The notes under the pieces: model-generated | The model's input: only the letters and a program-made list of their open reading frames with translations | Told to the model about the DNA's origin: nothing | The model's database searches: none | From: Promethearchaeota archaeon | GTDB lineage: Archaea > Asgardarchaeota > Lokiarchaeia > Sigyniarchaeales > SOKP01 | DNA: 64,000 nucleotides | Direction: 5' to 3' | Assembly: GCA_019058245.1 (NCBI GenBank) | Contig: JAHPZJ010000013.1 | Coordinates: 137,166 to 201,165 of the forward strand | Shown: positions 1-64,000 of the stretch, piece after piece | Position numbering within the stretch: position 1 is the stretch's first letter | Layout: every line of letters begins with the position of its first letter | Program-made: the position numbers and the translations under genes

Positions 1-2
1 AA

Positions 3-254
3 GAATGGCAGAAATTAATCTATGAGTTCCTATATGCTCTGGTTCAAATTGACTCATATCGTCATTTATTAGAAGAACGTCAAATTTCATGGTCAAAACA
101 GAGAGAAGAATTAGTATTAATGATTTCTGAAGCGTTAAATAGAGATTTTTTTACTTATGTGGAAAATAAAAAAGGCAATTTAAAAATTATCATAGAGGGA
201 AAAGATTTGCCCTCAATTGATATACCAATATTAGAGAAGGTGCATCAAGTTTGA
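3..254 (+). CDS. Hypothetical protein, 3' end only (cut by window start)
   Basis: Open frame EWQKLIYEFLYALVQ...ILEKVHQV* ends at TGA 252-254 and overlaps the TTG of the next gene (TTGA coupling). Confidence 0.7.
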   Translation, partial: EWQKLIYEFLYALVQIDSYRHLLEERQISWSKQREELVLMISEALNRDFFTYVENKKGNLKIIIEGKDLPSIDIPILEKVHQV

Positions 255-1762
255 GATGTGAAAGAGCTTTAGAGATATTAAATTCTATAAAAAATAAAAA
301 GGATATAATAACTTCTTATGAAGAAATATCGGAATTAATTGAATTTTATTTAATTTCTGAATTTGAAGCTGTTATCCCAAAGATTTCAAGAAAAAATGAA
401 TTATTAGATTTGAGAAAAAATTATATAAAGATGTCAAGCGATTTAAGACAAGCATATCAAAACTTAGTAACTCTAGAGGGAGATTATAATCATGTATCAA
501 CTATGAACCGTTTTTTATCCTATTTAAAAATTGGAAGAGGTGCTCGATTAAAGAAGGATACATCAGATTTAGATCAATTCATAAAAAATAAAGAAAATGA
601 TCTGAAAAAATTGAAGGACGATTTATTAAAACTCAATATTGAAATTGAGTCTTATGAAAGAGCAGTGAAAGTTAATGGAATTAGAGTCATTCTTACTCCC
701 GTAGGTGAAACGATGATTGATGAAATAGAATCTCGGAGGAGATTTTATTCTAGAGAACTTAAAGATCTTGTTATTGTTTTAAATAAATTAGATGATACTT
801 TCAATACTTTAATTAATAATATAGGAAATATAATGAAAAGTAATACTTTTTCAGCAGTATGGGCTTTATATCTTCTTAATACAGATATGCTGAATCTAAT
901 TACAATTATGAATAAAATTACTTTGAAAGAACCTAATTATAACAATGCTCAAAAAAGAATGATGAAATTATCATTTTATCTCATGAATCATCCAGAAATT
1001 AATATTGGAGATAGTTATATGGACGTTAAAATTATCGAAAATAAATTAAGAGATATGTATCCTGAAAATGAACATAAGAGGGCATTTCATGAAATTCTCA
1101 ATAATGCTAATATATCAACTCATAAAATCAGAACAGCCATCTCGCTATTAGGTAAATTATTTACAGTAAGGGAATTAAAAAGTGAGGTTGGTAGAAAGGA
1201 AATTAATCAATATTACGATAATCTTAGAATTTTTATAGATTTTCAAAGAGATTTGCCAATGATCGGAAAAAAGACAATTCTCTATTCACATTTAAAGCAA
1301 GATATAGATGAAGAAATGACATTTGTATTGTTTCTTTTATCATTTTCTGCTAAATTAGATTCTTATAATTATTTTCATGAGCTTATTGAAGATATTCCCG
1401 AAGGTGCTAGGTTCTTTTCTGCAATTTCTTCATTATTCCCTTGGGATCCTGAAGAAACATGGCAAGTGCTATTAAGGGCACAATCGAATATATTAAAGGC
1501 CCAAAGTGCAAAATTTATCCCAGAATTAATGGAGTATGCCATCTTAATGTGCTTAAATCCCAATGTTTTAATGATTGAAAATAATATCTCTAAGGAACAA
1601 TTGGATAAATGGAAATTCTTAATAATTCCTACTATACATCTTAGTATATATTCTTTCTTTGAAAAGGATTTAGAATCTTACATAAGGAGAAGACCTTTAG
1701 CTTATATAATAGCACCAAGGTATTACCATCATTCAATGCTTCATTATCACGCTATTGGCTAA
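251..1762 (+). CDS. Hypothetical protein with N-terminal coiled coil
   Basis: 503-aa ORF coupled to the upstream gene; heptad-rich N-terminal third; no family recognised. Confidence 0.75.
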   Translation: MRCERALEILNSIKNKKDIITSYEEISELIEFYLISEFEAVIPKISRKNELLDLRKNYIKMSSDLRQAYQNLVTLEGDYNHVSTMNRFLSYLKIGRGARLKKDTSDLDQFIKNKENDLKKLKDDLLKLNIEIESYERAVKVNGIRVILTPVGETMIDEIESRRRFYSRELKDLVIVLNKLDDTFNTLINNIGNIMKSNTFSAVWALYLLNTDMLNLITIMNKITLKEPNYNNAQKRMMKLSFYLMNHPEINIGDSYMDVKIIENKLRDMYPENEHKRAFHEILNNANISTHKIRTAISLLGKLFTVRELKSEVGRKEINQYYDNLRIFIDFQRDLPMIGKKTILYSHLKQDIDEEMTFVLFLLSFSAKLDSYNYFHELIEDIPEGARFFSAISSLFPWDPEETWQVLLRAQSNILKAQSAKFIPELMEYAILMCLNPNVLMIENNISKEQLDKWKFLIIPTIHLSIYSFFEKDLESYIRRRPLAYIIAPRYYHHSMLHYHAIG

Positions 1763-1763
1763 A

Positions 1764-3437
1764 TTAAACTCTCCTTAAGAGATTCGTATCAATTGAATCT
1801 TTAAAAGAATCATAAAAAAGAGAGTAATATTTTTGAAAAAAATCTTTTTTTGTAGTCATTACAAACTTATTTTCTTTTTCTTCTATTTTTCCACTTGACC
1901 AAAAAATAGAACCATTAATATCAAAATCAAATTCATTTTGCCTTTTTACAATTTTACCTGCTTTTATAACATACTCAATATTTGATAAAGCTTTTTTTAT
2001 CTCTTCATAATTTTGAGAGATATCAATATCATCTATATTAATATTTAAGATATTTAAATCAGCATCAGCACCTAAACCAAGATTTCCCTTAATATTTGCT
2101 AACCCTAAGGATTTTGCGGGACTCACTCTTGTTAAACAAACAAATTCTAAAAAGTTTAATTCTTTACTGTTATTAGTTAAAGGATTATTTTTTAAGAAAT
2201 CATTGTTCATATCCTTCATGAAACTCTCACGAGCATTTTTACTTACTAACCATGTTGCTATTTCAGGAATATCTGAAATATTCGCATAATTAGGAAAATT
2301 TAAAGAAAAACTGACCTGAAATTTATTATTAACATTTAAAGCTAAATCAACTGCATTTGCCCATAAATTACATGTATTAGGATTACTTTTTTCTAAATTT
2401 CTAAAGAAAACAAATGAGTCCCCTTCAAATTCTACTGCAGAGCTTATTAATTTATAAGGATTATTATTAATATCTTCTGTCAAAAATGATGAAATTAATC
2501 TTCGATCTGATGTAATAACAGGATTTATTTGGTTAAATCCTATAAAAGAAACATCAATATCAAAATTTTGATTTTCATTCAAAAATTTAATTAATTCTTG
2601 ATTTTTTCCATCATAATTATATGAATTTGCATGAGCTATATGAAAAATTTGATCTCTTTCAAGATTTGAATCTGTAATTTGATTAGCTTTTATATTTAAT
2701 GATTTAATCTTATCTAAAATTTTAAGAAGATTGCTTTTACCAATTTCATTTTCATAACCTTCAATATGAGCATGGATTGAATGCGGTAATCCTAGTTTTT
2801 CTACACATTTTACAATATTTTCATATACATCCAAAGCAGAGAAATTATATAACCTCCCTGTTTGTGATGGGTCTTCTCTTAATTCTTTAAAATTCCAATT
2901 CTCGTTTTCAAATGGATTATAGATTTTAAATCCAAATCCATAAGTCTTTGATAATAAATCAGAAAGAAAAATTGCCATATCATCAATTTTTCCTCGTTGA
3001 TATTCTAATTCTAATGGCCAAAAATTACTAATATTCAAAAGCATAGCTTTATCGAGTATAGGTAAATGTTTAAAATTGAATATCGTTTGTTTTGCTAAAG
3101 AAGGAAAGACATTAGCTTCAAGGATAAAAGTATATCCATTTGAAATATAATTTCTGGCGATACTCTTTAATGATAATCTCTCCCAGATCTCTTTAAATTT
3201 ATTATTATTTGCACCTAATAACCTTGCCCAATTAACTTGCTGAGATGCCACATGCGTATGGATATCAATTGCGGAAGGCACGACTGTTTTTCCTTTTGCA
3301 TTGATCTCCTCGACATCTTTTTCATTGCTAAAATTTTCTACAATTTTCCCAGATTCAATTAAAATATCCTTAATTTCTCCGTTGATTTTGTTGATAGGAT
3401 CGAATATTAAACCATTTTTAATAATTAATCTGCTCAT
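1764..3437 (-). CDS. fwdA: Formylmethanofuran dehydrogenase subunit A-like amidohydrolase (divergent)
   Basis: IDIHTHVA, GFKIYNP, LGLPHSIHAH, HIAH, PAKSLGL...GNLGLGADAD motifs; in operon with fwdB and fwdD. Confidence 0.88.
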   Translation of the reverse strand: MSRLIIKNGLIFDPINKINGEIKDILIESGKIVENFSNEKDVEEINAKGKTVVPSAIDIHTHVASQQVNWARLLGANNNKFKEIWERLSLKSIARNYISNGYTFILEANVFPSLAKQTIFNFKHLPILDKAMLLNISNFWPLELEYQRGKIDDMAIFLSDLLSKTYGFGFKIYNPFENENWNFKELREDPSQTGRLYNFSALDVYENIVKCVEKLGLPHSIHAHIEGYENEIGKSNLLKILDKIKSLNIKANQITDSNLERDQIFHIAHANSYNYDGKNQELIKFLNENQNFDIDVSFIGFNQINPVITSDRRLISSFLTEDINNNPYKLISSAVEFEGDSFVFFRNLEKSNPNTCNLWANAVDLALNVNNKFQVSFSLNFPNYANISDIPEIATWLVSKNARESFMKDMNNDFLKNNPLTNNSKELNFLEFVCLTRVSPAKSLGLANIKGNLGLGADADLNILNINIDDIDISQNYEEIKKALSNIEYVIKAGKIVKRQNEFDFDINGSIFWSSGKIEEKENKFVMTTKKDFFQKYYSLFYDSFKDSIDTNLLRRV

Positions 3438-3455
3438 TTTTAAAGTACCTATTAT

Positions 3456-3830
3456 TCATTTCCCTTTAATTGACTTTAATAAATCTAGTAGATCTAAAGT
3501 TGGTTCTTGTGAAATTTCAACATTTACTTTAAGATTTTTAAAAATTAATTCATTATTCTCAATACCAGTAATTTGATTAGCCCAAATTGAAACGGGCATA
3601 ATAATAATACCTAATGGAACAGTATCATTTTGTTGTGCTTTTATAATAACACTTCCAAATTTGCTAGTTATTTTTAAATTCGATTTTGGTGTAATATCTA
3701 GATTTTTATAGTCTTCTGGATTAAGAAATCCAATTGCTAGTTTTTCCTTAATGATATTATCATTAGTCTCAGAATACTCTTTTGCTTGATCATAATCTAC
3801 CATTCTAATTGTATTTACTAATAATTCCAT
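3456..3830 (-). CDS. fwdD: Formylmethanofuran dehydrogenase subunit D-like (molybdopterin dinucleotide-binding)
   Basis: LNPEDYKNL...ITSKFGSV...GIIIMPVSIWANQI pattern; lies between fwdB and fwdA. Confidence 0.85.
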   Translation of the reverse strand: MELLVNTIRMVDYDQAKEYSETNDNIIKEKLAIGFLNPEDYKNLDITPKSNLKITSKFGSVIIKAQQNDTVPLGIIIMPVSIWANQITGIENNELIFKNLKVNVEISQEPTLDLLDLLKSIKGK

Positions 3831-3834
3831 AATT

Positions 3835-5139
3835 TCATCCTTGTTTTAGATTTCTAATAATTTTTTTAATTATTTCTTCATCTGAAAGAATATTTTTTGG
3901 AGGATTTATAATTTTTTCAAGATTTAGAGGAATATGGTCTATTCGATAGGCTAATCCATCAGTCTCAATTCCAGTTAAGGTTGAAGGTATTATTACATCT
4001 GCTATATGGAATGTTGCAGTTTTAGTATTATCTATAAGAATCAGAGGTTTCGATATTAATTTTTTACTCAGTTGTTTGGGAAAATGTGAAATTGGATCTG
4101 TACCTACTATTATTGAACAATCAAAATCATCCTTTTCTATTTTTGAAATAATTGTATCTGAGGTTTCTGTTAATTGTTGATTTGTAAATTGTAAACTATG
4201 ATTTATTCCATAGTTCGATAAAGCAACGTGATCAAAACCCCACATATTATAATGCCCTCCTAACATAAATGCAGAAATACGCCCTTTTTCATGTTTAGCA
4301 TTAATTAATTGAATTAATTCAAGCATTTCCTTAATAACACTATTACCGTTTTGAGCATTTAAAATTCCTTGCCCGATAAAGATAATCCCATTCTCTGTAC
4401 CAGTCAAATGAAGCAACAATCTCTTTAGATCGTTTTTATCTATGCCTGCTACACCTTCATCCGGAAAGCTATTAACTCTACAGCATTCATCTTTTAATAC
4501 CCGGATTAAGTCGATATCTTTCGCGGGTTCAATTTGAAGTGCCACATCACGTACTCCCATAACATTAAAAGAGGCAGTTTTAATAGGATCTATTATAATT
4601 AATGTTTTTATCTCTCGTCCTGTCATTCGAAATTTGCCACGAGAAAAAAGCACTTTATTCAATAGACGAGGAATTGATTCAGCCGCATTTGCACCCCATA
4701 AAATTAACAAATCTGATTTATTAATAGCTTCTCCGATTGTTGTTAAAGTAAGACCCGTTTCTTTAGAAGTATTCAAAACCTTTCCTTGGCATATTGTTGA
4801 GTTAGAATCAATAAAACCATTAATAAGACATGCTAATTCCATTCCTTTTAATTGAGCTTCGCAACTTACTGTTGAAAAACCATATAATAGAGGTTTAGTA
4901 GAATTTTTAATAATTTTAAATACTTGTTCAAAAGCTTCTTCTAATGTTGTTTTAATTAATTCTCCATTTTTTTTTATATAGGGATTGAAAATTCTATTTT
5001 TTGCAGATACGCGATCAAATCTTTCTTTTCCTTTCAAACAAGCTCCTATAACTTCATCTATATATAAACCATCAGTACTAATAATGATATCATCACATAA
5101 AAGAGAGCATCCTGAACAAGTAACACGTTTATTTACCAT
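3835..5139 (-). CDS. fwdB: Formylmethanofuran dehydrogenase subunit B-like (divergent)
   Basis: CSGCSLLCDDI...ACLKG Fe-S motif; DLLILWGAN, GHYN, GTDPISHFP and ETDGLAYRID. Confidence 0.88.
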   Translation of the reverse strand: MVNKRVTCSGCSLLCDDIIISTDGLYIDEVIGACLKGKERFDRVSAKNRIFNPYIKKNGELIKTTLEEAFEQVFKIIKNSTKPLLYGFSTVSCEAQLKGMELACLINGFIDSNSTICQGKVLNTSKETGLTLTTIGEAINKSDLLILWGANAAESIPRLLNKVLFSRGKFRMTGREIKTLIIIDPIKTASFNVMGVRDVALQIEPAKDIDLIRVLKDECCRVNSFPDEGVAGIDKNDLKRLLLHLTGTENGIIFIGQGILNAQNGNSVIKEMLELIQLINAKHEKGRISAFMLGGHYNMWGFDHVALSNYGINHSLQFTNQQLTETSDTIISKIEKDDFDCSIIVGTDPISHFPKQLSKKLISKPLILIDNTKTATFHIADVIIPSTLTGIETDGLAYRIDHIPLNLEKIINPPKNILSDEEIIKKIIRNLKQG

Positions 5140-5185
5140 TATATATTCCTCTTATTTCATTGAAAATTTTGTTATAATTTTTCAA

Positions 5186-5671
5186 TCAAACATAATCAAT
5201 TTTTATAGCTTCTCGAGGGCAATAGGTTTCGCAAACTCGACATTCTCTTTCTCTTCCTTCTGCTTCTATTCTTCTACAATGCTTTATCGCCAATAGTTCA
5301 CACTTTCCCCCTTTAATTTGAAATAATTGGTGTTTTTCAGGTGGATAATCTGGTGCTTTCCCACTTAAAGTTGGAGGACAATATCTCGCATTAACAGGAC
5401 AAACCGTTACGCAAATACCACACCCATCACACAATTCTTCATCAACATCAATTCGAAGCTCTTTTTCCTTTCCCTCTTCAGCGCCTAATAATTCCTTTAA
5501 TTTATCATATTCTTTTTTATATTTTGGTTCTAAGAGGGGAGTACAATCATCAACTTTTACTTTGCCTTGCAATAAATCCAGCGCAAAGGCCATGCAAGTA
5601 GGCTTTCCACACTTTTTACAATTAGTTTTGGGTAAAAATTTATATAATTCCATAAAGTTACTTACAGGAAT
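5186..5671 (-). CDS. Fe-S protein: LPKTNCxxCGxxTC domain plus 2x[4Fe-4S] ferredoxin (FwdG-like), probable ATT start
   Basis: LPKTNCKKCGKPTCMAFA, CDGCGICVTVCP, CRVCETYCP. First ATG is at 5653; an in-frame ATT at 5671 lies 7 nt behind AAGGTG. Confidence 0.8.
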   Translation of the reverse strand: MPVSNFMELYKFLPKTNCKKCGKPTCMAFALDLLQGKVKVDDCTPLLEPKYKKEYDKLKELLGAEEGKEKELRIDVDEELCDGCGICVTVCPVNARYCPPTLSGKAPDYPPEKHQLFQIKGGKCELLAIKHCRRIEAEGRERECRVCETYCPREAIKIDYV

Positions 5672-5915
5672 TTAAAAACACCTTGACAATTTAATTTTAT
5701 AACGTTTTCCAGTAAAGAATAATATTTTGAAATTTATTAATTTCTTTAGTTTATTTATTATAAAATCCTCATAATAGGAACTTAATTTATTAACTAAAAA
5801 TCCAGAAACTTTCATAAAATATTAAAGAAAAAGTTAAAGCGACTTCTTTTCTTCCTTAAATTAATTAATAATTCTATAAATAGTATAATCAGAAAAATTT
5901 ATGAGATAAGAAATT

Positions 5916-6767
5916 ATGACAGAAAAAGAGATACCAGATATAGATTTAAAAGAGATGATGATAGACGAGAGAGAAAAAAACATTAAAAGTAATATGGATA
6001 AGATTAAACATAAAATCGTAGTAATTTCAGGAAAGGGGGGAGTAGGTAAAACCACAGTTGCGATTAATCTTGCGATGAGCTTAGCAAGTGTAGGTTTGAG
6101 AGTTGGAATACTTGATGTAGATATTACAGGACCAAATGTAATAAAAATGCTTGGAATCAGTTCAGAATTGAAACCTAGAGTTGATGCTGAAGCTAAACGA
6201 TTTTATCCTATTGATGGACCTTTAAACCTTAAGGTTATGAGTATGGCATTTTTAACTCTTAATCCAGATGAACCTGTAATTTGGCGAGGACCAATGAAAA
6301 TGAGTGCTGTAAGACAGTTTCTAGGAGATGCTGAGTGGGGAGAACTTGATTACTTAATTTGTGATTTACCTCCTGGTACATCTGATGAAACGTTAGATAT
6401 ATTACAGCTTATTCCTGATGAAAATGTTATAGTTGTTACAACACCTCAGGAAGTTGCTTTAATGGATGCAAGAAAAACAATAAAAATGGCTCTTGTAATG
6501 CAGAGAAAAATACTAGGGATTATTGAGAATATGTCTGGTTTTGATTGTCCACATTGTGGAAAATATATTGATTTATATCCTCCAGGTGGAGCAGAAAAAG
6601 CGAGTGTAGATTTTAATATTTCTCTTTTAGGTAAAATACCTTTTGAAATAGAAGTTAGTCAACAAGGAGATCAAGGATTGCCATTTATTATTAAATATCC
6701 TGAAAGTAAATCTGCTAAAGCATTCAAAGATGCTGTTAAAAAAATTAGAAATTTATTAGAAAATTAA
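5916..6767 (+). CDS. apbC: Mrp/ApbC/NBP35 Fe-S cluster carrier ATPase
   Basis: SGKGGVGKT, DVDITGP, VIWRGP, DLPPGTSD, VTTPQ, ENMSGFDCPHC. Confidence 0.95.
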   Translation: MTEKEIPDIDLKEMMIDEREKNIKSNMDKIKHKIVVISGKGGVGKTTVAINLAMSLASVGLRVGILDVDITGPNVIKMLGISSELKPRVDAEAKRFYPIDGPLNLKVMSMAFLTLNPDEPVIWRGPMKMSAVRQFLGDAEWGELDYLICDLPPGTSDETLDILQLIPDENVIVVTTPQEVALMDARKTIKMALVMQRKILGIIENMSGFDCPHCGKYIDLYPPGGAEKASVDFNISLLGKIPFEIEVSQQGDQGLPFIIKYPESKSAKAFKDAVKKIRNLLEN

Positions 6768-6985
6768 AAAAAATTTTATTTTTCTCTTTTAATAATCAAA
6801 TTATTTATTGTTTGTGTCATTGACACGAATTTATAAAATATCATAAACTTGATTGTTAAGGGTTATACCTATTTTCCAGATAATATAACATATTATTAAA
6901 ATGAATAATTAAATGATTTTATTAAGCTATATGATTTTTAGTTACTTGGAGAATTTATTTAACTAATAATGGGAATATTATCATT

Positions 6986-7468
6986 ATGGATTCTAAACTC
7001 CTAAAAGGTATTGTTATATGTAAAGAGTCTGGAGAATATCTCTTAGATCTCATTTTAGACACAAAAATTAATCCTGTATTACTATCTTCATTTGTTGGAG
7101 CACTAGGGCTTTTCGGAGAAAATTTAGGACGGATTGAGGAGATTAATATAAAAGGCCTTGATGTAGAAATGATAGTTGTCTATAAGTTTAAATTAATTTT
7201 CGTTGCTATTCTGGATAAAGAATTTAAAAAATATAATATAAGAGAAGAAGCGGAAAAAGCATTGGATATATTTTATTCATTATATCATAAAGAAATTGAA
7301 GCAAATTGTACCGAAGTTAGTCAATTTATAGAATTTAAAAATATACTATTTTTCCAAATTGAACAATATTTCGATAGGATTAAAAATTCACAAGGAAAGT
7401 CAAAAATCGGAGATTTTGGCTTTTTTACTGAAGCCATAAAGAAATTAAGAACTAACTCAACCAATTAA
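6986..7468 (+). CDS. Longin/roadblock-like small domain protein
   Basis: GIVICKESGEYL...LLSSFVGALGLF...IEEINIKG layout typical of Asgard longin-like proteins. Confidence 0.55.
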   Translation: MDSKLLKGIVICKESGEYLLDLILDTKINPVLLSSFVGALGLFGENLGRIEEINIKGLDVEMIVVYKFKLIFVAILDKEFKKYNIREEAEKALDIFYSLYHKEIEANCTEVSQFIEFKNILFFQIEQYFDRIKNSQGKSKIGDFGFFTEAIKKLRTNSTN

Positions 7469-8349
7469 AATCTTTGAGTTTTCTTTTTAAAAATTAAATC
7501 ACCTATCTTAACTCCAAATATTCTTTCCATTAATGAACATTTGGCTTGTAACAAATAATATACATCTTTATGAGGAATATCAGTCCCATGAAGGCACTCA
7601 AAATTTCCTTGTCCTTTTGATAAAATGACTCCATTTTCTTTAAAGAAGATTTTTTTAAATTCTTCTGGGGATGTAGCAATATCTACGCCTGGGACATCAC
7701 TGGCTTCTACAACTTGAACCAAATCGGTTATGCCTACAAGTTTAGCATCCTCTATAGTTATATCATTTATAATTGGCGCCCCCCTGACAGAATAGATAAT
7801 CTTTAGATTAGGATATTTTTTTTTAATAATAGTAATTAATAATTTATCAAATACAATTTCTCCACAATTATCTCCAATTATTAATAATTCATTAGTTTCT
7901 TGAAGTGATTTTTTAAATTTTGTATAATCATTTATAGCAAAATTTTTTCTCTCGATATTTCTTATATCAGAAATAAAATCGATTCTATGCTGACTTGCAA
8001 AATCAATAGTGTTTGCAATTGCAGCAACTAATATTGCTTTATATAAAGTATCTTTTGAACTTTCAACAAAACTTTTTACTTCTTCATATGATTGCAAAGC
8101 AAGATGATTGTATTTTTTTTTTAAAGAAGAATATGGATCTAATTCTCCCAGAGTCTCTGAAACTATTGTATATGCAACTTTTCCGAGAATTGGAGCGGGA
8201 AGATTATTTATTTCATTATTTATCATATAATTCATTAATCTTTTTTGTGCAGAGATAATAATATCACGAGAAATATCGGGATTAAATAATTTAAATGCTT
8301 TTAATATTTGATTAAAAAGACAACCAATACATTCAGGCTCTAATTTCAT
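7465..8349 (-). CDS. Damage-control phosphatase, ARMT1/DUF89 family
   Basis: ECIGC, DPY, ANTIDF, DNCGEIVFD, PIINDIT, SKGQGNFE, AKC. Confidence 0.92.
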   Translation of the reverse strand: MKLEPECIGCLFNQILKAFKLFNPDISRDIIISAQKRLMNYMINNEINNLPAPILGKVAYTIVSETLGELDPYSSLKKKYNHLALQSYEEVKSFVESSKDTLYKAILVAAIANTIDFASQHRIDFISDIRNIERKNFAINDYTKFKKSLQETNELLIIGDNCGEIVFDKLLITIIKKKYPNLKIIYSVRGAPIINDITIEDAKLVGITDLVQVVEASDVPGVDIATSPEEFKKIFFKENGVILSKGQGNFECLHGTDIPHKDVYYLLQAKCSLMERIFGVKIGDLIFKKKTQRF

Positions 8350-8640
8350 AATATTGAAATAAAAATCTATTATATTAGAGAATTCAGAATTCCTTTAAAT
8401 TCTTTCAAATCTAGAAGTATTAAGTTTTAAATCCAGATTGATTAATACATTAATGTAAATTTTATTTTAAATCTTAATCAGTTCCTAATCTTGTTAAGAG
8501 AGGTGAAGTGGAATTATCAGTAGAAAAACGAGTTGCGAAAGAAAAGGCTATTCAAGTACTCTAAAACTCTCTTTTTTTTTTTAATTTTATTTAAATTGAC
8601 AGATTGTTAATTTCCCTTATAGATAAAAGTGAAAAAAAAA

Positions 8641-8793
8641 TTATAGATTTATATTAATTTTAATATCTTTAATATTATCTGGAACTCCTTTTGTTGAATT
8701 TAAATAACCTATTATTATATTTGTAAGCATCTCTTGCATAAAATCTTTTAAGGGTATCTTTTTTTCATTTACTTCAAGTATAACTTTTAGCAT
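8641..8793 (-). CDS. 50-aa protein resembling the C-terminal domain of archaeal MobB
   Basis: Manually translated MLKVILEVNEKKIPLKDFMQEMLTNIIIGYLNSTKGVPDNIKDIKININL*; below the ORF-track length cutoff. Confidence 0.7.
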   Translation of the reverse strand: MLKVILEVNEKKIPLKDFMQEMLTNIIIGYLNSTKGVPDNIKDIKININL

Positions 8794-8945
8794 ATTTTAC
8801 GTAGATTTGCTGATTTTTTAAAATTTATTATTATGGAATTTACTATAATTATAAATAAATAAAATAAAACCATTCTTTTTAGTTAAATATAGTCTCGAAT
8901 ATCAAATTTTGACTACTTGAGATTTTTTATAATATAGATATTTTT

Positions 8946-9014
8946 TACCAAAGACCTTGCAAGGTAAGTCATCCTTCTACTAGCATTTTTTAGAAAGACT
9001 CATTCTATTTGGTA
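8946..9014 (-). promoter_or_regulatory. Eukaryote-like SECIS element in the 3' UTR
   Basis: Minus-strand RNA UACCAAA-UAGA-AUGA-GUCUUUCUA-AAAAAUGCUAG-UAGAAGGAU-GA-...-UUUGGUA: AUGA/GA core, 9-bp upper stem, A-rich apical loop, 7-bp lower stem. Confidence 0.85.
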
Positions 9015-9015
9015 A

Positions 9016-9276
9016 TTATATTAGAAATGTGCTAATTTTTTTAATTAATTCGATATAATCATTGTTCAAAGAGATTTGAGTGGAAAAGATCTTTATAAAA
9101 CTTATAACCGCACACCCTCATCCTCCAGTATTATTATCACCAGTATCAACTCCGCTATTTATATACAAGATAACAAGAACTGTAATAATCGATCCAATTC
9201 CTATTATTATTAGTACTGAAATAAGAATCTTCTTAATTTTTCCTTTTCTTAATTCAGTTAAATTAGATTCACTCAT
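9016..9276 (-). CDS. Putative single-pass membrane selenoprotein (86 aa, Sec53 in GGUGC)
   Basis: ATG 9276, in-frame TGA 9120-9118, then 33 more sense codons to TAA 9018-9016; SECIS begins right after the stop. Confidence 0.8.
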
Positions 9277-9370
9277 ATCTTATCCCTTTTAATTAAATAT
9301 ACCAATTTGTTATATATTAATAAAAAGTATTTAAAAATTTTTTTTGGAAGTTATTATTACACAATTAAAT

Positions 9371-10375
9371 TTAAGAATGTTTTGAACCTTTACCTTCTTT
9401 ATGTGAAAAAATTTTATACAAGCCTATTAGTAGGGTAAAGATGGCAAAGCATAAAAATAAAATAAAAGCTGAAGTTGCTAATATAACAAAATCGCTCCAA
9501 GTAAGAGTACCTGCACTTATATACAGATAAATTATTTGTACAATTGATTTCATCAATATTACAAACAATGCAATGGTATCCGCTCCTAATATCTTAATTG
9601 TTTCTTTAATATATTCAACTCTTTCAAATATAGATCCAATAATATATAAGAAAATAAATAAATCAATAAAAAAAGAAACGAAAGTATAGACATTATTTTG
9701 TATAAAATCTAATGAACAACTTATGATAAGATAGAGCATGTAGATAAAAGTTAAAAGATAGAAAAAAGAAATATAAGCAGGAAATTTTTTAGTAAATATC
9801 AATCTTAATAATGCGAATACCAATAATACACCGTCAATTACTATAAGGATTAGAAAAACTCTTTTAATGATATCTATTAAAATAGAAGTTCTAAACAATC
9901 TTAAAATAAAAATTACAACCAATATAGTAAGAATTAGGAAAATAATGAATTCTAAAATTCTTAAAAATATTCGAGATGACTTTTTTTTATATAAATAGTC
10001 ATCTACCGTAGTAGATGTATCCATACAAAATTTGAAAGCAAAAAATGAGGTTAATATTAGGTTAGCAAAAAAACAAAAATAATAAAATAAAGCAATAAAA
10101 TTAAAAAAAATGATAAAAACAGGTATTGCCAAGATTATTGAAGTTATTACTAAAAATGCTTTTCTTTCATCAAGGTTGAAAAAAATTGTTAGAATTAGTA
10201 AGATGAAGGTAAATCCTGAAAAAAAAACCCAAGTTATTACAAGAATTATATCTAAAATGAGACTATTGATTGCTAAATTAACAAGTAATAAAAACCAAAA
10301 ACTTATGAAAATAATAATAATTATCGATAAAACTTTCTTCTTTGACAGATTTTTTAAGCCTGTAATGAATCTCAT
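9371..10375 (-). CDS. Polytopic membrane protein of unknown function
   Basis: 334-aa ORF with about 10 hydrophobic segments. Confidence 0.75.
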   Translation of the reverse strand: MRFITGLKNLSKKKVLSIIIIIFISFWFLLLVNLAINSLILDIILVITWVFFSGFTFILLILTIFFNLDERKAFLVITSIILAIPVFIIFFNFIALFYYFCFFANLILTSFFAFKFCMDTSTTVDDYLYKKKSSRIFLRILEFIIFLILTILVVIFILRLFRTSILIDIIKRVFLILIVIDGVLLVFALLRLIFTKKFPAYISFFYLLTFIYMLYLIISCSLDFIQNNVYTFVSFFIDLFIFLYIIGSIFERVEYIKETIKILGADTIALFVILMKSIVQIIYLYISAGTLTWSDFVILATSAFILFLCFAIFTLLIGLYKIFSHKEGKGSKHS

Positions 10376-10594
10376 GATACTTGCAATCTTAAAGCTTTCT
10401 TTAATATAGAACTTTTAATATATCATATTTTAATTATTTTGTTTTTTAGAGGAAACATTAATAATTTTTCTTTTATGTCCATAATTATTAAATTCAGTAA
10501 TCAACTGATTTGTAAAATAATAAAACAACGTTTAAATCTTTCAAATAATTTTAATTCATATATAATTTTATAAGTTAGAGAAAAAAAGACTGAA

Positions 10595-11872
10595 GTGTTA
10601 AAAGTTAGAAACCGTTGGATTGTTGTCATTGGTGCTATATTGATACAAATCGCATTAGGAACAATTTATTGTTGGGGTACTCTTACTATTTTTGTAAGTC
10701 CATATTTAAATGAACCTAAAGAAGCAACAGTATATATTTTTGGAGTAGGATTATTAACCTTTGCTATTGTTATGATTTTCGCAGGACAATTACAAAATAA
10801 ATATGGTCCTAAGAAGATAGCGATATTGGGAGGCATTTTACTTGGAGCTGGAGTTATATTATCTGCTGCTATGACTACTTTTACTGGCTTATTATTCACA
10901 TATGGGATTCTTTTTGGAGCAGGAATTGGATTTGGATACGTATGCCCTATAGCTTGTGCAAGCAAATGGTTTCCTGATAAAAAAGGATTTATTAATGGAA
11001 TCGCTGTGGCAGGTTTTGGAGCAGGATCCTTTATCTTTAATTATGTAATAAAAGCTCTTGCTAATCCTAATAATTTAGAAACTACAGATTCCAATTTTAT
11101 ATCAACTATTAGTAATAATATGCCTATAATGTTTATTGTCTTAGGAATTATATACTTAGTTTTAGTAATTGGAGGGTCTTTTACTTTAAATAACCCTCCA
11201 GAAGGATGGAAACCAGAGGGTTGGAACCCCCTTCCCCCCTCAGAAGAAAGTGGAATTTCAGGTATCGAATTTGAACGATATCAAACAATAAAATTACCTC
11301 AATTCTGGATGCTTTGGGCTACTTTTGTTTTAAGTGCAATGTCGGGCTTAATGGTGATAGGCTCTTATTCATCTTTTGCAAAAACTGTCGATGCTACGGA
11401 TAATTTTATTTATGTAATAGGTACTGTTGATTTTGTATTAATAGGCAGTTTAGCAGCATTATTCAACGGATTAGGAAGAATTTTATGGGGTAAATTAGCC
11501 GATATAATAACATATAAAAAAGCTATGTTAGTAATGTTCATAACTCAAGCAATTCTGATGAGTATTTATTTTACTTCAAATATTAACGGGCTTTATTTTA
11601 TGTTTATGACTTGTGCCATATACTTCTGCTTCGGTGGTAATTTTAGTTTATTTCCTACTGCAACAGCGGATTTATTTGGTCCAGAAAACTTAGGGCCTAA
11701 TTATGGCGTAGTGTTTACCGCTTATGGAATTGCAGGATTTGTGGGCGCCGTTGGTGTAAATATATTTGTAACTGCTTTCGGAAGTTATTTAGTGTTATTT
11801 ATAGTAATGAGCATTTTATCTATAGGAGCTGCGATATTAGCTTTTTTAATAAAGCCACCAAAAACAAGATAA
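10595..11872 (+). CDS. MFS transporter, oxalate/formate antiporter (OFA) family
   Basis: GTIYCWG, KWFPDKKG, GFGAGS, FNGLGRILWGKLAD, NYGVVFTAYG. Confidence 0.9.
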   Translation: MLKVRNRWIVVIGAILIQIALGTIYCWGTLTIFVSPYLNEPKEATVYIFGVGLLTFAIVMIFAGQLQNKYGPKKIAILGGILLGAGVILSAAMTTFTGLLFTYGILFGAGIGFGYVCPIACASKWFPDKKGFINGIAVAGFGAGSFIFNYVIKALANPNNLETTDSNFISTISNNMPIMFIVLGIIYLVLVIGGSFTLNNPPEGWKPEGWNPLPPSEESGISGIEFERYQTIKLPQFWMLWATFVLSAMSGLMVIGSYSSFAKTVDATDNFIYVIGTVDFVLIGSLAALFNGLGRILWGKLADIITYKKAMLVMFITQAILMSIYFTSNINGLYFMFMTCAIYFCFGGNFSLFPTATADLFGPENLGPNYGVVFTAYGIAGFVGAVGVNIFVTAFGSYLVLFIVMSILSIGAAILAFLIKPPKTR

Positions 11873-11999
11873 TTTTTTTTCTTTACTTTAGATTGAGATT
11901 TATTCAATTCTAAATTTTTTTTAATTGACAATATTGTAATAAAAAGTAATTTTAAAGTAAAACTGAAATTTTTTTATTAGATACATATTTTTTAAAATT

Positions 12000-12509
12000 A
12001 TGACAGAACCAAGTAAGCAAATTAGTCAAAAGGCTTTTGAATTAGGAAAAAAAAATGAATTAACATGTACGGGATGTGCTCAATCAGCAACAGCAGCCGT
12101 TCTTGATTCGTTGGGGATATGGAGTGAAGATGTTTTTAAAGCAGCAAGTGGTTTAGCAGATGGATTAGGATTGACGGGAGACGGTTCATGCGGAGCCTTA
12201 GTAGGGGCTTCAATGGTAATCGGATATTTATTTGGGAGAGAACGGAAAGATTTTAAAGATAGGATGGCACCGCTGAAGTCTTACAAAATGGTTAAACAAT
12301 TACATGATAAATATCTAAAAGAGTATGGATCCTGTCGATGTCATGACGTTCAAGAAAAGTTGGTGGGAAGGACATACAATTTCTGGGATCCTGCTGATAT
12401 GGAAGCAGCTTTCAATTCAGATGTGGGTGAGCATTGTTCAACTCTAGTGGGTAATATTGCTAAAATTGCTACCGAAATAATCCTAGAAAATGGATTTATT
12501 CCTAAATAA
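12000..12509 (+). CDS. C_GCAxxG_C_C family putative redox protein
   Basis: GCAQS, SCGALVG, GSCRC, HCS. Confidence 0.9.
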   Translation: MTEPSKQISQKAFELGKKNELTCTGCAQSATAAVLDSLGIWSEDVFKAASGLADGLGLTGDGSCGALVGASMVIGYLFGRERKDFKDRMAPLKSYKMVKQLHDKYLKEYGSCRCHDVQEKLVGRTYNFWDPADMEAAFNSDVGEHCSTLVGNIAKIATEIILENGFIPK

Positions 12510-12592
12510 AATGTTTATTATTTGAAAATTTAATATTCTGAAATTTGTCGGACTCCTTTGATTTATTTTAGAATCTTTTTTTTTTTTAAAAT

Positions 12593-12757
12593 GTGACAAA
12601 ACAAAAATCATATTATGATTGGGAATTAGCTTTACGGACTAAGCCTTTACAAAGAAAAAAAAAGAAGAGTATTGATGAAATAATTAATACCCTGGATATT
12701 CCTCATAATGAATTTAAAAAATTCCTTAAATTATGGAAGAGTAAAAATATAATATAA
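12593..12757 (+). pseudogene. 54-codon ORF or gene remnant inside repeat copy 1
   Basis: VTKQKSYYDWELALRTKPL...FLKLWKSKNII* is open in copy 1 and broken by stops or indels in copies 2 and 3. Confidence 0.35.
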
Positions 12758-12865
12758 TAAGATAAAATTTTAAATTTAGAGTATAAATCAATCAGTAATA
12801 ATTTATATTTAACCCTATAATATTTCCTAGAAACGAGATAATAAATTAATGTGGAATTACATAAG

Positions 12866-13453
12866 TTAGGGTCGTAAATTTATTGCCAATAAAGCAAATA
12901 CAACGATTAAAACTAGAGCAAACATTACTGAACTCGCTAAGATGATTTTATAGTGATATTGGTTTTCTAGTTTCTCTCGATACTGTATTCTTTTATTTTC
13001 TAATGCCCTTTGGATATTATCCCATTGTTGAAATTCTTTTCCAATTCCAATATTTATGTTTCTATTATTAACGTAATATCTTCCAATACCTCTGGCTAGT
13101 AAGGGTTTATTCCTATTTCTCTTCGAATATTTAACATGAACATTTATTCTATAACACAAATAACAAAAATCTATAAAAAAAAGAAAAAATAATGGAGACA
13201 TAAAGGAATATAGTAAACCACCAAGAAGGAGGATATCGGAATAATACGTATATAAAGGATTGTTTCTAATGAAAGTATAAATAGTTAATGCTAATATTAC
13301 AATTGATATTAGAATACCTATAATTGAGAGACCTAGAATATCATGAAAAATAATTAAAGGCAATATAATATTAAGAGAATTGAGTACCGCTAATATGATA
13401 TCAATATAATTGATAGTGCTCTTTTTGGAATCTTGTTCATCGGTAATAGTCAT
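12866..13453 (-). CDS. Membrane protein, paralog 1
   Basis: Shares QDSKKS, LSIIGI, YTFIRNNPLY and QQWDNI with 13760-14353. Confidence 0.8.
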   Translation of the reverse strand: MTITDEQDSKKSTINYIDIILAVLNSLNIILPLIIFHDILGLSIIGILISIVILALTIYTFIRNNPLYTYYSDILLLGGLLYSFMSPLFFLFFIDFCYLCYRINVHVKYSKRNRNKPLLARGIGRYYVNNRNINIGIGKEFQQWDNIQRALENKRIQYREKLENQYHYKIILASSVMFALVLIVVFALLAINLRP

Positions 13454-13759
13454 TTTAATTTCTAAATGTTTGGTTTTCTTATTGAAAATTATTAACTATT
13501 GATTAAATATGATATTTAAATATTTTGAAAGGTCAAATAACTCCAGAAAATGGATTTATTTCTAGATATAATATTTATTATTTGAAGATTTAATATTCTG
13601 ATATTTTTCAAACTCCTTTGATTTATTTTAGATTTTTTCTTAAAGATTTGACAAAATTAGAATTATATTATGATTAGGAATTAGCTTTATCGACTAAAAT
13701 TTAGCAAAGAAAAGAAGGAAGAAATATTATAAAAAAATAACAAATAACCTTATCAGTGA

Positions 13760-14353
13760 TTAATAGCCCGATGCATAATTTATTGTGATTAATATGAATA
13801 TAACAAAAAAACTTACAGCAAATACAAGAGAAATTATACTAATTTTTGTAGCATTATATTGTTTTTCAATTATGTCTCTCCGTTTAAGTTTTTGATTTTC
13901 TAATTCATGACTGATGTTATCCCATTGTTGAGTTAAGCGTATCGCATTAAAACTGTATAGACCCCCTGCTCTCATCACGAAACGTTGTTTAGCAATGCTA
14001 TTTATTGTCGAAGTGTGACTATTACTTCCTATTAAATAATACAAATATACTATTTCTGGAATTAAAAAAATCCCCAATATAAGATATTTTGTTAATAATA
14101 GACTTAAAAACAGTATAGCAAATAAAAGAATTATATAACAGTAATATAAATATAAAGGGTTATTCCTTATGAAAGTATAAGTGGCCAATGATAAGATCCC
14201 AACTGATAAATAAATACCTATAATTGAGAGTATTATATTTTCATGGAAAATGATTAAAGCGAATATAATAATAAAGAAATTAATTACTGCTATTACAATA
14301 TCAGAATATTTAAGAAAACTTTTTTTAGAATCTTGCTTATTATCAATCGACAT
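13760..14353 (-). CDS. Membrane protein, paralog 2
   Basis: Tandem paralog of 12866-13453; the upstream region is duplicated too. Confidence 0.8.
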   Translation of the reverse strand: MSIDNKQDSKKSFLKYSDIVIAVINFFIIIFALIIFHENIILSIIGIYLSVGILSLATYTFIRNNPLYLYYCYIILLFAILFLSLLLTKYLILGIFLIPEIVYLYYLIGSNSHTSTINSIAKQRFVMRAGGLYSFNAIRLTQQWDNISHELENQKLKRRDIIEKQYNATKISIISLVFAVSFFVIFILITINYASGY

Positions 14354-14714
14354 TTTAATTTATAAATACTTTGGATTTTTATTGATAATTATTAATTATT
14401 GATTAAAAACAATATTTAAGTGTTTTGAAAGGGTAAATAATCCCAGAAAATGGATTTATTCCTTAAATAAAATATTTATTATTTGAAAATTTAATATTCT
14501 GATTGAAATATGCACAATTCCTTTGATTTATTTTAGGAGGTTTTTTTAAAAATACAACAAAACAAGAATTATATTATTGGGAATTAGCTTTATGGACTTA
14601 ACCTTCCTAAAGGAAAAAAATGTAAAAACAGTATGAAAAAACTACAATTCTGGATATTTTCCTTAATGAATCTAAGAAATTCATTTATTAAATTTTAAGC
14701 TCAATTTTGACAAA

Positions 14715-15065
14715 AGTTAAAAAGGACGAGAAGTTGCAATTGAATACTCAGGGCATCAATTGCAATGGTCTTGTTGTATCTTACATAAAGTAAGAATGAC
14801 TTCAATACAATCAATCTGCATCGGGAAAAGAAATACCGTTCATCGAATAATTGCTTATTCTATGATTGGTGTTATCGTTAAATAACCCTTCTAGTTCTTT
14901 CGAATTAGACGGATCGAACTCCGAATATAAGCCTATAAGTTTATATATCTGTTCTAATTGTGCTTTTACACACAATTTCTTTTCATATCGCTACTGATAA
15001 CCTTTCGGTTCCTATGCACTGAAGTTACAATACCACTTCTCACCGTTCATACCGGTAAGTATAAA
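14715..15065 (-). ncRNA. Candidate ~350-nt structured non-coding RNA, family unknown
   Basis: No long ORF, GC raised locally, nested long-range helices, two GAAA tetraloops, upstream TTTAAATA box (~15088-15095) and downstream U-rich tract. Confidence 0.75.
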
Positions 15066-15209
15066 CAAGATATGATTAAATTGAATTATATTTAAAGAAA
15101 CCTATTAATCATTTATTAAATATTAAACATTATAATATGAAACCATAGATTTTTTATGTCGAAGTTATAGAAGAAAATTAAAAGTTAATTTCATTTTAAT
15201 GAGAAAATG

Positions 15210-15314
15210 TTATACAAATAAGCCAACGATTATCAAAAAACAAATGCCTAAAGCGATTAAACCAGAAATTCCAAGAAGAGTCATTAGAATTTCATAAATC
15301 TCTTTAATTTTCAT
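15210..15314 (-). CDS. 34-aa single-TM microprotein
   Basis: MKIKEIYEILMTLLGISGLIALGICFLIIVGLFV*, manually translated. Confidence 0.6.
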   Translation of the reverse strand: MKIKEIYEILMTLLGISGLIALGICFLIIVGLFV

Positions 15315-15753
15315 TTTTTTTAATTTTTCGCCTTTTTCTTATTTTTTATATTTATATCCCTACTCATATATATAAAAATATATATTTAAAGGTTATGCTT
15401 AGGATTTGAAAGATCTCTCATTTTTTATGTTCTAGATCAATTAAAACCTTTTATATATATTCATATATATTTATTCAAAATATATTTCTTTAAAAAAAAA
15501 TTGAGATTCATTGTCTTTGTTTAACTAAATCAAATTCTCATTAAAATATCTATATATTGATATCGTTAATAATATCGTTTCATGTTTAAGCATAGTCTTT
15601 AATTTATGCGTAGTATGTTTTAATAAAAAGTTTCAGTTTTTTCAAAATCTTTTAGTCTCTAACTGATTTTTTAAAAGTCACGTGTCTTTAATATTTTATA
15701 TAAAAATTATAAATACATAAAAATTAGTAAATCAGCATATATGAAATTGAATA

Positions 15754-16557
15754 TTGTTGATCAAAAAGCATTGTATTATGGTTTCTAATCAAAAAAATGT
15801 TCTTAATGGCTCACAAAGCAATTTTCAAAAATCTCATAATAATATTGAAAAATTATTATTTAGTAGTGCATATACTTCTAATAATTTTAATAAAATACCT
15901 CCTATAATTGGTTGTTTAACAGCAGATCGGTATGGAAATACACTTATGGTTTTTGAATATAATTTAAAAAACCAAGACAATTATGGTCCAATCAAATCTT
16001 ATTTATCGGAAGATGAGAAAAGTTTACTAGAAATTGATTTAATTTCCATGTATTTTAGTTCATTAAAAATATTCGCAGGGCAAACAAATATACAGAATTT
16101 ATCTAATTTAGAAATTCATGGATCTAATATCAAAATTTTAATCTTTTTTCTTTTTGAAAATTATATGATAATATTATTTCTTAATTCTAAAACAGAATTA
16201 AGTTTAAAAGAGAAATCTTGTATTGTAGAATATTTTAAAGATAAAATTAAAAAATTTCAATTTGAGTTTAAATATTTTAATGCTTCAAAATCTAGAAAAG
16301 TCTTCAAAATATTAGAAAATAAGGGGAATGCGTGGCTTAAAAAGCTAAATCGAAATTATTTACAGAATTTTAAAAAATCTTATTTTAAAAAGCATGAAAT
16401 GATTGAAGAAATCAAAAGTAGGATAGCTCCAATAATAGAAAGAGTTCTCCATGAATACTTTGAGAATATTCAAGAAGATATTGTTAGTAATGTATCAAAG
16501 GAAATTCAAAATCAAATTCAAGATAAATTATTTAATTTTAAAACAAATTTAATCTAA
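15754..16557 (+). CDS. Hypothetical protein with a longin/roadblock-like segment
   Basis: GCLTADRYGNTL...LISMYFSSLKIFAGQ...LEIHGSNIKI; start may be the ATG at 15778. Confidence 0.6.
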   Translation: MLIKKHCIMVSNQKNVLNGSQSNFQKSHNNIEKLLFSSAYTSNNFNKIPPIIGCLTADRYGNTLMVFEYNLKNQDNYGPIKSYLSEDEKSLLEIDLISMYFSSLKIFAGQTNIQNLSNLEIHGSNIKILIFFLFENYMIILFLNSKTELSLKEKSCIVEYFKDKIKKFQFEFKYFNASKSRKVFKILENKGNAWLKKLNRNYLQNFKKSYFKKHEMIEEIKSRIAPIIERVLHEYFENIQEDIVSNVSKEIQNQIQDKLFNFKTNLI

Positions 16558-16619
16558 ATATTTATTCTGTTTATAAGGAAAAAAATATTTTCACACTGTT
16601 AAATTATTTAAATTTTAAT

Positions 16620-16994
16620 CTATTTAATTTTATGAGAAAGTTTATGCATAATCCACCAGTGACCATTTAATTTCATCAAATTAAAGTAATCAATATATCC
16701 CACCGTTTCACATTCAATTTTAATTTTTACAGCAGCAATATTCTCTGTTATATCAATATAATAAAAATGAGTTTTCCAAGTCAAATTGTTATTTACTTCT
16801 TTAGGATTATACCACGATAAATATTCCTCTTTATCAACAATCCAAAGCTTATTATCTTTATCAAATAAAAAGAATTTCCATTCATCATGTAATATTTGTT
16901 TATACAATTCTGGGTTATTTTTAGCATGACCTTCATGGTAAAAATCCATAATGGCTTTTTTAATCACTTCTTTTTCAGTATGAGTTCTAGACAT
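16620..16994 (-). CDS. NTF2-like (lumazine-binding 2) protein
   Basis: IDITENIAAVKI...YIDYFNLMKLNGHWWIMHK. Confidence 0.85.
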   Translation of the reverse strand: MSRTHTEKEVIKKAIMDFYHEGHAKNNPELYKQILHDEWKFFLFDKDNKLWIVDKEEYLSWYNPKEVNNNLTWKTHFYYIDITENIAAVKIKIECETVGYIDYFNLMKLNGHWWIMHKLSHKIK

Positions 16995-17052
16995 AGTTTA
17001 ATATTTAGAATTTAGACCTCTACTTATAAATATAAATTGTCTTAAATACTTA

Positions 17053-17271
17053 TTAAATATGAGAATTTCTATTCTTTTTCTTCCTGACAATCAATAATCC
17101 AAGAAGTATAAAAATAAAGTCAAAAGAGATATCTCTCATAAGAATGAAAACTCCTAAAGGAATTAAGGCTAGGTTAATAATGAATACTACGATTACATAT
17201 CCAACTGAAGATGCTCCAACTATAAATAGAAAATAACCAAAAATTAAATCAAATTCAATTTTTTTTTTCAT
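17053..17271 (-). CDS. Small two-TM membrane protein
   Basis: 72 aa with two hydrophobic helices and a basic tail. Confidence 0.6.
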   Translation of the reverse strand: MKKKIEFDLIFGYFLFIVGASSVGYVIVVFIINLALIPLGVFILMRDISFDFIFILLGLLIVRKKKNRNSHI

Positions 17272-17422
17272 TATTCACGCTAGAAAATTATTATATTTCG
17301 ATTTCCGACAATATATCTTAATTGTTACAAATATATGAAATAAGAATATTTAATTGATTCGATTTTAGCAATATTTCTACATCAAAGAAATTCCATATTT
17401 TAAAGAATAAAATTTATTAGTC

Positions 17423-18397
17423 TTATTTGACAAGATTTTTCAATATTTGCTCAAGTTCTTGGTATAAATGGGGGTAAAGTCTCGCGAATAAGCGATACCA
17501 ATCTATCCCAATCATTGCTCCAGCAATTAAACAAAGAATAATACCCATAAGGACAATTATTTCGTGATTAATTTTAAAAAGGATTTCTGGTAAAAAATCT
17601 GTTCCATGTATAAATAGATTAACAGAAAAACTACTGAATAATATTCCAAAAGGATATAGTAATAATTTTGGAAATTTAAAGAAATTGAGAGAATCTGCAT
17701 CAATTGGATTGAATATTGATGACACATTTATAGAATTGTTACTTCTTCTTTTCTCGAAAAATTTCAATTTGAAAAAATCTCTCCAATCTCTAAAAATCAG
17801 AAAACTTCCACTAAATAAAAACAAAAATAATAGAATCATATCAAGAGCTAAATAAATCCTTAATTGAGTCTTCAAGATTTTATATTGAATCATAATAGAT
17901 CTTATTATCCAAAAAAAAATACCAATGAGAATGAATAAAATACCAAAAAATCCTTCATGAATATGATATTTTCGAATTAATTTTCGTTTCTTATCCTGAT
18001 TTGAATTATTTTTAATATATTTAAAGAAATTTAGTATCAAACCAGGTGATACTATAGAAAAACAAATAATAGCAGTAGCATCTTGAACAATACCCATATT
18101 TAAGAAATTAATTTTAAAATTAAAAAATTCAAAAAAATATATTAAAATCCATATTGGAGTTCCAGTTAATATTATTATAAAGAATATTTTATTGTATATG
18201 TTTAAATTAATCAAAAAAAAAAGAAAATAAAAATATAAGATAAAATAACTAATAGTAAACGTCCAACTAACCTGTGATTCAATTGAAGTCTCATCAAATT
18301 GTTGATTATAATAATAAAAATAAGAAAGAACAATTATGCTAAAAAAAACAAAAGAAATTAAAATTGCTTTTTTTAAATAGAAAAGATAAGTATTCAT
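17423..18397 (-). CDS. Polytopic membrane protein with a YHIHEG motif
   Basis: 324 aa, multiple TM segments. Confidence 0.7.
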   Translation of the reverse strand: MNTYLFYLKKAILISFVFFSIIVLSYFYYYNQQFDETSIESQVSWTFTISYFILYFYFLFFLINLNIYNKIFFIIILTGTPIWILIYFFEFFNFKINFLNMGIVQDATAIICFSIVSPGLILNFFKYIKNNSNQDKKRKLIRKYHIHEGFFGILFILIGIFFWIIRSIMIQYKILKTQLRIYLALDMILLFLFLFSGSFLIFRDWRDFFKLKFFEKRRSNNSINVSSIFNPIDADSLNFFKFPKLLLYPFGILFSSFSVNLFIHGTDFLPEILFKINHEIIVLMGIILCLIAGAMIGIDWYRLFARLYPHLYQELEQILKNLVK

Positions 18398-18596
18398 TAA
18401 ACCCTTTAAAATTCCTTTAAATATTAAAATTCTTATTACTTATTCTTAGTTTTATTTATTAAGAATTCAATAAAAAATTCTTTTTTAAAATCCTATAAAA
18501 CTTCAAAATTATTCCAAAGGATTTTATAATATCTCATTGATGTTGTTTACTTAAGTTAAATAAAATTTTAAATTAAATCAAAAAAGTGTGATATAT

Positions 18597-18935
18597 ATGA
18601 GTTTTGATGATTTTGATGAGGATTTAGATTTAGCTGGGGAAAAACCAGTAAGATCCAAAACTCCTGCTTCTAAAACTCCTACAGCAGGTAAAAAAGTAAC
18701 TTTGTATTTTATGTCAACCATCGGACCAGGTGAAAAAAAGGAAAAATTAACAGTTAATAACAATAATAGAGTAAAAGATATTAAAAGGACTCTAGGTAAT
18801 CTGTATGGACTTAATCCTAACGATTTTCATTTATCATCTGGTGGAGTTACAATGGATGAAAATAGTCAATTGGATGATTATAGTGTAAATGATGGTGATG
18901 ATATTCTTTTAATCCCTGCAAGTACAGCAGGTTAA
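18597..18935 (+). CDS. Ubiquitin-like protein with acidic disordered N-terminal extension
   Basis: KLTVNNNNRVKDIKRTL...FHLSSGGVTMDENSQLDDYSVNDGDDILLI matches the ubiquitin pattern; ends STAG; followed by a T-tract. Confidence 0.8.
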   Translation: MSFDDFDEDLDLAGEKPVRSKTPASKTPTAGKKVTLYFMSTIGPGEKKEKLTVNNNNRVKDIKRTLGNLYGLNPNDFHLSSGGVTMDENSQLDDYSVNDGDDILLIPASTAG

Positions 18936-19252
18936 ATTTCTTTTTTTTTTTTTAATTTTCTTCTTTAGATTTCTAAAAACGAGTTTTCAACTTTTTTAGG
19001 TTTAGATTAACAGAATAGAATAAAAACAGAAAGCACATTAATTTTTAAGTATGAAATGCAAGAGGGACAAAAACAAATTTTGAAATGAGTGATGTAATGT
19101 GAAATATTGGATTTAAATAGAATGATTTAAGAAATACAATCTTATAAATTATAGCCAAGAACTTTTAAAATTAAAAATTATTAATTGATTTAATATAATC
19201 CTTTGATCTTATGACTCCAAATAAACAATACTTTATAATCTAATAATTTTTT

Positions 19253-20302
19253 ATGAACAGAGATAAAATATCTTATTTAAAATTCATTGGTATCATTCTT
19301 CTATTGAGTATTCCCTTGATAGCACTTACTGCTCTTTATTTTAGCAGTACAACAATTACTCCAAATGATGAGTTTTTTGTTATATCTAAAGGTGAAACCC
19401 CCCAAATTAATGAGAATTCATGGGGTTTAACAATCCACGGGCAAGTTAATAACACTTTAACTTTTAATTATTCAAATTTTACTTCTCAACATTCAGAGGA
19501 AGTAATTGGAACATTACAATGTGTTGAAGGGCCTTCAGGTACCGCAATTTGGAAGGGGGTTCCACTCAAAGATTTACTCGATATAGCTCAAATAAAAGAG
19601 GGTGCTTTAGACGTAGTTTTTTACGCTGCAGATGATTATACTTCCTCTTTAACAGTCGAAGAAGCAACTGAAGGAAATGTTCTTTTAGCATATGAGATGA
19701 ATGGTGAACCTCTTCCCCCTGAACAAGGATTCCCTGTAAGAGTTGTCGCACCTAACCAATTAGGATATAAATGGGTAAAATGGGTAGTTAGAATAGAGAT
19801 TGTTAATTATGATTATAAGGGTTATTGGGAAAGTCGTGGATGGAGTGATGATGCCACTCGTATGGTTTTCTCTAATTGGTTCTTACATGCCTTTTTATTA
19901 GCAATTGCTTTTCTTTTTGGAGGGATTGCAATGATTTCAGGATTAAAACGATCACAATTCACTGAAATATTTCATGATTTACCCAAATTTGTCAATAAGA
20001 AATTCCATATTACATTCTCAATTGCATACTTCTTAACATCCCTAAGTGTTTTTATTTATTGGACGATTTCTACGATCCTAAATAGAGGAGCTATCTTTTA
20101 TACTTTCCATGGTATAATTGCATTACTTTCTATTATATTTTTAATCCCAGGTTTTATAACTGGCTTAAAAAAATTAAAAAAAAGAGATCAAAACCAAAAA
20201 ACTTGGCACTATAAATGGAATTTATATTCTTTTATTTTCTTTTTAGTTACAATTCTTTTGGGTTTTTACTTAGCACTTACAGGACAATTTCGTATTTTTT
20301 AA
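19253..20302 (+). CDS. Sulfite oxidase/MsrP-family molybdopterin oxidoreductase fused to a 4-TM His-containing (cytochrome b-like) domain
   Basis: LQCVEG, WKGVPL, AYEMNGEPLPPEQGFPVR, GYKWVKWV, GYWESRGW; C-terminal TMs carry four His. Confidence 0.85.
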   Translation: MNRDKISYLKFIGIILLLSIPLIALTALYFSSTTITPNDEFFVISKGETPQINENSWGLTIHGQVNNTLTFNYSNFTSQHSEEVIGTLQCVEGPSGTAIWKGVPLKDLLDIAQIKEGALDVVFYAADDYTSSLTVEEATEGNVLLAYEMNGEPLPPEQGFPVRVVAPNQLGYKWVKWVVRIEIVNYDYKGYWESRGWSDDATRMVFSNWFLHAFLLAIAFLFGGIAMISGLKRSQFTEIFHDLPKFVNKKFHITFSIAYFLTSLSVFIYWTISTILNRGAIFYTFHGIIALLSIIFLIPGFITGLKKLKKRDQNQKTWHYKWNLYSFIFFLVTILLGFYLALTGQFRIF

Positions 20303-20485
20303 TAATTTTTAAATGAATTCAATAAAAATTTCCAAACTGATTCTAATCTCAGTTCTTAAACCCTCCTATAGACAATTTTTTAATTAATAAACATATCTCT
20401 AAATGATAAAAATATTGTGAATTGAGACTTTTCTAGATTTTAAAAAAAAGTATTAAATATTTTACTTTAAAATTTTAATTATATT

Positions 20486-20633
20486 TGTGTACTAATATTA
20501 TTAATACACACTCAATAAAAATATTATAAAAACTATTTAGATCGCTTTTTCTCACATTCCTATTCGTTTTTTAATTTTTTATACACACTATTGATCCACA
20601 ACACTTAAATATGATTATACACACTTAATGATC
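20486..20633. promoter_or_regulatory. Repeated TACACACT operator-like motifs around a TATA box
   Basis: TACACACT at 20505, 20582 and 20618; inverted TGTGTA at 20486; CTTAAATA lies between the last two copies. Confidence 0.55.
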
Positions 20634-20688
20634 AATGAAAAGAAAAAATACACAATAACAAAAAATAAATAAAAATAGTGGAAAAAAA

Positions 20689-20766
20689 ATGAAAAAAAAA
20701 AGTTTGAGTAAAAGGGAATTAATAATCATTAACAGTATTCGTAATGGATACTTAAGAAAATTCTAA
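20689..20766 (+). CDS. 25-aa basic leader peptide candidate
   Basis: MKKKSLSKRELIIINSIRNGYLRKF* followed by a T-tract. Confidence 0.4.
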   Translation: MKKKSLSKRELIIINSIRNGYLRKF

Positions 20767-20980
20767 ATAATTTATTTTTTTTATTTTTTTATCATGATCA
20801 TTAAACTCATTTAATAAATACAAAGAAAGAAATTTGAATAGAATTGGATTTAAGAAAAAGAACAAAAATTGAAAAAAAAGAAATAAAAAAAAGAAAAATA
20901 ATATAAAAATTAAAAAGAAAATTTGATAAAAATTCCAGATATTGTAATTAGCTATTGTAATTTTATAAGAGGTTAAAAGT

Positions 20981-21688
20981 GTGAAAATTTCTGGTTCAGG
21001 AAAATTATCAGCAGGTAAAATTGATGATGAACTATCTACTTCTGGTTCCCTTAGGATAGCAGGAGATTTTGAATGTAATGCTTTCAGTTCTTCAGGTTCG
21101 ACAAGAATTCAAGGTAATTTGACAGTTCTTGGTGATATTAAAAATTCTGGATCTTTTAGGCTAATGGGCTCTCTCTATGCTGATGGTGATGCTAGGTTTT
21201 CTGGTTCTTCATCAGTAGAAGGGGAGATTTCAGTTAAAAAGGATTTAGTAAATTCTGGCTCTCTCAGAGCGGGAAATAAAATTGAAGTTCATCAAGATAT
21301 TAATTTTTCAGGTTCTTCAAAAGTTCAAGGTGACATTATCTCACACAGAGATATTGTAATTTCAGCCTCATCAACCATTCATGGGAGCATTATTGGGGTT
21401 GATATTTCAATTGGTCGTGAACGTTTAATTAAAAAAAGTATGTATAAACATCCAAATAAGATTTATGGCGATATTTTTGCTAAAAAAGATATTAATCTTA
21501 TCGGCACATTAGTTGAAGGAGACGTAAGAGGGAGAGATGTAAATATTGGACGAGGATCAGAAATTAAAGGGAAAGTTTATTATGTTGATGATATTCAGGT
21601 TCACGAAAAAGCAATCTTACCTTATAATCCAGTTAAGGTTAACATAGAGAATTTAGAAAAAATTAAGAGGAAATTTAAAAATAATTAA
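20981..21688 (+). CDS. Polymer-forming cytoskeletal (bactofilin-like beta-helix) protein
   Basis: Repeated SGS-x-x-I-x-G-D units; VEGDVRGRDVNIGRGSEIKGKVYY. Confidence 0.8.
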   Translation: MKISGSGKLSAGKIDDELSTSGSLRIAGDFECNAFSSSGSTRIQGNLTVLGDIKNSGSFRLMGSLYADGDARFSGSSSVEGEISVKKDLVNSGSLRAGNKIEVHQDINFSGSSKVQGDIISHRDIVISASSTIHGSIIGVDISIGRERLIKKSMYKHPNKIYGDIFAKKDINLIGTLVEGDVRGRDVNIGRGSEIKGKVYYVDDIQVHEKAILPYNPVKVNIENLEKIKRKFKNN

Positions 21689-21715
21689 TAAAAAAGAAAA
21701 TGAGGTATAATTCAA

Positions 21716-22651
21716 ATGTCAAATGAAGAGGAAAAGAATGATGGAATTAAAAAAGAAAAAAAAAATGAGGATCTTGGTAAAGTAAGATTGGAATTGAATA
21801 CAATTCGAGATGATCTCATATATGAATTAGATGATCTTCATGATGATTTAAAAGATGTAATTGAAGATTTAAAAGATGAAACTGCTGATATAAAGGATGA
21901 TTTAAAAGATGAACTGGAAGACATTATAGATGAGCGCGAGGCATTACTTAATGATGTAGGAGATATAAAAGAAGAATTAGAACACTATGGAGAAGATGCT
22001 AAAGAACATATTGAACATGCTAAGGAAAAACTTAAAGCACTAAAAGAAAAAATTGAGAAACATGAGGCAAAATTTAATGAAAAAGTTCAAAAAAAGATTG
22101 AAAAAGCGAAAAGAAAAGTATCTCGAATAAATATATCTGTAGACCCTGATATGAGTGAGGAATGGAGAAATTGGGCTGATGGATTAGGTGCTTCAGTTTC
22201 AGAATTAGTTCGAAAATCTATGAAGTTTGTAAAAAACAACATTGGAGATCTGAAAAAATTAGATCAATTAGGAGCTAAAATGGAGAAAATGGGAGAGGGT
22301 ATCGAACAAGCAGTAAAAGATGCTGGTATTGAAGAATTAGGAGAAAAGCTGGAGAGAGAATTTGGAGGTAGGAAAGGAAAAGGTAAATCAAAAGTCCAAA
22401 TAGCAGTTAAGCAAGATATCACCAAAGAAAGAATAAAAAAGAGAGTATATGGTTTAATCAAGCTCCATAATAGTTTACCTATTGAGAAACTTGCCCAAGC
22501 ATTGGGTAAATCAAATGAAGCTGCTGAAAATTTAATATATGAGATGGTTGCAGAAGGAATCGAGGGTAAACTTGAAGAGAGTGTGTTTAAATTCACAAGT
22601 ACTTCCGAAGAAGTAATATCAATAATTGATGAATTAATTGATAAAATGTAA
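21716..22651 (+). CDS. Acidic coiled coil + ribbon-helix-helix + C-terminal winged helix/PCI-like protein
   Basis: RINISVDPDMSEEWRNWADGLGASVSELVRKSM (RHH); LPIEKLAQALGKSNEAAENLIYEMVAEGIEGKL (wHTH). Confidence 0.7.
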   Translation: MSNEEEKNDGIKKEKKNEDLGKVRLELNTIRDDLIYELDDLHDDLKDVIEDLKDETADIKDDLKDELEDIIDEREALLNDVGDIKEELEHYGEDAKEHIEHAKEKLKALKEKIEKHEAKFNEKVQKKIEKAKRKVSRINISVDPDMSEEWRNWADGLGASVSELVRKSMKFVKNNIGDLKKLDQLGAKMEKMGEGIEQAVKDAGIEELGEKLEREFGGRKGKGKSKVQIAVKQDITKERIKKRVYGLIKLHNSLPIEKLAQALGKSNEAAENLIYEMVAEGIEGKLEESVFKFTSTSEEVISIIDELIDKM

Positions 22652-22711
22652 TAAAAAAGAGTTAGTACCTATTTTAAAAAAATAAAATAAAAGGAAATTA
22701 GGGGATTTAGT

Positions 22712-23992
22712 TTAGAAGAAACAGCAAATAAGAATACTTTTAAAAGTTATATATTTTTTTGGGTAGGGCAGTTATTTTCAATATTAGGCTCATCTATTAC
22801 GCAGTTCACAATAGTTTGGTGGTTAACAATTGTTTATGAAAGTCCAACTATTCTTTCGTTAGCCAGTTTTGCTTATCTTTTACCATTAACTATTGTATTT
22901 CTTATTGCTGGTGTAGTTACAGATAGATGGAACCGAAAAAAGATTATAATTATTGCAGATTCTCTTCAAGCTTTTGTCACACTAATAATAATTATTTTAT
23001 TTAATTTAGAGATAGCAAATCCAATTTTGATAATAATAATGAACGTATTTTTAGGGACATTCCAAGGCTTTCATATACCTACTGTAAGTGCTATTGTTCC
23101 CACGATGATTCCGAAGGATAAATTAAGTAGAATGAATGGTTTTAATTTTCTTTTAACAAGTTTTCTTCAAATTCTAGCACCAATTATATCTGCAATGCTT
23201 CTAGCTTTATTTCCAATAAAGATCATACTGTGGATAGATCCAATAACATTCCTAATTGCTTTAACACCATTATTTTTTATTATAATCCCATTAATTAAGC
23301 CAGAAATGATATCGAAAAAGAAAAATTCATTTATTAACGATCTTAAAATTGGTTTTAAGACTTTAAGATTAATTCCTGTTGTCTTTATGATGCTCTTGAT
23401 AGCAATGTTTGTAAATTTTTTAATGAGACCATTTAGTCTTCTTTCACCTTATTTTATATATTTCAATCATTCTGGTACTGCTACAGATTTAGCATTTGTT
23501 ACAGCATTTTTATATGGTGGAATGATATTAGGTGCATTAATTTCTTCAATCAAAAAAAGTTGGAAACATAGTGTTTCAATTTATTTCATGGGAGAATTAA
23601 TCATAATGTTAACTATTGGAATTTTTGCAGTTTCCCCTCATGGTGCTTTTGTATTTATGGCTATAGTTGTTTTTTTTATTGGTTTAGTAATTCCAATCAA
23701 TAACACAATTTATTTAACTATCATGCAACTAAAAGTACCTGCTGATAAGATGGGGAGAATATCTTCTATTGATTATGCTTTATCGATGGCAATATCACCA
23801 ATTGCAACAGTTCTTGCCGGACCTTTAGGAGATTTATGGGGGGTACCAAATCTAATTCTTTATTGCTCAATAATAGGAATTATAATAGTATTAATATTAT
23901 GGTGGATAACTAACTTGCGAATTAACAATAATAGTAATAATGAATTTGAAATCAAGGAAATTAAAGTTAATTCAACTCAGATTGAATTATAA
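22712..23992 (+). CDS. MFS transporter, MefA/DHA3-like; N-terminus extends 105 codons upstream of the called ORF
   Basis: The frame upstream of 23027 reads FWVGQLFSILGSSITQF...AGVVTDRWNRKKIIIIAD; no ATG/GTG/TTG after TAA 22688-22690. Confidence 0.85.
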   Translation, partial: LEETANKNTFKSYIFFWVGQLFSILGSSITQFTIVWWLTIVYESPTILSLASFAYLLPLTIVFLIAGVVTDRWNRKKIIIIADSLQAFVTLIIIILFNLEIANPILIIIMNVFLGTFQGFHIPTVSAIVPTMIPKDKLSRMNGFNFLLTSFLQILAPIISAMLLALFPIKIILWIDPITFLIALTPLFFIIIPLIKPEMISKKKNSFINDLKIGFKTLRLIPVVFMMLLIAMFVNFLMRPFSLLSPYFIYFNHSGTATDLAFVTAFLYGGMILGALISSIKKSWKHSVSIYFMGELIIMLTIGIFAVSPHGAFVFMAIVVFFIGLVIPINNTIYLTIMQLKVPADKMGRISSIDYALSMAISPIATVLAGPLGDLWGVPNLILYCSIIGIIIVLILWWITNLRINNNSNNEFEIKEIKVNSTQIEL

Positions 23993-24033
23993 GGAAAATA
24001 CAGAATGCTTTGATTTTTTTCATCTATATCTTT

Positions 24034-24537
24034 TTAAAATTTATCCTGATTACTAAGCCAATTCAATAAGTCTTTACTTTTTTTTGGAAATATAAAAGTA
24101 ATTATTTCTATTGCAGTTTTTTTAACATCTGAATCTTCATCTGAAAGAAGACAACTTTGTAATACATCAAAAACTTTATCATCTTTTAATTCTAATACCT
24201 TAAAGGCAAGGATACTGATCTTTCTTATTTCACTATTATCATTATTATCTATGAAATAACTTAATAGATCAATTGCTTCTGATTTGGACATCGATTTATT
24301 GGTTACATAGTTATAGATTTTATCAACTGTTAATTCTTCATTCATAAATTCAAGAGCATCTTGATAATGTAAATAAGTTTCTTCTATTGAATTAATATTT
24401 CTATTCTTCTTTCTCAGATCAAAAGGACACAAATGATTTTCAGGCAGTCTATGCTTATTACAAAAAATCATACCACAGAATTTACATCGATAGGGAATAT
24501 CTTCTATCTTGTTTTTACAATGATAACAATTTGTCAA
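24034..24537 (-). CDS. AN1-type zinc finger plus HEAT-repeat protein
   Basis: CYHC...PYRCKFCGMIFCNKHRLPENHLC; HEAT-like helices at the C-terminus. Confidence 0.85.
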   Translation of the reverse strand: MTNCYHCKNKIEDIPYRCKFCGMIFCNKHRLPENHLCPFDLRKKNRNINSIEETYLHYQDALEFMNEELTVDKIYNYVTNKSMSKSEAIDLLSYFIDNNDNSEIRKISILAFKVLELKDDKVFDVLQSCLLSDEDSDVKKTAIEIITFIFPKKSKDLLNWLSNQDKF

Positions 24538-24740
24538 TTTCCTTAATTTAAAATAATAATAAGCTATCTATAATTTTCATATTAATATAGTAAAATTAAA
24601 TATAAATAATCATAATGATATCAATTTTTATTATTGGAGTTATTATCTTGATATATATTTTAAATACAATTATTCAAATTTTATATTGATCAAGCATCTA
24701 AAATTTATTAAAAATAAACTTATTCTAAGGAGTTAATAAT

Positions 24741-25250
24741 TTGAAAGCTAAAAGAGTGTCAGATTCCAAGATTGAAATTGCTCAATTAATGTATCCTGAA
24801 CATGCAAATCCAGCAGGTAATGTTCATGGTGGATATATTCTTAAAATTGTAGATGAAGCCGCTGCAATAGCAGCTGCTAGACATTCTCATCAAAATATAG
24901 TAACTGCTTCTGTAGATAGAATGGACTTTATTTCTCCTGTATATATAGGCAATTTAATTTTCGCAAAAGCTTCAATTAACTATACTGGAAAGACATCCAT
25001 GGAAATTGGTGTTAGAGTTGAAGCTGAATGTATAAGAACAGGAATTCATACCCATGTTGGTTCTGCTTATTTGACATTTGTAGCTCTTGATGAAAATGAT
25101 AAACCAATAGAAATACCCCAAATATTGCCAGAAACAGAAGAAGAAAAACGTCGATTTATAGAAGCTCAAGAAAGGAGGGAAAAAAGATTAAAACAGATAA
25201 AAAAACATGAGCATATACAACAAGCTTGTATTCCCAGAATGAATAAATAA
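24741..25250 (+). CDS. Acyl-CoA thioesterase (hotdog fold, YciA-like)
   Basis: PEHANPAGNVHGG, VTASVD, YTGKTSMEIGV, AYLTFVALD. Confidence 0.92.
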   Translation: MKAKRVSDSKIEIAQLMYPEHANPAGNVHGGYILKIVDEAAAIAAARHSHQNIVTASVDRMDFISPVYIGNLIFAKASINYTGKTSMEIGVRVEAECIRTGIHTHVGSAYLTFVALDENDKPIEIPQILPETEEEKRRFIEAQERREKRLKQIKKHEHIQQACIPRMNK

Positions 25251-25445
25251 GAATTAGAAATTTTCATTTTAACAACTTGAATGATTCTTATTAATTATTC
25301 TATAAAGCATTACAAGGAGAGAGTGGACTAAATGAGCAAATTCTCCATTTTCTTTAGTATGATTATGAGAAGTCTTTTTTTCTTCTACTTAATCATATTC
25401 AAAAATAGTATTTTTTTCATTTTCTCTCGTTATATCCAAGCTTTC

Positions 25446-25628
25446 TTAATCATACCAATCTTGACAATTACAATCATCTAGAGGTAAATGTACAACGGAA
25501 TGAGTATATTTATTTAAATCTCTAAATAATTGCTTAAATTGCTCCCTTGAAGCATTATTAATTACTTTAGATTCAATCTGATTATCATGTTCATGATATT
25601 TTGATATAGCGAGTTTCTTTGTTTTCAT
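25446..25628 (-). CDS. Small His/Cys-containing protein
   Basis: 60 aa, starts 8 nt after the radical SAM gene; HSVVHLPLDDCNC tail. Confidence 0.5.
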   Translation of the reverse strand: MKTKKLAISKYHEHDNQIESKVINNASREQFKQLFRDLNKYTHSVVHLPLDDCNCQDWYD

Positions 25629-25636
25629 TATCTATT

Positions 25637-26389
25637 TTATATTTGTTCTTCAATATCATTAATATTTGAATATCCAACCACATTATCTCTAATGTATATA
25701 TTAAAAGGAAGTTTTGAATTTTTATAATTTTCAAGAATTTTAAGTAGTGTGATATGCTCTGGGATGTAATAGATTTCTTTATATTTCTCTCCAACATGCT
25801 CTGAATATTGATATTGTTGCAAAACAAAATTTCCTCTAAAATGGACTTTTTTAAGAAAAGTAATAATCTTATGAATATCCTGAGGGTTCATTAAATTTCC
25901 AACATAGGTAGTTCGTATCTCAAAATCAATTTCCTCTCGTTTATTAATAAACCCGATAGTACGTACTATTAATTCTGGATTAATATTACTCTTTGTTATC
26001 TCCTTAAGTCTTTGAGATTTTAAAGGGCTCTTTAAATCTAAAGCAATCCTATTAATATATGGAAAGAGTTTTTGCAATACTTCAGGATTTGTGCCATTTG
26101 TATCAATACTAATATATTTTCCAACTTTTTTTATTTCCTTACATAATTCTAACAAATCTCTTTGAAGTGTGGGTTCTCCTCCACTGATACTTACACCACT
26201 AACTAGTAAATTATTTTTAACATCGACAATTAACTCATCAATTCCTACATCTCGCCCTCCTTGTATGTTTAATAAATGTTTATTGTGACAAAATCCACAG
26301 TTTAAATTACAACCTATGGTAAATATTACCATACTTGATTGATGAGGAATATCTTTTGTTGAAATATCAATTATCCCACCAATTCTCAT
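25637..26389 (-). CDS. nrdG: Anaerobic ribonucleotide reductase activase-like radical SAM protein
   Basis: GCNLNCGFCHN, SGGEPTLQ, DTNGT, EIRTT. Confidence 0.8.
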   Translation of the reverse strand: MRIGGIIDISTKDIPHQSSMVIFTIGCNLNCGFCHNKHLLNIQGGRDVGIDELIVDVKNNLLVSGVSISGGEPTLQRDLLELCKEIKKVGKYISIDTNGTNPEVLQKLFPYINRIALDLKSPLKSQRLKEITKSNINPELIVRTIGFINKREEIDFEIRTTYVGNLMNPQDIHKIITFLKKVHFRGNFVLQQYQYSEHVGEKYKEIYYIPEHITLLKILENYKNSKLPFNIYIRDNVVGYSNINDIEEQI

Positions 26390-26396
26390 ATCATCA

Positions 26397-27287
26397 TCAA
26401 TATTCCTTCCTAATTAAATCCTCTACTAAATATAGTGGTAAATTAAATCCTCCTGAATTTTCTAACTTGAGTGACGTTAGAGCAGCAGAGAATTTTAATG
26501 ATTGTTCAACATCTTTTGTAATCCGAGATCCTAAATAACTAATAAAAGCAGTATCTCCCCTTCCTGTTCTTCCAATAGATCTATTATTTTTCCATGGAAA
26601 AAAGTATGAATTAGTAAGTGTGAATACAGAAATTCCTTTTTCATGAGTAATAAGGATTTCTTTAGCGCCTATAGAAATAAGATCTTTAGCTGCAGCTGCA
26701 ATAGATTTTTGACTCGTTAGAATTTCTGCTTCAGTTTGATCAACTTTTAAAACATAGACATTTGATATTATCTGTTTTTTTTCTTTAAGAGATAAGCTGG
26801 AATAAAACACTTTTCTCTCATTTCTAAATCTTATAAATCCTTGTATATCAAGACATAATTTTCTGGGATACTTTTGTTTAATATATTCTAGTAATTCTAG
26901 ATCAATTTCACCGGCTATGATTGGACTTATAACAAAAAATGCAGTATCTATTTGTGGGATTTCTTCTTTTTTGAAGAGACCAGCGAATCCTAATGGTTGA
27001 TAGTCTCTGAATTCCATGTTTTTAGAAGAATAAATATTTTTCAAACCTGACGTTTGTTCTGAAGAATAAGCATAATATGTTATTCCATACTTCTTAAAAA
27101 CATTTAATAATTCAAAATCTGCTTCATTTAATCTTGTTATAATAGTGATTTTAAGACCCATATGACAACCAGCTAACGCACCATAATATACAGCACCACC
27201 TAGAGAAATATAGCTTTTTCTGTCTATTTCAATAATATCCTTTGCTATATGCCCTAAAATTACAATATCAGCAGATTCATCTTTCAT
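26397..27287 (-). CDS. PfkB-family carbohydrate kinase
   Basis: GHIAKD, GGAVYY, LDIQG, RTGRGDT. Confidence 0.88.
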   Translation of the reverse strand: MKDESADIVILGHIAKDIIEIDRKSYISLGGAVYYGALAGCHMGLKITIITRLNEADFELLNVFKKYGITYYAYSSEQTSGLKNIYSSKNMEFRDYQPLGFAGLFKKEEIPQIDTAFFVISPIIAGEIDLELLEYIKQKYPRKLCLDIQGFIRFRNERKVFYSSLSLKEKKQIISNVYVLKVDQTEAEILTSQKSIAAAAKDLISIGAKEILITHEKGISVFTLTNSYFFPWKNNRSIGRTGRGDTAFISYLGSRITKDVEQSLKFSAALTSLKLENSGGFNLPLYLVEDLIRKEY

Positions 27288-27356
27288 AGATATAATAATA
27301 AAACAATTAGCAAATTAAGAAATTATTGTTATTGATAGAAAAAAAGTGAAATTGAT

Positions 27357-27482
27357 TTAATTTATGCTTATTAATCTTTCCTTCTCTTTTTTACGATTCT
27401 CAATAAAGATTTCTAGAATATTTTCTATAATATTAGTATAATTCAGGGATGCAATCTTATCAATCGAATTATTTATTCTCGT
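27357..27482 (-). CDS. Possible 41-aa protein with an ACG start
   Basis: AGGT-AAAAACTT-ACG then RINNSIDKIASLNYTNIIENILEIFIENRKKEKERLISIN*. Confidence 0.3.
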   Translation of the reverse strand, partial: TRINNSIDKIASLNYTNIIENILEIFIENRKKEKERLISIN

Positions 27483-27780
27483 AAGTTTTTACCTATTTCA
27501 AAATTAATTTTTTTAAACATTTATGCGATGATTTTATCTTTAACTAGAACCTTCTTTAACTCTATATTTATAGACTAAAAGGTAATTTTTAAGGTATTTG
27601 AATTTAACCCACGTTTTTCCCATTTTTTCTTTCAAAATAAAAAAAAAAGGTAGTATAGAAATCTCAAATTTAACTATTACTAATGCTAAATTTCGAATCA
27701 AAAGGTTTTTTAATGGTTTTTAATTTTCCATTACAAAATAGTCTAATAATAATAGAAACATTTTAATTAGGGATAAGATA

Positions 27781-28065
27781 TTGATTTTTAAAGATTTAAT
27801 TGGGTTACTGAAAAAGAAAGGTTTCAAAGATACATTACATGTTCTTATAAACCAGAAGGATTATAAAACTGATAAACACACGTTTTATAATGAATTAAAT
27901 AAATTTAGTTACTACAATTCGTTTTTTCGAATAAAGGAAGAATTAATAAAAAAAGGAATAATTGCCATTGAAAACACAAGTAAAGTAAAAACAATCAAAC
28001 TCACAAAGAAAGGCATAGAAATATACAATAAATTGCACGAAATTAACGAAATGGTAAAAACTTAA
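27781..28065 (+). CDS. Winged-helix DNA-binding protein
   Basis: ELIKKGII...IKLTKKGIEI. Confidence 0.75.
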   Translation: MIFKDLIGLLKKKGFKDTLHVLINQKDYKTDKHTFYNELNKFSYYNSFFRIKEELIKKGIIAIENTSKVKTIKLTKKGIEIYNKLHEINEMVKT

Positions 28066-28082
28066 AACCCTTTTTTTTTTTT

Positions 28083-28760
28083 TTGACCCCTAATTATCAT
28101 AAAAGTGTAATATTTTTGATATTGAAAAGATTAATTGTTGGACCTCTAGGTACTAATTCCTATATCTTTGGTTCAGATAAAATAAAGGAAGCAGTAATTA
28201 TTGACGTTGGAGGAGAACCTGAAAAAATTATTGAAGCAATCGAACAAAAATTAAAGATAAAACCCAATGGTTTGTTATTAACACATGGACATTTTGATCA
28301 TACTTTAAAACTTGGAAAATTACTAAGGCACTTTAATATTCCCTTAATGTTTAATAAAAAAGAATTTGATTCAGGGATATATACCCATAAAAAGGCAGAT
28401 AGATGGCTTTCGGAAGGAGATGTTGTAAACGTTGGAGAAATGATACTAAATGTTCTAGAAACGCCTGGTCATTCTCCTGGGGCATTGTCGTTCTATTCAA
28501 ATGATCCAATTGAATATAATGGTAAAATGATGGATGGTGTTATTTTTACAGGAGATTTAATTTTTAAGCGTAGCATTGGTCGAACTGATATAAGAGGAGG
28601 TGATTCAAAACTTTTATTTCAAAGTATAAGAAATAAAATAATGTATAATCCAGAAATTTCTGATAATTTTTTGATATTACCCGGACATATGGATATTACA
28701 ACTGTTGGTGAAGAAAGAGAATTGAACATGTTCAAGGACTATTTTTTGAAAATAGATTGA
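28083..28760 (+). CDS. MBL-fold metallohydrolase (glyoxalase II-like)
   Basis: THGHFDH, TPGHSPG, FTGD, GRTD, PGH; true start probably about 28116. Confidence 0.92.
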   Translation: MTPNYHKSVIFLILKRLIVGPLGTNSYIFGSDKIKEAVIIDVGGEPEKIIEAIEQKLKIKPNGLLLTHGHFDHTLKLGKLLRHFNIPLMFNKKEFDSGIYTHKKADRWLSEGDVVNVGEMILNVLETPGHSPGALSFYSNDPIEYNGKMMDGVIFTGDLIFKRSIGRTDIRGGDSKLLFQSIRNKIMYNPEISDNFLILPGHMDITTVGEERELNMFKDYFLKID

Positions 28761-28907
28761 TTATTTTCAATTATTTTTTGATTTCATTTGATTTAAACAA
28801 ATAATATAAATAAATTATTTATTTGGAAGGATATCTAAATTTTTAAAAACATTAAATACATTATAATATTAAAAAAATAGAATATAATTCTCAAGGTGTT
28901 ATTATTC

Positions 28908-29192
28908 TTGATTAATCGTGCTGAAGTGAAAGCAATTATCCGACGTTTCGAAGAAAGAGAGGGAATTCGTGGAGTTATTATTTGCGATTCCAGTGGCTTA
29001 CCAATTGATTCAAATTTAGAGATAGAACTCTCGGAATCAGTAGCTGCCTATGTAACATCACTAATAGGGAAGGGAAAACAAGTTGTTGAAGCATTAAAAG
29101 AAGGGGATCTCAACTTTATAAGGTTAGAAACATCAAAAGGCGAGACTATGGTTGCTCTTGAAGAAAATCTGATTTTGATAATTTTGAAATAA
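28908..29192 (+). CDS. Roadblock/LC7 domain protein
   Basis: GIRGVIICDSSGLPIDS...DLNFIRLET; TTG 28908 behind AAGGTG. Confidence 0.9.
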   Translation: MINRAEVKAIIRRFEEREGIRGVIICDSSGLPIDSNLEIELSESVAAYVTSLIGKGKQVVEALKEGDLNFIRLETSKGETMVALEENLILIILK

Positions 29193-29331
29193 ATTGTTAT
29201 TTTTTCACTTTTCCTTTTTTATATATTTGATAAATTTAAATGCCTTAAACTCTATATTTAATCTATATATTTATTTAAGATATTTTATTTACCAATTTCA
29301 GAATTTAAATCAATTTATTGAGATATTTATT

Positions 29332-29685
29332 ATGGTTGAAAAAGAAGTTCTAGAACAGAAATTAGCAGAGCTTATGGATATAGTTCCTGAGACAGAAGGA
29401 TTAATTGCTGCAGATGCTAATGGAAAAGTATTAGTTGGCCAGACAATTACTGATATGGACCATGGAAAGATTGCTAAGGCATGCGCAGCTATAATAAGAG
29501 ATTCTAATAATTTGGGTAAGGATATTGGGAAAGGTGGTTTAAAGACGACTACCATCGAATTAGACAAGGGTTTTGCTGTTTTAGTAGGCTCAGAGAAAAC
29601 TGTTTTAATTGGTTTAGCTGGAGTTGACGGAAGAAGTTCTCTCGCTCTCCTAAAAAGAAACTTAATCTCAATATCTAATTTATAA
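29332..29685 (+). CDS. Roadblock/LC7 (MglB-like) domain protein
   Basis: EGLIAADANGKVL...TTIELDKG; the ATG at 29332 is the likely start. Confidence 0.85.
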   Translation: MVEKEVLEQKLAELMDIVPETEGLIAADANGKVLVGQTITDMDHGKIAKACAAIIRDSNNLGKDIGKGGLKTTTIELDKGFAVLVGSEKTVLIGLAGVDGRSSLALLKRNLISISNL

Positions 29686-29750
29686 TCTATTTTTATTTTT
29701 CTCCTTTTTTAAAAGAATAGTATTCAAATGATAATATTATTTGTTTAGAG

Positions 29751-32700
29751 CTAATCTTTCTTTTCTTTATCGGTTAATCCTCTTTCTTCTAGAAGTGAAT
29801 CAAGATCAGTCTCTTTTTGCTCTTTATCTCCTTTAGGCTCTTCTAATTCCTTAGGAGGTATTTGGGGAGGAGTAGGTTTTTTCAATTCAGAAACAGGAAC
29901 ATATTTTCCTTTTCTTGGTCGTTTTTTAATTGGTTCTTCAATAGGAGTTTCAATTCGTTTTTTAATTCTCCAAGCATACATTATGGCACCAATCCAGACT
30001 ACAGCAATGATTGCTCCAATGATAAGTATAAAATATTCTATAAAGTAATCATAAAAGGGAGCAGAATAGACTTCAAATGAAGTTTCTTCAGTAATAGTTA
30101 TAGATTTATTAGTTAAGATATTTTGTGCCGTAACTGAAGTTGATATATTTAAAATGTTAATATTATTTATATCAACTTCCACAATTAAATCTGTACTTTC
30201 TCCTGGTAATAATTTTTCTAATTCTAAATAATCTATTGTAACTACTGAGTAGGATAAAGAACGATTAAAATCAATCGAGATATTCTGTAAGATCCTTAGA
30301 GTTGAGTCCCCAATATTATGGATTGTAATACTTATTGTTTCTTTTCTATTTTGATAAATACGATCTGAATTTTTATCGATAGAGATTGAGATCTGATTAG
30401 ATTGATGAAGAACATTAATTGAAATATTTTTTGAAGCACCATTTATGATGTCTCCATCCCATGATAGTTTTATTAATAAATCATCGTTGAAATCAATTTG
30501 TTGAGTATCAATTAAAAATTCTATATAACCATTTGAATTAGTATAATTTGAGTTCAAGAAAATCCATGAATTTAAATAATAATATTGACAGGAAATATTT
30601 TTATTTTCTAATGGAATTCCGAATTCAGTATGCAGTATTGAGCTAACATTAACAGTTTGACCTTTAATTAAAGTCTCAGGATTAATCGACGTATTAATAA
30701 ATTCACTATTTAATTTCAGAAAAAAATCTTTACTATATTGTGTATAGCTACTAAGATAATTTTTATCGAAAATATTTAGTAAAATTGAATTAGTATAAGG
30801 TAGATAAGTACATTCATCTCTTTCAAAATCATTGATTAAACTTTCACTACCTGTCTTTTCATTTATTTTTAATCCTAAAATATAACCATCATAATTATTA
30901 CTAGTTTTACTGCTGAGTAACGAAATGTGACCACTATTATATGTTCCAACCTCATTATCCTCAATATATACGGTAATTAATGTTTGTACCCCAGCTAACC
31001 TTATGGGACTATTTTCTCCCATCCACACGTAGGTAGAAGCATTTAATTCTGGAATTTTTATATTAACATTGAATTCATAATTATCATTTGGATCACCATA
31101 TAATTCTAATGAAACATTATCGGTAGTATTTTGTGCAATAATCCATTCTTCATTCGTATATGAAACAAGTTTCACGTTTATTTTAACATTAACAGGTAGG
31201 ATTTCATATAGATTTGTAATTGAAATTTTACAATTAACTGTTTCATTAGAATTAATAATATTTTGACTCTGTTTGAATGTATCAATTGATATTGGTATTT
31301 GTTGGTCACCAATTTCATAAATAAATTGAGCACTTATATTAGCATCATTAATTGGGAAATAATCAGGTATAGGAGCCCTTTTATTAACTGATGCAACTAA
31401 AACTGTATAATTCTGATATACTTTTTCTATTTTTCCATCAAGTATATTTTTATTTATCTTTGAATAGTATTCAAAATCATTAATCTCTGCTTCGTATGTA
31501 TCTATATATATTTTTAATGTTTTACATCCTATCGCTGAGCCATTATACCAGAAGTAGCCTAAATTATATTCTCCAAATATATTTAAATCTTTTGTCAGAT
31601 TCAAAATTGTCCGATTATCGAAATCATAGAATCGTGTATTACCATTAATAATTCCATCTGAAGAATTTAATTGTGTATCCTGAAATTGTGTACCATTAGG
31701 ATAAAAAAGAGTGACAGTTACATTACCATTAATAGGGGCTTTAGAATTATGGTCTTGTATCTTTAATGCTATAGAGATATTATCTCCATACATAAAACCG
31801 TTGGTTTCCCATAATGTTGCATTGTAATTTATATAACTATACATTTGATTAATAAAGTTATAGCTTGTTAAGTTTAGTGAGTATGTTCCATTAATATTTG
31901 CGAAACTGCTATTAACAACTACCTTATTATACTTTGGATTTCCAGTCAGATTTGTTTGTCCATTCAATCTCCAATAGATCTCTTGATTATTTGGGTTAGT
32001 TAAATTCTGAGCAGTGAAATAATCTGGATATACATACCAAAACTCATAAAAACTCCAATTATTAAATTCAGGGTTATATATATCTCGAGTATAATTAAAA
32101 ATCCATTCCGGGTTTTCATTGTATAATGCACTATAACTAGATAAAGCTGGTTCAATCCAATATGCATTCACTGAATATGATGATAAATTAAACTTAAAAC
32201 CTTTTATATTGGTTTTATCCCAAGAAAGATCAATTGTGAAATTATTGTAGCCTTCATCACTAATTGGTATCGTAAAATTATTTGCCCATTGTCCAATACC
32301 CCAGGTTAAATATGAAGTTTCATTATATGGATAAGAACTATCCTCTAAATCTACCAAAGGTAAATTCTGAATTGTTAAATTATAGTTACCAGATATATTA
32401 AAATCTGAGGGCATATAGCCTCTAGTGACATTTAACTTAAATAAACTAGCATCTAATTGTCCTGAGGTATATTGACCAGTTTGAGTATCAATTATTTTTT
32501 TAGCATTAACCCAAGTATTTCCGTCATCATTAGTTCTTTTCAATTGATGTTCTGTTTCGCTATCACCATAACTTATCCAAGGAAGTCCAACAAGACTATA
32601 TACAACTTTTGAATTATTAGACTTAATTACTATAAAATAATTAGACACGTTGAGTTTATCTGTTTTACTAGTGTTAAAATTAAAGTTAGTATAGTTATCG

Positions 32701-33854
32701 TCAATATAAGAATTAATAATTATTGTGTCTATCGGTGGAGTATCATCTGGACGTAAAGTATTATCTTGCAAATTGATTGTATCCCTAACAATAGTAGTAT
32801 TTGCTCTATATAATGTTATATTAATAGATGTATTAGCAGCTTCTGAAATATTTAAAGTTCTTATCCAAACATTAAATCCATTAACAGTACAATTATTTCC
32901 CTTTAGATCAAATTCTAAAGCAACATAACTCTCATTAGTTATGGGTAAATCAAAAGCGAAAGTAGATTGTAAGTTATACTCATAAACGGAGGCCTCAAAA
33001 GGAGTATGGTCATCTCTTTCGAATATAAACTGAATTTGGGTTATATTTGATAAATCTATGAAATTTAAATTTTGATTAATTATATGATCCTCTAATTCTT
33101 GGGTATTTAAACTACTATTGAATGAAAGTCCTGATGTCACATTTACCCAAATAGATTGGAAAGAATTATATACACTCACGGTTAAGTTTGCATTTGCATC
33201 AAGTGAAATTACTAAAGATGAGATTAGACTCAAAATATTCGATCTATTAAAAATTACATTTTCCGAAGCTCCTGCAACGGCTTTAGTGTTAGTGAAATTG
33301 GCTGAAATTGTAAAATTCAGAATTCCTTTTGTCGCATTTAAAACAGCACAAGTTTCATCATTATTATCAATTATTTGAGAGAAATCATTCTCTTTTAAAT
33401 CAGTATCAGGATCTAAAGTCCAATTTGATGTTGTAGTACTATAATTAAACGCAATGTAATTATTGACAAATAACGCATCGTTATCTTCTATTATATAATC
33501 AGTAGTATAATTGTTTTGAAAATTAAAGGTGAAATTCCCATACGTAAGAACCATCTCTTCAGAAGAAAGTGAAGGGATTTCGAAAGATTCTTGATTATCG
33601 TTTAAATTGTTGGAGACATTATTTACATAAATTCTGACTGTTTGATTAAATCCAGAACCTGTGATAGGGTCACTTAAATTTAAATTAGAGCTTAAGTTAA
33701 TATCATCTAATATATCTTCTTTAGTAATATTGCTATTTTTATCTTTTTGATTTATATTAAAAATACCGAAGAAGTAGATATTAGATAAAAAAATTGTTAT
33801 GACAAAAAATGAAACTAAAAAACAGCGTGATATCTCCTTTTTTCGTCGAATCAA
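29751..33854 (-). CDS. Large membrane-anchored cell-surface glycoprotein
   Basis: N-terminal signal/TM, many N-x-S/T sequons, beta-rich body, C-terminal TM and charged tail. Confidence 0.8.
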   Translation of the reverse strand: MIRRKKEISRCFLVSFFVITIFLSNIYFFGIFNINQKDKNSNITKEDILDDINLSSNLNLSDPITGSGFNQTVRIYVNNVSNNLNDNQESFEIPSLSSEEMVLTYGNFTFNFQNNYTTDYIIEDNDALFVNNYIAFNYSTTTSNWTLDPDTDLKENDFSQIIDNNDETCAVLNATKGILNFTISANFTNTKAVAGASENVIFNRSNILSLISSLVISLDANANLTVSVYNSFQSIWVNVTSGLSFNSSLNTQELEDHIINQNLNFIDLSNITQIQFIFERDDHTPFEASVYEYNLQSTFAFDLPITNESYVALEFDLKGNNCTVNGFNVWIRTLNISEAANTSINITLYRANTTIVRDTINLQDNTLRPDDTPPIDTIIINSYIDDNYTNFNFNTSKTDKLNVSNYFIVIKSNNSKVVYSLVGLPWISYGDSETEHQLKRTNDDGNTWVNAKKIIDTQTGQYTSGQLDASLFKLNVTRGYMPSDFNISGNYNLTIQNLPLVDLEDSSYPYNETSYLTWGIGQWANNFTIPISDEGYNNFTIDLSWDKTNIKGFKFNLSSYSVNAYWIEPALSSYSALYNENPEWIFNYTRDIYNPEFNNWSFYEFWYVYPDYFTAQNLTNPNNQEIYWRLNGQTNLTGNPKYNKVVVNSSFANINGTYSLNLTSYNFINQMYSYINYNATLWETNGFMYGDNISIALKIQDHNSKAPINGNVTVTLFYPNGTQFQDTQLNSSDGIINGNTRFYDFDNRTILNLTKDLNIFGEYNLGYFWYNGSAIGCKTLKIYIDTYEAEINDFEYYSKINKNILDGKIEKVYQNYTVLVASVNKRAPIPDYFPINDANISAQFIYEIGDQQIPISIDTFKQSQNIINSNETVNCKISITNLYEILPVNVKINVKLVSYTNEEWIIAQNTTDNVSLELYGDPNDNYEFNVNIKIPELNASTYVWMGENSPIRLAGVQTLITVYIEDNEVGTYNSGHISLLSSKTSNNYDGYILGLKINEKTGSESLINDFERDECTYLPYTNSILLNIFDKNYLSSYTQYSKDFFLKLNSEFINTSINPETLIKGQTVNVSSILHTEFGIPLENKNISCQYYYLNSWIFLNSNYTNSNGYIEFLIDTQQIDFNDDLLIKLSWDGDIINGASKNISINVLHQSNQISISIDKNSDRIYQNRKETISITIHNIGDSTLRILQNISIDFNRSLSYSVVTIDYLELEKLLPGESTDLIVEVDINNINILNISTSVTAQNILTNKSITITEETSFEVYSAPFYDYFIEYFILIIGAIIAVVWIGAIMYAWRIKKRIETPIEEPIKKRPRKGKYVPVSELKKPTPPQIPPKELEEPKGDKEQKETDLDSLLEERGLTDKEKKD

Positions 33855-34002
33855 AAAGACAACCGTAATCTCTAATTTTTGTTTATAAAATAATTGAATA
33901 GTATTAAAGTTTATTAGTGAGCTGTAGAATTTAACAAAATATTTTATAGTTTCAAATTTATCTTAAATAGAGGCATTATTAATTATTATAAAGAGAAATT
34001 TT

Positions 34003-35364
34003 ATGACTGAAGAGTTAATTCTTAATGAAATTGAAGCTAATACTGAAGAATATATCGAATTTTTAAGAGAATTAATACAAACTGATTCATATAATCCTCC
34101 AGGCAATGAAAAAAATATAGCAATTAAAATTGAAAAATATCTAAAGAATATAGGAATTGATTGTGAGATATTTCCTTTTGGAGAGAATCGAGCTAATCTA
34201 ATTGCGTATTTAATTAATGATTCTAATGGTAAGAATCTCTTATATAATGGGCATATGGATGTAGTTCCTCCAGGAAATGAAGAAGAATGGAGCACTCCAC
34301 CTTTATCTGCTAAAATTAGAGGTGGTAAAGCAAGGAGGAAGATGTTTGGTAGAGGTACGGTAGATATGAAATCAGGATTAGCAGCAATGACTATAGCTCT
34401 AAAAATATTGAAAAAATTAAATTTAATTAAATCAGGTAATTTAATTTTAAATGCTGTTGCAGATGAAGAAGTCGGTGGTGAAGTAGGTACTCTATGGAGT
34501 TTAGATAATGTATTAAAATCGAAAAAAATAAATTTTGCTTTAATTGGTGAACCAACGGGACTAGATCCCTTATCGAAGGCAATAATTATTGGAGAAAAAG
34601 GACGTGTGGCGATAAGAATAATAACAAATGGGATTTCAGGTCATGCTTCGGTACCAATTCTAGGAAAAAATGCTATTTATATGATGAGTGAAATAATTCA
34701 AAATTTGGATAGAATAGATAAATTTTTTCCTAAAATAGAACCTCCCTTGCCTCTAGAGAAAATAAAGGAATTAATTAGTGTTGTCTTTCCAAGTAAAGCA
34801 GTTTTTGAGAAAATTTTAAGTGAGCAACAAATACTCCAAAATATTATTAACGCCAATTCTCAATTTACAAAAAATTTAACAATGATTAAGGGAGGTATCA
34901 AATCAAATGTTGTTCCAGATCATTGCGAGGCAGTAATTGATTTTAGAATATTGCCAGGACAAACGGTTGAAATGGTTTTAAATAGTTTGAAGAAATTGAT
35001 TAATGAATTAGGTTTTGAAGTAAAAGATGAGCCCATAGGACTTCCTAAAGAAATATTTGTATATCTAGATGTAGAATATGCTGGTGAAGCATCATTTTTT
35101 AGTGGTTGGGAACACTCGAAAAGTTTAAATGATTTTTATACAATTGTAGAAAAATTTTATGATAAAAAGCCTTTCTATTTTCTATATCCAGCAAGCTCAG
35201 ATGCAAAATTTTATAGAAACAAAAATTTTTGCCAATCTACAATTTTATTTGGTCCCGGAAATGCACAACTTGCCCATACAACTAATGAAAATATCGAAAT
35301 AAATGACTTTATTAATGCAATCAAAGTTTATACTTTATTTGCTTATAATTTTTTAAAGGATTAA
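34003..35364 (+). CDS. M20 metallopeptidase, ArgE/DapE family
   Basis: NGHMDVVP, GRGTVDMKSG, DEE, GEP, GHAS, NVVPD, AHTTNE. Confidence 0.92.
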   Translation: MTEELILNEIEANTEEYIEFLRELIQTDSYNPPGNEKNIAIKIEKYLKNIGIDCEIFPFGENRANLIAYLINDSNGKNLLYNGHMDVVPPGNEEEWSTPPLSAKIRGGKARRKMFGRGTVDMKSGLAAMTIALKILKKLNLIKSGNLILNAVADEEVGGEVGTLWSLDNVLKSKKINFALIGEPTGLDPLSKAIIIGEKGRVAIRIITNGISGHASVPILGKNAIYMMSEIIQNLDRIDKFFPKIEPPLPLEKIKELISVVFPSKAVFEKILSEQQILQNIINANSQFTKNLTMIKGGIKSNVVPDHCEAVIDFRILPGQTVEMVLNSLKKLINELGFEVKDEPIGLPKEIFVYLDVEYAGEASFFSGWEHSKSLNDFYTIVEKFYDKKPFYFLYPASSDAKFYRNKNFCQSTILFGPGNAQLAHTTNENIEINDFINAIKVYTLFAYNFLKD

Positions 35365-35450
35365 TGACTTTCAAAATGATATAGAAATTTATAAGATTCT
35401 ACTCTTATTAATTTATTAAATCTCAATAAATAAACAAAATAAGCAAGTCC

Positions 35451-36629
35451 TTGCCTGATATAAAAATAGAAGATACAGTTATTCTTTTAGATACTTCTAG
35501 ATCTATGTTGAGAAAAGATTTTAAACCAAGTAGATTAGTGATTGAATTACAAACAGTTAAAAATTTCATTCAATCAAAATTATCAATAGATATGAAAGAT
35601 AGAATATCAATAATTTCTTTTGGGGGAGTTTCTAAAAAATTGGTTGATTTTACATTTGAAGTAGATAAGTTAATTAAAGCATTATATAAAATTCAAATAT
35701 CAGGTCGCGGAAATTTACATGAAGGGATTGCCTTTGCCTTACAAATATTGGTCGAAGAGATGCGAAAAATTGGTGGAAAGACTTCCCGTATTTTGATTAT
35801 AACTGATAACAAGTTAAATATTGATACAAATAGAATAATTAAATTGGTTAATATAGCAAAAGGTTTAGGTGTAATTATTGATTCTTGTCAGTTAGGAGGA
35901 GACGAAGACTATGGAGATTATTCTTTAAAAAGAATAAGTCAACGTACTGAAGGAGAATATGGACATTTTGATAATTCAAAAGCAATTATTAGTGCTGGTA
36001 AAACCTTTGCTTCAAAAAAAGATGTTAAGGAAACTTACGATTATTTTTCTCAAGATAAAAAAGATAAAATTGCACCTCTAGTAAGTGAAATTGCATTACC
36101 ATTAAGAAGACCAACTCTATTAGATATTAGGTTAATGATGGGGGGAACTAATAAAGGACAAGAAAAATGCCAAATTTGTCATTCCGTTAAATCAGCGGTT
36201 ACAGGAGCAGGTTTTTTTAGTGAGGGCCGCTACTGTCCAAGTTGCGATCGTGCAATGCATCTTTCTTGCGCTGCGATGTGGGCTAAGAGGACAGAATATA
36301 AAGAAAATGTATTTAGATGCCCTTTTTGTTTTTTCCTTCTGGAATTACCAAGAGCAGCATTAAAATTGATTAAAGGTGAAATAAAAGAATTTCAAGAAAA
36401 AATAATTATTGATGAAAATGAAAAGTCAATAACAAAAATGATTTTAATATCTAATGAAGAAGTAGATAAAATTGACTCATCATGTTCATATTGTAATAGT
36501 ATTTTTTTAGGGGATTTTAAAGTTTTTCAATGCGAAAATTGTAATGCATATTATCATGAACCTTGCTTGGAAAAAATGAAAAAAGAAATTAAGGCATGTA
36601 GGTATTGTGGAGCAAAAATTACGTCATAA
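35451..36629 (+). CDS. vWA domain protein (Ssl1/p44/Rpn10-like) with two C-terminal RING/PHD-like zinc fingers
   Basis: LLDTSRSMLRKDFKPSRL; CQIC...CPSC...HLSC...CPFC; CSYC...CENC...HEPC...CRYC. Confidence 0.8.
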   Translation: MPDIKIEDTVILLDTSRSMLRKDFKPSRLVIELQTVKNFIQSKLSIDMKDRISIISFGGVSKKLVDFTFEVDKLIKALYKIQISGRGNLHEGIAFALQILVEEMRKIGGKTSRILIITDNKLNIDTNRIIKLVNIAKGLGVIIDSCQLGGDEDYGDYSLKRISQRTEGEYGHFDNSKAIISAGKTFASKKDVKETYDYFSQDKKDKIAPLVSEIALPLRRPTLLDIRLMMGGTNKGQEKCQICHSVKSAVTGAGFFSEGRYCPSCDRAMHLSCAAMWAKRTEYKENVFRCPFCFFLLELPRAALKLIKGEIKEFQEKIIIDENEKSITKMILISNEEVDKIDSSCSYCNSIFLGDFKVFQCENCNAYYHEPCLEKMKKEIKACRYCGAKITS

Positions 36630-36707
36630 CAACTAATTATTTATTCTTGTTTTGTTTAAATTATTTAAATTATCATACTTTTTCTTTAATAGCTTAAAAT
36701 TGAGAGG

Positions 36708-38762
36708 TTGATTAAATTAGGGAATAAAAAACGATCAAAGTGGATTATTACTTCAGCATGGCCTTATGTAAATGCAATACCTCATTTAGGCAATTTAATT
36801 GGAAGTACTTTATCAGCGGATGTATTTGCTCGTTTTTTAAGAATGAAAGGGGAAGAAGTGGTATTTGTTTCCGGATCGGATTCTCATGGAACTCCTGTTT
36901 CTATAGAAGCAAAAAAGTTAAAAGTTCCGGCAGAAGAACTGGCATTTAAATATCATAAGATTATTAAAGATTTGCACGAGAAATGGCAAATCTCTTTCGA
37001 TAATTACACAATAACACATAATCCAATACATATTGAATTTGTCCAAAAAATGTATTTAGATATACAAAAAAACGGTTATATTATTGAAAAAGAAAATGAA
37101 TCATTATATTGTGAGACTGATGACTTATTTTTACCCGATCGTTTTGTAGAGGGGACATGTCCTCATTGTAATTTTGAGGATGCTAGAGGAGATCAATGTG
37201 ATTATTGTCAAAAATTATTAACTCCTTTAGAACTTATTAAACCTAAATGTGCTGTTTGTGGCAATACTCCGACTGTCAAAAAAACAAAACATTGGTATTT
37301 AGATCTGCCAAGATTACAAAATAGATTAAGAGATCTAATTGAAAAAAATGAAATTATCCCTGTTAATGCTCGACAAATGTGTTTAAATAGTATAGATGAA
37401 GGTTTACCCGAACGAGCAATAACACGGGATTTAGAATGGGGAATACCCGCTCCATTTAAAAATGCAGAAGGTAAGACCATATATGTGTGGTTTGAAGCAG
37501 TATTGGGATATATCACAGCCGTTAAAGAATGGGCAGAGAAAATAATTAATGAACCAGATAAATTTGAATATTTTTGGAATGATTCTAATACTAAAACAGT
37601 ATACTTTATAGGTAAAGATAATATCATTTTCCATTTGATCGTTTTTCCTGCATTAATATTAGCATATAATGATAATAAAAAAGAAGGGAAAAAACTCGTA
37701 TTACCTTACAATGTTTCATCAACAGAATGGTTAATGTACGAGAACACTAAATTTTCAAAATCAAGGGGGATAGGCATTTGGATTGATGATGCTCTCAAAT
37801 TAGCGCCATTAGATTATTGGAGATTTAATCTAATCTATAATAGACCCGAAAAAAGTGATGCTTCATTTTTATGGTCTGAATTTGAAAATAATATAAAAAT
37901 GCTAAACGATGTTATAGGTAATTTTATTCACAGATCATTAACATTTATAAATAAGCAATTTAATAGTACAATTCCAAAAAGAATAGAATTAGATAATATT
38001 GATAAGGATTTTATTCTAAAAATTGAAGAGATATCTGGAAAGATAGGAGGTTTACTAGAGAATTTTGAGTTAAGAAAGGCACTAAGGGAAATTGTGAATT
38101 TTGGTAGAGAAGGAAATATCTTTTTAAACGATAAGGCTCCTTGGCATCTAATAAAAAAAAATAAAAATGCAGCAGGGCAAGTTTTTAATTTATGTGCTCA
38201 AGCTGTTTACGCATTAGCAATTCTCTTGGGACCATTCATTCCTGAAACATCGAATAAAATTTTAAATTTTCTCAATGTTAATGAACCTATAGAAGAATTA
38301 AGTTGGTATAGTATTAAAGATAATGTACTTAAAGAGGGACATAAATTAAAAATTCCAGAACCACTTTTTCAAAAATTAGATATTACAGAATTAATCTCGA
38401 AATTAGAAACTGTAAAAAAAACTGAAAAAGGTGAGAAAGAATTGGTATCATATGAAGAATTTAAAAAATTAGATATAAGAGTCGCATTAATAGAAAATAT
38501 TGAAAAAGTTCCTAAAGCTGATAAGCTCTATAAATTATCTATTGATTTGGGAAATGAGAAAAGAACTCTAGTTGCTGGATTGGCTGAATATTATAAACCA
38601 GATGATTTAAAAGGAAAAAAAATAATTGTTTTAACTAATTTAGAACCAAGAAAATTAAAAGGAATTTTAAGTGAAGGAATGCTTCTTGCAGCAGTAGATG
38701 GTGATAATGTATCAATTTTAGTACCTGATAAAGATTTACCTCTTGGAGCTAGAATTGAGTAA
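36708..38762 (+). CDS. metG: Methionine--tRNA ligase with C-terminal tRNA-binding domain
   Basis: PHLGN (HIGH), zinc knuckles, YVWFEA, KFSKS, SEGMLLAA. Confidence 0.97.
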   Translation: MIKLGNKKRSKWIITSAWPYVNAIPHLGNLIGSTLSADVFARFLRMKGEEVVFVSGSDSHGTPVSIEAKKLKVPAEELAFKYHKIIKDLHEKWQISFDNYTITHNPIHIEFVQKMYLDIQKNGYIIEKENESLYCETDDLFLPDRFVEGTCPHCNFEDARGDQCDYCQKLLTPLELIKPKCAVCGNTPTVKKTKHWYLDLPRLQNRLRDLIEKNEIIPVNARQMCLNSIDEGLPERAITRDLEWGIPAPFKNAEGKTIYVWFEAVLGYITAVKEWAEKIINEPDKFEYFWNDSNTKTVYFIGKDNIIFHLIVFPALILAYNDNKKEGKKLVLPYNVSSTEWLMYENTKFSKSRGIGIWIDDALKLAPLDYWRFNLIYNRPEKSDASFLWSEFENNIKMLNDVIGNFIHRSLTFINKQFNSTIPKRIELDNIDKDFILKIEEISGKIGGLLENFELRKALREIVNFGREGNIFLNDKAPWHLIKKNKNAAGQVFNLCAQAVYALAILLGPFIPETSNKILNFLNVNEPIEELSWYSIKDNVLKEGHKLKIPEPLFQKLDITELISKLETVKKTEKGEKELVSYEEFKKLDIRVALIENIEKVPKADKLYKLSIDLGNEKRTLVAGLAEYYKPDDLKGKKIIVLTNLEPRKLKGILSEGMLLAAVDGDNVSILVPDKDLPLGARIE

Positions 38763-40007
38763 TTATAATTTCAGTGAGAATAATGGATTTAATCGAGCTA
38801 TGATTTCTCCAAGATCTAATTGAATTGTTTTAAGAATAATATCCCGACCTCTATATTCAAATTGTAATTCACTTACATTCCTAATTATTTTTAGTCTACT
38901 TATATTTGTTTTTAAAGAAGTAACAAAATATCTCTGATCCTTGTAATCTAAAATATCTAAAACGTCTTTAATGTCATTAAAAGAATATCCTCCCCCATGA
39001 GGAAGAATACAAGCATTTGTCAATAATTCTATAAGTTCTAATTCTTCTGCCCGTTCAAAAAAGTTTTCATTTTTTAATGTTGTCTCAGATAAATTTTTTT
39101 TTCCTTGGAATAAATAAGCCGAAATATCTGCCCTGAGTGTTGTTGGAAAAATGTTTGACTTTATTAAATTACAATCAATGTCTGTACAATTACTTCCCAT
39201 GTACATATTATTATAATCCTTTAAAAATTGATGAGATTGATTACAAATTGTTTTATATCCATAATCAAATAGATTATCAGCGATGATTTCTCTTTTTTTA
39301 TTAGAAAATTTAATAGCTTTTTTGTTAAAATCAAGGTATTCTTTCGCGACAGAATCTAATAAAATATATTGTTTACCCAATTTGGTATCTTCTTCAATCG
39401 CAAGTTCTTTTAATGTTTTTGATTTGTCAATATATAATCCAATCCCATTTTCGTCATCCCTAAATTCTGGTGCACTACCATGGATTAAGAACACATAGGG
39501 TGGAAGTTCTATATTGGATAAATTCTTTGTTTCAAAACAATTAATAAAATGATTTGATATATCATAATCCCAATTTATCAAAATATCATTGTGATAAAGC
39601 TCTTTTGACTTAATTATATCAATTTTCTTAATTAATGTATAAGGATCTGGAATTTCTTCCAAACCACCAACTAATATACCACAACAATTGGGTTTTGTGT
39701 TAAGGAAAATTAATTTTTCATTTCCATTTCCCCAATTTAGTCGACCCCCATATCCTAGACCAGAATTCCATCTAAACTTATTTCTTGAGATTGTCTCATC
39801 AGGAGACGATATGAAAGTTGCTTTTGGGTCAATTCCATATTTTTGTTGAATAAGTTGGAAGGAGGCTAAGCCATATTGCATATTAGCGCGGCATAATTTT
39901 GAGGTGGCATCATTTAAACCAGTTGAAAAAATGAATTGACTTGCTCTATCTAATAAATCTACTTTTGAAAGTGCCGATATTTCTGGAGAGAGGATTGAAG
40001 AATCCAT
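38763..40007 (-). CDS. Divergent RtcB-like protein
   Basis: Ordered motifs PNCCG, SNHF, IHGS, SHQ and PHGGG parallel RtcB DxxCG, NHF, HxGS, HN and HGAG. Confidence 0.6.
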   Translation of the reverse strand: MDSSILSPEISALSKVDLLDRASQFIFSTGLNDATSKLCRANMQYGLASFQLIQQKYGIDPKATFISSPDETISRNKFRWNSGLGYGGRLNWGNGNEKLIFLNTKPNCCGILVGGLEEIPDPYTLIKKIDIIKSKELYHNDILINWDYDISNHFINCFETKNLSNIELPPYVFLIHGSAPEFRDDENGIGLYIDKSKTLKELAIEEDTKLGKQYILLDSVAKEYLDFNKKAIKFSNKKREIIADNLFDYGYKTICNQSHQFLKDYNNMYMGSNCTDIDCNLIKSNIFPTTLRADISAYLFQGKKNLSETTLKNENFFERAEELELIELLTNACILPHGGGYSFNDIKDVLDILDYKDQRYFVTSLKTNISRLKIIRNVSELQFEYRGRDIILKTIQLDLGEIIARLNPLFSLKL

Positions 40008-40142
40008 TTTATAAAAAAAAATAGTATATATATTATACTCTATCTAAAAATATATGAAAAGATAATATATATAATATTAATGATAATATGTTGAAAAATT
40101 CCTATAAAAAAAATCAAAATTATTGATGAAAAAATAGTAACC

Positions 40143-40766
40143 ATGAATACTTCGGATGATTTTGTATTATTTGACTCATTAAAATCTATAAGAATTAATG
40201 GAGAATTCACAGGCTCTATTGTATCAAAATATAAGAATAAAGTAATCTTTTCAGATAATATTAAAATTTCAGATTCTGAAGGAATTATGATATCTGAAGG
40301 ATTAATTACCGGTTTTGAAAAGGTGGGAATGGAATTAAATCCAATTTCTAGAAAAGTTGATTTAAAATGGGATTTAAACGATACTTTATTAGAATATTGC
40401 GTCATAATCCCTGAAGATACAATGGAGCAATATGATCAAGGACAATTTTCAAATGAACTCCCATATACTATTAATCTACTTCATACAGCAACCTTACTTT
40501 TAAATAATCACGAAAGTAAGCTCAATCATTTAGATTTTTTCAAAGGAGAGATTTTAAAAAATCCTATAGCAATGATTAGGAATGGCATTATAATTGCTGA
40601 TAGAGTTGTAATCGATGATAATGGAGACCCCGTTTTTTATGATTGCTTGATTGTGGGAAGAGATGAGAATGAAGATATTAATATAAGTTATGAACCAATT
40701 ACTAACGTTGATGATAAAATGCTTGAATATATTATAATATTAGGTATTGAGGAATTAAAAATTTAA
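40143..40766 (+). CDS. Hypothetical protein
   Basis: 207-aa acidic ORF, 17 nt upstream of the ATPase gene. Confidence 0.7.
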   Translation: MNTSDDFVLFDSLKSIRINGEFTGSIVSKYKNKVIFSDNIKISDSEGIMISEGLITGFEKVGMELNPISRKVDLKWDLNDTLLEYCVIIPEDTMEQYDQGQFSNELPYTINLLHTATLLLNNHESKLNHLDFFKGEILKNPIAMIRNGIIIADRVVIDDNGDPVFYDCLIVGRDENEDINISYEPITNVDDKMLEYIIILGIEELKI

Positions 40767-40783
40767 AATCATCTTGAACTAAA

Positions 40784-42004
40784 ATGCTCCTTTTTGAGAA
40801 TAAAGAACAAAAATTGCTAAATCTCCTAAACTTTACCGGATCACCGTTTAAAAAGTTTGTTTCTACAGGAGAAATCGAAGAAGATATTGGATTAGTCCAA
40901 TCAAGAGAAGAATTCTTACATTCTATCATCAGCATATTAGATAAAAATGAAAATGTCATCCTGCCAATTATTGGAGACGTTGGAACTGGAAAAACCCATC
41001 TATATTGGGCTTTAAAGCATGAGTTATATTATTATAATATTGTCTTTATTTCCTTAGAAAATGTTGTTAAGAAATTTTATTACAATATATACTCTGAATT
41101 CATAGAAAATATGGGTATAGACATTTTAAGAAATATTTCTCGAAGATTGTGTAATAATTGGGGTGCTTTAGAAAGAAAATTTGGTTTTTTTCATGTAGCA
41201 GAAATTAATAAGGTTAAGAAAGTTGCTTGTGAAGAATGGGCACCTAAATTCGAAAATGAAGAATCAATTATGGATATTATAAATGCAATAACAGCTCATC
41301 AATTAGATCCATATAAAAAAATAGAAGTTGAAAGATGGTTTTTGGGAGAAGTAATAGATATAAGGGATCTTTCAAGATTGAACTTAAAAAATGATTTAAG
41401 AAAAAGGGATAATGCATATACTATGCTTAAAGTACTAGTTGAAAATGCCATGGTAAATAGTGTATTATTCATAGATGATTTCGAGAAAATTGTCTCAATG
41501 ATGAAACCTATACCAATAGAAGAACAAAAAGAAGAAGTTTTTGACAAAAGTTGGCTTTATGGGAGTAGTGAATCACCTCAAAAACGTTCTGCTAATAAAA
41601 TATTAGATAAAATTGTGAAATTAAATAATATAAATGGTTTAAGAATTATTATTACATTAAAGTCATTTGATTTTTATGAAGAAATCATACGAAAATTTGA
41701 AGACATAGACTCCAATCTTTTAAAACTAATAAAAAAACCTATCATCCTATCTAATTTTGATGATGATGATGTTTTCACATTTTATAAAAAAAATTTAGAA
41801 TTTTTTTTTGGTCATCTCAATTATTTTGATTATTTTCGAGATTTTTCCCAGTCTTATTTTCCCCTAAACAAAGAAGTATTAAAAAACATTTTTATCCAAA
41901 CGAAGGGTAATCCTAGAGAAATAATAAAGTTTTTAATAAAAATTTTTAATGACATCATATTTTCAAATGAAGAATTAGAAGAAATTCTTAAAAAATATCA
42001 GTAA
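40784..42004 (+). CDS. P-loop ATPase (AAA+-like)
   Basis: Walker A GDVGTGKT, Walker B LFIDDFE, TKGNPRE. Confidence 0.82.
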   Translation: MLLFENKEQKLLNLLNFTGSPFKKFVSTGEIEEDIGLVQSREEFLHSIISILDKNENVILPIIGDVGTGKTHLYWALKHELYYYNIVFISLENVVKKFYYNIYSEFIENMGIDILRNISRRLCNNWGALERKFGFFHVAEINKVKKVACEEWAPKFENEESIMDIINAITAHQLDPYKKIEVERWFLGEVIDIRDLSRLNLKNDLRKRDNAYTMLKVLVENAMVNSVLFIDDFEKIVSMMKPIPIEEQKEEVFDKSWLYGSSESPQKRSANKILDKIVKLNNINGLRIIITLKSFDFYEEIIRKFEDIDSNLLKLIKKPIILSNFDDDDVFTFYKKNLEFFFGHLNYFDYFRDFSQSYFPLNKEVLKNIFIQTKGNPREIIKFLIKIFNDIIFSNEELEEILKKYQ

Positions 42005-42014
42005 TTCAATTTAT

Positions 42015-42749
42015 TTATAAATTCTTTAAAATTATTTTTTCATATATATCTATTTCTTTAAAATAATTATCTTTATATCCAATTTCCCAATTTGAATTTG
42101 AAATTCTTTGCCGCAATGATTCTAAATTAAGCACAGATCTAAAATATAATAATAATATGATTCTAATCGAATGTGACTTTAAAATTTTGTAGTTCTCTAA
42201 TTCATCTAAAGCATTAAACAAATAATCTAAGTCTGGAAAAAATTTACTTAATATTTGTGTGCAGAGTGTTTCTAAATCAGAATCCTTTGAATTTAATATT
42301 CGAAATAAATTCTTTTTCATACTATTTGGAAATTCTTTTAAATTTAAAATTACTCGAAGAGCATTAATTTTAATTGGAGTATAATCATCATTTATAGCAT
42401 TATTTATTAAGTCTATAACTGGGTCAGTTATATCAGAATTTGCAGTAATTTTTTCAATCGCTTGCATTATCTCATTTCGAATCCATCTATCTGATGTATA
42501 ATAGGCCTCCAATAAAAATGTTAGATACTTCTCATTTAATATTGTTGTTTTACCAATCTCTCCTATAAAAAATATTAAATTTATTTTGACCTTATTAAAA
42601 ATCTGTTTATTTAAATTCTGAATTAAGTAATCTATATATATTAGATAATCCTTATTTGGGTTTTCACTTATTTTTATTAAAAAATCATTTATAACTTCTG
42701 GATCTTTGGCATCTTTTATTTCTTCAAAGTCCTTATTCAAAAATTCCAT
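42015..42749 (-). CDS. HEAT-repeat protein
   Basis: DRWIRNEIMQAIEKI and DDYTPIKINALRVI repeats. Confidence 0.7.
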   Translation of the reverse strand: MEFLNKDFEEIKDAKDPEVINDFLIKISENPNKDYLIYIDYLIQNLNKQIFNKVKINLIFFIGEIGKTTILNEKYLTFLLEAYYTSDRWIRNEIMQAIEKITANSDITDPVIDLINNAINDDYTPIKINALRVILNLKEFPNSMKKNLFRILNSKDSDLETLCTQILSKFFPDLDYLFNALDELENYKILKSHSIRIILLLYFRSVLNLESLRQRISNSNWEIGYKDNYFKEIDIYEKIILKNL

Positions 42750-42904
42750 AGATCTAAAGATTATATTTTATTTATATAGATTATTAACGAATATTTTAAA
42801 GTTTTTATCATTTCAGTTTTATAAATTAAATAACCGGATAAGAAATTATATGAAGAAAGAGAAAAGGAAAAAAAAAAAAGACTTTTTTTAATGATAAAAA
42901 TATT

Positions 42905-43141
42905 TTATTTTACAGCTTCAAAATAAATATACCATTGTTCATCATCATCAATGAATTCTGTTCCCAAATGTTTATGTTTAGTTTTTGCTAAATCACGTGG
43001 AACAGATTCACTTGCCGGTTTGTAATCTGTTATTACTTTTAAAACAGTTCCTGGTCTCATTTTCATGAGTTGTTTTTTGGTTTTTAAAGCAGGAACAGGA
43101 CATACCGACCCGCAGACATTTAATTCCATATCATATTTCAT
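42905..43141 (-). CDS. tusA: TusA-family sulfur carrier
   Basis: GSVCPVP, VLKVITD. Confidence 0.88.
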   Translation of the reverse strand: MKYDMELNVCGSVCPVPALKTKKQLMKMRPGTVLKVITDYKPASESVPRDLAKTKHKHLGTEFIDDDEQWYIYFEAVK

Positions 43142-43181
43142 TTTATTTACCTCATTACATTATTATTTTAATTTTTTAATT

Positions 43182-45650
43182 TTAATCACATATAATCGAA
43201 AATATTGGTTCCTCCATCTTAGGTTCAGATTTCATCTCTAATTCCATTAATTGAACTAAACGGAGTGCTTCATACCTTGCTTTCTTAGGATCGAGACCTG
43301 TTTGGTTTACGATCTCTGTAATAGTACTAGGACCTTGAAGTGATATATAGTTTAAGACTTGTTGTCTTGGAGTTTTTTCAAATTTCATCAATTCACGTTT
43401 AGTTTTCAGGTTAATAGCATCTTTCAAAGCTTCCTCGTCAACTTTTCCTTGTTCGAATAAACCTTTTTTAATAGCATCTTCAACAAGCTTTTTGCCTCGT
43501 TCTGTCCATACTAACACTGTAGTATAGCCTTCTTTCGAACCTACCTCACCAGCAGTAAGATCTGAATATATGGCAGGGAAATCTTGACAATGAGAACAGA
43601 AATGATTACAACTTAGACATCTTCGAGCTTCTTGTAAAGCCATTTCTTCATTAAACATCTGATCAATTTCATCAAAATTCCAATTAATCTCTTCAGTTGC
43701 TGCGTCTAAAGTTTCTGGTTTCAGAGAATAATCTTTTGGAGGTTTCTTAGGGCCTGTAAAAAATGATTTATCTATCTTATATCTTCCTTCCATCAAATTC
43801 TCTCCCTTTAAATATCTATCAATAGAAATTGCTGCTTCTTTTCCATGAGCAATTGCAGCAATAGCTACAGCTTTAGAATTACTAATAATATCTCCACCAG
43901 CAAAAACTCCAGGAATATTAGTTTCAAACGTTATTTCATTTACTTTAATTCTATTTCGCTCTTTTTCTAATTCATTATTTGTTGCAACATCTATCTGTTC
44001 GAAATCTACGGCCTGACCGACTGCTATTACAATGGAATCAACAATTATTTTATAATCCGATCCTTCAATTTTATTTAATGGTCTCCTTCCATTCTTATCG
44101 GGATTACCCCATTCAATATTATAACAATTTAAAACTAATTTTTCATCTCTATCCTGAGTAATTTTAGAAGTGGAAGTCGTGAAGTGAAAATTTATAAACT
44201 CCATTTCATTTTCAGGAATATCTCTTAAGACCAATTCAAGTTGTTCTTTTGACATGATATCAACAAGATGAACTTTTTCAGCACCTAGTCTAAGAGCCGT
44301 TTGAGCAACATCAACTGCAACTGCCCCTCCTCCAATTATGCCTAAAGTTTTACCTTTAAATTCTTCTTTATTTTCCCAGTATCGATATTTTCTATCCATC
44401 AGGAAATGAATTGCCACATGCACATTTGGTAAATTTTCACCTTCTAAGTGTAAAGTACGAGGTTTATATTGTCCAGTAGCAATAAATATAGCCTCAAATC
44501 CTTCATTATTCAAATCTTTAATAGTCATCTCAGGACCCAATGGTTTATTTAGTTTTACTTCGACACCAGAATCTATGATTCTACCTACATCATAATCTAG
44601 TACATAATTAGGTAATCTAAATTGTGGTACACCAAATCTTAGCATTCCTCCAATTTGATCTGTCTTTTCAAATATTGTAGGGGCATAACCCTTTCTCCTT
44701 AAAAAATATGCCGCTGTTAATCCCGCTGGTCCGGATCCAATAATTGCTATTTTTTTAGCATTTTTAGGTAATTTGGCGTTTACTTTTGCTCTATTTTTAG
44801 CACTTTCAATTTCCCATTCAGTAACAAATTTTTTTAATTCACGAATCGCAACAGGATGATCATCTCCAATTAATGTACAACCATGTTCACACTCATTTGT
44901 ACAAATTCTTCCACATATAGAGGGAAGTGGATTGTTTTCTCTAATTAAGTCTACAGCATCTTGATATTTGCCTTGACGTATTAATGAAATATAGCCTTGA
45001 GCATTAACACCAGAAGGACAGCCATTGCAACATGGAGAACAAACTAAGCCTTTATCAGTTTGTTCTGTTCTCATTTGGGAACTACAAAATAAACCAATTT
45101 TTAAAATTTCTCTATTCATTTCTTCTTCAAGATCAGCAGCTCCACGCATTTCACATGGTACACCTACAATACCAATTGGATCAAATGTTTTCCCTGTAAG
45201 TTCTACTAATCGTTTTAGGACACCAGATCTACCATAAATAACACCAGCTTTTTGGATTACTTCATTAGGATCTGACACAATCTCGGCTGCAGGCTTCTCA
45301 TCTTCTTCTTGAACCATTACAACCTCTTTAATAGATTTACTTCCTAACAATTCTTTAACAAAAGTAGTTACAAATCCTCCACTTGAAGCTTTCTTTAAAA
45401 TATCTGGATCTTTACTTCTTAACGAATAAATCGCAAAGGGTTGCTCCTTTTTAAATTTTTTCTGGATTACTTGAGGACAATTTTGATAACATTTTCCACA
45501 ATCTTGCCCATCTCTTTCTAATATACAATAGTCTTTTAAAGTAGGACGTCTTAGATCCATTTCAATATGTTTACATGAACCAGCACATAATCCACATCCT
45601 TGACATAGACCGGCATCTATAATTTCTTGTCTTAATAATTCAAAACTCAT
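43182..45650 (-). CDS. FrhB-like F420-binding subunit with inserted GltD/NfnB-like flavoprotein module and C-terminal wHTH
   Basis: CQGCGLCAGSC, SSGGFVT, VGVPCE, IGLFC; then NPLPSICGRIC, GSGPAG, GGGAVAVD, FAGGD; then CSHCQDF...SDLTAGEVGS...TERG. Confidence 0.85.
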   Translation of the reverse strand: MSFELLRQEIIDAGLCQGCGLCAGSCKHIEMDLRRPTLKDYCILERDGQDCGKCYQNCPQVIQKKFKKEQPFAIYSLRSKDPDILKKASSGGFVTTFVKELLGSKSIKEVVMVQEEDEKPAAEIVSDPNEVIQKAGVIYGRSGVLKRLVELTGKTFDPIGIVGVPCEMRGAADLEEEMNREILKIGLFCSSQMRTEQTDKGLVCSPCCNGCPSGVNAQGYISLIRQGKYQDAVDLIRENNPLPSICGRICTNECEHGCTLIGDDHPVAIRELKKFVTEWEIESAKNRAKVNAKLPKNAKKIAIIGSGPAGLTAAYFLRRKGYAPTIFEKTDQIGGMLRFGVPQFRLPNYVLDYDVGRIIDSGVEVKLNKPLGPEMTIKDLNNEGFEAIFIATGQYKPRTLHLEGENLPNVHVAIHFLMDRKYRYWENKEEFKGKTLGIIGGGAVAVDVAQTALRLGAEKVHLVDIMSKEQLELVLRDIPENEMEFINFHFTTSTSKITQDRDEKLVLNCYNIEWGNPDKNGRRPLNKIEGSDYKIIVDSIVIAVGQAVDFEQIDVATNNELEKERNRIKVNEITFETNIPGVFAGGDIISNSKAVAIAAIAHGKEAAISIDRYLKGENLMEGRYKIDKSFFTGPKKPPKDYSLKPETLDAATEEINWNFDEIDQMFNEEMALQEARRCLSCNHFCSHCQDFPAIYSDLTAGEVGSKEGYTTVLVWTERGKKLVEDAIKKGLFEQGKVDEEALKDAINLKTKRELMKFEKTPRQQVLNYISLQGPSTITEIVNQTGLDPKKARYEALRLVQLMELEMKSEPKMEEPIFSIICD

Positions 45651-46888
45651 ACATATCCCTCTTTAATTTTAATTTTTTTTACAATACCAATTGGATCAAT
45701 TGTAAATTCAATTGAACCATTCTTATATGTTCCTTCGATCACTTCAAAAGGGTGTGCCTTATATTCTTCAAAGTCATCATTCTCATCAATTTGCGACCTA
45801 AATCCTCCATAAGATAAATTAGATAAATTCATATTTCCAGCAATTTTTCGAATTTCTTCAGTGATTTTCTTATATTGTTCTGGATCTTTACTCTGAATTG
45901 CTTTTTGAAGTGCATTTTCCAGTTTTAGTAATTGATTTCGATAATTTTTCGTTTTTTCACTTACTTTAATATTATTAGCTTCCTCATAAGTTTCAATTAT
46001 TTTTAGAGTCAATGAGATTGAATGATCTCCTCCTAATAACCCAGAAATCAGAGGCAACTCTTCAATAAGTCTTCCAGTAAAAACATCCTCTAATAAATTT
46101 CCATTTGAAGGAATTCGACCTTTTGGCAATCCTGATGTAGGTAAAGTAAATCTAAAGAAATTACCTACAATATCAGGCAAACTTGCAGTTATATCATCAT
46201 CTTCATCAGCTAATTTATCAGTTGCTCCCTTTTCAGAATGTTCAGTCGCAACTTCAATATTTCCCATAAGAGTTCCAAACATTCCCAACATTCTGATTCC
46301 AGAACGTTCTATTATTGGTTTACAACCTCTACATGGAGCATTATAGTCAATACACCTTTCTTTACATTCTTTTGAAACAAATCCATTGCAAAGATACCCA
46401 AGATCATTGAAACATGTCTCGTTATCCTCTAACTCAATTTGTCGTTTTAACTCATCTAAATAATCACATGTTTTTCGTCTTTCGCATACAATACAGAGAT
46501 TTTGTAATTTTGGGAGTTCATTATCTTCAATCTCAAATTTCAGTTCCTCAATTTCCCCTAAACAACCATTAATATTAATTGTATCTTCGATAAAATTCTT
46601 TAATGGAGATACATCATGACCTTTTTGATTAGCCAGAGCAAAAATACCTCCTGATGTAGCACAATTTCCATAAGCAATTACTCTTTCTGAATTTGCTTTT
46701 ATCTTATTTAGGGTTTCTTTATTCTTTGAAAGTAAAAATCCAGTAATTATTGATATATCGGTCTTTTGTTCTTTCCAATTTTGAGGATCTTGTATAAATT
46801 CTATGTTATATTTGGATTCTCCTTTTAGAAGAATCGTCTCATTAAAGCATTTATTACATCCATTAAACTGGAATATTCTAACATCCAT
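45647..46888 (-). CDS. MvhG/FrhG-like Fe-S subunit with C-terminal extension
   Basis: GCNKC, AYGNCATSGG, INGC, LCIVC, CFNDLGYLCNG...C...C...PCRGC. Confidence 0.8.
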   Translation of the reverse strand: MDVRIFQFNGCNKCFNETILLKGESKYNIEFIQDPQNWKEQKTDISIITGFLLSKNKETLNKIKANSERVIAYGNCATSGGIFALANQKGHDVSPLKNFIEDTININGCLGEIEELKFEIEDNELPKLQNLCIVCERRKTCDYLDELKRQIELEDNETCFNDLGYLCNGFVSKECKERCIDYNAPCRGCKPIIERSGIRMLGMFGTLMGNIEVATEHSEKGATDKLADEDDDITASLPDIVGNFFRFTLPTSGLPKGRIPSNGNLLEDVFTGRLIEELPLISGLLGGDHSISLTLKIIETYEEANNIKVSEKTKNYRNQLLKLENALQKAIQSKDPEQYKKITEEIRKIAGNMNLSNLSYGGFRSQIDENDDFEEYKAHPFEVIEGTYKNGSIEFTIDPIGIVKKIKIKEGYV

Positions 46889-47330
46889 CTTTGAAAGTCC
46901 CCTCCTCTCTAATTGCAGTTGCTAATCGTTCTACAATATCTTCAAAGTCTCCGACTGCTGTTTCTCCCTCTGCAGCTCTCGAAGTATATTGATTAACAAA
47001 CTGATCACTATAACCTAACTCCTTAAATAATTTTTTCATTAATTTTATTCTATGCATGGATAAAATATTCCCATTAAAGAAATGACATGCACCTAAACAA
47101 CAACCAACACAAGCAACTGCATCAGCTCCATTGTCTAAAGCGTCCATAATCTGAATAGGACCAACTTGACCTGTACATTGGACTCGAACTATTCGAATTG
47201 CAGGATTATATGCCATTCGAGCAACTCCTGCAGTGTTTGCTGAACCTTGTCCGCATTCATTACACATAAAAACTACAATATTTTCCATCTTTTCCAATAC
47301 TTCTGGTTCAATATATTCACATTCACTCAT
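46878..47330 (-). CDS. mvhD: MvhD [2Fe-2S] subunit (Cys form)
   Basis: FMCNEC, IVRVQCTG, GADAV...GC...CHF..GN. Confidence 0.9.
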   Translation of the reverse strand: MSECEYIEPEVLEKMENIVVFMCNECGQGSANTAGVARMAYNPAIRIVRVQCTGQVGPIQIMDALDNGADAVACVGCCLGACHFFNGNILSMHRIKLMKKLFKELGYSDQFVNQYTSRAAEGETAVGDFEDIVERLATAIREEGTFKDGC

Positions 47331-49359
47331 TTTCGCATATAGCACCTCCTCCTGAAATTGCGATTATTTCATCTAATAGTTGATCATCGCTAAAATTTAA
47401 TAATTGAATTGCTCCTGTAGGACATACAGGCATACACATACCGCACGATTTGCAAGCAACTTCATTTATCTTAGGTGTCCCATCATTATTTATTTCTATC
47501 GCCGCTGGTGCACAAACAGTCTTACATAAACCACATCTAACGCATAATTCATAATCTACTGAAGGAATTAACATCTCTTTTTCAATATATCCTTTAACCA
47601 ATGGAGCAGCAGCTATTGCAGCAGCATTACCTGCTTGAGCAACACTTTCAGAAATATCTTTAGGACCTTGAATTGCTCCCGCTAAAAATATTCCTCCTTT
47701 ACTGCTTAAAGTTGGATTCATCTTAATGTGGAATTCTTTTAAAAATCCTTCTTTTGAGCGTAGAACCTGTAGTTTTGATCCTAACGGACCGATACCTTCG
47801 GGTGGAACCATTGCAGCTGATAGTACAACCATATCTGCTTTTAACTTTAAAGGAGTTTGACTTAAAGTATCTTCAACAATTACTCTCAGATTCCCAGAAA
47901 TTGGATCTCTTACTATTTCGGAAGGACGTCCTCTAATAAATCTTACTCCAATTTCCTGTGCAGATTTATATAATTCCTCAAAATTCAATCCAGGTGTCCT
48001 TATATCAATATAACAAATAGTAACATCCGAATCTGGATACATTTCTTTTACAATCCTTGCATTTTTAATTGCGAATTTGCAGCAAACTCCTGTACAATAT
48101 TGATTCCCTACTTGATCGTTTCTACTTCCTACACATTGTATCATTACGATACTTTTGGGAATTTTTCCATCAGAAAGACGTAAAACTTGACTGTTAGTGA
48201 GAGAACCAGGAGCTAACATCCTTTCTAATTGGAGTTGTGTTATAACATCTTCATACCCCTCTTGACCATAATGGTATGCCTCAATCTCTGAAGGGTCATA
48301 CTCGTCATAACCAGCCGCTACAACAATAGAACCAACTTTAAAAGTTTTAGTTTCTGTTTGCATTGTAAAATCTACTGCTTGTACGGGACAAACATTAATA
48401 CATGTATTACATTCTATACAACTCTTTTTATCTCTCATATATGTGGCGGGAATTGCTTGTGGATATGCTTTATAAATTGCATTTCTCATTGACATTCCAC
48501 TATCCCATTCACTAGGTACTTCAACAGGACAATGTAGGGCACATTCACCGCAAGAAGTACAATTATCTTTAACATATCTTGGTTTTATTTCAACCTCTAC
48601 TTCAAAATTACCCATTGAACCCTCTACACTCTTAACTTGAGCATTAGTATAAAGTTCTATTAATGGATGATTAGCTACTCCATTAGTTAGTGGAGAAATA
48701 CTACATTGTGGACATTCCAATGTTGGAAAAGTTTTATTTAATTGTGTCATATGTCCTCCGATTGTAGACAATTTTTCTATTAAATAAACAGGAATTCCTA
48801 ACTCTGCTAAATCATATGATGCACGAAGCCCTGCAATGCCAGCACCAATAACTAATGCAGCTTTCGTTGTAGGAATTCTCCGTGTCTCAACATCTTTTAA
48901 CTTTCTTGCCCTATTTACTCCAGCTTCTACTAACCTCATTGCTTTATTGGTTGCTTTATCTTTCTCTTTTTGATGTACCCAACTATTAAATTCTCTAATA
49001 TTTACTTGTTGATGTCTATGTCTATTAAGTCCCATTTCTTCTATTGCTTTAGCAAAAGTCTTTCCATGTTGGTTTTTTGAGCATGAAGCCACCACTGTTC
49101 TATTAACATCTAATTTTTCAATTGAATCTTTAAGCATTTGAACTCCCGGTTTTGAACACATAAACATATAATGTTCAGCTTTAATCACATTAGGTAAATC
49201 TCTAGCATAATCTGCTACTTTAGCAACATCAACAGTTCCTGCGATATTATGCCCACAATGACATACAAAAACTCCTATTCTAGGTTCTTCTTCTTGTTTA
49301 TTTTTATCTTTTTTGCTTATAACGTTTGATTCAGTTATTTTTTCATCTTTTACGGTCAT
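47323..49359 (-). CDS. hdrA: Heterodisulfide reductase subunit A (Cys form)
   Basis: GVFVCHCGHNI, GAGIAG, KTFPTLEC, IQCVGSR, YCTGVCC, GPKDI and four ferredoxin motifs. Confidence 0.95.
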   Translation of the reverse strand: MTVKDEKITESNVISKKDKNKQEEEPRIGVFVCHCGHNIAGTVDVAKVADYARDLPNVIKAEHYMFMCSKPGVQMLKDSIEKLDVNRTVVASCSKNQHGKTFAKAIEEMGLNRHRHQQVNIREFNSWVHQKEKDKATNKAMRLVEAGVNRARKLKDVETRRIPTTKAALVIGAGIAGLRASYDLAELGIPVYLIEKLSTIGGHMTQLNKTFPTLECPQCSISPLTNGVANHPLIELYTNAQVKSVEGSMGNFEVEVEIKPRYVKDNCTSCGECALHCPVEVPSEWDSGMSMRNAIYKAYPQAIPATYMRDKKSCIECNTCINVCPVQAVDFTMQTETKTFKVGSIVVAAGYDEYDPSEIEAYHYGQEGYEDVITQLQLERMLAPGSLTNSQVLRLSDGKIPKSIVMIQCVGSRNDQVGNQYCTGVCCKFAIKNARIVKEMYPDSDVTICYIDIRTPGLNFEELYKSAQEIGVRFIRGRPSEIVRDPISGNLRVIVEDTLSQTPLKLKADMVVLSAAMVPPEGIGPLGSKLQVLRSKEGFLKEFHIKMNPTLSSKGGIFLAGAIQGPKDISESVAQAGNAAAIAAAPLVKGYIEKEMLIPSVDYELCVRCGLCKTVCAPAAIEINNDGTPKINEVACKSCGMCMPVCPTGAIQLLNFSDDQLLDEIIAISGGGAICENE

Positions 49360-50277
49360 TTAAGCAACCTCCTCTTCTTTAGTCAATTCTTCTCCCCCAA
49401 AAATAAAATCTCGTCCCATTAATTGATATTGAAGACCAATAAATTCTTGGTCCATTCCCATACAATAGGCAACAAGCTGGGAGATATGAATTACAGGATA
49501 ATCATAATTACAGCTTTTATTTTTATTTAAATAATCTTGCCCTGTCTCAAATTGTAAATGACAAAATGGACAGATATCCAATATTATATCTGGTTTTACC
49601 TCATCGATATTTTTCATTTTTTCTGCAAATATAGTCATACTTGCATTGCCATCGTAAGCTTTTACTCCTCCACCTGCACCACAACAAGTAAGTTGTTCTT
49701 TAAATCGTACAGATTCGATTCCTAATGCTTCAACAAAATCTTCGATAATTGTTGGACCTTCAGAACTTTCAATTTCTCTAATTCTCGTTGGCTTTAAGAA
49801 ATGGCAACCATAATGAATCGCAGCTTTAACATTTACTTTCCTTACTATGTAATCTTCAATCCCCCAAGGTCCAATTTCATATCCTAAAACTTCAGCTATA
49901 TGACGTACGTTAATCGTACCTTTAAATTCATAGTCTCCAAGTAATTTAAGTTTCTTATTGACCATTTCACGATGTTCTTCGTTTTGTTTAAGATGTTTAT
50001 TTACTTCTTGGAGTGTACCAAAGCATCCATTACAAACTGTTAAAATATCAGCATCCAATTTTTCTGCAATACATAAATTTCTTGCTGCTGCCACCATCCA
50101 ATCAAATTTATTAAAAGAACGGAAAACTCCTGGAGCAGGGCAACAAGTTGCTCTTTCCATATCTAAGAGTTCATATCCTAATTTTTCCATGACAAATTTT
50201 GTTGATTTCTCGATAGCAGGATATCGATTTGGCATTATACACCCTAAAAAGAATGCAAATGTGTTTTCTTTAACCAT
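49360..50277 (-). CDS. hdrB: Heterodisulfide reductase subunit B
   Basis: FLGC, CCPAPG, CNGC, HYGCH, CCGAGGG, CPFCHLQF. Confidence 0.95.
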   Translation of the reverse strand: MVKENTFAFFLGCIMPNRYPAIEKSTKFVMEKLGYELLDMERATCCPAPGVFRSFNKFDWMVAAARNLCIAEKLDADILTVCNGCFGTLQEVNKHLKQNEEHREMVNKKLKLLGDYEFKGTINVRHIAEVLGYEIGPWGIEDYIVRKVNVKAAIHYGCHFLKPTRIREIESSEGPTIIEDFVEALGIESVRFKEQLTCCGAGGGVKAYDGNASMTIFAEKMKNIDEVKPDIILDICPFCHLQFETGQDYLNKNKSCNYDYPVIHISQLVAYCMGMDQEFIGLQYQLMGRDFIFGGEELTKEEEVA

Positions 50278-50279
50278 TT

Positions 50280-50837
50280 TTATGACTCCTCCTCTTCTTT
50301 TTTCTCCTCCTTAACTGGAGGTAAATCGAACATATATTCTTCAATCTTCTTTAAATCTTTATCATCACCCTCTTGTTTAAATTTAAACGCAGTAGGGGGT
50401 AATTCTTCTAATCCTAATTCGACTCGTCGTTTTCTTACCTCATCATTTATTGGTACAGCATGTCCAAAATTCTTCAAGTATCCTACGACAGCTCTATGAT
50501 TAGGAGAAATATTGCCTAATTTAGTCGCATAATTCCTTAATTCCATAATTACATCGGTAGGTCTTACATCACGTGGACATCGTTCATAACATTGATAACA
50601 TGTCGTACAAAGCCATATATCTGGATCTTTTAATACAGATAAATCTCCTAATACAACTTTTCTTATAATTGAACGAGTCTTTAAAGCAGTCCATCTTCCA
50701 CTTTCACAACTTGCCGTACAAGTTCCACACTGGATACACCGCCAAATATTTGATTTTCTTTCAATATTTTTGAAAAATTCTTGATCAAAATCTTCGTCTG
50801 TTTTATATTCTCTTGCTTGTTCTTCTACATCAGACGT
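50280..50837 (-). CDS. hdrC: Heterodisulfide reductase subunit C (185 aa, ACG start)
   Basis: CIQCGTCTASC and WLCTTCYQCYERCPR both lie upstream of the first ATG (50546); the frame opens at ACG 50837 right after TGA TAA, behind AAGGTGA. Confidence 0.92.
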   Translation of the reverse strand, partial: TSDVEEQAREYKTDEDFDQEFFKNIERKSNIWRCIQCGTCTASCESGRWTALKTRSIIRKVVLGDLSVLKDPDIWLCTTCYQCYERCPRDVRPTDVIMELRNYATKLGNISPNHRAVVGYLKNFGHAVPINDEVRKRRVELGLEELPPTAFKFKQEGDDKDLKKIEEYMFDLPPVKEEKKEEEES

Positions 50838-59521: not shown

Positions 59522-60502
59522 TTATTTCTTGTCTGAAGATTTGAGATTTACAAGAGTAATTCCAAATATAACTAAACATAAAGCAAATGGATATATAAAA
59601 ATGTCAAATTGTTCTTGCAAAAATATCGCAGAAAAAATCACTCCAAATAAAGGTACTAGAGTTTGGAATATTGCAGCTCGGCTGGCACTCAAACGTTTCA
59701 CACCTTCTAGATAAAATGTATATGCACCTATTGTAGATAAAAATGCTAAATATGCAATTCCTATCCAAATACGTGGAGGGATTGACACATATTCAAGTGG
59801 ATTAATGAATTCTGGGCTAATAATTAAAGCGATTGGAATAGTTATTAAAAAACCAAAAAATGATACCCAAGTCATAATCCATATCGAACTTGGTTGATAG
59901 GATTCAGGTTTACTTTTGGTCTGGTTCAGAAAAGATCGTGAAATAACAGTATAAGAACCATAGGCAAATGCCGCTAAAAGGACTAAGATATCTCCTAATA
60001 TTCGATTAGATACATTAACGTTTGGAGAAAATCCCACTACGATAATAACAGCTATGAAAGCCAGTAAAGTCCCTATAGCTTTTTTCCAAGTAAAGAATTC
60101 TGATTTTAAAAATATACTTGATAAGATTACAACCCATATAGCATTTGTAGCAACCATTATACTCGCATCACTAGCAGCTGTAAAAATTTCTCCAATAAGA
60201 TATCCTGCTTGATAAATTGTGACTGAAAGCAATCCCATTACTGTCAGAATTTTCCAATTTTCTTTGGTAAATTGCCAATTTAGTGTACCCTCTTTATATT
60301 TGAGGATAAGAAAAAAACAAATTACTGCTAAGAAATATCGAATAACAGCTATCATAAATGGGGGGATGGTTTCTCCCCCAACTTCTTCAGAAACTAACCA
60401 TCGCCCTATTGGCCAAGTACCACCCCAGATTACCATTGTTAGGATTAACAATAAATACGCAATTATTTCATCCTTGTTCTTAACCTTTAGAATTCTATTC
60501 AA
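59522..60502 (-). CDS. DMT/EamA transporter
   Basis: IWGGTW, two EamA repeats, about 10 TMs. Confidence 0.9.
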   Translation of the reverse strand: MNRILKVKNKDEIIAYLLLILTMVIWGGTWPIGRWLVSEEVGGETIPPFMIAVIRYFLAVICFFLILKYKEGTLNWQFTKENWKILTVMGLLSVTIYQAGYLIGEIFTAASDASIMVATNAIWVVILSSIFLKSEFFTWKKAIGTLLAFIAVIIVVGFSPNVNVSNRILGDILVLLAAFAYGSYTVISRSFLNQTKSKPESYQPSSIWIMTWVSFFGFLITIPIALIISPEFINPLEYVSIPPRIWIGIAYLAFLSTIGAYTFYLEGVKRLSASRAAIFQTLVPLFGVIFSAIFLQEQFDIFIYPFALCLVIFGITLVNLKSSDKK

Positions 60503-60547
60503 TTATTCTTCACGTTTAATTTTTTTATTGAACACAAATCTTACATA

Positions 60548-61201
60548 TTAAAATCTTATTTTTTCATACCATTTTGAAATTAATTCATGGTTTTTTATAT
60601 ATCTAAGAAGATAAAGTGAAATAACTCCAAAAATTATGGTTTCACTTATCCATATAAGTTGATAAATTGTTAAATTGCGTTCAATTTGTATTCCTCCTAT
60701 ATTAATTGGTCCAAAATCAACTATAGAGTATAGTAAGATATCAGGTGATTGGAGTATTAGTGGAAAAAATAATTCAATGGTTGCATGTGCTGGCAAATCT
60801 AATAAAATGTGAGTAAAACCCCCAATTAAAGCAGAATATGATGCGACAATATAGAATTTCCTATTATATTCTTTTTCTTTTAAGGAATCCCATTCATCAA
60901 TTCCAAAATATCTCATGGGTTTAGTAAGAATTCCATCTTTCTTAGCAAGCTTAGCTAGAAAAGGACCTATATATTTACAAAATAATATTGTTAATATAAC
61001 TGTTAAAGGTATAGTATATATTACTAATCCCAATAGACTATGAGTAATTCCTCTAAGGTTAGTTGAGAAAAAGGGGTCAATGACAACAACTATATCAGGA
61101 ACAAAAGTACTAATGCATAAAGCAGTTCCATCGAATTTTTTTGGATACTTTATTTTAAGTAATAATCCTGGTGCTTGATGAGAAAATACGCTACTTGGCA
61201 T
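60548..61201 (-). CDS. DUF4184-like membrane metal-dependent hydrolase
   Basis: SHQAP, VPD, THS, THILLD. Confidence 0.8.
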   Translation of the reverse strand: MPSSVFSHQAPGLLLKIKYPKKFDGTALCISTFVPDIVVVIDPFFSTNLRGITHSLLGLVIYTIPLTVILTILFCKYIGPFLAKLAKKDGILTKPMRYFGIDEWDSLKEKEYNRKFYIVASYSALIGGFTHILLDLPAHATIELFFPLILQSPDILLYSIVDFGPINIGGIQIERNLTIYQLIWISETIIFGVISLYLLRYIKNHELISKWYEKIRF

Positions 61202-61247
61202 ATGATTAATAAATTCTCTTTAATAAAATGAATTTGAGAATGCTTAT

Positions 61248-62063
61248 TTAACTTTTTGAAAAACCACCATGATGAAATTCTATTGAGTAAGGAACATTCA
61301 AGGATTTACAATAAGCATCTATTTCTACTTCTATTTTTTCCCAATGACTATTATCCATTCTAAACTTCTGATAAGTTGATAGAAGTTCAGGATAATTATT
61401 TTTGATTATTTTTAGAATTCTTGGAATATTATATGGTCTGAAATTCAAATTTTCAAACATATATGAATCTGTATAATTCAAGGTTTTATCAATAATGTCT
61501 TTAAAATTAGTTATTCTTGGGAAAAAAGGGGAAATAAATGTATATGTTTTTATTCCTTTTTCATGTATCTTTCTTAATGCATCTATTCTTTCAATGGGTC
61601 GTGAAGCACCTTTTTCTATTAATTTAGAAAAATTTTCATCTAAAGTACTAATTGAAATTCCTACTTCCAAATCATCAAATTTTTTAAATAATTCAATATC
61701 CCTTACGACAAATTTAGATTTTGTTAATATTGAAACATGAGCGGTTGTGTTAACAAGTTTTTCTAATATCCTCTTTGTATTTTGATATTTTAATTCAAGT
61801 GGGATATACGGATCAGTAACCGAGCTTAAAAGTAATCGTTTTCCATTATATTTCTGTGGTTTTATCTTATCAAAGTCGTAAGTTTTTATATCTATAAATT
61901 GTCCCCATTTATCGCCCTTATGTCCGCTGAATCTTATCATAAATTCAGCATAACAATAAATACAGCCATGTTGACAACCGATATAAGGATTGATTACATA
62001 ATCAATTGAAGGAATATTACTCTTCGTTATTATATTTTTAGCTTCGCGAAACTTAATTTTCAT
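61248..62063 (-). CDS. SPL-like radical SAM protein
   Basis: INPYIGCQHGCIYCYA, SSVTDPY, ILTKS. Confidence 0.9.
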   Translation of the reverse strand: MKIKFREAKNIITKSNIPSIDYVINPYIGCQHGCIYCYAEFMIRFSGHKGDKWGQFIDIKTYDFDKIKPQKYNGKRLLLSSVTDPYIPLELKYQNTKRILEKLVNTTAHVSILTKSKFVVRDIELFKKFDDLEVGISISTLDENFSKLIEKGASRPIERIDALRKIHEKGIKTYTFISPFFPRITNFKDIIDKTLNYTDSYMFENLNFRPYNIPRILKIIKNNYPELLSTYQKFRMDNSHWEKIEVEIDAYCKSLNVPYSIEFHHGGFSKS

Positions 62064-62156
62064 TTTTTAAAATAAAAAATGTAGATAATTTGAAATTATA
62101 TAAATTATTAAAAGTTTTAAACTTAATAACGTGTATTTAATGGATTCAAATTTGCT

Positions 62157-62705
62157 ATGAATCTTCCTAATCAAATTGAGACTAAGAGACTTAAATTAAG
62201 ACCATTTAATCCAGATGATTTTAAAATTTTTTCAAATATTATTGAAGATGAAGAGATATCTAATAACCTAAAATTTGTTTTAAATATTAAACCTGAATGT
62301 AATAAAACTACACTTTTTCAAATTATAATTAATTCTTATAGTACTGATCATCCTCTACTTGCTTTAGTTATTAGTTCTAAATTTGAGGAACAGATGATTG
62401 GTTATTGTGGATTAATAACCTTAGAAGATGAACAAGAAGCAGAAATTTTCTATACCCTACTCCATAGATATAGAGGTTATGGGTACGCTATTGAAGCAGT
62501 GAAAAAACTTATACAATTTGCTTTTAAAGGATTGAATTTGAAAAGATTAATAATATTTCTTCATCCAACAAATTCAAAAGCATGGAAAGTTGCTGAAAGA
62601 ACAGGTATGAAATATTTGGGTCAAAGAGATATATCAGCAATATCATCTAAAGCTATGTTTTTTTCAATAGAGAAGACAGAATTTGATGCACAATCATATT
62701 ATTAA
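62157..62705 (+). CDS. GNAT N-acetyltransferase, RimJ/RimL family
   Basis: IETKRLKLRP, YRGYGYAIEA, N..AWKVAERTGM. Confidence 0.9.
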   Translation: MNLPNQIETKRLKLRPFNPDDFKIFSNIIEDEEISNNLKFVLNIKPECNKTTLFQIIINSYSTDHPLLALVISSKFEEQMIGYCGLITLEDEQEAEIFYTLLHRYRGYGYAIEAVKKLIQFAFKGLNLKRLIIFLHPTNSKAWKVAERTGMKYLGQRDISAISSKAMFFSIEKTEFDAQSYY

Positions 62706-62848
62706 AGTCATAATCCTATTTTGGATAACTTATTGGAATATATTCATGATCTAAGGCTTTTTTATATTAATTTTTATGGTATGTTAGATTACTTCAATAT
62801 AATTTATTTTTGTGATAATTAGATTATAATTAATATTATTGAATTCTT

Positions 62849-63208
62849 ATGTCTAAACAACCGAATTTGAAAGAAATGTTCCAAGAATGGAATGATTTGA
62901 ACTCTAAAGCTCAAGAGTCCATGGGTCAATTTGACTTCTCAAATATTAAGAAAATTAGAGAAAGTCAGAAAATTATTGAAGATGCAATTTATGAAATCTT
63001 AAAAGAAAATGCACCAGAAGACATTAAAAAGATAATTCCAGAAGATTGTGGAGAAATGGAGGTTGGATATGACACAGAGGGGAATAAATTCTATTTCGTT
63101 ATGATGGATCCTGAATACGAAGATGAAGAAGAAATAGAACTTATTGCTATAACTATAGATATCAATAAAACAATTTCCATGATTAAAGATTTTAGCATCG
63201 AAGAGTAG
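62849..63208 (+). CDS. Acidic hypothetical protein
   Basis: 119-aa ORF with normal codon pattern. Confidence 0.7.
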   Translation: MSKQPNLKEMFQEWNDLNSKAQESMGQFDFSNIKKIRESQKIIEDAIYEILKENAPEDIKKIIPEDCGEMEVGYDTEGNKFYFVMMDPEYEDEEEIELIAITIDINKTISMIKDFSIEE

Positions 63209-63439
63209 AATATTTTAGTTATTAATGACTTCAAATCAATAAAAAAGATAAAAATAAATAATTAGGTTAAAATTATTCTAATAATATTATCCTAGATTGC
63301 TAAAAATCTGACATTTTTGCATAATTAATGATTAAAATAGTGTGAATTTAAAATATCAATCCCCTCATCTTTTCGAGTTGGTCCTAGAACTACAAATGTT
63401 CTTGCGAAAAAGAGATATCTAATTATTTATTTTCTGATT

Positions 63440-64000
63440 ATGACATTAAGTGCTCAACCACTATTATTGTGGTTATGGTATTTTTGGCAATTCTTCCCTA
63501 CAACAAATTTTATTTTTTTCATCTTTTTTCCATTGTTTTTCTTTTTAGGAATTATAATTCTTATATTAAGCGCAGCTATAATTGCTAAGATATTTTTAAT
63601 CTTCATAAATATATTACATAAACCAAAAGAGGGCACTTTCTTAAGAGATAGAGATGATAAAGACTATTGCTATTGGAGTTTAAGGGCAGTTGTTAGAAAA
63701 TGGCCTATATGGTTAGCACGACAATTATCTTTACCTTTGCTTGAGATATTAGTATTGAAAATATTAGGGGTAAGAACATCTTTTTCAAATTCTTTGTATA
63801 AGGGATGGATTGATTGTGAATTTATTGAGTTTGGAAAAAATATTAAGGTTGGACAAGGTAGTTTTATTATTTCAAATATTATCATACAAGATAAATTAAT
63901 TATTAAAAGGGTCTCCATAGAAGATAATGTAATTATAGGTGCTAATGCGATAGTTATGCCGGGAACGGTAATTGAATCTAATACAATCCTAGATACGATT
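63440..64000 (+). CDS. Membrane protein with left-handed beta-helix (acyltransferase-like), cut by window end
   Basis: Open frame ...HKPKEGTF...IEFGKNIKVGQGS...IEDNVIIGANAIVMPGTVIE; start uncertain, the frame is open from about 63341. Confidence 0.8.
   Translation, partial: MTLSAQPLLLWLWYFWQFFPTTNFIFFIFFPLFFFLGIIILILSAAIIAKIFLIFINILHKPKEGTFLRDRDDKDYCYWSLRAVVRKWPIWLARQLSLPLLEILVLKILGVRTSFSNSLYKGWIDCEFIEFGKNIKVGQGSFIISNIIIQDKLIIKRVSIEDNVIIGANAIVMPGTVIESNTILDTI

Follow-up and report, generated by a model that had tools for sequence, protein, structure and literature searches.

On the minus strand of the window, by which we mean the whole stretch of 64,000 nucleotides that was analysed, there is almost certainly a stand-alone gene for a small, one-helix membrane selenoprotein of 86 residues. 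Comparative sequence analysis indicates that it is part of a real and widespread selenoprotein family that uses a known recoding signal and whose function we infer. Over half of the Lokiarchaeia genomes searched contain the family, with no Cys homolog detected, and it would, if our reading holds, expose selenocysteine (Sec) at the outside of an archaeal membrane in a layout absent from the listed selenoprotein families. Taken with two further families of this genome that carry a SECIS and are likewise unlisted, it shows that the Asgard selenoproteome has been undercounted and that SECIS-first searches are needed.

The locus and its reading frame

Reading out the sequence gives an 86-codon frame at window positions 9276-9016 (minus strand), with TGA as codon 53 (9120-9118), Cys55 encoded by TGT (9114-9112) and a TAA stop (9018-9016). 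This reproduces the frame proposed in an earlier note on this DNA, which had also observed, correctly, that the ORF track misses the real frame and calls an antisense ORF instead: the listing holds a 52-aa stub ending at the UGA and a 70-aa antisense ORF (9080-9292) and nothing longer. The version stored in protein collections is likewise the 52-aa stub. We rejected the antisense ORF as a gene, since stops interrupt its frame in 29 of 89 relatives as against none in the sense head. The features of the locus are as follows.

9016..9276, minus strand: full frame of 86 aa, with its one in-frame UGA (codon 53) read as Sec (translation and orthologs)
9229..9276, minus strand: basic N-terminal segment, residues 1-16, predicted to be cytoplasmic (K/R counts)
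9160..9228, minus strand: the one hydrophobic helix, residues 17-39, which is predicted to act as a signal anchor (hydropathy and AlphaFold)
9121..9159, minus strand: polar flexible linker, Gly/Asp/Asn-rich with a Gly-Gly end, residues 40-52 (family composition; disordered in the model)
9118..9120, minus strand: in-frame TGA, inferred Sec53 (TGA in 89/89 sequences)
9112..9114, minus strand: Cys55, the +2 partner in the U-x-C motif of this member (UxC in 56/89)
9019..9117, minus strand: post-Sec tail of 33 aa, amphipathic and weakly constrained, spanning the UGA-SECIS spacer
8946..9014, minus strand: lokiSECIS element (fold, covariation and family model; shape as in PMC4989117)
8954..8965, minus strand: side hairpin branching from the 3' strand of the internal loop of the SECIS (93% paired, little covariation)

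The AlphaFold model of the 86-aa protein is of low confidence (pLDDT 62) and contains two helices. The first spans residues 4-41, with pLDDT 73-82 in residues 17-39, and the linker is disordered.

The SECIS element

The element 3' to the frame comprises an AUGA (9003-9000), a 9-bp stem (8999-8991/8979-8971), an 11-nt loop (8990-8980) that begins with five adenines and ends in G, and a GA (8970-8969). Its lower stem pairs 9014-9008 with 8952-8946. AUGA, a 9-bp stem, an 11-nt loop with A first and G last, and GA are the features of the lokiSECIS described by Mariotti et al. (PMC4989117). The earlier note had described a eukaryote-like AUGA/GA SECIS lying directly after the stop and closed by UACCAAA/UUUGGUA, with its core about 115 nt past the UGA, and this description agrees with the lokiSECIS shape and lower stem seen here. 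A spacer of 114 nt separates UGA and AUGA, and the stop codon is 12 nt from the AUGA at this locus and in most of the genus. What was missing from that description is a side hairpin (8965-8954), which turns the element into a three-way junction.

Taken alone, the SECIS of this locus folds at -16 kcal/mol (z -2.0), a modest gain over shuffles. The case for it comes from an alignment of 23 orthologs, in which 91% of the cells pair and two-sided changes are seen in 12 of the 19 pairs. None of 500 shuffles matched either the paired percentage or the covariation score, a control that the relatedness of the orthologs can inflate; slid controls were 34-50% paired. The element is kept and covaries, and it stands behind every one of the 89 copies of the gene. 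Searched with a covariance model made from the family elements only, the genome yields nine sites with E no higher than 1 and no others. Each of these lies 3' of an ORF with an in-frame UGA, and four of them belong to the two VhuD genes, VhuU and PrxL. With this query, no significant match was obtained in three near-complete genomes of a sister family, and no Rfam family matches the element.

The side hairpin also occurs 3' of VhuD, VhuU and PrxL in this genome. Usually with GCA or GCG in its loop, it turns up again in SECIS elements of various gene families, as well as in a second order of the class, and it is present in the SECIS of three short-spacer loci (L113, L115 and L159). We found no mention of it in the accessible parts of the two lokiSECIS papers. 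Being conserved, it is a candidate binding site in a system without SBP2.

Across the 89 sequences the SECIS lies 34-122 nt 3' of the UGA, at a distance typical of each lineage, and in some members the coding frame runs into or through the element. The 114 nt at the present locus exceed the 80 nt of VhuU in the same genome. According to PMC4989117, a UGA very near a lokiSECIS is a stop. At seven loci (L113, L115, L159, L108, L091, L122 and L124) the UGA-to-AUGA distance is as short as 34-42 nt, with an unchanged TGA context; these loci may show how small lokiSECIS spacing can become, or the UGA may act as a stop there. The natural series of distances in the family makes the proposed minimal-distance requirement of the lokiSECIS testable.

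Selenocysteine machinery of the host genome

The host genome (3.09 Mb, 29% GC, 76% complete) encodes SecS, above the model cut-off, and, about 4 kb away from it, an EFSec-like factor (E 9e-70), which like PSTK (E 2e-41) is below the model cut-off. Just before SecS lies a tRNA with a UCA anticodon, a long variable arm and a T-loop insert, the insert being probably the reason why it falls below the Rfam cut-off. An intron-containing tRNA-Sec has been described for Loki, and the UCA tRNA fits it; ARAGORN with default settings did not call this tRNA, and lowering the threshold produced noise. The machinery that the earlier note had wanted confirmed is therefore present as SecS, EFSec, PSTK and a UCA tRNA, with SelD not found in this 76%-complete genome, where the TIGR00476 matches are weak paralogs. 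By the criterion of PMC11227280, at least three components mark a genome as having Sec machinery, and this genome has them. Over the class, SecS is present in 152 of 161 Lokiarchaeia genomes. Among 1916 long ORFs of the genome, 1377 end in TAA and 273 (about 14%) in TGA, which shows that TGA is not a general sense codon; genetic code 4 was rejected on the same count.

Distribution and genomic context of the family

Iterated searches recovered 89 distinct sequences from 84 genomes, each with an in-frame TGA and a SECIS, and all codon, motif and tail counts given here refer to these sequences. With seven further genomes added by hand, one of them with an element of shorter loop, the family is verified in 91 of 161 Lokiarchaeia genomes. 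It occurs in this genome's own family and in one family of another order, and the named records with close orthologs are Promethearchaeota/Promethearchaeia MAGs, including Loki_b32. Identities range from 17 to 83%; the relatives are not independent, and family counts and shuffle statistics overstate significance. All 89 have TGA as the Sec codon and none has TAA or TAG, even though TAA closes 1377 of 1916 long ORFs in the present genome; a SECIS follows in all, so that the homologs proposed earlier as a check align at the UGA, do not end there in UAA or UAG, and conserve the SECIS alongside it. One ortholog (L047) has a second in-frame TGA three codons past the first (U-P-C-U).

A phylum-wide search with these queries returned only generic helix matches outside the class Lokiarchaeia, matches weaker than about 1e-6 being mostly generic helices in long ORFs. 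Two single-helix small proteins with two Cys residues (L182:4001-4234 and L183:1095-1292) are encoded directly behind an ECF S-component gene. Their similarity to the family is marginal, and one of the two contigs carries SmpB and is, consequently, probably bacterial. In another Asgard class, two proteins of about 106 aa (L170 and L174) without Sec have an N-terminus of basic character, then a single helix, a segment rich in Cys and an amphipathic end. They share the layout of the family and are at most candidate relatives.

Neighbouring genes are kept only within genera, and we observed no conserved functional neighbour. The genes 3' of the family member differ between genera and are sometimes separated from it by opposite-strand genes, which argues against a leader peptide. 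As gene and SECIS stay together through these different neighbourhoods, the element evidently travels with the gene, and the neighbours give no functional hint. In the window itself, a 50-aa ORF without Pfam match (8641-8793, minus strand) is the next gene downstream that 39 loci of the genus have in common; it seems to resemble a MobB C-terminal domain. By eye, positions 1764-6767 hold formylmethanofuran dehydrogenase-like A/D/B, a polyferredoxin-like ORF and an Mrp/Nbp35 ATPase. At 12000-12509 (plus strand), 2.7 kb away, is the Cys form of a C_GCAxxG_C_C putative redox protein (PF09719), a family with Sec forms in bacteria.

Several genomes carry a second copy of the family. A second-copy subfamily is distinguished by an Asp-rich linker and a C-x(1-3)-U motif with His or Lys next. 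Its loci (L024, L161-L163, L165-L168 and L171), mostly second copies, have a longer hydrophilic tail and a SECIS about 100-123 nt downstream, which is not confirmed for L165.

Architecture of the protein

Four parts make up the conserved core: an N-terminus of basic character, a single helix, a Gly linker and Sec. The helix is strongly hydrophobic, with a family mean Kyte-Doolittle value of 3.0 over 21 residues. On average 4.4 K/R residues precede it, as against 0.17 between helix and Sec, where D/E average 1.3. This excess of K/R before the helix is seen in 89/89 and, by the positive-inside rule, predicts that Sec is outside, in line with the N-in topology that had been read from the basic N-terminus of this member. 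The linker is 5-30 residues long, acidic and Gly-rich. Gly occupies positions -1, -2 and -3 of Sec in 68, 63 and 65 of the 89 sequences, and the third positions of the Gly codons vary.

In 80 of the 89 sequences there is a Cys no more than four residues away from Sec: at +2 (UxC) in 56, encoded by TGT in 45 and TGC in 11, and at other spacings in 24 (+4 in 10, -2 in seven, elsewhere in seven); the remaining nine have none. The motif is therefore typical and not defining. Thus, of the earlier proposal of a new small selenoprotein with a UxC redox motif, the new small single-pass selenoprotein stands and the motif as its hallmark does not.

The tail past Sec varies from 1 to 61 residues and ends one or two residues after Sec in 10 of the 89. 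It contains 38 stops as compared with 137 +/- 11 in shuffled spacers, and three of the four indels after the UGA and away from the SECIS are in frame. Its dN/dS is 0.65, as against 0.36 for the head, and its amphipathicity exceeds that of its own shuffles (mean z about 1.0, 86% positive). Tail length correlates with the UGA-SECIS distance (rho 0.77), and 67 of the 89 translate at least 80% of the spacer. By these patterns the tail is coding but loosely constrained, its signal being weak at the level of sequence, and it fills the UGA-SECIS spacer.

Relationship to known families and the missing Cys form

The protein has no match in Pfam, NCBIfam or PDB, including the domains of SelD, hydrogenase, Hdr and the thioredoxin fold. 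A profile search of 1.84 billion proteins gave 80 matches, mostly of 39-64 residues. The short ones that were inspected end at the Sec position, and the longer forms with Trp, among those inspected, were dismissed as gene-caller artefacts in which TGA is read as Trp. No clean Cys ortholog aligned to Sec was found among the class loci or in this profile search, and the usual Sec/Cys pair test therefore finds no pair. Of the homolog evidence anticipated earlier, paired UGA and Cys codons are hence lacking, and the coding signal past the UGA is there in weakly constrained form. The Cys-homolog requirement is a curation filter of published surveys and not part of the mechanism.

Several candidates for a Cys form were set aside. 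The C-N-C of L177, which retains the SECIS, arose from a local duplication. L027 (C-G-C), in a genome of another family, is GC-rich, lacks a SECIS and is most likely antisense to another gene. The Gly-rich L079/L085, with neither U nor C, and the Cys-rich L112/L114/L126 and L170/L174 of another class were left out as unproven. A pattern scan of metagenomes found nothing.

The 2024 survey and the 2026 review (PMC11227280, PMC13188914) list seven Asgard selenoprotein families, out of eleven known across the archaea; most were detected through their likeness to families already described, and no eukaryote-specific selenoprotein family is reported. The present family is absent from these lists. 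A 2016 SECIS-first search of Loki reported no further candidate. We found no description of the family in the literature searched, which was mostly without subscription papers, and priority is not certain. Surveys based on homology and Cys forms probably missed it because databases contain stubs and no Cys ortholog turned up. By every mechanistic feature tested, all of them read from sequence, the gene is a lokiSECIS-dependent selenoprotein gene.

Proposed function and alternative explanations

We propose that the ribosome reads UGA53 as Sec, directed by the 3' lokiSECIS as for VhuD, VhuU and PrxL; insertion of Sec at this codon is very probable. The basic N-terminus would remain cytoplasmic and the helix would act as an uncleaved anchor, holding Sec on a flexible Gly-rich arm some 5-30 residues outside the membrane, and this N-in/Sec-out anchoring appears likely. 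Given both, we lean towards the selenol being the working part, a tethered surface redox site. Where a neighbouring Cys is present, Sec could cycle with it as a selenenylsulfide; otherwise it might do so with a second molecule or a partner protein, and the targets would be disulfides or sulfur species in the envelope. A flexible Gly-rich arm bearing Sec serves redox exchange in thioredoxin reductase. The tail would be secondary, filling the stretch by which the SECIS is set at a sufficient distance from the UGA and being kept stop-free; as it tends to an amphipathic helix, it could keep the Sec arm close to the surface of the membrane. The reading as a whole, a membrane selenoprotein with a tethered surface selenol redox site, has in our estimate about an even chance. 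Against this reading stand the failure to find a Cys ortholog or, in this 76%-complete genome, SelD, the nine members without nearby Cys and the lack of a conserved functional neighbour. Moreover, a DsbD/CcdA reductant supply that could re-reduce an outer redox site was not found in this incomplete genome, which has a single DsbD_2 match.

The main rival to a redox site, though an unlikely one, has the selenol binding soft metals (Hg, Cd, Cu, Ni or similar), either to scavenge them at the cell surface or to pass them on, in detoxification or uptake. The Cys spacing varies freely, as expected of ligands on a flexible loop; the paralogous subfamily joins an Asp-rich linker to C-x(1-3)-U and then His or Lys; and two proteins of similar layout with two Cys (P0067 and P0077; E 3e-4 and 6e-4) lie directly behind an ECF-transporter S component. 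However, these matches are marginal and probably helix-driven, lack the Gly-Gly-Sec context and are on other contigs, no metal transporter is a conserved neighbour, and the nine members without Cys near Sec speak against it. It is improbable that Gly-Gly-Sec-x-Cys with its hydrophobic tail is a processing signal that is cleaved or lipidated, or that a selenopeptide is shed. The motif does resemble the Gly/Cys sorting motifs of MYXO-CTERM and related signals, and the tail evolves fast with its amphipathic character kept, as a signal might; but a cargo domain is lacking, the sequence past the helix shows no signal-peptidase consensus, and the tail is reduced to one or two residues in 10 members.

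Of comparably low probability is an archaeal counterpart or ancestor of SelK/SelS with cytoplasmic Sec, active in membrane-protein quality control. Small size, one N-terminal helix, Gly-richness before Sec and the 10 of 89 members ending one or two residues past it would agree with this, the more so as SelK and SelS are themselves grouped by layout (PMC10650576). Against it are the acidic linker, the prediction of Sec outside in 89/89 and the restriction of the family, with these queries, to Lokiarchaeia. Slightly more doubtful still is a selenium sink or switch, whose function would be the ratio of full-length to truncated product, varying with the supply of selenium, or the consumption of Sec-tRNA. 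The protein is minimal, with little constraint beyond helix, Gly linker and Sec, and its truncated form would remain a membrane-anchored peptide; yet one Sec per chain is poor storage, and that a Cys partner and a Gly arm have been kept speaks for a chemical role. Least probable, and very much so, is a plain stop, the UGA ending a 52-aa protein and the hairpin having another role or serving another gene. That databases store truncated forms, that the tail is poorly conserved, that about 14% of the long ORFs here terminate at UGA and that termination occurs where a UGA is very near a lokiSECIS (PMC4989117) would all allow for it. Nevertheless, none of the 89 has TAA or TAG, stops are depleted and indels mostly in frame past the UGA, a Cys is conserved at +2, the SECIS follows every copy whatever the neighbours, and the 334-aa upstream gene has no in-frame UGA.

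Further unlisted families in the same genome

Two paralogous genes for proteins of about 155 aa (L196; G000:C10:58284-58772 and C10:60103-60560, minus strand) contain a tandem TGA-TGA, as C-U-U in one of them, and each is followed, at a distance of about 120 nt, by a separate lokiSECIS. All 25 top loci conserve C-U-U together with what comes after it, and a SECIS was found in 23 of them. Homologs occur in 134 of 161 genomes, there is no Pfam match, and an arsenate-reductase-like ORF was noted nearby by eye. These genes probably represent a second unlisted selenoprotein family. A third is suggested by two tandem genes for small two-helix proteins (L195; G000:C27:41629-41880 and 42118-42333, plus strand) with U-G in the inter-helix loop and a SECIS each; TGA and SECIS are also found in three other genomes.

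Comparison with known systems

The recoding signal is the same as in the VhuD-HdrA, VhuU and PrxL genes, which have a lokiSECIS, or Asgard type I eSECIS-like element, by their stop (PMC4989117, PMC11227280). The protein itself is unrelated to the seven listed Asgard families (SelD, FrhA/VhuU, HdrA, FrhD/VhuD, PrxL, AhpF-N-like and DsbA-like), from which it differs in being membrane-anchored, without a folded domain and without a detected Cys homolog.

MYXO-CTERM, CFI-box-CTERM and GlyGly-CTERM signals consist of a Gly run, a Cys-like residue and a hydrophobic stretch. The family shows the same succession, but it differs from them in lacking a cargo domain and a basic cluster after the tail, and in having a dispensable tail; among 24 members there was no match to an NCBIfam CTERM model at E<1.

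The closest likeness in layout discussed here is to SELENOK and SELENOS, for which we took the criteria from a review (PMC10650576). These are grouped by layout and not by sequence, and SelS forms a selenenylsulfide according to the same review. Shared with them are the small size, the single N-terminal TM helix and the unstructured Gly-rich segment before Sec, and some family members end in G-U-G or G-U-C. In contrast, the linker of about 12 residues is acidic here and Gly/Pro/positively charged there. Sec is second or third from the C-terminus in SELENOK and SELENOS, whereas 33 residues follow it in the present protein, with short tails in 10 of 89. Theirs are type III proteins with cytosolic Sec, whereas the charge bias predicts Sec outside in 89/89. 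The SelK_SelG model has no match at the locus, and the SelK/SelS families are not among the Pfam matches listed. We accordingly rejected membership, which fails on linker charge, on the position of Sec in most members and on the sequence test. The earlier note had suspected convergence, and the likeness is best treated so, given the lack of sequence similarity, the acidic linker and the opposite predicted topology; its argument from the 33 residues after Sec is only partial, since tails span 1-61 residues and 10 of 89 end one or two past Sec. That the family is a surviving, pre-eukaryotic archaeal relative of SelK/SelS, with the short-tailed G-G-U-G/C forms nearest the ancestral state, we hold to be improbable, although sequences this short and divergent limit what our searches can tell. 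By analogy, it may nonetheless work as SelK and SelS do, as a membrane-tethered selenol.

Follow-up and report, generated by a model that had tools for sequence, protein, structure and literature searches.

The window (the whole 64,000-nt stretch of a Promethearchaeota archaeon contig analysed here) carries on its minus strand what is, with a probability of roughly 95%, a stand-alone gene for a stable, non-essential structured RNA that is presumably also abundant relative to other RNAs. We document its gene anatomy, secondary structure, modularity and distribution, its presence in an RNA library and its dispensability. A first-pass annotation had proposed an independently transcribed, multi-junction noncoding RNA (ncRNA) of no recognised family; the promoter, terminator, varied neighbouring genes, covariation, metatranscriptome contigs and lack of an Rfam match all bear this out. 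What is new is the RNA class, which has neither homology nor shared architecture with any catalogued family; a new mechanism is not claimed. The evolution of the class is unusual, with a fixed trunk, crowns that are swapped and stacked, and transcripts of three units, all under clear structural selection. Asgard archaea are the lineage closest to eukaryotes, and the finding bears on whether there were large scaffold-like RNAs on the archaeal side of eukaryote ancestry. To our knowledge, almost no Asgard ncRNAs have been described beyond rRNA, tRNA, RNase P RNA and SRP RNA. Such an RNA is not described in the Asgard ncRNA literature that we searched, mostly outside subscription journals; we leave about 10% for an existing description.

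Anatomy of the RNA gene

No ORF is present in the gap that holds the RNA gene; this gap is flanked by a membrane-protein gene (13760-14353, minus strand) and a gene that starts at 15754 on the plus strand. The host assembly measures 3.09 Mb, is 76% complete and has a G+C content of 29%; that of the RNA itself is 35%. The RNA sequence is single-copy in this assembly, and the RNA model matches one place there. The neighbouring genes vary among loci, and in most loci no gene follows downstream on the same strand.

The upstream regions of 47 loci were aligned. With few exceptions, they contain the same elements in the same order: two CGAC boxes about 31 nt apart, a TAATAA-N4-TTAATAG block and a TATA box, with the conserved RNA sequence beginning about 23 nt after the latter. 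The CGAC box nearer to the gene is present in most homologues and degenerate in the window; we presume that the distal box is an activator site. From the TATA spacing and the point where conservation begins, we infer that the RNA starts at about 15066; it would end at about 14719, inside a conserved unit that spans about 15161 to 14712. In RNA-less relatives, the match to the window ends at about 15161-15211. A promoter weight matrix scored 27.6 at the locus and 16.7 at the next best place in the genome. By eye, the tRNA and SRP promoters of these genomes are unlike the ncRNA promoter; a sigma-70 promoter and terminator scan is uninformative for archaea.

A tRNA-like NCC(A) 3' end was considered and rejected, since CC precedes the U-tract in terminal units and is not found in internal array units; the CC is more simply part of the terminator. 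The CGAC boxes were also rejected as marks of a regulon or as element ends, because they are not enriched genome-wide and are missing from the polB2 operon promoter. A reversed CGAC box is contained in a conserved block at about 12545-12560 of the window and in homologues (L004, L006, L385-L387), about 45 nt upstream of a tiny gene encoding a YYDWEL motif; this block and the RNA promoter may share a regulator. Just upstream of the RNA promoter is an unlisted 34-aa hydrophobic ORF (15210-15314, minus strand), which is kept in G024, G102, G095 and G001, all of them RNA-less.

Table 1. Features of the RNA locus and its surroundings, in window coordinates.
Feature	Coordinates	Strand	Remarks
Distal CGAC(A/T)(A/T)AAA box	15151-15161	-	left edge of the conserved unit; upstream alignment, 47 loci
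TAATAA-N4-TTAATAG block	15102-15118	-	BRE position; upstream alignment, 47 loci
TATA box (TTTAAATA)	15089-15096	-	kept across the upstream alignment
ncRNA, about 348 nt	14719-15066	-	long form of the family; predicted ends
P0, 5' leader hairpin	15045-15066	-	optional: missing in G013 and G028, doubled in the G109 clade
P1, 5' strand GAGAAG	15036-15042, partner 14733-14727	-	near-invariant trunk helix; 98.6% paired
P2, 5' strand	15024-15034, partner 14778-14767	-	trunk; 96.8% paired, 2 pairs changed on both sides
P3, 5' strand	15015-15025, partner 14809-14799	-	trunk, bears the crown; 95.1% paired, 4 pairs changed on both sides
Crown	14810-15010	-	variable; P4, stems P5-P7, six-way junction with P8-P12
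P4, GNRA hairpin	15010-14999	-	crown
P5	14998-14993/14815-14810	-	weakest helix, 87% paired
P7	14984-14975/14834-14825	-	conserved across 21 homologues
P8	14977-14956	-	six-way junction hairpin
P9	14954-14916	-	six-way junction hairpin
P10	14909-14890	-	six-way junction hairpin
P11	14886-14871	-	six-way junction hairpin
P12	14870-14835	-	six-way junction hairpin
P13, side hairpin	14780-14794	-	holds the top covarying pair; missing in the third array unit and in G108
P14, 3' hairpin	14765-14734	-	trunk; three-way junction with P1 and P2
CC and U-tract	14712-14725 (U-tract proper 14723-14719)	-	presumed terminator; CC precedes the U-tract in 60/61 terminal units
54-aa YYDWEL protein	12593-12757	+ (intact copy)	broken copies near 13648-13728 and 14554-14688

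Secondary structure and covariation

The minus strand folds with a predicted energy of -98.6 kcal/mol (z = -7.36; 0/100 shuffles were as stable), whereas the plus-strand fold is weaker (z = -5.44). The sense strand is more stable than the antisense strand in 76/79 family sequences, and the family alignment contains 207 G-U cells versus 38 A-C cells. The G-U excess and the stabler sense strand point to selection on the minus-strand RNA rather than to DNA symmetry, in agreement with the strand chosen by the first-pass annotation.

The 21 long forms were aligned with MAFFT, without fitting to the structure. In this alignment, 108 pairs in 17 helices are standard in 95.1% of cells, and sliding the partners lowers pairing to 36-44%. 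Thirty-three pairs change on both sides, compared to 18.4 in shuffles (0/500 reached this number). For 25 divergent short units, pairing holds in 82.7% of cells, and 55/87 pairs changed on both sides. Because relatedness can inflate pair counts, we also counted events on a tree of 33 sequences. This gave 43-48 branch-level double substitutions that preserve pairing, located at 28-30 pairs; with permuted partners, the mean was about 2.5 and the maximum 11. The pooled branch test was used in place of a per-pair covariation test, whose power is low: our own tree-aware, R-scape-like script found one pair with E<0.05 in the long forms and none in the short units. Per-pair tests of the same low power found no covariation of pseudoknots or kissing loops. 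A pseudoknot between the P0 loop and the 3' side of P2 (67-90% paired) was rejected, since it would compete with both P0 and P2 and cannot form in members that lack P0.

All motifs quoted in the first-pass annotation were located where it had placed them, and much of its structure was recovered. The long-range helices 15041-15036/14733-14728, 15025-15015/14809-14799, 14998-14993/14815-14810 and 14984-14975/14834-14825 are conserved across 21 homologues, as are the hairpins at 15010-14999, 14977-14956 and 14909-14890, the side hairpin 14794-14780 and the 3' hairpin 14765-14734. The TATA box (15096-15089) is conserved, and the U-tract is found at 14723-14719. In contrast, the closing pair of a proposed T-loop-like hairpin at 14923-14910 forms in 5% of homologues, and its GUUC pairs with GAAC at 14954-14951 (100% of cells); both strands of a proposed GCUUAU/AUAAGC helix belong to the local covarying hairpins P9 and P12. 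The earlier structure was also incomplete in that P2 (15034-15028/14773-14767), P0 and the extension of the promoter to about 15161 had been overlooked.

The trunk sequence is conserved beyond the needs of pairing: variants of the P1 motif occur in 79/79 sequences, and 5/7 P1 pairs never vary. Over the same 79 sequences, the median member is 71% paired and has a longest single-stranded run of 7 nt. The commonest hairpin loops are cUAACg, cUUCGg and cGNRAg; of 571 hairpin loops predicted, 123 are GNRA loops, and P4 retains its GNRA loop in 26/38 long forms. The junction linkers are 1-3 nt long and variable. No reading frame is conserved across the family, and the complementarity of any part of the RNA to the genome is not above that of shuffles.

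Trunk, crown and size variants

All members share a trunk made of P1, P2, P3 and P14, whose motifs were found in 74-79 of the 79 sequences; the crown beyond P3 differs completely among forms. In the long-form crown of the window, a GNRA hairpin is accompanied by a long arm that leads to a six-way junction; the short forms (240-295 nt) have a different crown with four hairpins. Sizes in the family range from 230 to 670 nt, with natural variants of 230, 275, 295, 350, 380 and 670 nt and of 3 x 250 nt. In the giant 667-nt form (G142 and G146), a single molecule bears crowns of both the short and the long type as well as further similar modules. The loci with this form (L126/L269 and L125) lie directly behind an Hsp20 gene (PF00011, seen for G142) and opposite thioredoxin-reductase-like genes. 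The size variants provide a ready natural set for cryo-EM and pull-downs, and sister genomes with and without the RNA suit a partner search.

In seven genomes of one clade (G129, G130, G115, G117, G140, G153 and G019), three diverged units of about 250 nt share one promoter and one U-tract. Counterparts of units a, b and c in different genomes are 75-84% alike, compared with 49-53% for the units within one genome; the triplet is therefore old, and each unit has been maintained. Judged from these sequences, the distinct and conserved unit types suggest specialised roles rather than plain dosage. Two RNA genes with separate promoters are present in G026, and a single unit resembling an a/c fusion in G122. 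Modules have been multiplied along three independent routes: two genes (G026), arrays, and the stacked crown of G142 and G146. Degenerating copies, with eroded promoter or helices, were found in G111 (L107) and as the second copy of G101 (L099); these are apparently losses in progress. Bin contamination may account for the second copies in G019 and G130.

Distribution and genomic history

A BLAST search returned 20 near full-length homologues from the same genus. The covariance model built from these homologues (R1) matched 55/151 genomes of Promethearchaeia (Lokiarchaeia), all from one family, with 33/49 in the genus of the window genome, 20/40 in a second genus and 1/6 in a third. A model of the most divergent short units (R2) recovered an identical set of 55 genomes; in a 151-genome sample of the phylum, it had no match beyond the family. 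This narrow range argues for a lineage innovation, not for an ancestor of a eukaryotic RNA. The RNA is usually found at one locus per genome. Weak model matches in G065, G044 and G163 (E 0.4-3.6) were dismissed as chance, as were the 97 matches of a loose 3'-end pattern to viral contigs, where none of the examined loci matched the family HMMs, and three bacterial genome and eight metagenome pattern matches, which gave no HMM match. A strict promoter-plus-5' pattern had 0 matches in viral contigs.

The commonest location, in 23/29 divergent loci, is about 100-600 nt after polB2; this site is used in both main genera and by short, long and array forms. Inspection of polB2 loci revealed a 90-aa gene preceding the family-B polymerase and, in the window genome, a RadA-like gene nearby. 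By analogy with the PolB2-arCOG07300-RadA-like arrangement (PMC4104785), the operon fits PolB2 with arCOG07300. The polB2 gene is present in 134/161 genomes versus 55/151 for the RNA, and the site behind it was empty in 37/40 further genomes, picked mostly as RNA-negative. In the window genome, the polB2 site is empty, and the RNA is located at a second site that is common to much of the genus and has MFS, C_GCAxxG and tiny-protein genes as neighbours. Overall, the RNA moved to at least six sites other than polB2, including the one in the window genome. At one locus (L104, G117 contig C272), polB2 is split in two frames, through either a frameshift or an assembly error. In two genomes of another family (L166 in G055 and L167 in G050), a shared noncoding block with GAC-rich repeats lies about 250-350 nt behind polB2; it differs from the ncRNA and may be another conserved element.

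We used a polB2 tree (83 rows) as a single-gene stand-in for the host tree. RNA form and site follow clades on this tree, and at least eight RNA-less clades are nested among RNA-bearing ones. G024, a 100% complete sister of the window genome, is syntenic on both sides of the locus and has neither the RNA nor its promoter; presence and absence at otherwise identical sites recur, and G024 is one of several near-complete genomes that are RNA-less. From these sequence comparisons, the history looks like vertical inheritance with several relocations and frequent loss, at least eight losses in all, among which incomplete bins may add false absences. Losses in eight or more clades give no reason to assume a dedicated partner that is essential. 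Inspection of flanks and empty sites revealed neither terminal repeats nor precise excision.

Expression

Four contigs of the family (256-598 nt; k-mer depths 316, 269, 775 and 11,689) were present in one sediment metatranscriptome. Their coverage is limited to 14818-15049 and ends within the RNA. In DNA, by comparison, two runs of relatives (depth 4-6) extend across the promoter as far as 15330. Judging from loose contig ends, the 380-nt, giant and window types are represented. These contigs, which come from relatives in one run and carry neither strand nor true level, support transcription. Their depth suggests high abundance in sediment RNA, and the RNA would be abundant relative to other RNAs as well. 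The adapter-marked contig end at 15049 was rejected as a processing site, as it may be a reverse-transcription stop in P0.

Comparison with known RNA families

In Rfam 15 (including ROOL, GOLLD, OLE, raiA, HEARO, self-cleaving ribozymes, group I and II introns, and 5S rRNA), no family matched window positions 13000-17000 at E<=10. Searches with the short, array, giant and other forms gave only matches with E>1 that lie outside the RNA. The closest parallels in kind are ROOL, GOLLD and OLE, which are likewise stand-alone, multi-junction orphans. ROOL reportedly equals 16S rRNA in abundance but is non-essential in one strain (bioRxiv 10.1101/2024.12.08.627333), which matches the deep contigs and the losses of the ncRNA. 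However, the ncRNA has no sequence or model match to these RNAs, is archaeal, chromosomal and smaller, has no phage or tRNA link, and has yielded no pseudoknots; its trunk with an exchangeable crown and its diverged polycistronic triplets also set it apart.

The ncRNA resembles RNase P RNA (RF00373) and MRP RNA in its length of about 350 nt, its own promoter, its P1-closed ends and a hairpin between P2' and P1' that is loosely P19-like; it has no P4 pseudoknot, whose CR-I and CR-V motifs were found in 1/79 and 0/79 sequences, respectively. Length and closed ends are also shared with SRP (7S) RNA (RF01857), but the helix-8 motif occurs in 9/79 sequences and is not conserved. RF00373 scored over its cut-off elsewhere in the RNA-positive genomes G006, G018 and G025, and was not found in the 76%-complete assembly of the window; SRP RNA was found elsewhere in 5/5 genomes, the window genome (on another contig) and four RNA-positive relatives. 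Since RNase P and SRP RNAs are located elsewhere in RNA-bearing genomes, the ncRNA is neither. Its dispensability, with near-complete genomes such as G024 doing without it, also sets it apart from RNase P RNA. The SRP RNAs (L036-L040) scored 36-84 bits against a gathering cut-off of 96.5 for RF01857, and standard annotation would miss them. In G018 (contig C66, 15325-15981), two tandem RNase P RNA matches (L030, L034) are both over the Rfam cut-off.

Y RNA and YrlA share with the ncRNA a conserved terminal stem and a variable distal module, and Yrl RNAs occur in tandem copies; in contrast, TROVE (PF05731) was found in 0/5 genomes (three of them RNA-positive; the control matched), and the Ro-binding motif in 0/79 sequences. 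HEARO is similar in length (about 350 nt), but no nuclease gene adjoins the ncRNA, and its 3' end is closed by P1 and the U-tract, leaving no omegaRNA-like guide end. With box C in 3/79 sequences and a terminal ACA in 0/79, it is not a C/D or H/ACA guide. The topology of P1 and P14 is similar to tmRNA and tRNA-like structures; P14, however, is long and lacks a T-loop, and no tag ORF is conserved. ARAGORN made no call at the ncRNA locus. On contig C27 of G000, the same program called a tRNA with a CUA anticodon and a short intron as tRNA-Pyl, probably a mis-spliced call. CsrB/RsmZ sponges and 6S/Ms1 RNAs are abundant, protein-directed RNAs whose effect scales with amount or module number, in the manner proposed below for the ncRNA; the ncRNA has neither a repeated recognition loop nor a promoter-like bubble.

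Search for protein partners

We compared protein families in panels of five genomes. Reverse transcriptase (PF00078) was found in 0/3 RNA-positive and 1/2 RNA-negative genomes. TnpB (PF07282) had no match in the RNA-positive G142 and many in the RNA-negative G024. Double-stranded RNA-binding domains were absent from the five genomes tested, and in these panels none of TROVE, reverse transcriptase, TnpB and dsRBD tracked with the RNA. Vault (PF01505) matched 0/5 genomes, and no control genome matched either. Alba was present in all five genomes tested, RNA-positive and RNA-negative alike; we name it as an example of a general candidate partner, not as evidence of binding.

Possible function and alternative explanations

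Our preferred reading, held tentatively at somewhat less than even odds, is that the RNA is made in abundance, though dispensable, and serves a general RNA-binding protein as a multivalent scaffold or sponge. A dedicated promoter, strong and probably regulated, would drive its transcription. The two ends of the RNA would zip into the near-invariant trunk, formed by the P1-P2-P14 three-way junction and P3; the trunk would protect the ends, likely serve as the docking site of a general, genome-wide RNA-binding protein, and hold a crown of short, tetraloop-capped hairpins that are free to vary in number and order. Rather than through catalysis or base pairing, the RNA would work through its shape and amount, gathering or titrating the protein, and self-association through GNRA loops may occur. 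Such action is the most plausible for an RNA that folds throughout, lacks a guide, an ORF and any known catalytic core, combines a fixed trunk with multiplying modules, appears to be abundant and can be lost. The three routes of module multiplication fit a function that scales with valency. Against a sponge stands that no loop sequence is repeated as CsrB repeats GGA, and that no partner protein co-occurred with the RNA in the genomes tested. An RNP scaffold, one of three roles suggested by the first-pass annotation, is possible. A bolder reading, which we consider possible though rather doubtful, is a new class of modular scaffold. Here the constant trunk would attach to a cellular machine or nucleate a multimer, interchangeable crowns would supply further surfaces for binding, and some lineages would make three specialised subunits per transcript. 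If true, the RNA would share the construction and evolution of a multidomain protein, and this in the closest lineage to eukaryotes.

By analogy with ROOL and GOLLD, the RNA might assemble with itself, through GNRA loops and A-minor contacts, into an RNA-only multimer or cage, with the three-unit arrays as covalent oligomers. Like ROOL, the ncRNA appears abundant and is dispensable and ornate, the GNRA loops are frequent and that of P4 is often kept, and tandem triplets exist; we nevertheless regard a cage as unlikely, given that no pseudoknot or kissing-loop covariation was found in tests of low power, that the RNA is much smaller than ROOL and GOLLD and has no phage or tRNA link, and that its crowns are too variable for a fixed geometry. 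The RNA could also bind RNA polymerase or ribosomes in dormancy. 6S and Ms1 RNAs bind RNA polymerase, and the very deep sediment contigs and a dedicated multi-box promoter that occurs once in the genome would suit an analogous role; strong branching, frequent loss, and the lack of a central bubble or rod shape make it quite unlikely. A further candidate is a role as RNA partner or regulator of a PolB2 mutasome (the damage-tolerance polymerase, a helical protein of about 90 aa, and a RadA-like protein), made upon DNA damage. The frequent position behind polB2, in an operon that fits the published description, favours this role, which is improbable in view of the much wider distribution of polB2, the mostly empty site behind it (in genomes picked mostly as RNA-negative), the relocations, the polB2 promoter without CGAC boxes, and the lack of a template-like single strand.

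A ribozyme had been suggested earlier. An unrecognised ribozyme or ligand-binding RNA with its active site in the invariant trunk junction would explain why the trunk is conserved beyond pairing, and arrays might need processing; we consider it distinctly improbable, as the RNA is dispensable, lacks any known catalytic core (none of the hammerhead, group I, group II or RNase P type is conserved), has short and variable linkers, and is not a UTR element. Patchy occurrence at seven or more sites, presence and absence at otherwise identical sites and the degenerate copies in G111 and G101 would suit a selfish or relic element (a MITE, a non-autonomous mobile RNA gene or a decayed transposase) that folds without a cellular role. 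This reading is largely refuted by the covariation, and we hold it very improbable: compensatory events far exceed expectation and variation is of the G-U, not the A-C, kind; as a rule there is one locus per genome, form and site follow the host tree, the external promoter is conserved, no ORF is conserved, and neither terminal repeats nor precise excision were seen. A base-pairing small RNA or guide (antisense, C/D, H/ACA or omega-type) is scarcely credible. Its own promoter and arrays of distinct units resembling guide clusters speak for it, but no long single strand, C box, terminal ACA, variable 3' tail or target match above shuffles was found. The orphan transposon-derived guide scaffold of the first-pass annotation is not supported either: there is no variable 3' guide, the RNA has no match near the three tnpB genes of the window genome, an RNA-positive genome is without a TnpB match, and no linkage to tnpB, iscB or reverse transcriptase genes was found.

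Genes around the RNA sites

Of 134 genomes in the family, 114 encode a 54-aa protein that has an S-YYDWEL motif and, at its C-terminus, LGI...W..KN; no genome outside the family does. Its gene is usually present in one copy a few kb behind polB2 and recurs near both main RNA sites. The protein has no match in Pfam, the atlas or the PDB. It was rejected as a partner of the RNA, being family-wide and present in RNA-less genomes. In the window, a local tandem duplication comprises this gene and two related membrane-protein genes (12866-13453 and 13760-14353). Further along the window, a 115-aa ORF at 18588-18935 on the plus strand is, by eye, ubiquitin-like and ends in TAG.

Follow-up and report, generated by a model that had tools for sequence, protein, structure and literature searches.

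In two described groups of proteins, an NfnB/GltD domain is inserted into HdrA: HdrA9-11 of ANME-1 and the 'type III HdrA' of Bathyarchaeota/ANME-1. The authors take this domain to be a port through which NAD(P)H enters directly (PMC9012536, PMC12054007). A different arrangement is found in Methanothermobacter marburgensis, where the ElpABC-HdrABC complex contains an FdhB/FrhB-type F420H2 subunit, a cofactor-less ElpA derived from FdhA, and the MvhD homolog ElpC (PMC12350162). The Fsr-N/FpoF module serves larger redox enzymes as an F420 'plug-in', and so do the FrhB-like chains 8RJA/8RIU, which come from a study of an ethane-oxidising archaeon and its F420-reducing CODH and formylmethanofuran dehydrogenase; the FrhB cluster motif given in the Fsr literature is PC-X40-C-X54-C-X2-C (PMC10229431). 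In NfnA of the Bfu-type NfnABC (9N5U/9N5V, 9BOV) and in StnC of StnABC (8OH5), the module has a permuted order, in which a helix and a CxxC follow the Rossmann domains.

We analysed a 64,000-nucleotide stretch of DNA from a Promethearchaeota archaeon, an Asgard archaeon of the Lokiarchaeia, here called the window (GCA_019058245.1, contig JAHPZJ010000013.1). No known archaea are more closely related to eukaryotes than the Asgard group, whose energy metabolism has been debated mostly from gene lists. We know of no substrate or donor of Asgard HdrABC, nor of any synthesis of methane, coenzyme M or coenzyme B in these organisms. The target gene, at 43182-45650 on the reverse strand, encodes 822 residues. 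Its position and reading frame are exactly those given in a first-pass annotation of the window, and all sequence motifs quoted there are found in the ORF. The parts of the protein and the neighbouring genes are collected in Table 1.

Table 1. Features of the target protein and its operon, in coordinates of the window
Feature	Position	Strand	Basis
N-terminal ferredoxin domain, residues 1-66, 2x[4Fe-4S]	45453..45650	(-)	eight invariant Cys
FrhB N-half, residues 67-201, ligands C166 and C189	45048..45452	(-)	PF04422, FrhB_C positions 4-49
Inserted GltD/NfnB-like cassette, residues ~202-684, permuted NfnA/StnC type	43599..45047	(-)	un-inserted orthologs, PRK12771
Cassette Fe-S part, residues 204-295, Fer4_20	44766..45041	(-)	PF14691, 83 bits
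Cassette FAD and dinucleotide Rossmann domains, residues 296-617	43800..44765	(-)	PF07992, 101.7 bits
Second-Rossmann dinucleotide site, residues 437-468, D464 replacing YRR	44247..44342	(-)	alignments to solved homologs
Linker, permuted helix and CxxC, residues 618-684	43599..43799	(-)	alignment to NfnB, NfnA, StnC
FrhB C-half, residues 685-760, ligands C685 and C688, D..D.(S/T).G..G motif	43371..43598	(-)	PF04432
Winged-helix tail, residues 761-822, and stop codon	43182..43370	(-)	fragment model, Foldseek
MvhG/FrhG-like iron-sulfur protein, 413 residues	45647..46888	(-)	PF01058, VhuG/MvhG structures
MvhD, [2Fe-2S] connector	46878..47345	(-)	PF02662, 110 bits
HdrA	47323..49359	(-)	NCBIfam HdrA2 739.9 bits, under its cut-off
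HdrB	49360..50277	(-)	TIGR03288 369.9 bits vs cut-off 345
HdrC, ACG at start-codon position	50280..50837	(-)	
DsrE2-like, DsrH, DsrF/E, DsrE and TusA sulfur-carrier genes, upstream	50897..52806	(-)	Pfam
Second TusA gene, directly downstream of target	42905..43141	(-)	PF01206, 66.9 bits

From its N-terminus, the protein comprises a 2x[4Fe-4S] ferredoxin domain, the N-terminal half of an FrhB domain, a GltD/NfnB-like cassette, the C-terminal half of FrhB and a winged-helix tail. In the Pfam search, FrhB_FdhB_N matches residues 75-146 and FrhB_FdhB_C is split, with profile positions 4-49 at residues ~158-200 and positions 65-149 at residues ~653-739. Between these pieces lie two domains of the GltD/NfnB family, Fer4_20 (residues 190-283) and Pyr_redox_2 (residues 300-603); all four Pfam domains score above their curated cut-offs. 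The Pfam and NCBIfam layout bears out the FrhB domain interrupted by a flavoprotein that had been proposed from the sequence. The cassette, ~483 residues long, sits between the second and third cysteine ligands of the FrhB [4Fe-4S] cluster, which reads C166-X22-C189-X495-C685-X2-C688. P165-C166, C189, C685 and C688 are invariant in 38 homologs and form the non-canonical PC...C...C-X2-C motif. Instead of the spacer of tens of residues of a continuous FrhB flavin domain (54 between ligands 2 and 3 in Fsr, ~20 in un-inserted Asgard orthologs), the 495-residue spacer of the target holds the whole GltD cassette. Judged from its sequence, the polypeptide is predicted to carry five [4Fe-4S] clusters and two flavins. 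The full-length AlphaFold2 model has a pLDDT of 68 and falls below 50 in the Fe-S regions; as a Foldseek query this model, with its pTM of 0.48 too weak a basis for domain packing or cofactor distances, matches GltD relatives only.

The first 66 residues refine the first-pass picture, as they form an additional 2x[4Fe-4S] ferredoxin domain of the Fsr-N/FpoF kind. The target shares with Fsr-N/FpoF this domain, the FrhB flavin domain and the PC...C...CxxC cluster. Cysteines 16, 19, 22, 26, 42, 51, 54 and 58 are invariant in the 38 homologs and, by invariant columns, the ferredoxin domain is the best-conserved part of the protein.

The same architecture recurs in dozens of genomes and, across independently assembled data (NCBI, JGI, ENA and Logan), in more than 120 clusters of proteins (71-89% identity, ~820 residues, range 817-825). 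Independent contigs from three studies, of sediment, soil and marsh, span both junctions with no joint there. The ORF contains no frame breaks, and dN/dS is 0.03-0.11 in every segment. A chimeric assembly was rejected on these grounds: the flavoprotein nested in the FrhB cluster loop is a real, conserved protein. A literature search that covered a minority of subscription journals returned HdrA-NfnB insertions, FGltS gene clusters and Elp-Hdr only, and no published description of an FrhB-GltD/NfnB fusion. Insertion of NfnB/GltD is already known for HdrA, but here the host is an FrhB cluster loop.

The first-pass annotation described the insert as a GltD-like module. It is inserted in FrhB as stated, but it has the circularly permuted NfnA/StnC form rather than that of a canonical GltD. 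The cassette matches NCBIfam PRK12771 over residues 195-688 with 400.9 bits, under the cut-off of 516, and the gltA equivalog with 294.7 bits, under the cut-off of 471.75. Both in sequence (E 1e-94 to 1e-76) and in fold (Foldseek E 2e-33) it matches NfnA and StnC best, with 9n5u_A, 9bov_A and 8oh5_C as the best solved relatives, and residues 203-684 align colinearly with 9bov_A and 8oh5_C. The helix and CxxC that open NfnB are placed at the C-terminal end of the cassette, where residues 651-682 align to residues 12-43 of NfnB (4ylf_B) and 21-45 of 5jca_L. Because of this alignment, the EARRCLSC motif corresponds to the permuted helix/CxxC piece; the canonical order, with helix and CxxC first, was not found in the aligned cassette. 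As a consequence of the circular permutation both ends of the cassette lie at its own Fe-S ligands, and the last CxxC is therefore three residues from the CxxC of FrhB. Cysteines 207, 211, 246, 250, 254, 258, 678 and 681 are invariant in the 38 homologs; these eight, C678/C681 included, would supply the two predicted [4Fe-4S] clusters of the cassette. The motifs GxGxxG, FE, GGML..G.P.FRLP and FAGGD are likewise invariant in the homolog alignment.

Despite the common permuted order, NfnA and StnC differ from the target in that they keep YRR, have 963-1178 residues, and carry the module between other domains, in no case inside an FrhB fold. No molybdopterin domain or other extra domain was found in the target by Pfam and NCBIfam. 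Their partners are HydBC-like, whereas the target has Hdr, MvhD and MvhG-like neighbours. With the small subunit of NfnAB/GltD (4YLF, 5JCA, 2VDC) the cassette shares Fer4_20, two Rossmann domains, eight cysteines and the FAD motifs, but that subunit has the canonical order, an NADPH-specific YRR and a separate partner subunit. HdrA-fusion cassettes are among the nearest relatives in a search of representatives. As in the HdrA-NfnB insertions, an NfnB/GltD-like cassette of ~480-500 residues is nested in an Fe-S-binding segment of an Hdr-system protein. In those proteins HdrA's own inserted ferredoxin domain is the host. In the target, the FrhB-type cluster loop takes this role, on a separate subunit that has a winged helix and is predicted to have two flavins and two hydride sites.

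Orthologs with ferredoxin, FrhB and winged helix but no cassette are present at L041-L043 (family f9, another Asgard family), in the gene order HdrC-B-A-MvhD-MvhG-like-X-TusA, as in the target operon. In these proteins, the equivalents of residues 1-201 are followed within ~7 residues by those of residue 685 onward. They fix the insertion point to a few residues and show the FrhB module to have been the sole hydride port of the ancestral operon. A still shorter form, a 142-residue protein encoded after the MvhG-like gene in the related genome G213, consists of the ferredoxin domain and the winged helix alone, so neither hydride port seems to be indispensable to the Hdr complex. A tree of the inserted clade was drawn as a topology with SH-aLRT; the most distant inserted homolog (45%) lies 264 bp from a contig end.

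The second Rossmann fold reads HLVDIMS in place of YRR, which had been taken as a hint of NAD(H). YRR is indeed present there in all five solved homologs. YRR..EMPA is kept in these five, in all outgroups and in the most basal inserted form (P0123). D/E-I-x..QLEL is restricted to the main clade with its sister paralogs, and a comparison of 43 sequences confines the acidic residue to one clade. The target reads D-I-M and QLEL, without the NADPH clamp of YRR and EMPA after β2, and D464 is conserved at 90% or more among homologs. An acidic residue ending β2 is the textbook NAD(H) determinant. Because the conserved Asp replaces the YRR phosphate clamp, NADH is favoured over NADPH, and the clade-specific switch to D/E-I-x...QLEL argues for NAD(H), in agreement with the hint. 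As GGGNTAMD is gone along with EMPA, the site could be changed further than a plain NADP-to-NAD swap.

The FrhB halves are recognised by PF04422 (54.8 bits against a cut-off of 22) and, in two pieces, by PF04432 (68.2 bits against 23.3). The N-half aligns to Fsr, 8rja_E and FrhB structures, and the C-half to 8rja_E, 8riu_B and 3zfs_C. The nearest solved FrhB-like chains, those of Fsr and 8RJA/8RIU, belong to F420-dependent enzymes. The source genome, a 76%-complete MAG, encodes CofD, CofE and Mtd; CofG was not found in this MAG and is present in 21 of 23 congeners. A reaction of the FrhB half with F420 is plausible.

The target is the last enzyme gene in an operon of the order TusA-DsrEFH-DsrE2-HdrCBA-MvhD-MvhG-like-(target)-TusA. 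HdrA, MvhD, the MvhG-like protein and the target are encoded in overlapping reading frames, the last two with an overlap of 4 nt. Gene order is the same in 5/5 related loci with enough flank, also in families with un-inserted orthologs, and the MvhG-like gene adjoins the target in these five loci as well as in the genomes that the two phylum searches listed. The downstream TusA gene is also kept behind the un-inserted orthologs. Here and in related loci, the target is encoded together with HdrABC and an MvhD connector, as is a donor arm of Hdr. Residues ~30-256 of the MvhG-like protein, which has thirteen invariant cysteines, align to the VhuG/MvhG structures 9sw2_E and 5odc_E. The operon contains no [NiFe] large subunit; two are encoded elsewhere in the source genome. 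With a profile of the C-terminal extension of the MvhG-like protein, these two ranked first in a tiny database (E 0.012 and 0.087), and tblastn gave E 0.064, which is suggestive only of a hydrogenase large-subunit remnant.

Based on these observations, we suggest, with a probability of roughly 0.6, that the target is an NADH/F420H2 electron-input subunit for Hdr bifurcation, similar to Elp-Hdr. NADH would reduce the cassette FAD, and the two cassette clusters would hand electrons to the FrhB cluster, where they would equilibrate with the FrhB flavin and F420. HdrA would then divide the electron pair between ferredoxin and HdrBC. As the host is no methanogen, HdrBC would probably act on a disulfide or persulfide that the co-encoded TusA/DsrE proteins carry. 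The target would stand in for the hydrogenase of Mvh-Hdr. ElpB has that place in Elp-Hdr, but the target would have two hydride ports; of these, the FrhB port would be ancestral and the NADH port gained through the insertion. Both systems would have a hydrogenase-independent donor arm in which an FrhB/FdhB-type subunit is combined with an MvhD-type connector and with a partner that derives from a catalytic enzyme. The partner is an orphan MvhG-like small subunit here and a truncated FdhA there; ElpB has neither an NAD(P)H cassette nor a winged helix, and CoM-S-S-CoB, the substrate of Elp-Hdr, would not be expected to be used by a non-methanogen host.

Does the FrhB part take part in hydride transfer at all? 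NADH could be the only input, with the FrhB halves acting as an Fe-S/flavin relay and docking scaffold that does not react with F420, and the target as the NADH dehydrogenase arm of Hdr. Among the catalytic parts, conservation is lowest in the FrhB segments, where 17-19% of the columns are invariant (24-42% in the other parts), and scores for the FrhB, FpoF and Fsr-type equivalogs are all far under cut-off in NCBIfam (TIGR03289, 71.9 against 331.5; NF040616, 77.3 against 475), so that orthology to frhB/FpoF is not indicated. The FrhB core is lost altogether in G213, and HCAR (5dqr), a family member that is among the structure matches of the FrhB region, uses ferredoxin rather than F420. Against this, purifying selection on the halves is as strong as on the rest (dN/dS 0.086 for the N-half, 0.085 for the C-half), the family motifs and cluster ligands are all invariant, the ancestral operon had no hydride port other than FrhB, and the lineage makes F420. 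We consider an NADH-only input doubtful. The opposite case, in which the cassette's dinucleotide site is dead or uses NADPH and its flavin is a one-/two-electron relay or a second bifurcation site, draws on the alteration of three nucleotide-site motifs rather than one and on the homologous flavin of NfnB, which is a bifurcating FAD (PMC9012536). Yet the GxGxxA/G core and D447 remain invariant, and both D464 and QLEL are conserved at 90% or more under purifying selection. New residues conserved on a core that is kept fit a changed specificity and not decay; with the NAD(H)-type acidic residue at the end of β2, this makes a dead or NADPH-using site very unlikely.

The first-pass annotation had offered two functions, an F420H2:NAD+ transhydrogenase or dual electron input to HdrA. 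The second is favoured because the genes from HdrA to the target overlap and their order is constant; the enzyme as a free-standing, reversible transhydrogenase, co-transcribed with Hdr but outside the complex and connecting NAD(H) with the F420 that the H4MPT pathway uses, we regard as unlikely. A single chain in which three clusters join two hydride sites of almost the same potential would suit such an enzyme, as would the presence of Mtd. No npdG/Fno match in the 23 congeners reaches the family cut-off of 149.8, the matches scoring ~100 bits or less, although Fno may still be present. However, a closed enzyme with two sites would have no use for the best-conserved domain, the N-terminal ferredoxin, the gene overlaps the MvhG-like gene and always follows it, and the un-inserted ancestor in the same operon had a single hydride site. 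An artefact of assembly or gene calling, by which a GltD gene was mis-joined into an FrhB gene, finds a motive in the odd layout and the incomplete MAG; we give it practically no credence in view of the recurring architecture, the junction-spanning contigs and the intact frame described above.

The electron-input reading can be extended, somewhat speculatively and with a good deal of doubt, to a three-way hub in which NADH, F420H2 and the bifurcating flavin of Hdr meet on one [4Fe-4S] node. Such a hub would allow NADH- or F420H2-driven bifurcation to ferredoxin and carrier-bound sulfur and, with Hdr idle, would act as a reversible F420H2:NAD+ transhydrogenase. The GltD cassette would then be a mobile 'NAD(P)H port' that Asgard and ANME archaea have built more than once into Fe-S loops within proteins of the Hdr system. 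To our knowledge, no Fe-S-flavoprotein F420H2:NAD+ transhydrogenase is known; Fno is NADP-specific and cofactor-less. As an electron-input subunit, the target would give Asgard Hdr a testable donor side, NADH and probably F420H2 rather than H2, with the neighbouring TusA/DsrE genes as the candidate acceptor side. The locus is also a natural example of redox-module evolution: a permuted cassette, with both of its ends brought together at an Fe-S cluster, was put into the cluster loop of another protein. The un-inserted ancestral form and the stripped-down derivative both persist in related lineages, and the switch in cofactor specificity can be placed on the tree, which should be useful for understanding and engineering electron-bifurcating complexes.

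The C-terminal wHTH called in the first pass is recovered in the structure prediction. A fragment model of pLDDT 85 gives the tail an H-H-H-β-β topology predicted with pLDDT >90, and the top Foldseek matches are all wHTH domains (MarR, Z-alpha, ArsR and AspA; E from 4.5e-4). The tail has no significant family match (best Pfam E 0.12; ESM Atlas scores below 0.8). It is predicted from the model to be a winged helix, with a three-helix bundle and a β-hairpin wing; Z-alpha superimposes on it with an rmsd of ~1 Å over 56-64 residues. The un-inserted orthologs share this tail, as does the 142-residue protein of G213.

The domain layout of the protein encoded between the MvhG-like and second TusA genes (see table) agrees with the first-pass annotation, which described a GltD/NfnB-type flavoprotein within an FrhB domain. 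The FrhB_FdhB_C match is broken into two pieces, and the top NCBIfam model, PRK12771, spans residues 195–688; no NCBIfam model reached its equivalog cut-off. Residues 1–66 align with FrhG C-termini and with the 2x[4Fe-4S] ferredoxin domain at the N-terminus of F420-dependent sulfite reductase (Fsr). The C-terminal FrhB piece aligns with 8rja_E, 8riu_B, Fsr and FrhB structures, starting at the CxxC-D motif. In the Fsr structure, the FrhB-domain cluster motif is PC-X40-C-X54-C-X2-C (PMC10229431). The FrhB cluster ligands here are C166, C189, C685 and C688, invariant in 38 homologs, placing the foreign module between the second and third ligands. By count of invariant cysteines there are five [4Fe-4S] clusters (two in the ferredoxin domain, one in FrhB and two in the cassette), and the predicted cofactor set comprises these and two flavin sites. 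No Pfam family matches the tail. Its fragment model is confident and the structural matches are exclusively wHTH proteins, consistent with the winged helix originally proposed.

Genes of the operon and its surroundings (window coordinates) and Pfam matches in the encoded protein (aa)
Feature	Position	Strand	Remarks
Lrp/AsnC-type regulator	53100-53567	(+)	divergent, upstream of first TusA
First TusA	52573-52806	(-)	operon gene 1
DsrE, DsrF, DsrH		(-)	after first TusA
DsrE2-like protein		(-)	after DsrE, DsrF, DsrH
HdrC, HdrB, HdrA		(-)	in that order, after DsrE2-like
MvhD		(-)	after HdrA
MvhG-like protein	45647-46888	(-)	413 aa; between MvhD and split-FrhB gene
Split-FrhB protein	43182-45650	(-)	822 aa, uninterrupted
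FrhB_FdhB_N	aa 75-146
FrhB_FdhB_C, first piece	aa ~158-200		profile positions 4-49
Fer4_20	aa 190-283		amid the two FrhB_FdhB_C pieces
Pyr_redox_2	aa 300-603		amid the two FrhB_FdhB_C pieces
FrhB_FdhB_C, second piece	aa ~653-739		profile positions 65-149
Second TusA	42905-43141	(-)	after split-FrhB gene; last of operon
HEAT/adaptin-like repeat protein	42015-42749	(-)	244 aa; downstream; weak Pfam hits
P-loop/STAND-like protein	40784-42004	(+)	406 aa; downstream

An unusual fusion could arise from a chimeric assembly. Against this, contigs from sediment, soil and marsh studies span both FrhB/cassette junctions with no joint. A search of 5.8 billion proteins recovered the same architecture in more than 120 clusters (71–89% identity), all 817–825 residues long with the same Pfam set, from NCBI, JGI, ENA and Logan. 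The hosts are Lokiarchaeota or Promethearchaeota MAGs, and the only annotation is 'FAD-dependent oxidoreductase'. Clustering at 50% adds just two full-length clusters, P0122 (56% identity) and P0123 (46%). Among nine congeneric genes, dN/dS is 0.03–0.11 in every segment, 0.085–0.086 for the two FrhB halves and 0.11 for the tail. This is a real, conserved gene, in a window of about 27% G+C. In a set of 301 Asgard genomes, every full-length match but one falls within the family and order of the window. The exception, a 10.2-kb contig (L024 = G295:C137) from a MAG with 9% contamination, probably reflects contamination during binning and not gene transfer. That MAG is assigned to another Asgard family, and the operon on the contig is 69–94% identical to that of the window.

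The opening helix and CxxC of NfnB (4ylf_B residues 12–43; 5jca_L residues 21–45) align to residues ~651–682, the end of the module, and NfnA (9n5u), 9bov_A and StnC (8oh5_C) are colinear with the cassette throughout. These alignments indicate that the cassette is a circularly permuted NfnA/StnC form, not a canonical GltD. Because its first (C207, C211) and last (C678, C681) cysteines are both Fe-S ligands, the two ends are probably close to each other, which would make insertion into a loop feasible. The last cassette CxxC lies three residues from the FrhB CxxC.

We searched the phylum with the MvhG-like neighbor and fetched the flanks. The same operon is found in three genomes of another family, f9 (G055, G005 and G075), where the MvhG-like gene is followed by one encoding a ferredoxin domain, a continuous FrhB and a winged helix, without the cassette; Pfam reports FrhB_N, FrhB_C and a weak HTH_20 match. 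These orthologs match residues 1–201 and then, within about seven residues, residue 685 onward, fixing the insert at residues ~202–684, in place of about five residues. The complete 4.36-Mb genome G213, from the same order, has a counterpart (L040 9868–10293, (-)) of 142 residues that comprises a 2x[4Fe-4S] ferredoxin domain and winged helix only, without FrhB core or cassette. The tail is thus older than the insertion, and the hydride-accepting modules vary while the ferredoxin domain and tail stay constant, which suggests that these two form the constant anchor of the subunit. The winged helix could dock the protein in a complex or bind DNA.

The closest relatives of the cassette are Lokiarchaeial Fer4-GltD-CCG proteins of ~920 residues, one of which, on contig C17 of the same genome, is 56% identical to the insert; these are followed by GltD modules in fusions with HdrA, MvhD or CCG domains. 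Module trees group the Lokiarchaeial sequences in a single clade (SH-aLRT 99), with inserted P0123 as first branch and a trio of Fer4-GltD-CCG paralogs sister to the main inserted clade (SH-aLRT 100). These well-supported branches require at least two host changes, which implies transfer of the cassette from one host protein to another. Five solved homologs, all outgroups, P0123 and the other Fer4-GltD-CCG clade have the NADPH-type motif YRR(S/T)xxEMPA. In its place, the main inserted clade and the paralogs sister to it carry (V/I)(D/E)I-x...QLEL or similar, an acidic residue replacing the 2'-phosphate clamp, and have retained it since. Insertion therefore came first and loss of the clamp later. 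Since NAD(H) specificity is classically determined by an acidic residue at the end of beta-2, at the sequence level the earlier hint of NAD(H) use appears well founded. As GGGNTAMD is also altered, to GGG(A/P)VA(V/I)D, the dinucleotide site may have changed more radically than by a cofactor switch. The C17 paralog, 920 residues long with the same NADH-type motif, lies in a locus (L027, C17:78000–95000) with genes for aldehyde:ferredoxin oxidoreductase, polyferredoxin, HdrA, MvhD and a divergent FrhB-like protein; this HdrA has an in-frame TGA (L027 11297–11299) in a context resembling a selenocysteine site.

Operon gene order is identical in five related loci with sufficient flank, and HdrA/MvhD, MvhD/MvhG-like and MvhG-like/split-FrhB overlap by 23, 11 and 4 nt. 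The MvhG-like protein has 13 invariant cysteines, sufficient for proximal, medial and distal clusters, and all three sites look kept. A search with a profile of its ~150-residue C-terminal extension places the two [NiFe] large subunits of the genome at the top, at their residues ~40–102 (E-values 0.012–0.087, in a tiny database), hinting weakly that the extension is what remains of a large subunit. No [NiFe] large subunit is encoded in the operon; the two are elsewhere on the contig. CofD, CofE and Mtd are encoded in the genome and CofG in 21 of 23 congeners, indicating that F420 is made.

Comparison with Mvh-Hdr, Fdh-Hdr and, above all, Elp-Hdr leads us to infer that the protein serves as donor subunit in an Hdr without hydrogenase. 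The ancestral arm would be F420H2-dependent, as the un-inserted orthologs indicate, and the insertion would add an NADH port wired to the same cluster node. The F420/NAD(H) role first proposed is supported in part. The sequences establish the domain order, ligand conservation, insertion point, motif switch and operon conservation; cofactor occupancy, reactivity with NADH and F420, the electron path, a physical complex and a sulfur carrier as acceptor are predictions. A preprint on a different Asgard archaeon, whose Hdr is hydrogenase-linked, has already proposed that Hdr reduces TusA/DsrE-bound persulfides (bioRxiv 10.1101/2025.07.22.663070). FrhB-like F420 modules joined to other enzymes are structurally documented (Fsr, PMC10229431; 8rja/8riu chains), and FrhB homologs that cluster with glutamate synthase genes (FGltS) are separate subunits (PMC3448663). 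For a GltD cassette lying inside FrhB, our literature search found no description. We regard this arrangement as a lineage-specific variant assembled from known modules, relevant to anaerobic bioenergetics and Asgard physiology.

The divergent Lrp/AsnC-type regulator is a candidate for control of the operon. At the hdrC start (window 50835–50837, (-)), ATG, GTG and TTG are all absent ahead of the two Fe-S motifs, and an ACG codon lies six bases past a Shine-Dalgarno-like GGTGA. This position is ATG in two fetched loci (L026 and L023) and ACG, as in the window, in L024; translation may begin at this near-cognate codon, or the start codon may have mutated. The HEAT/adaptin-like and P-loop/STAND-like genes, outside the operon, are adjacent in L026 too.
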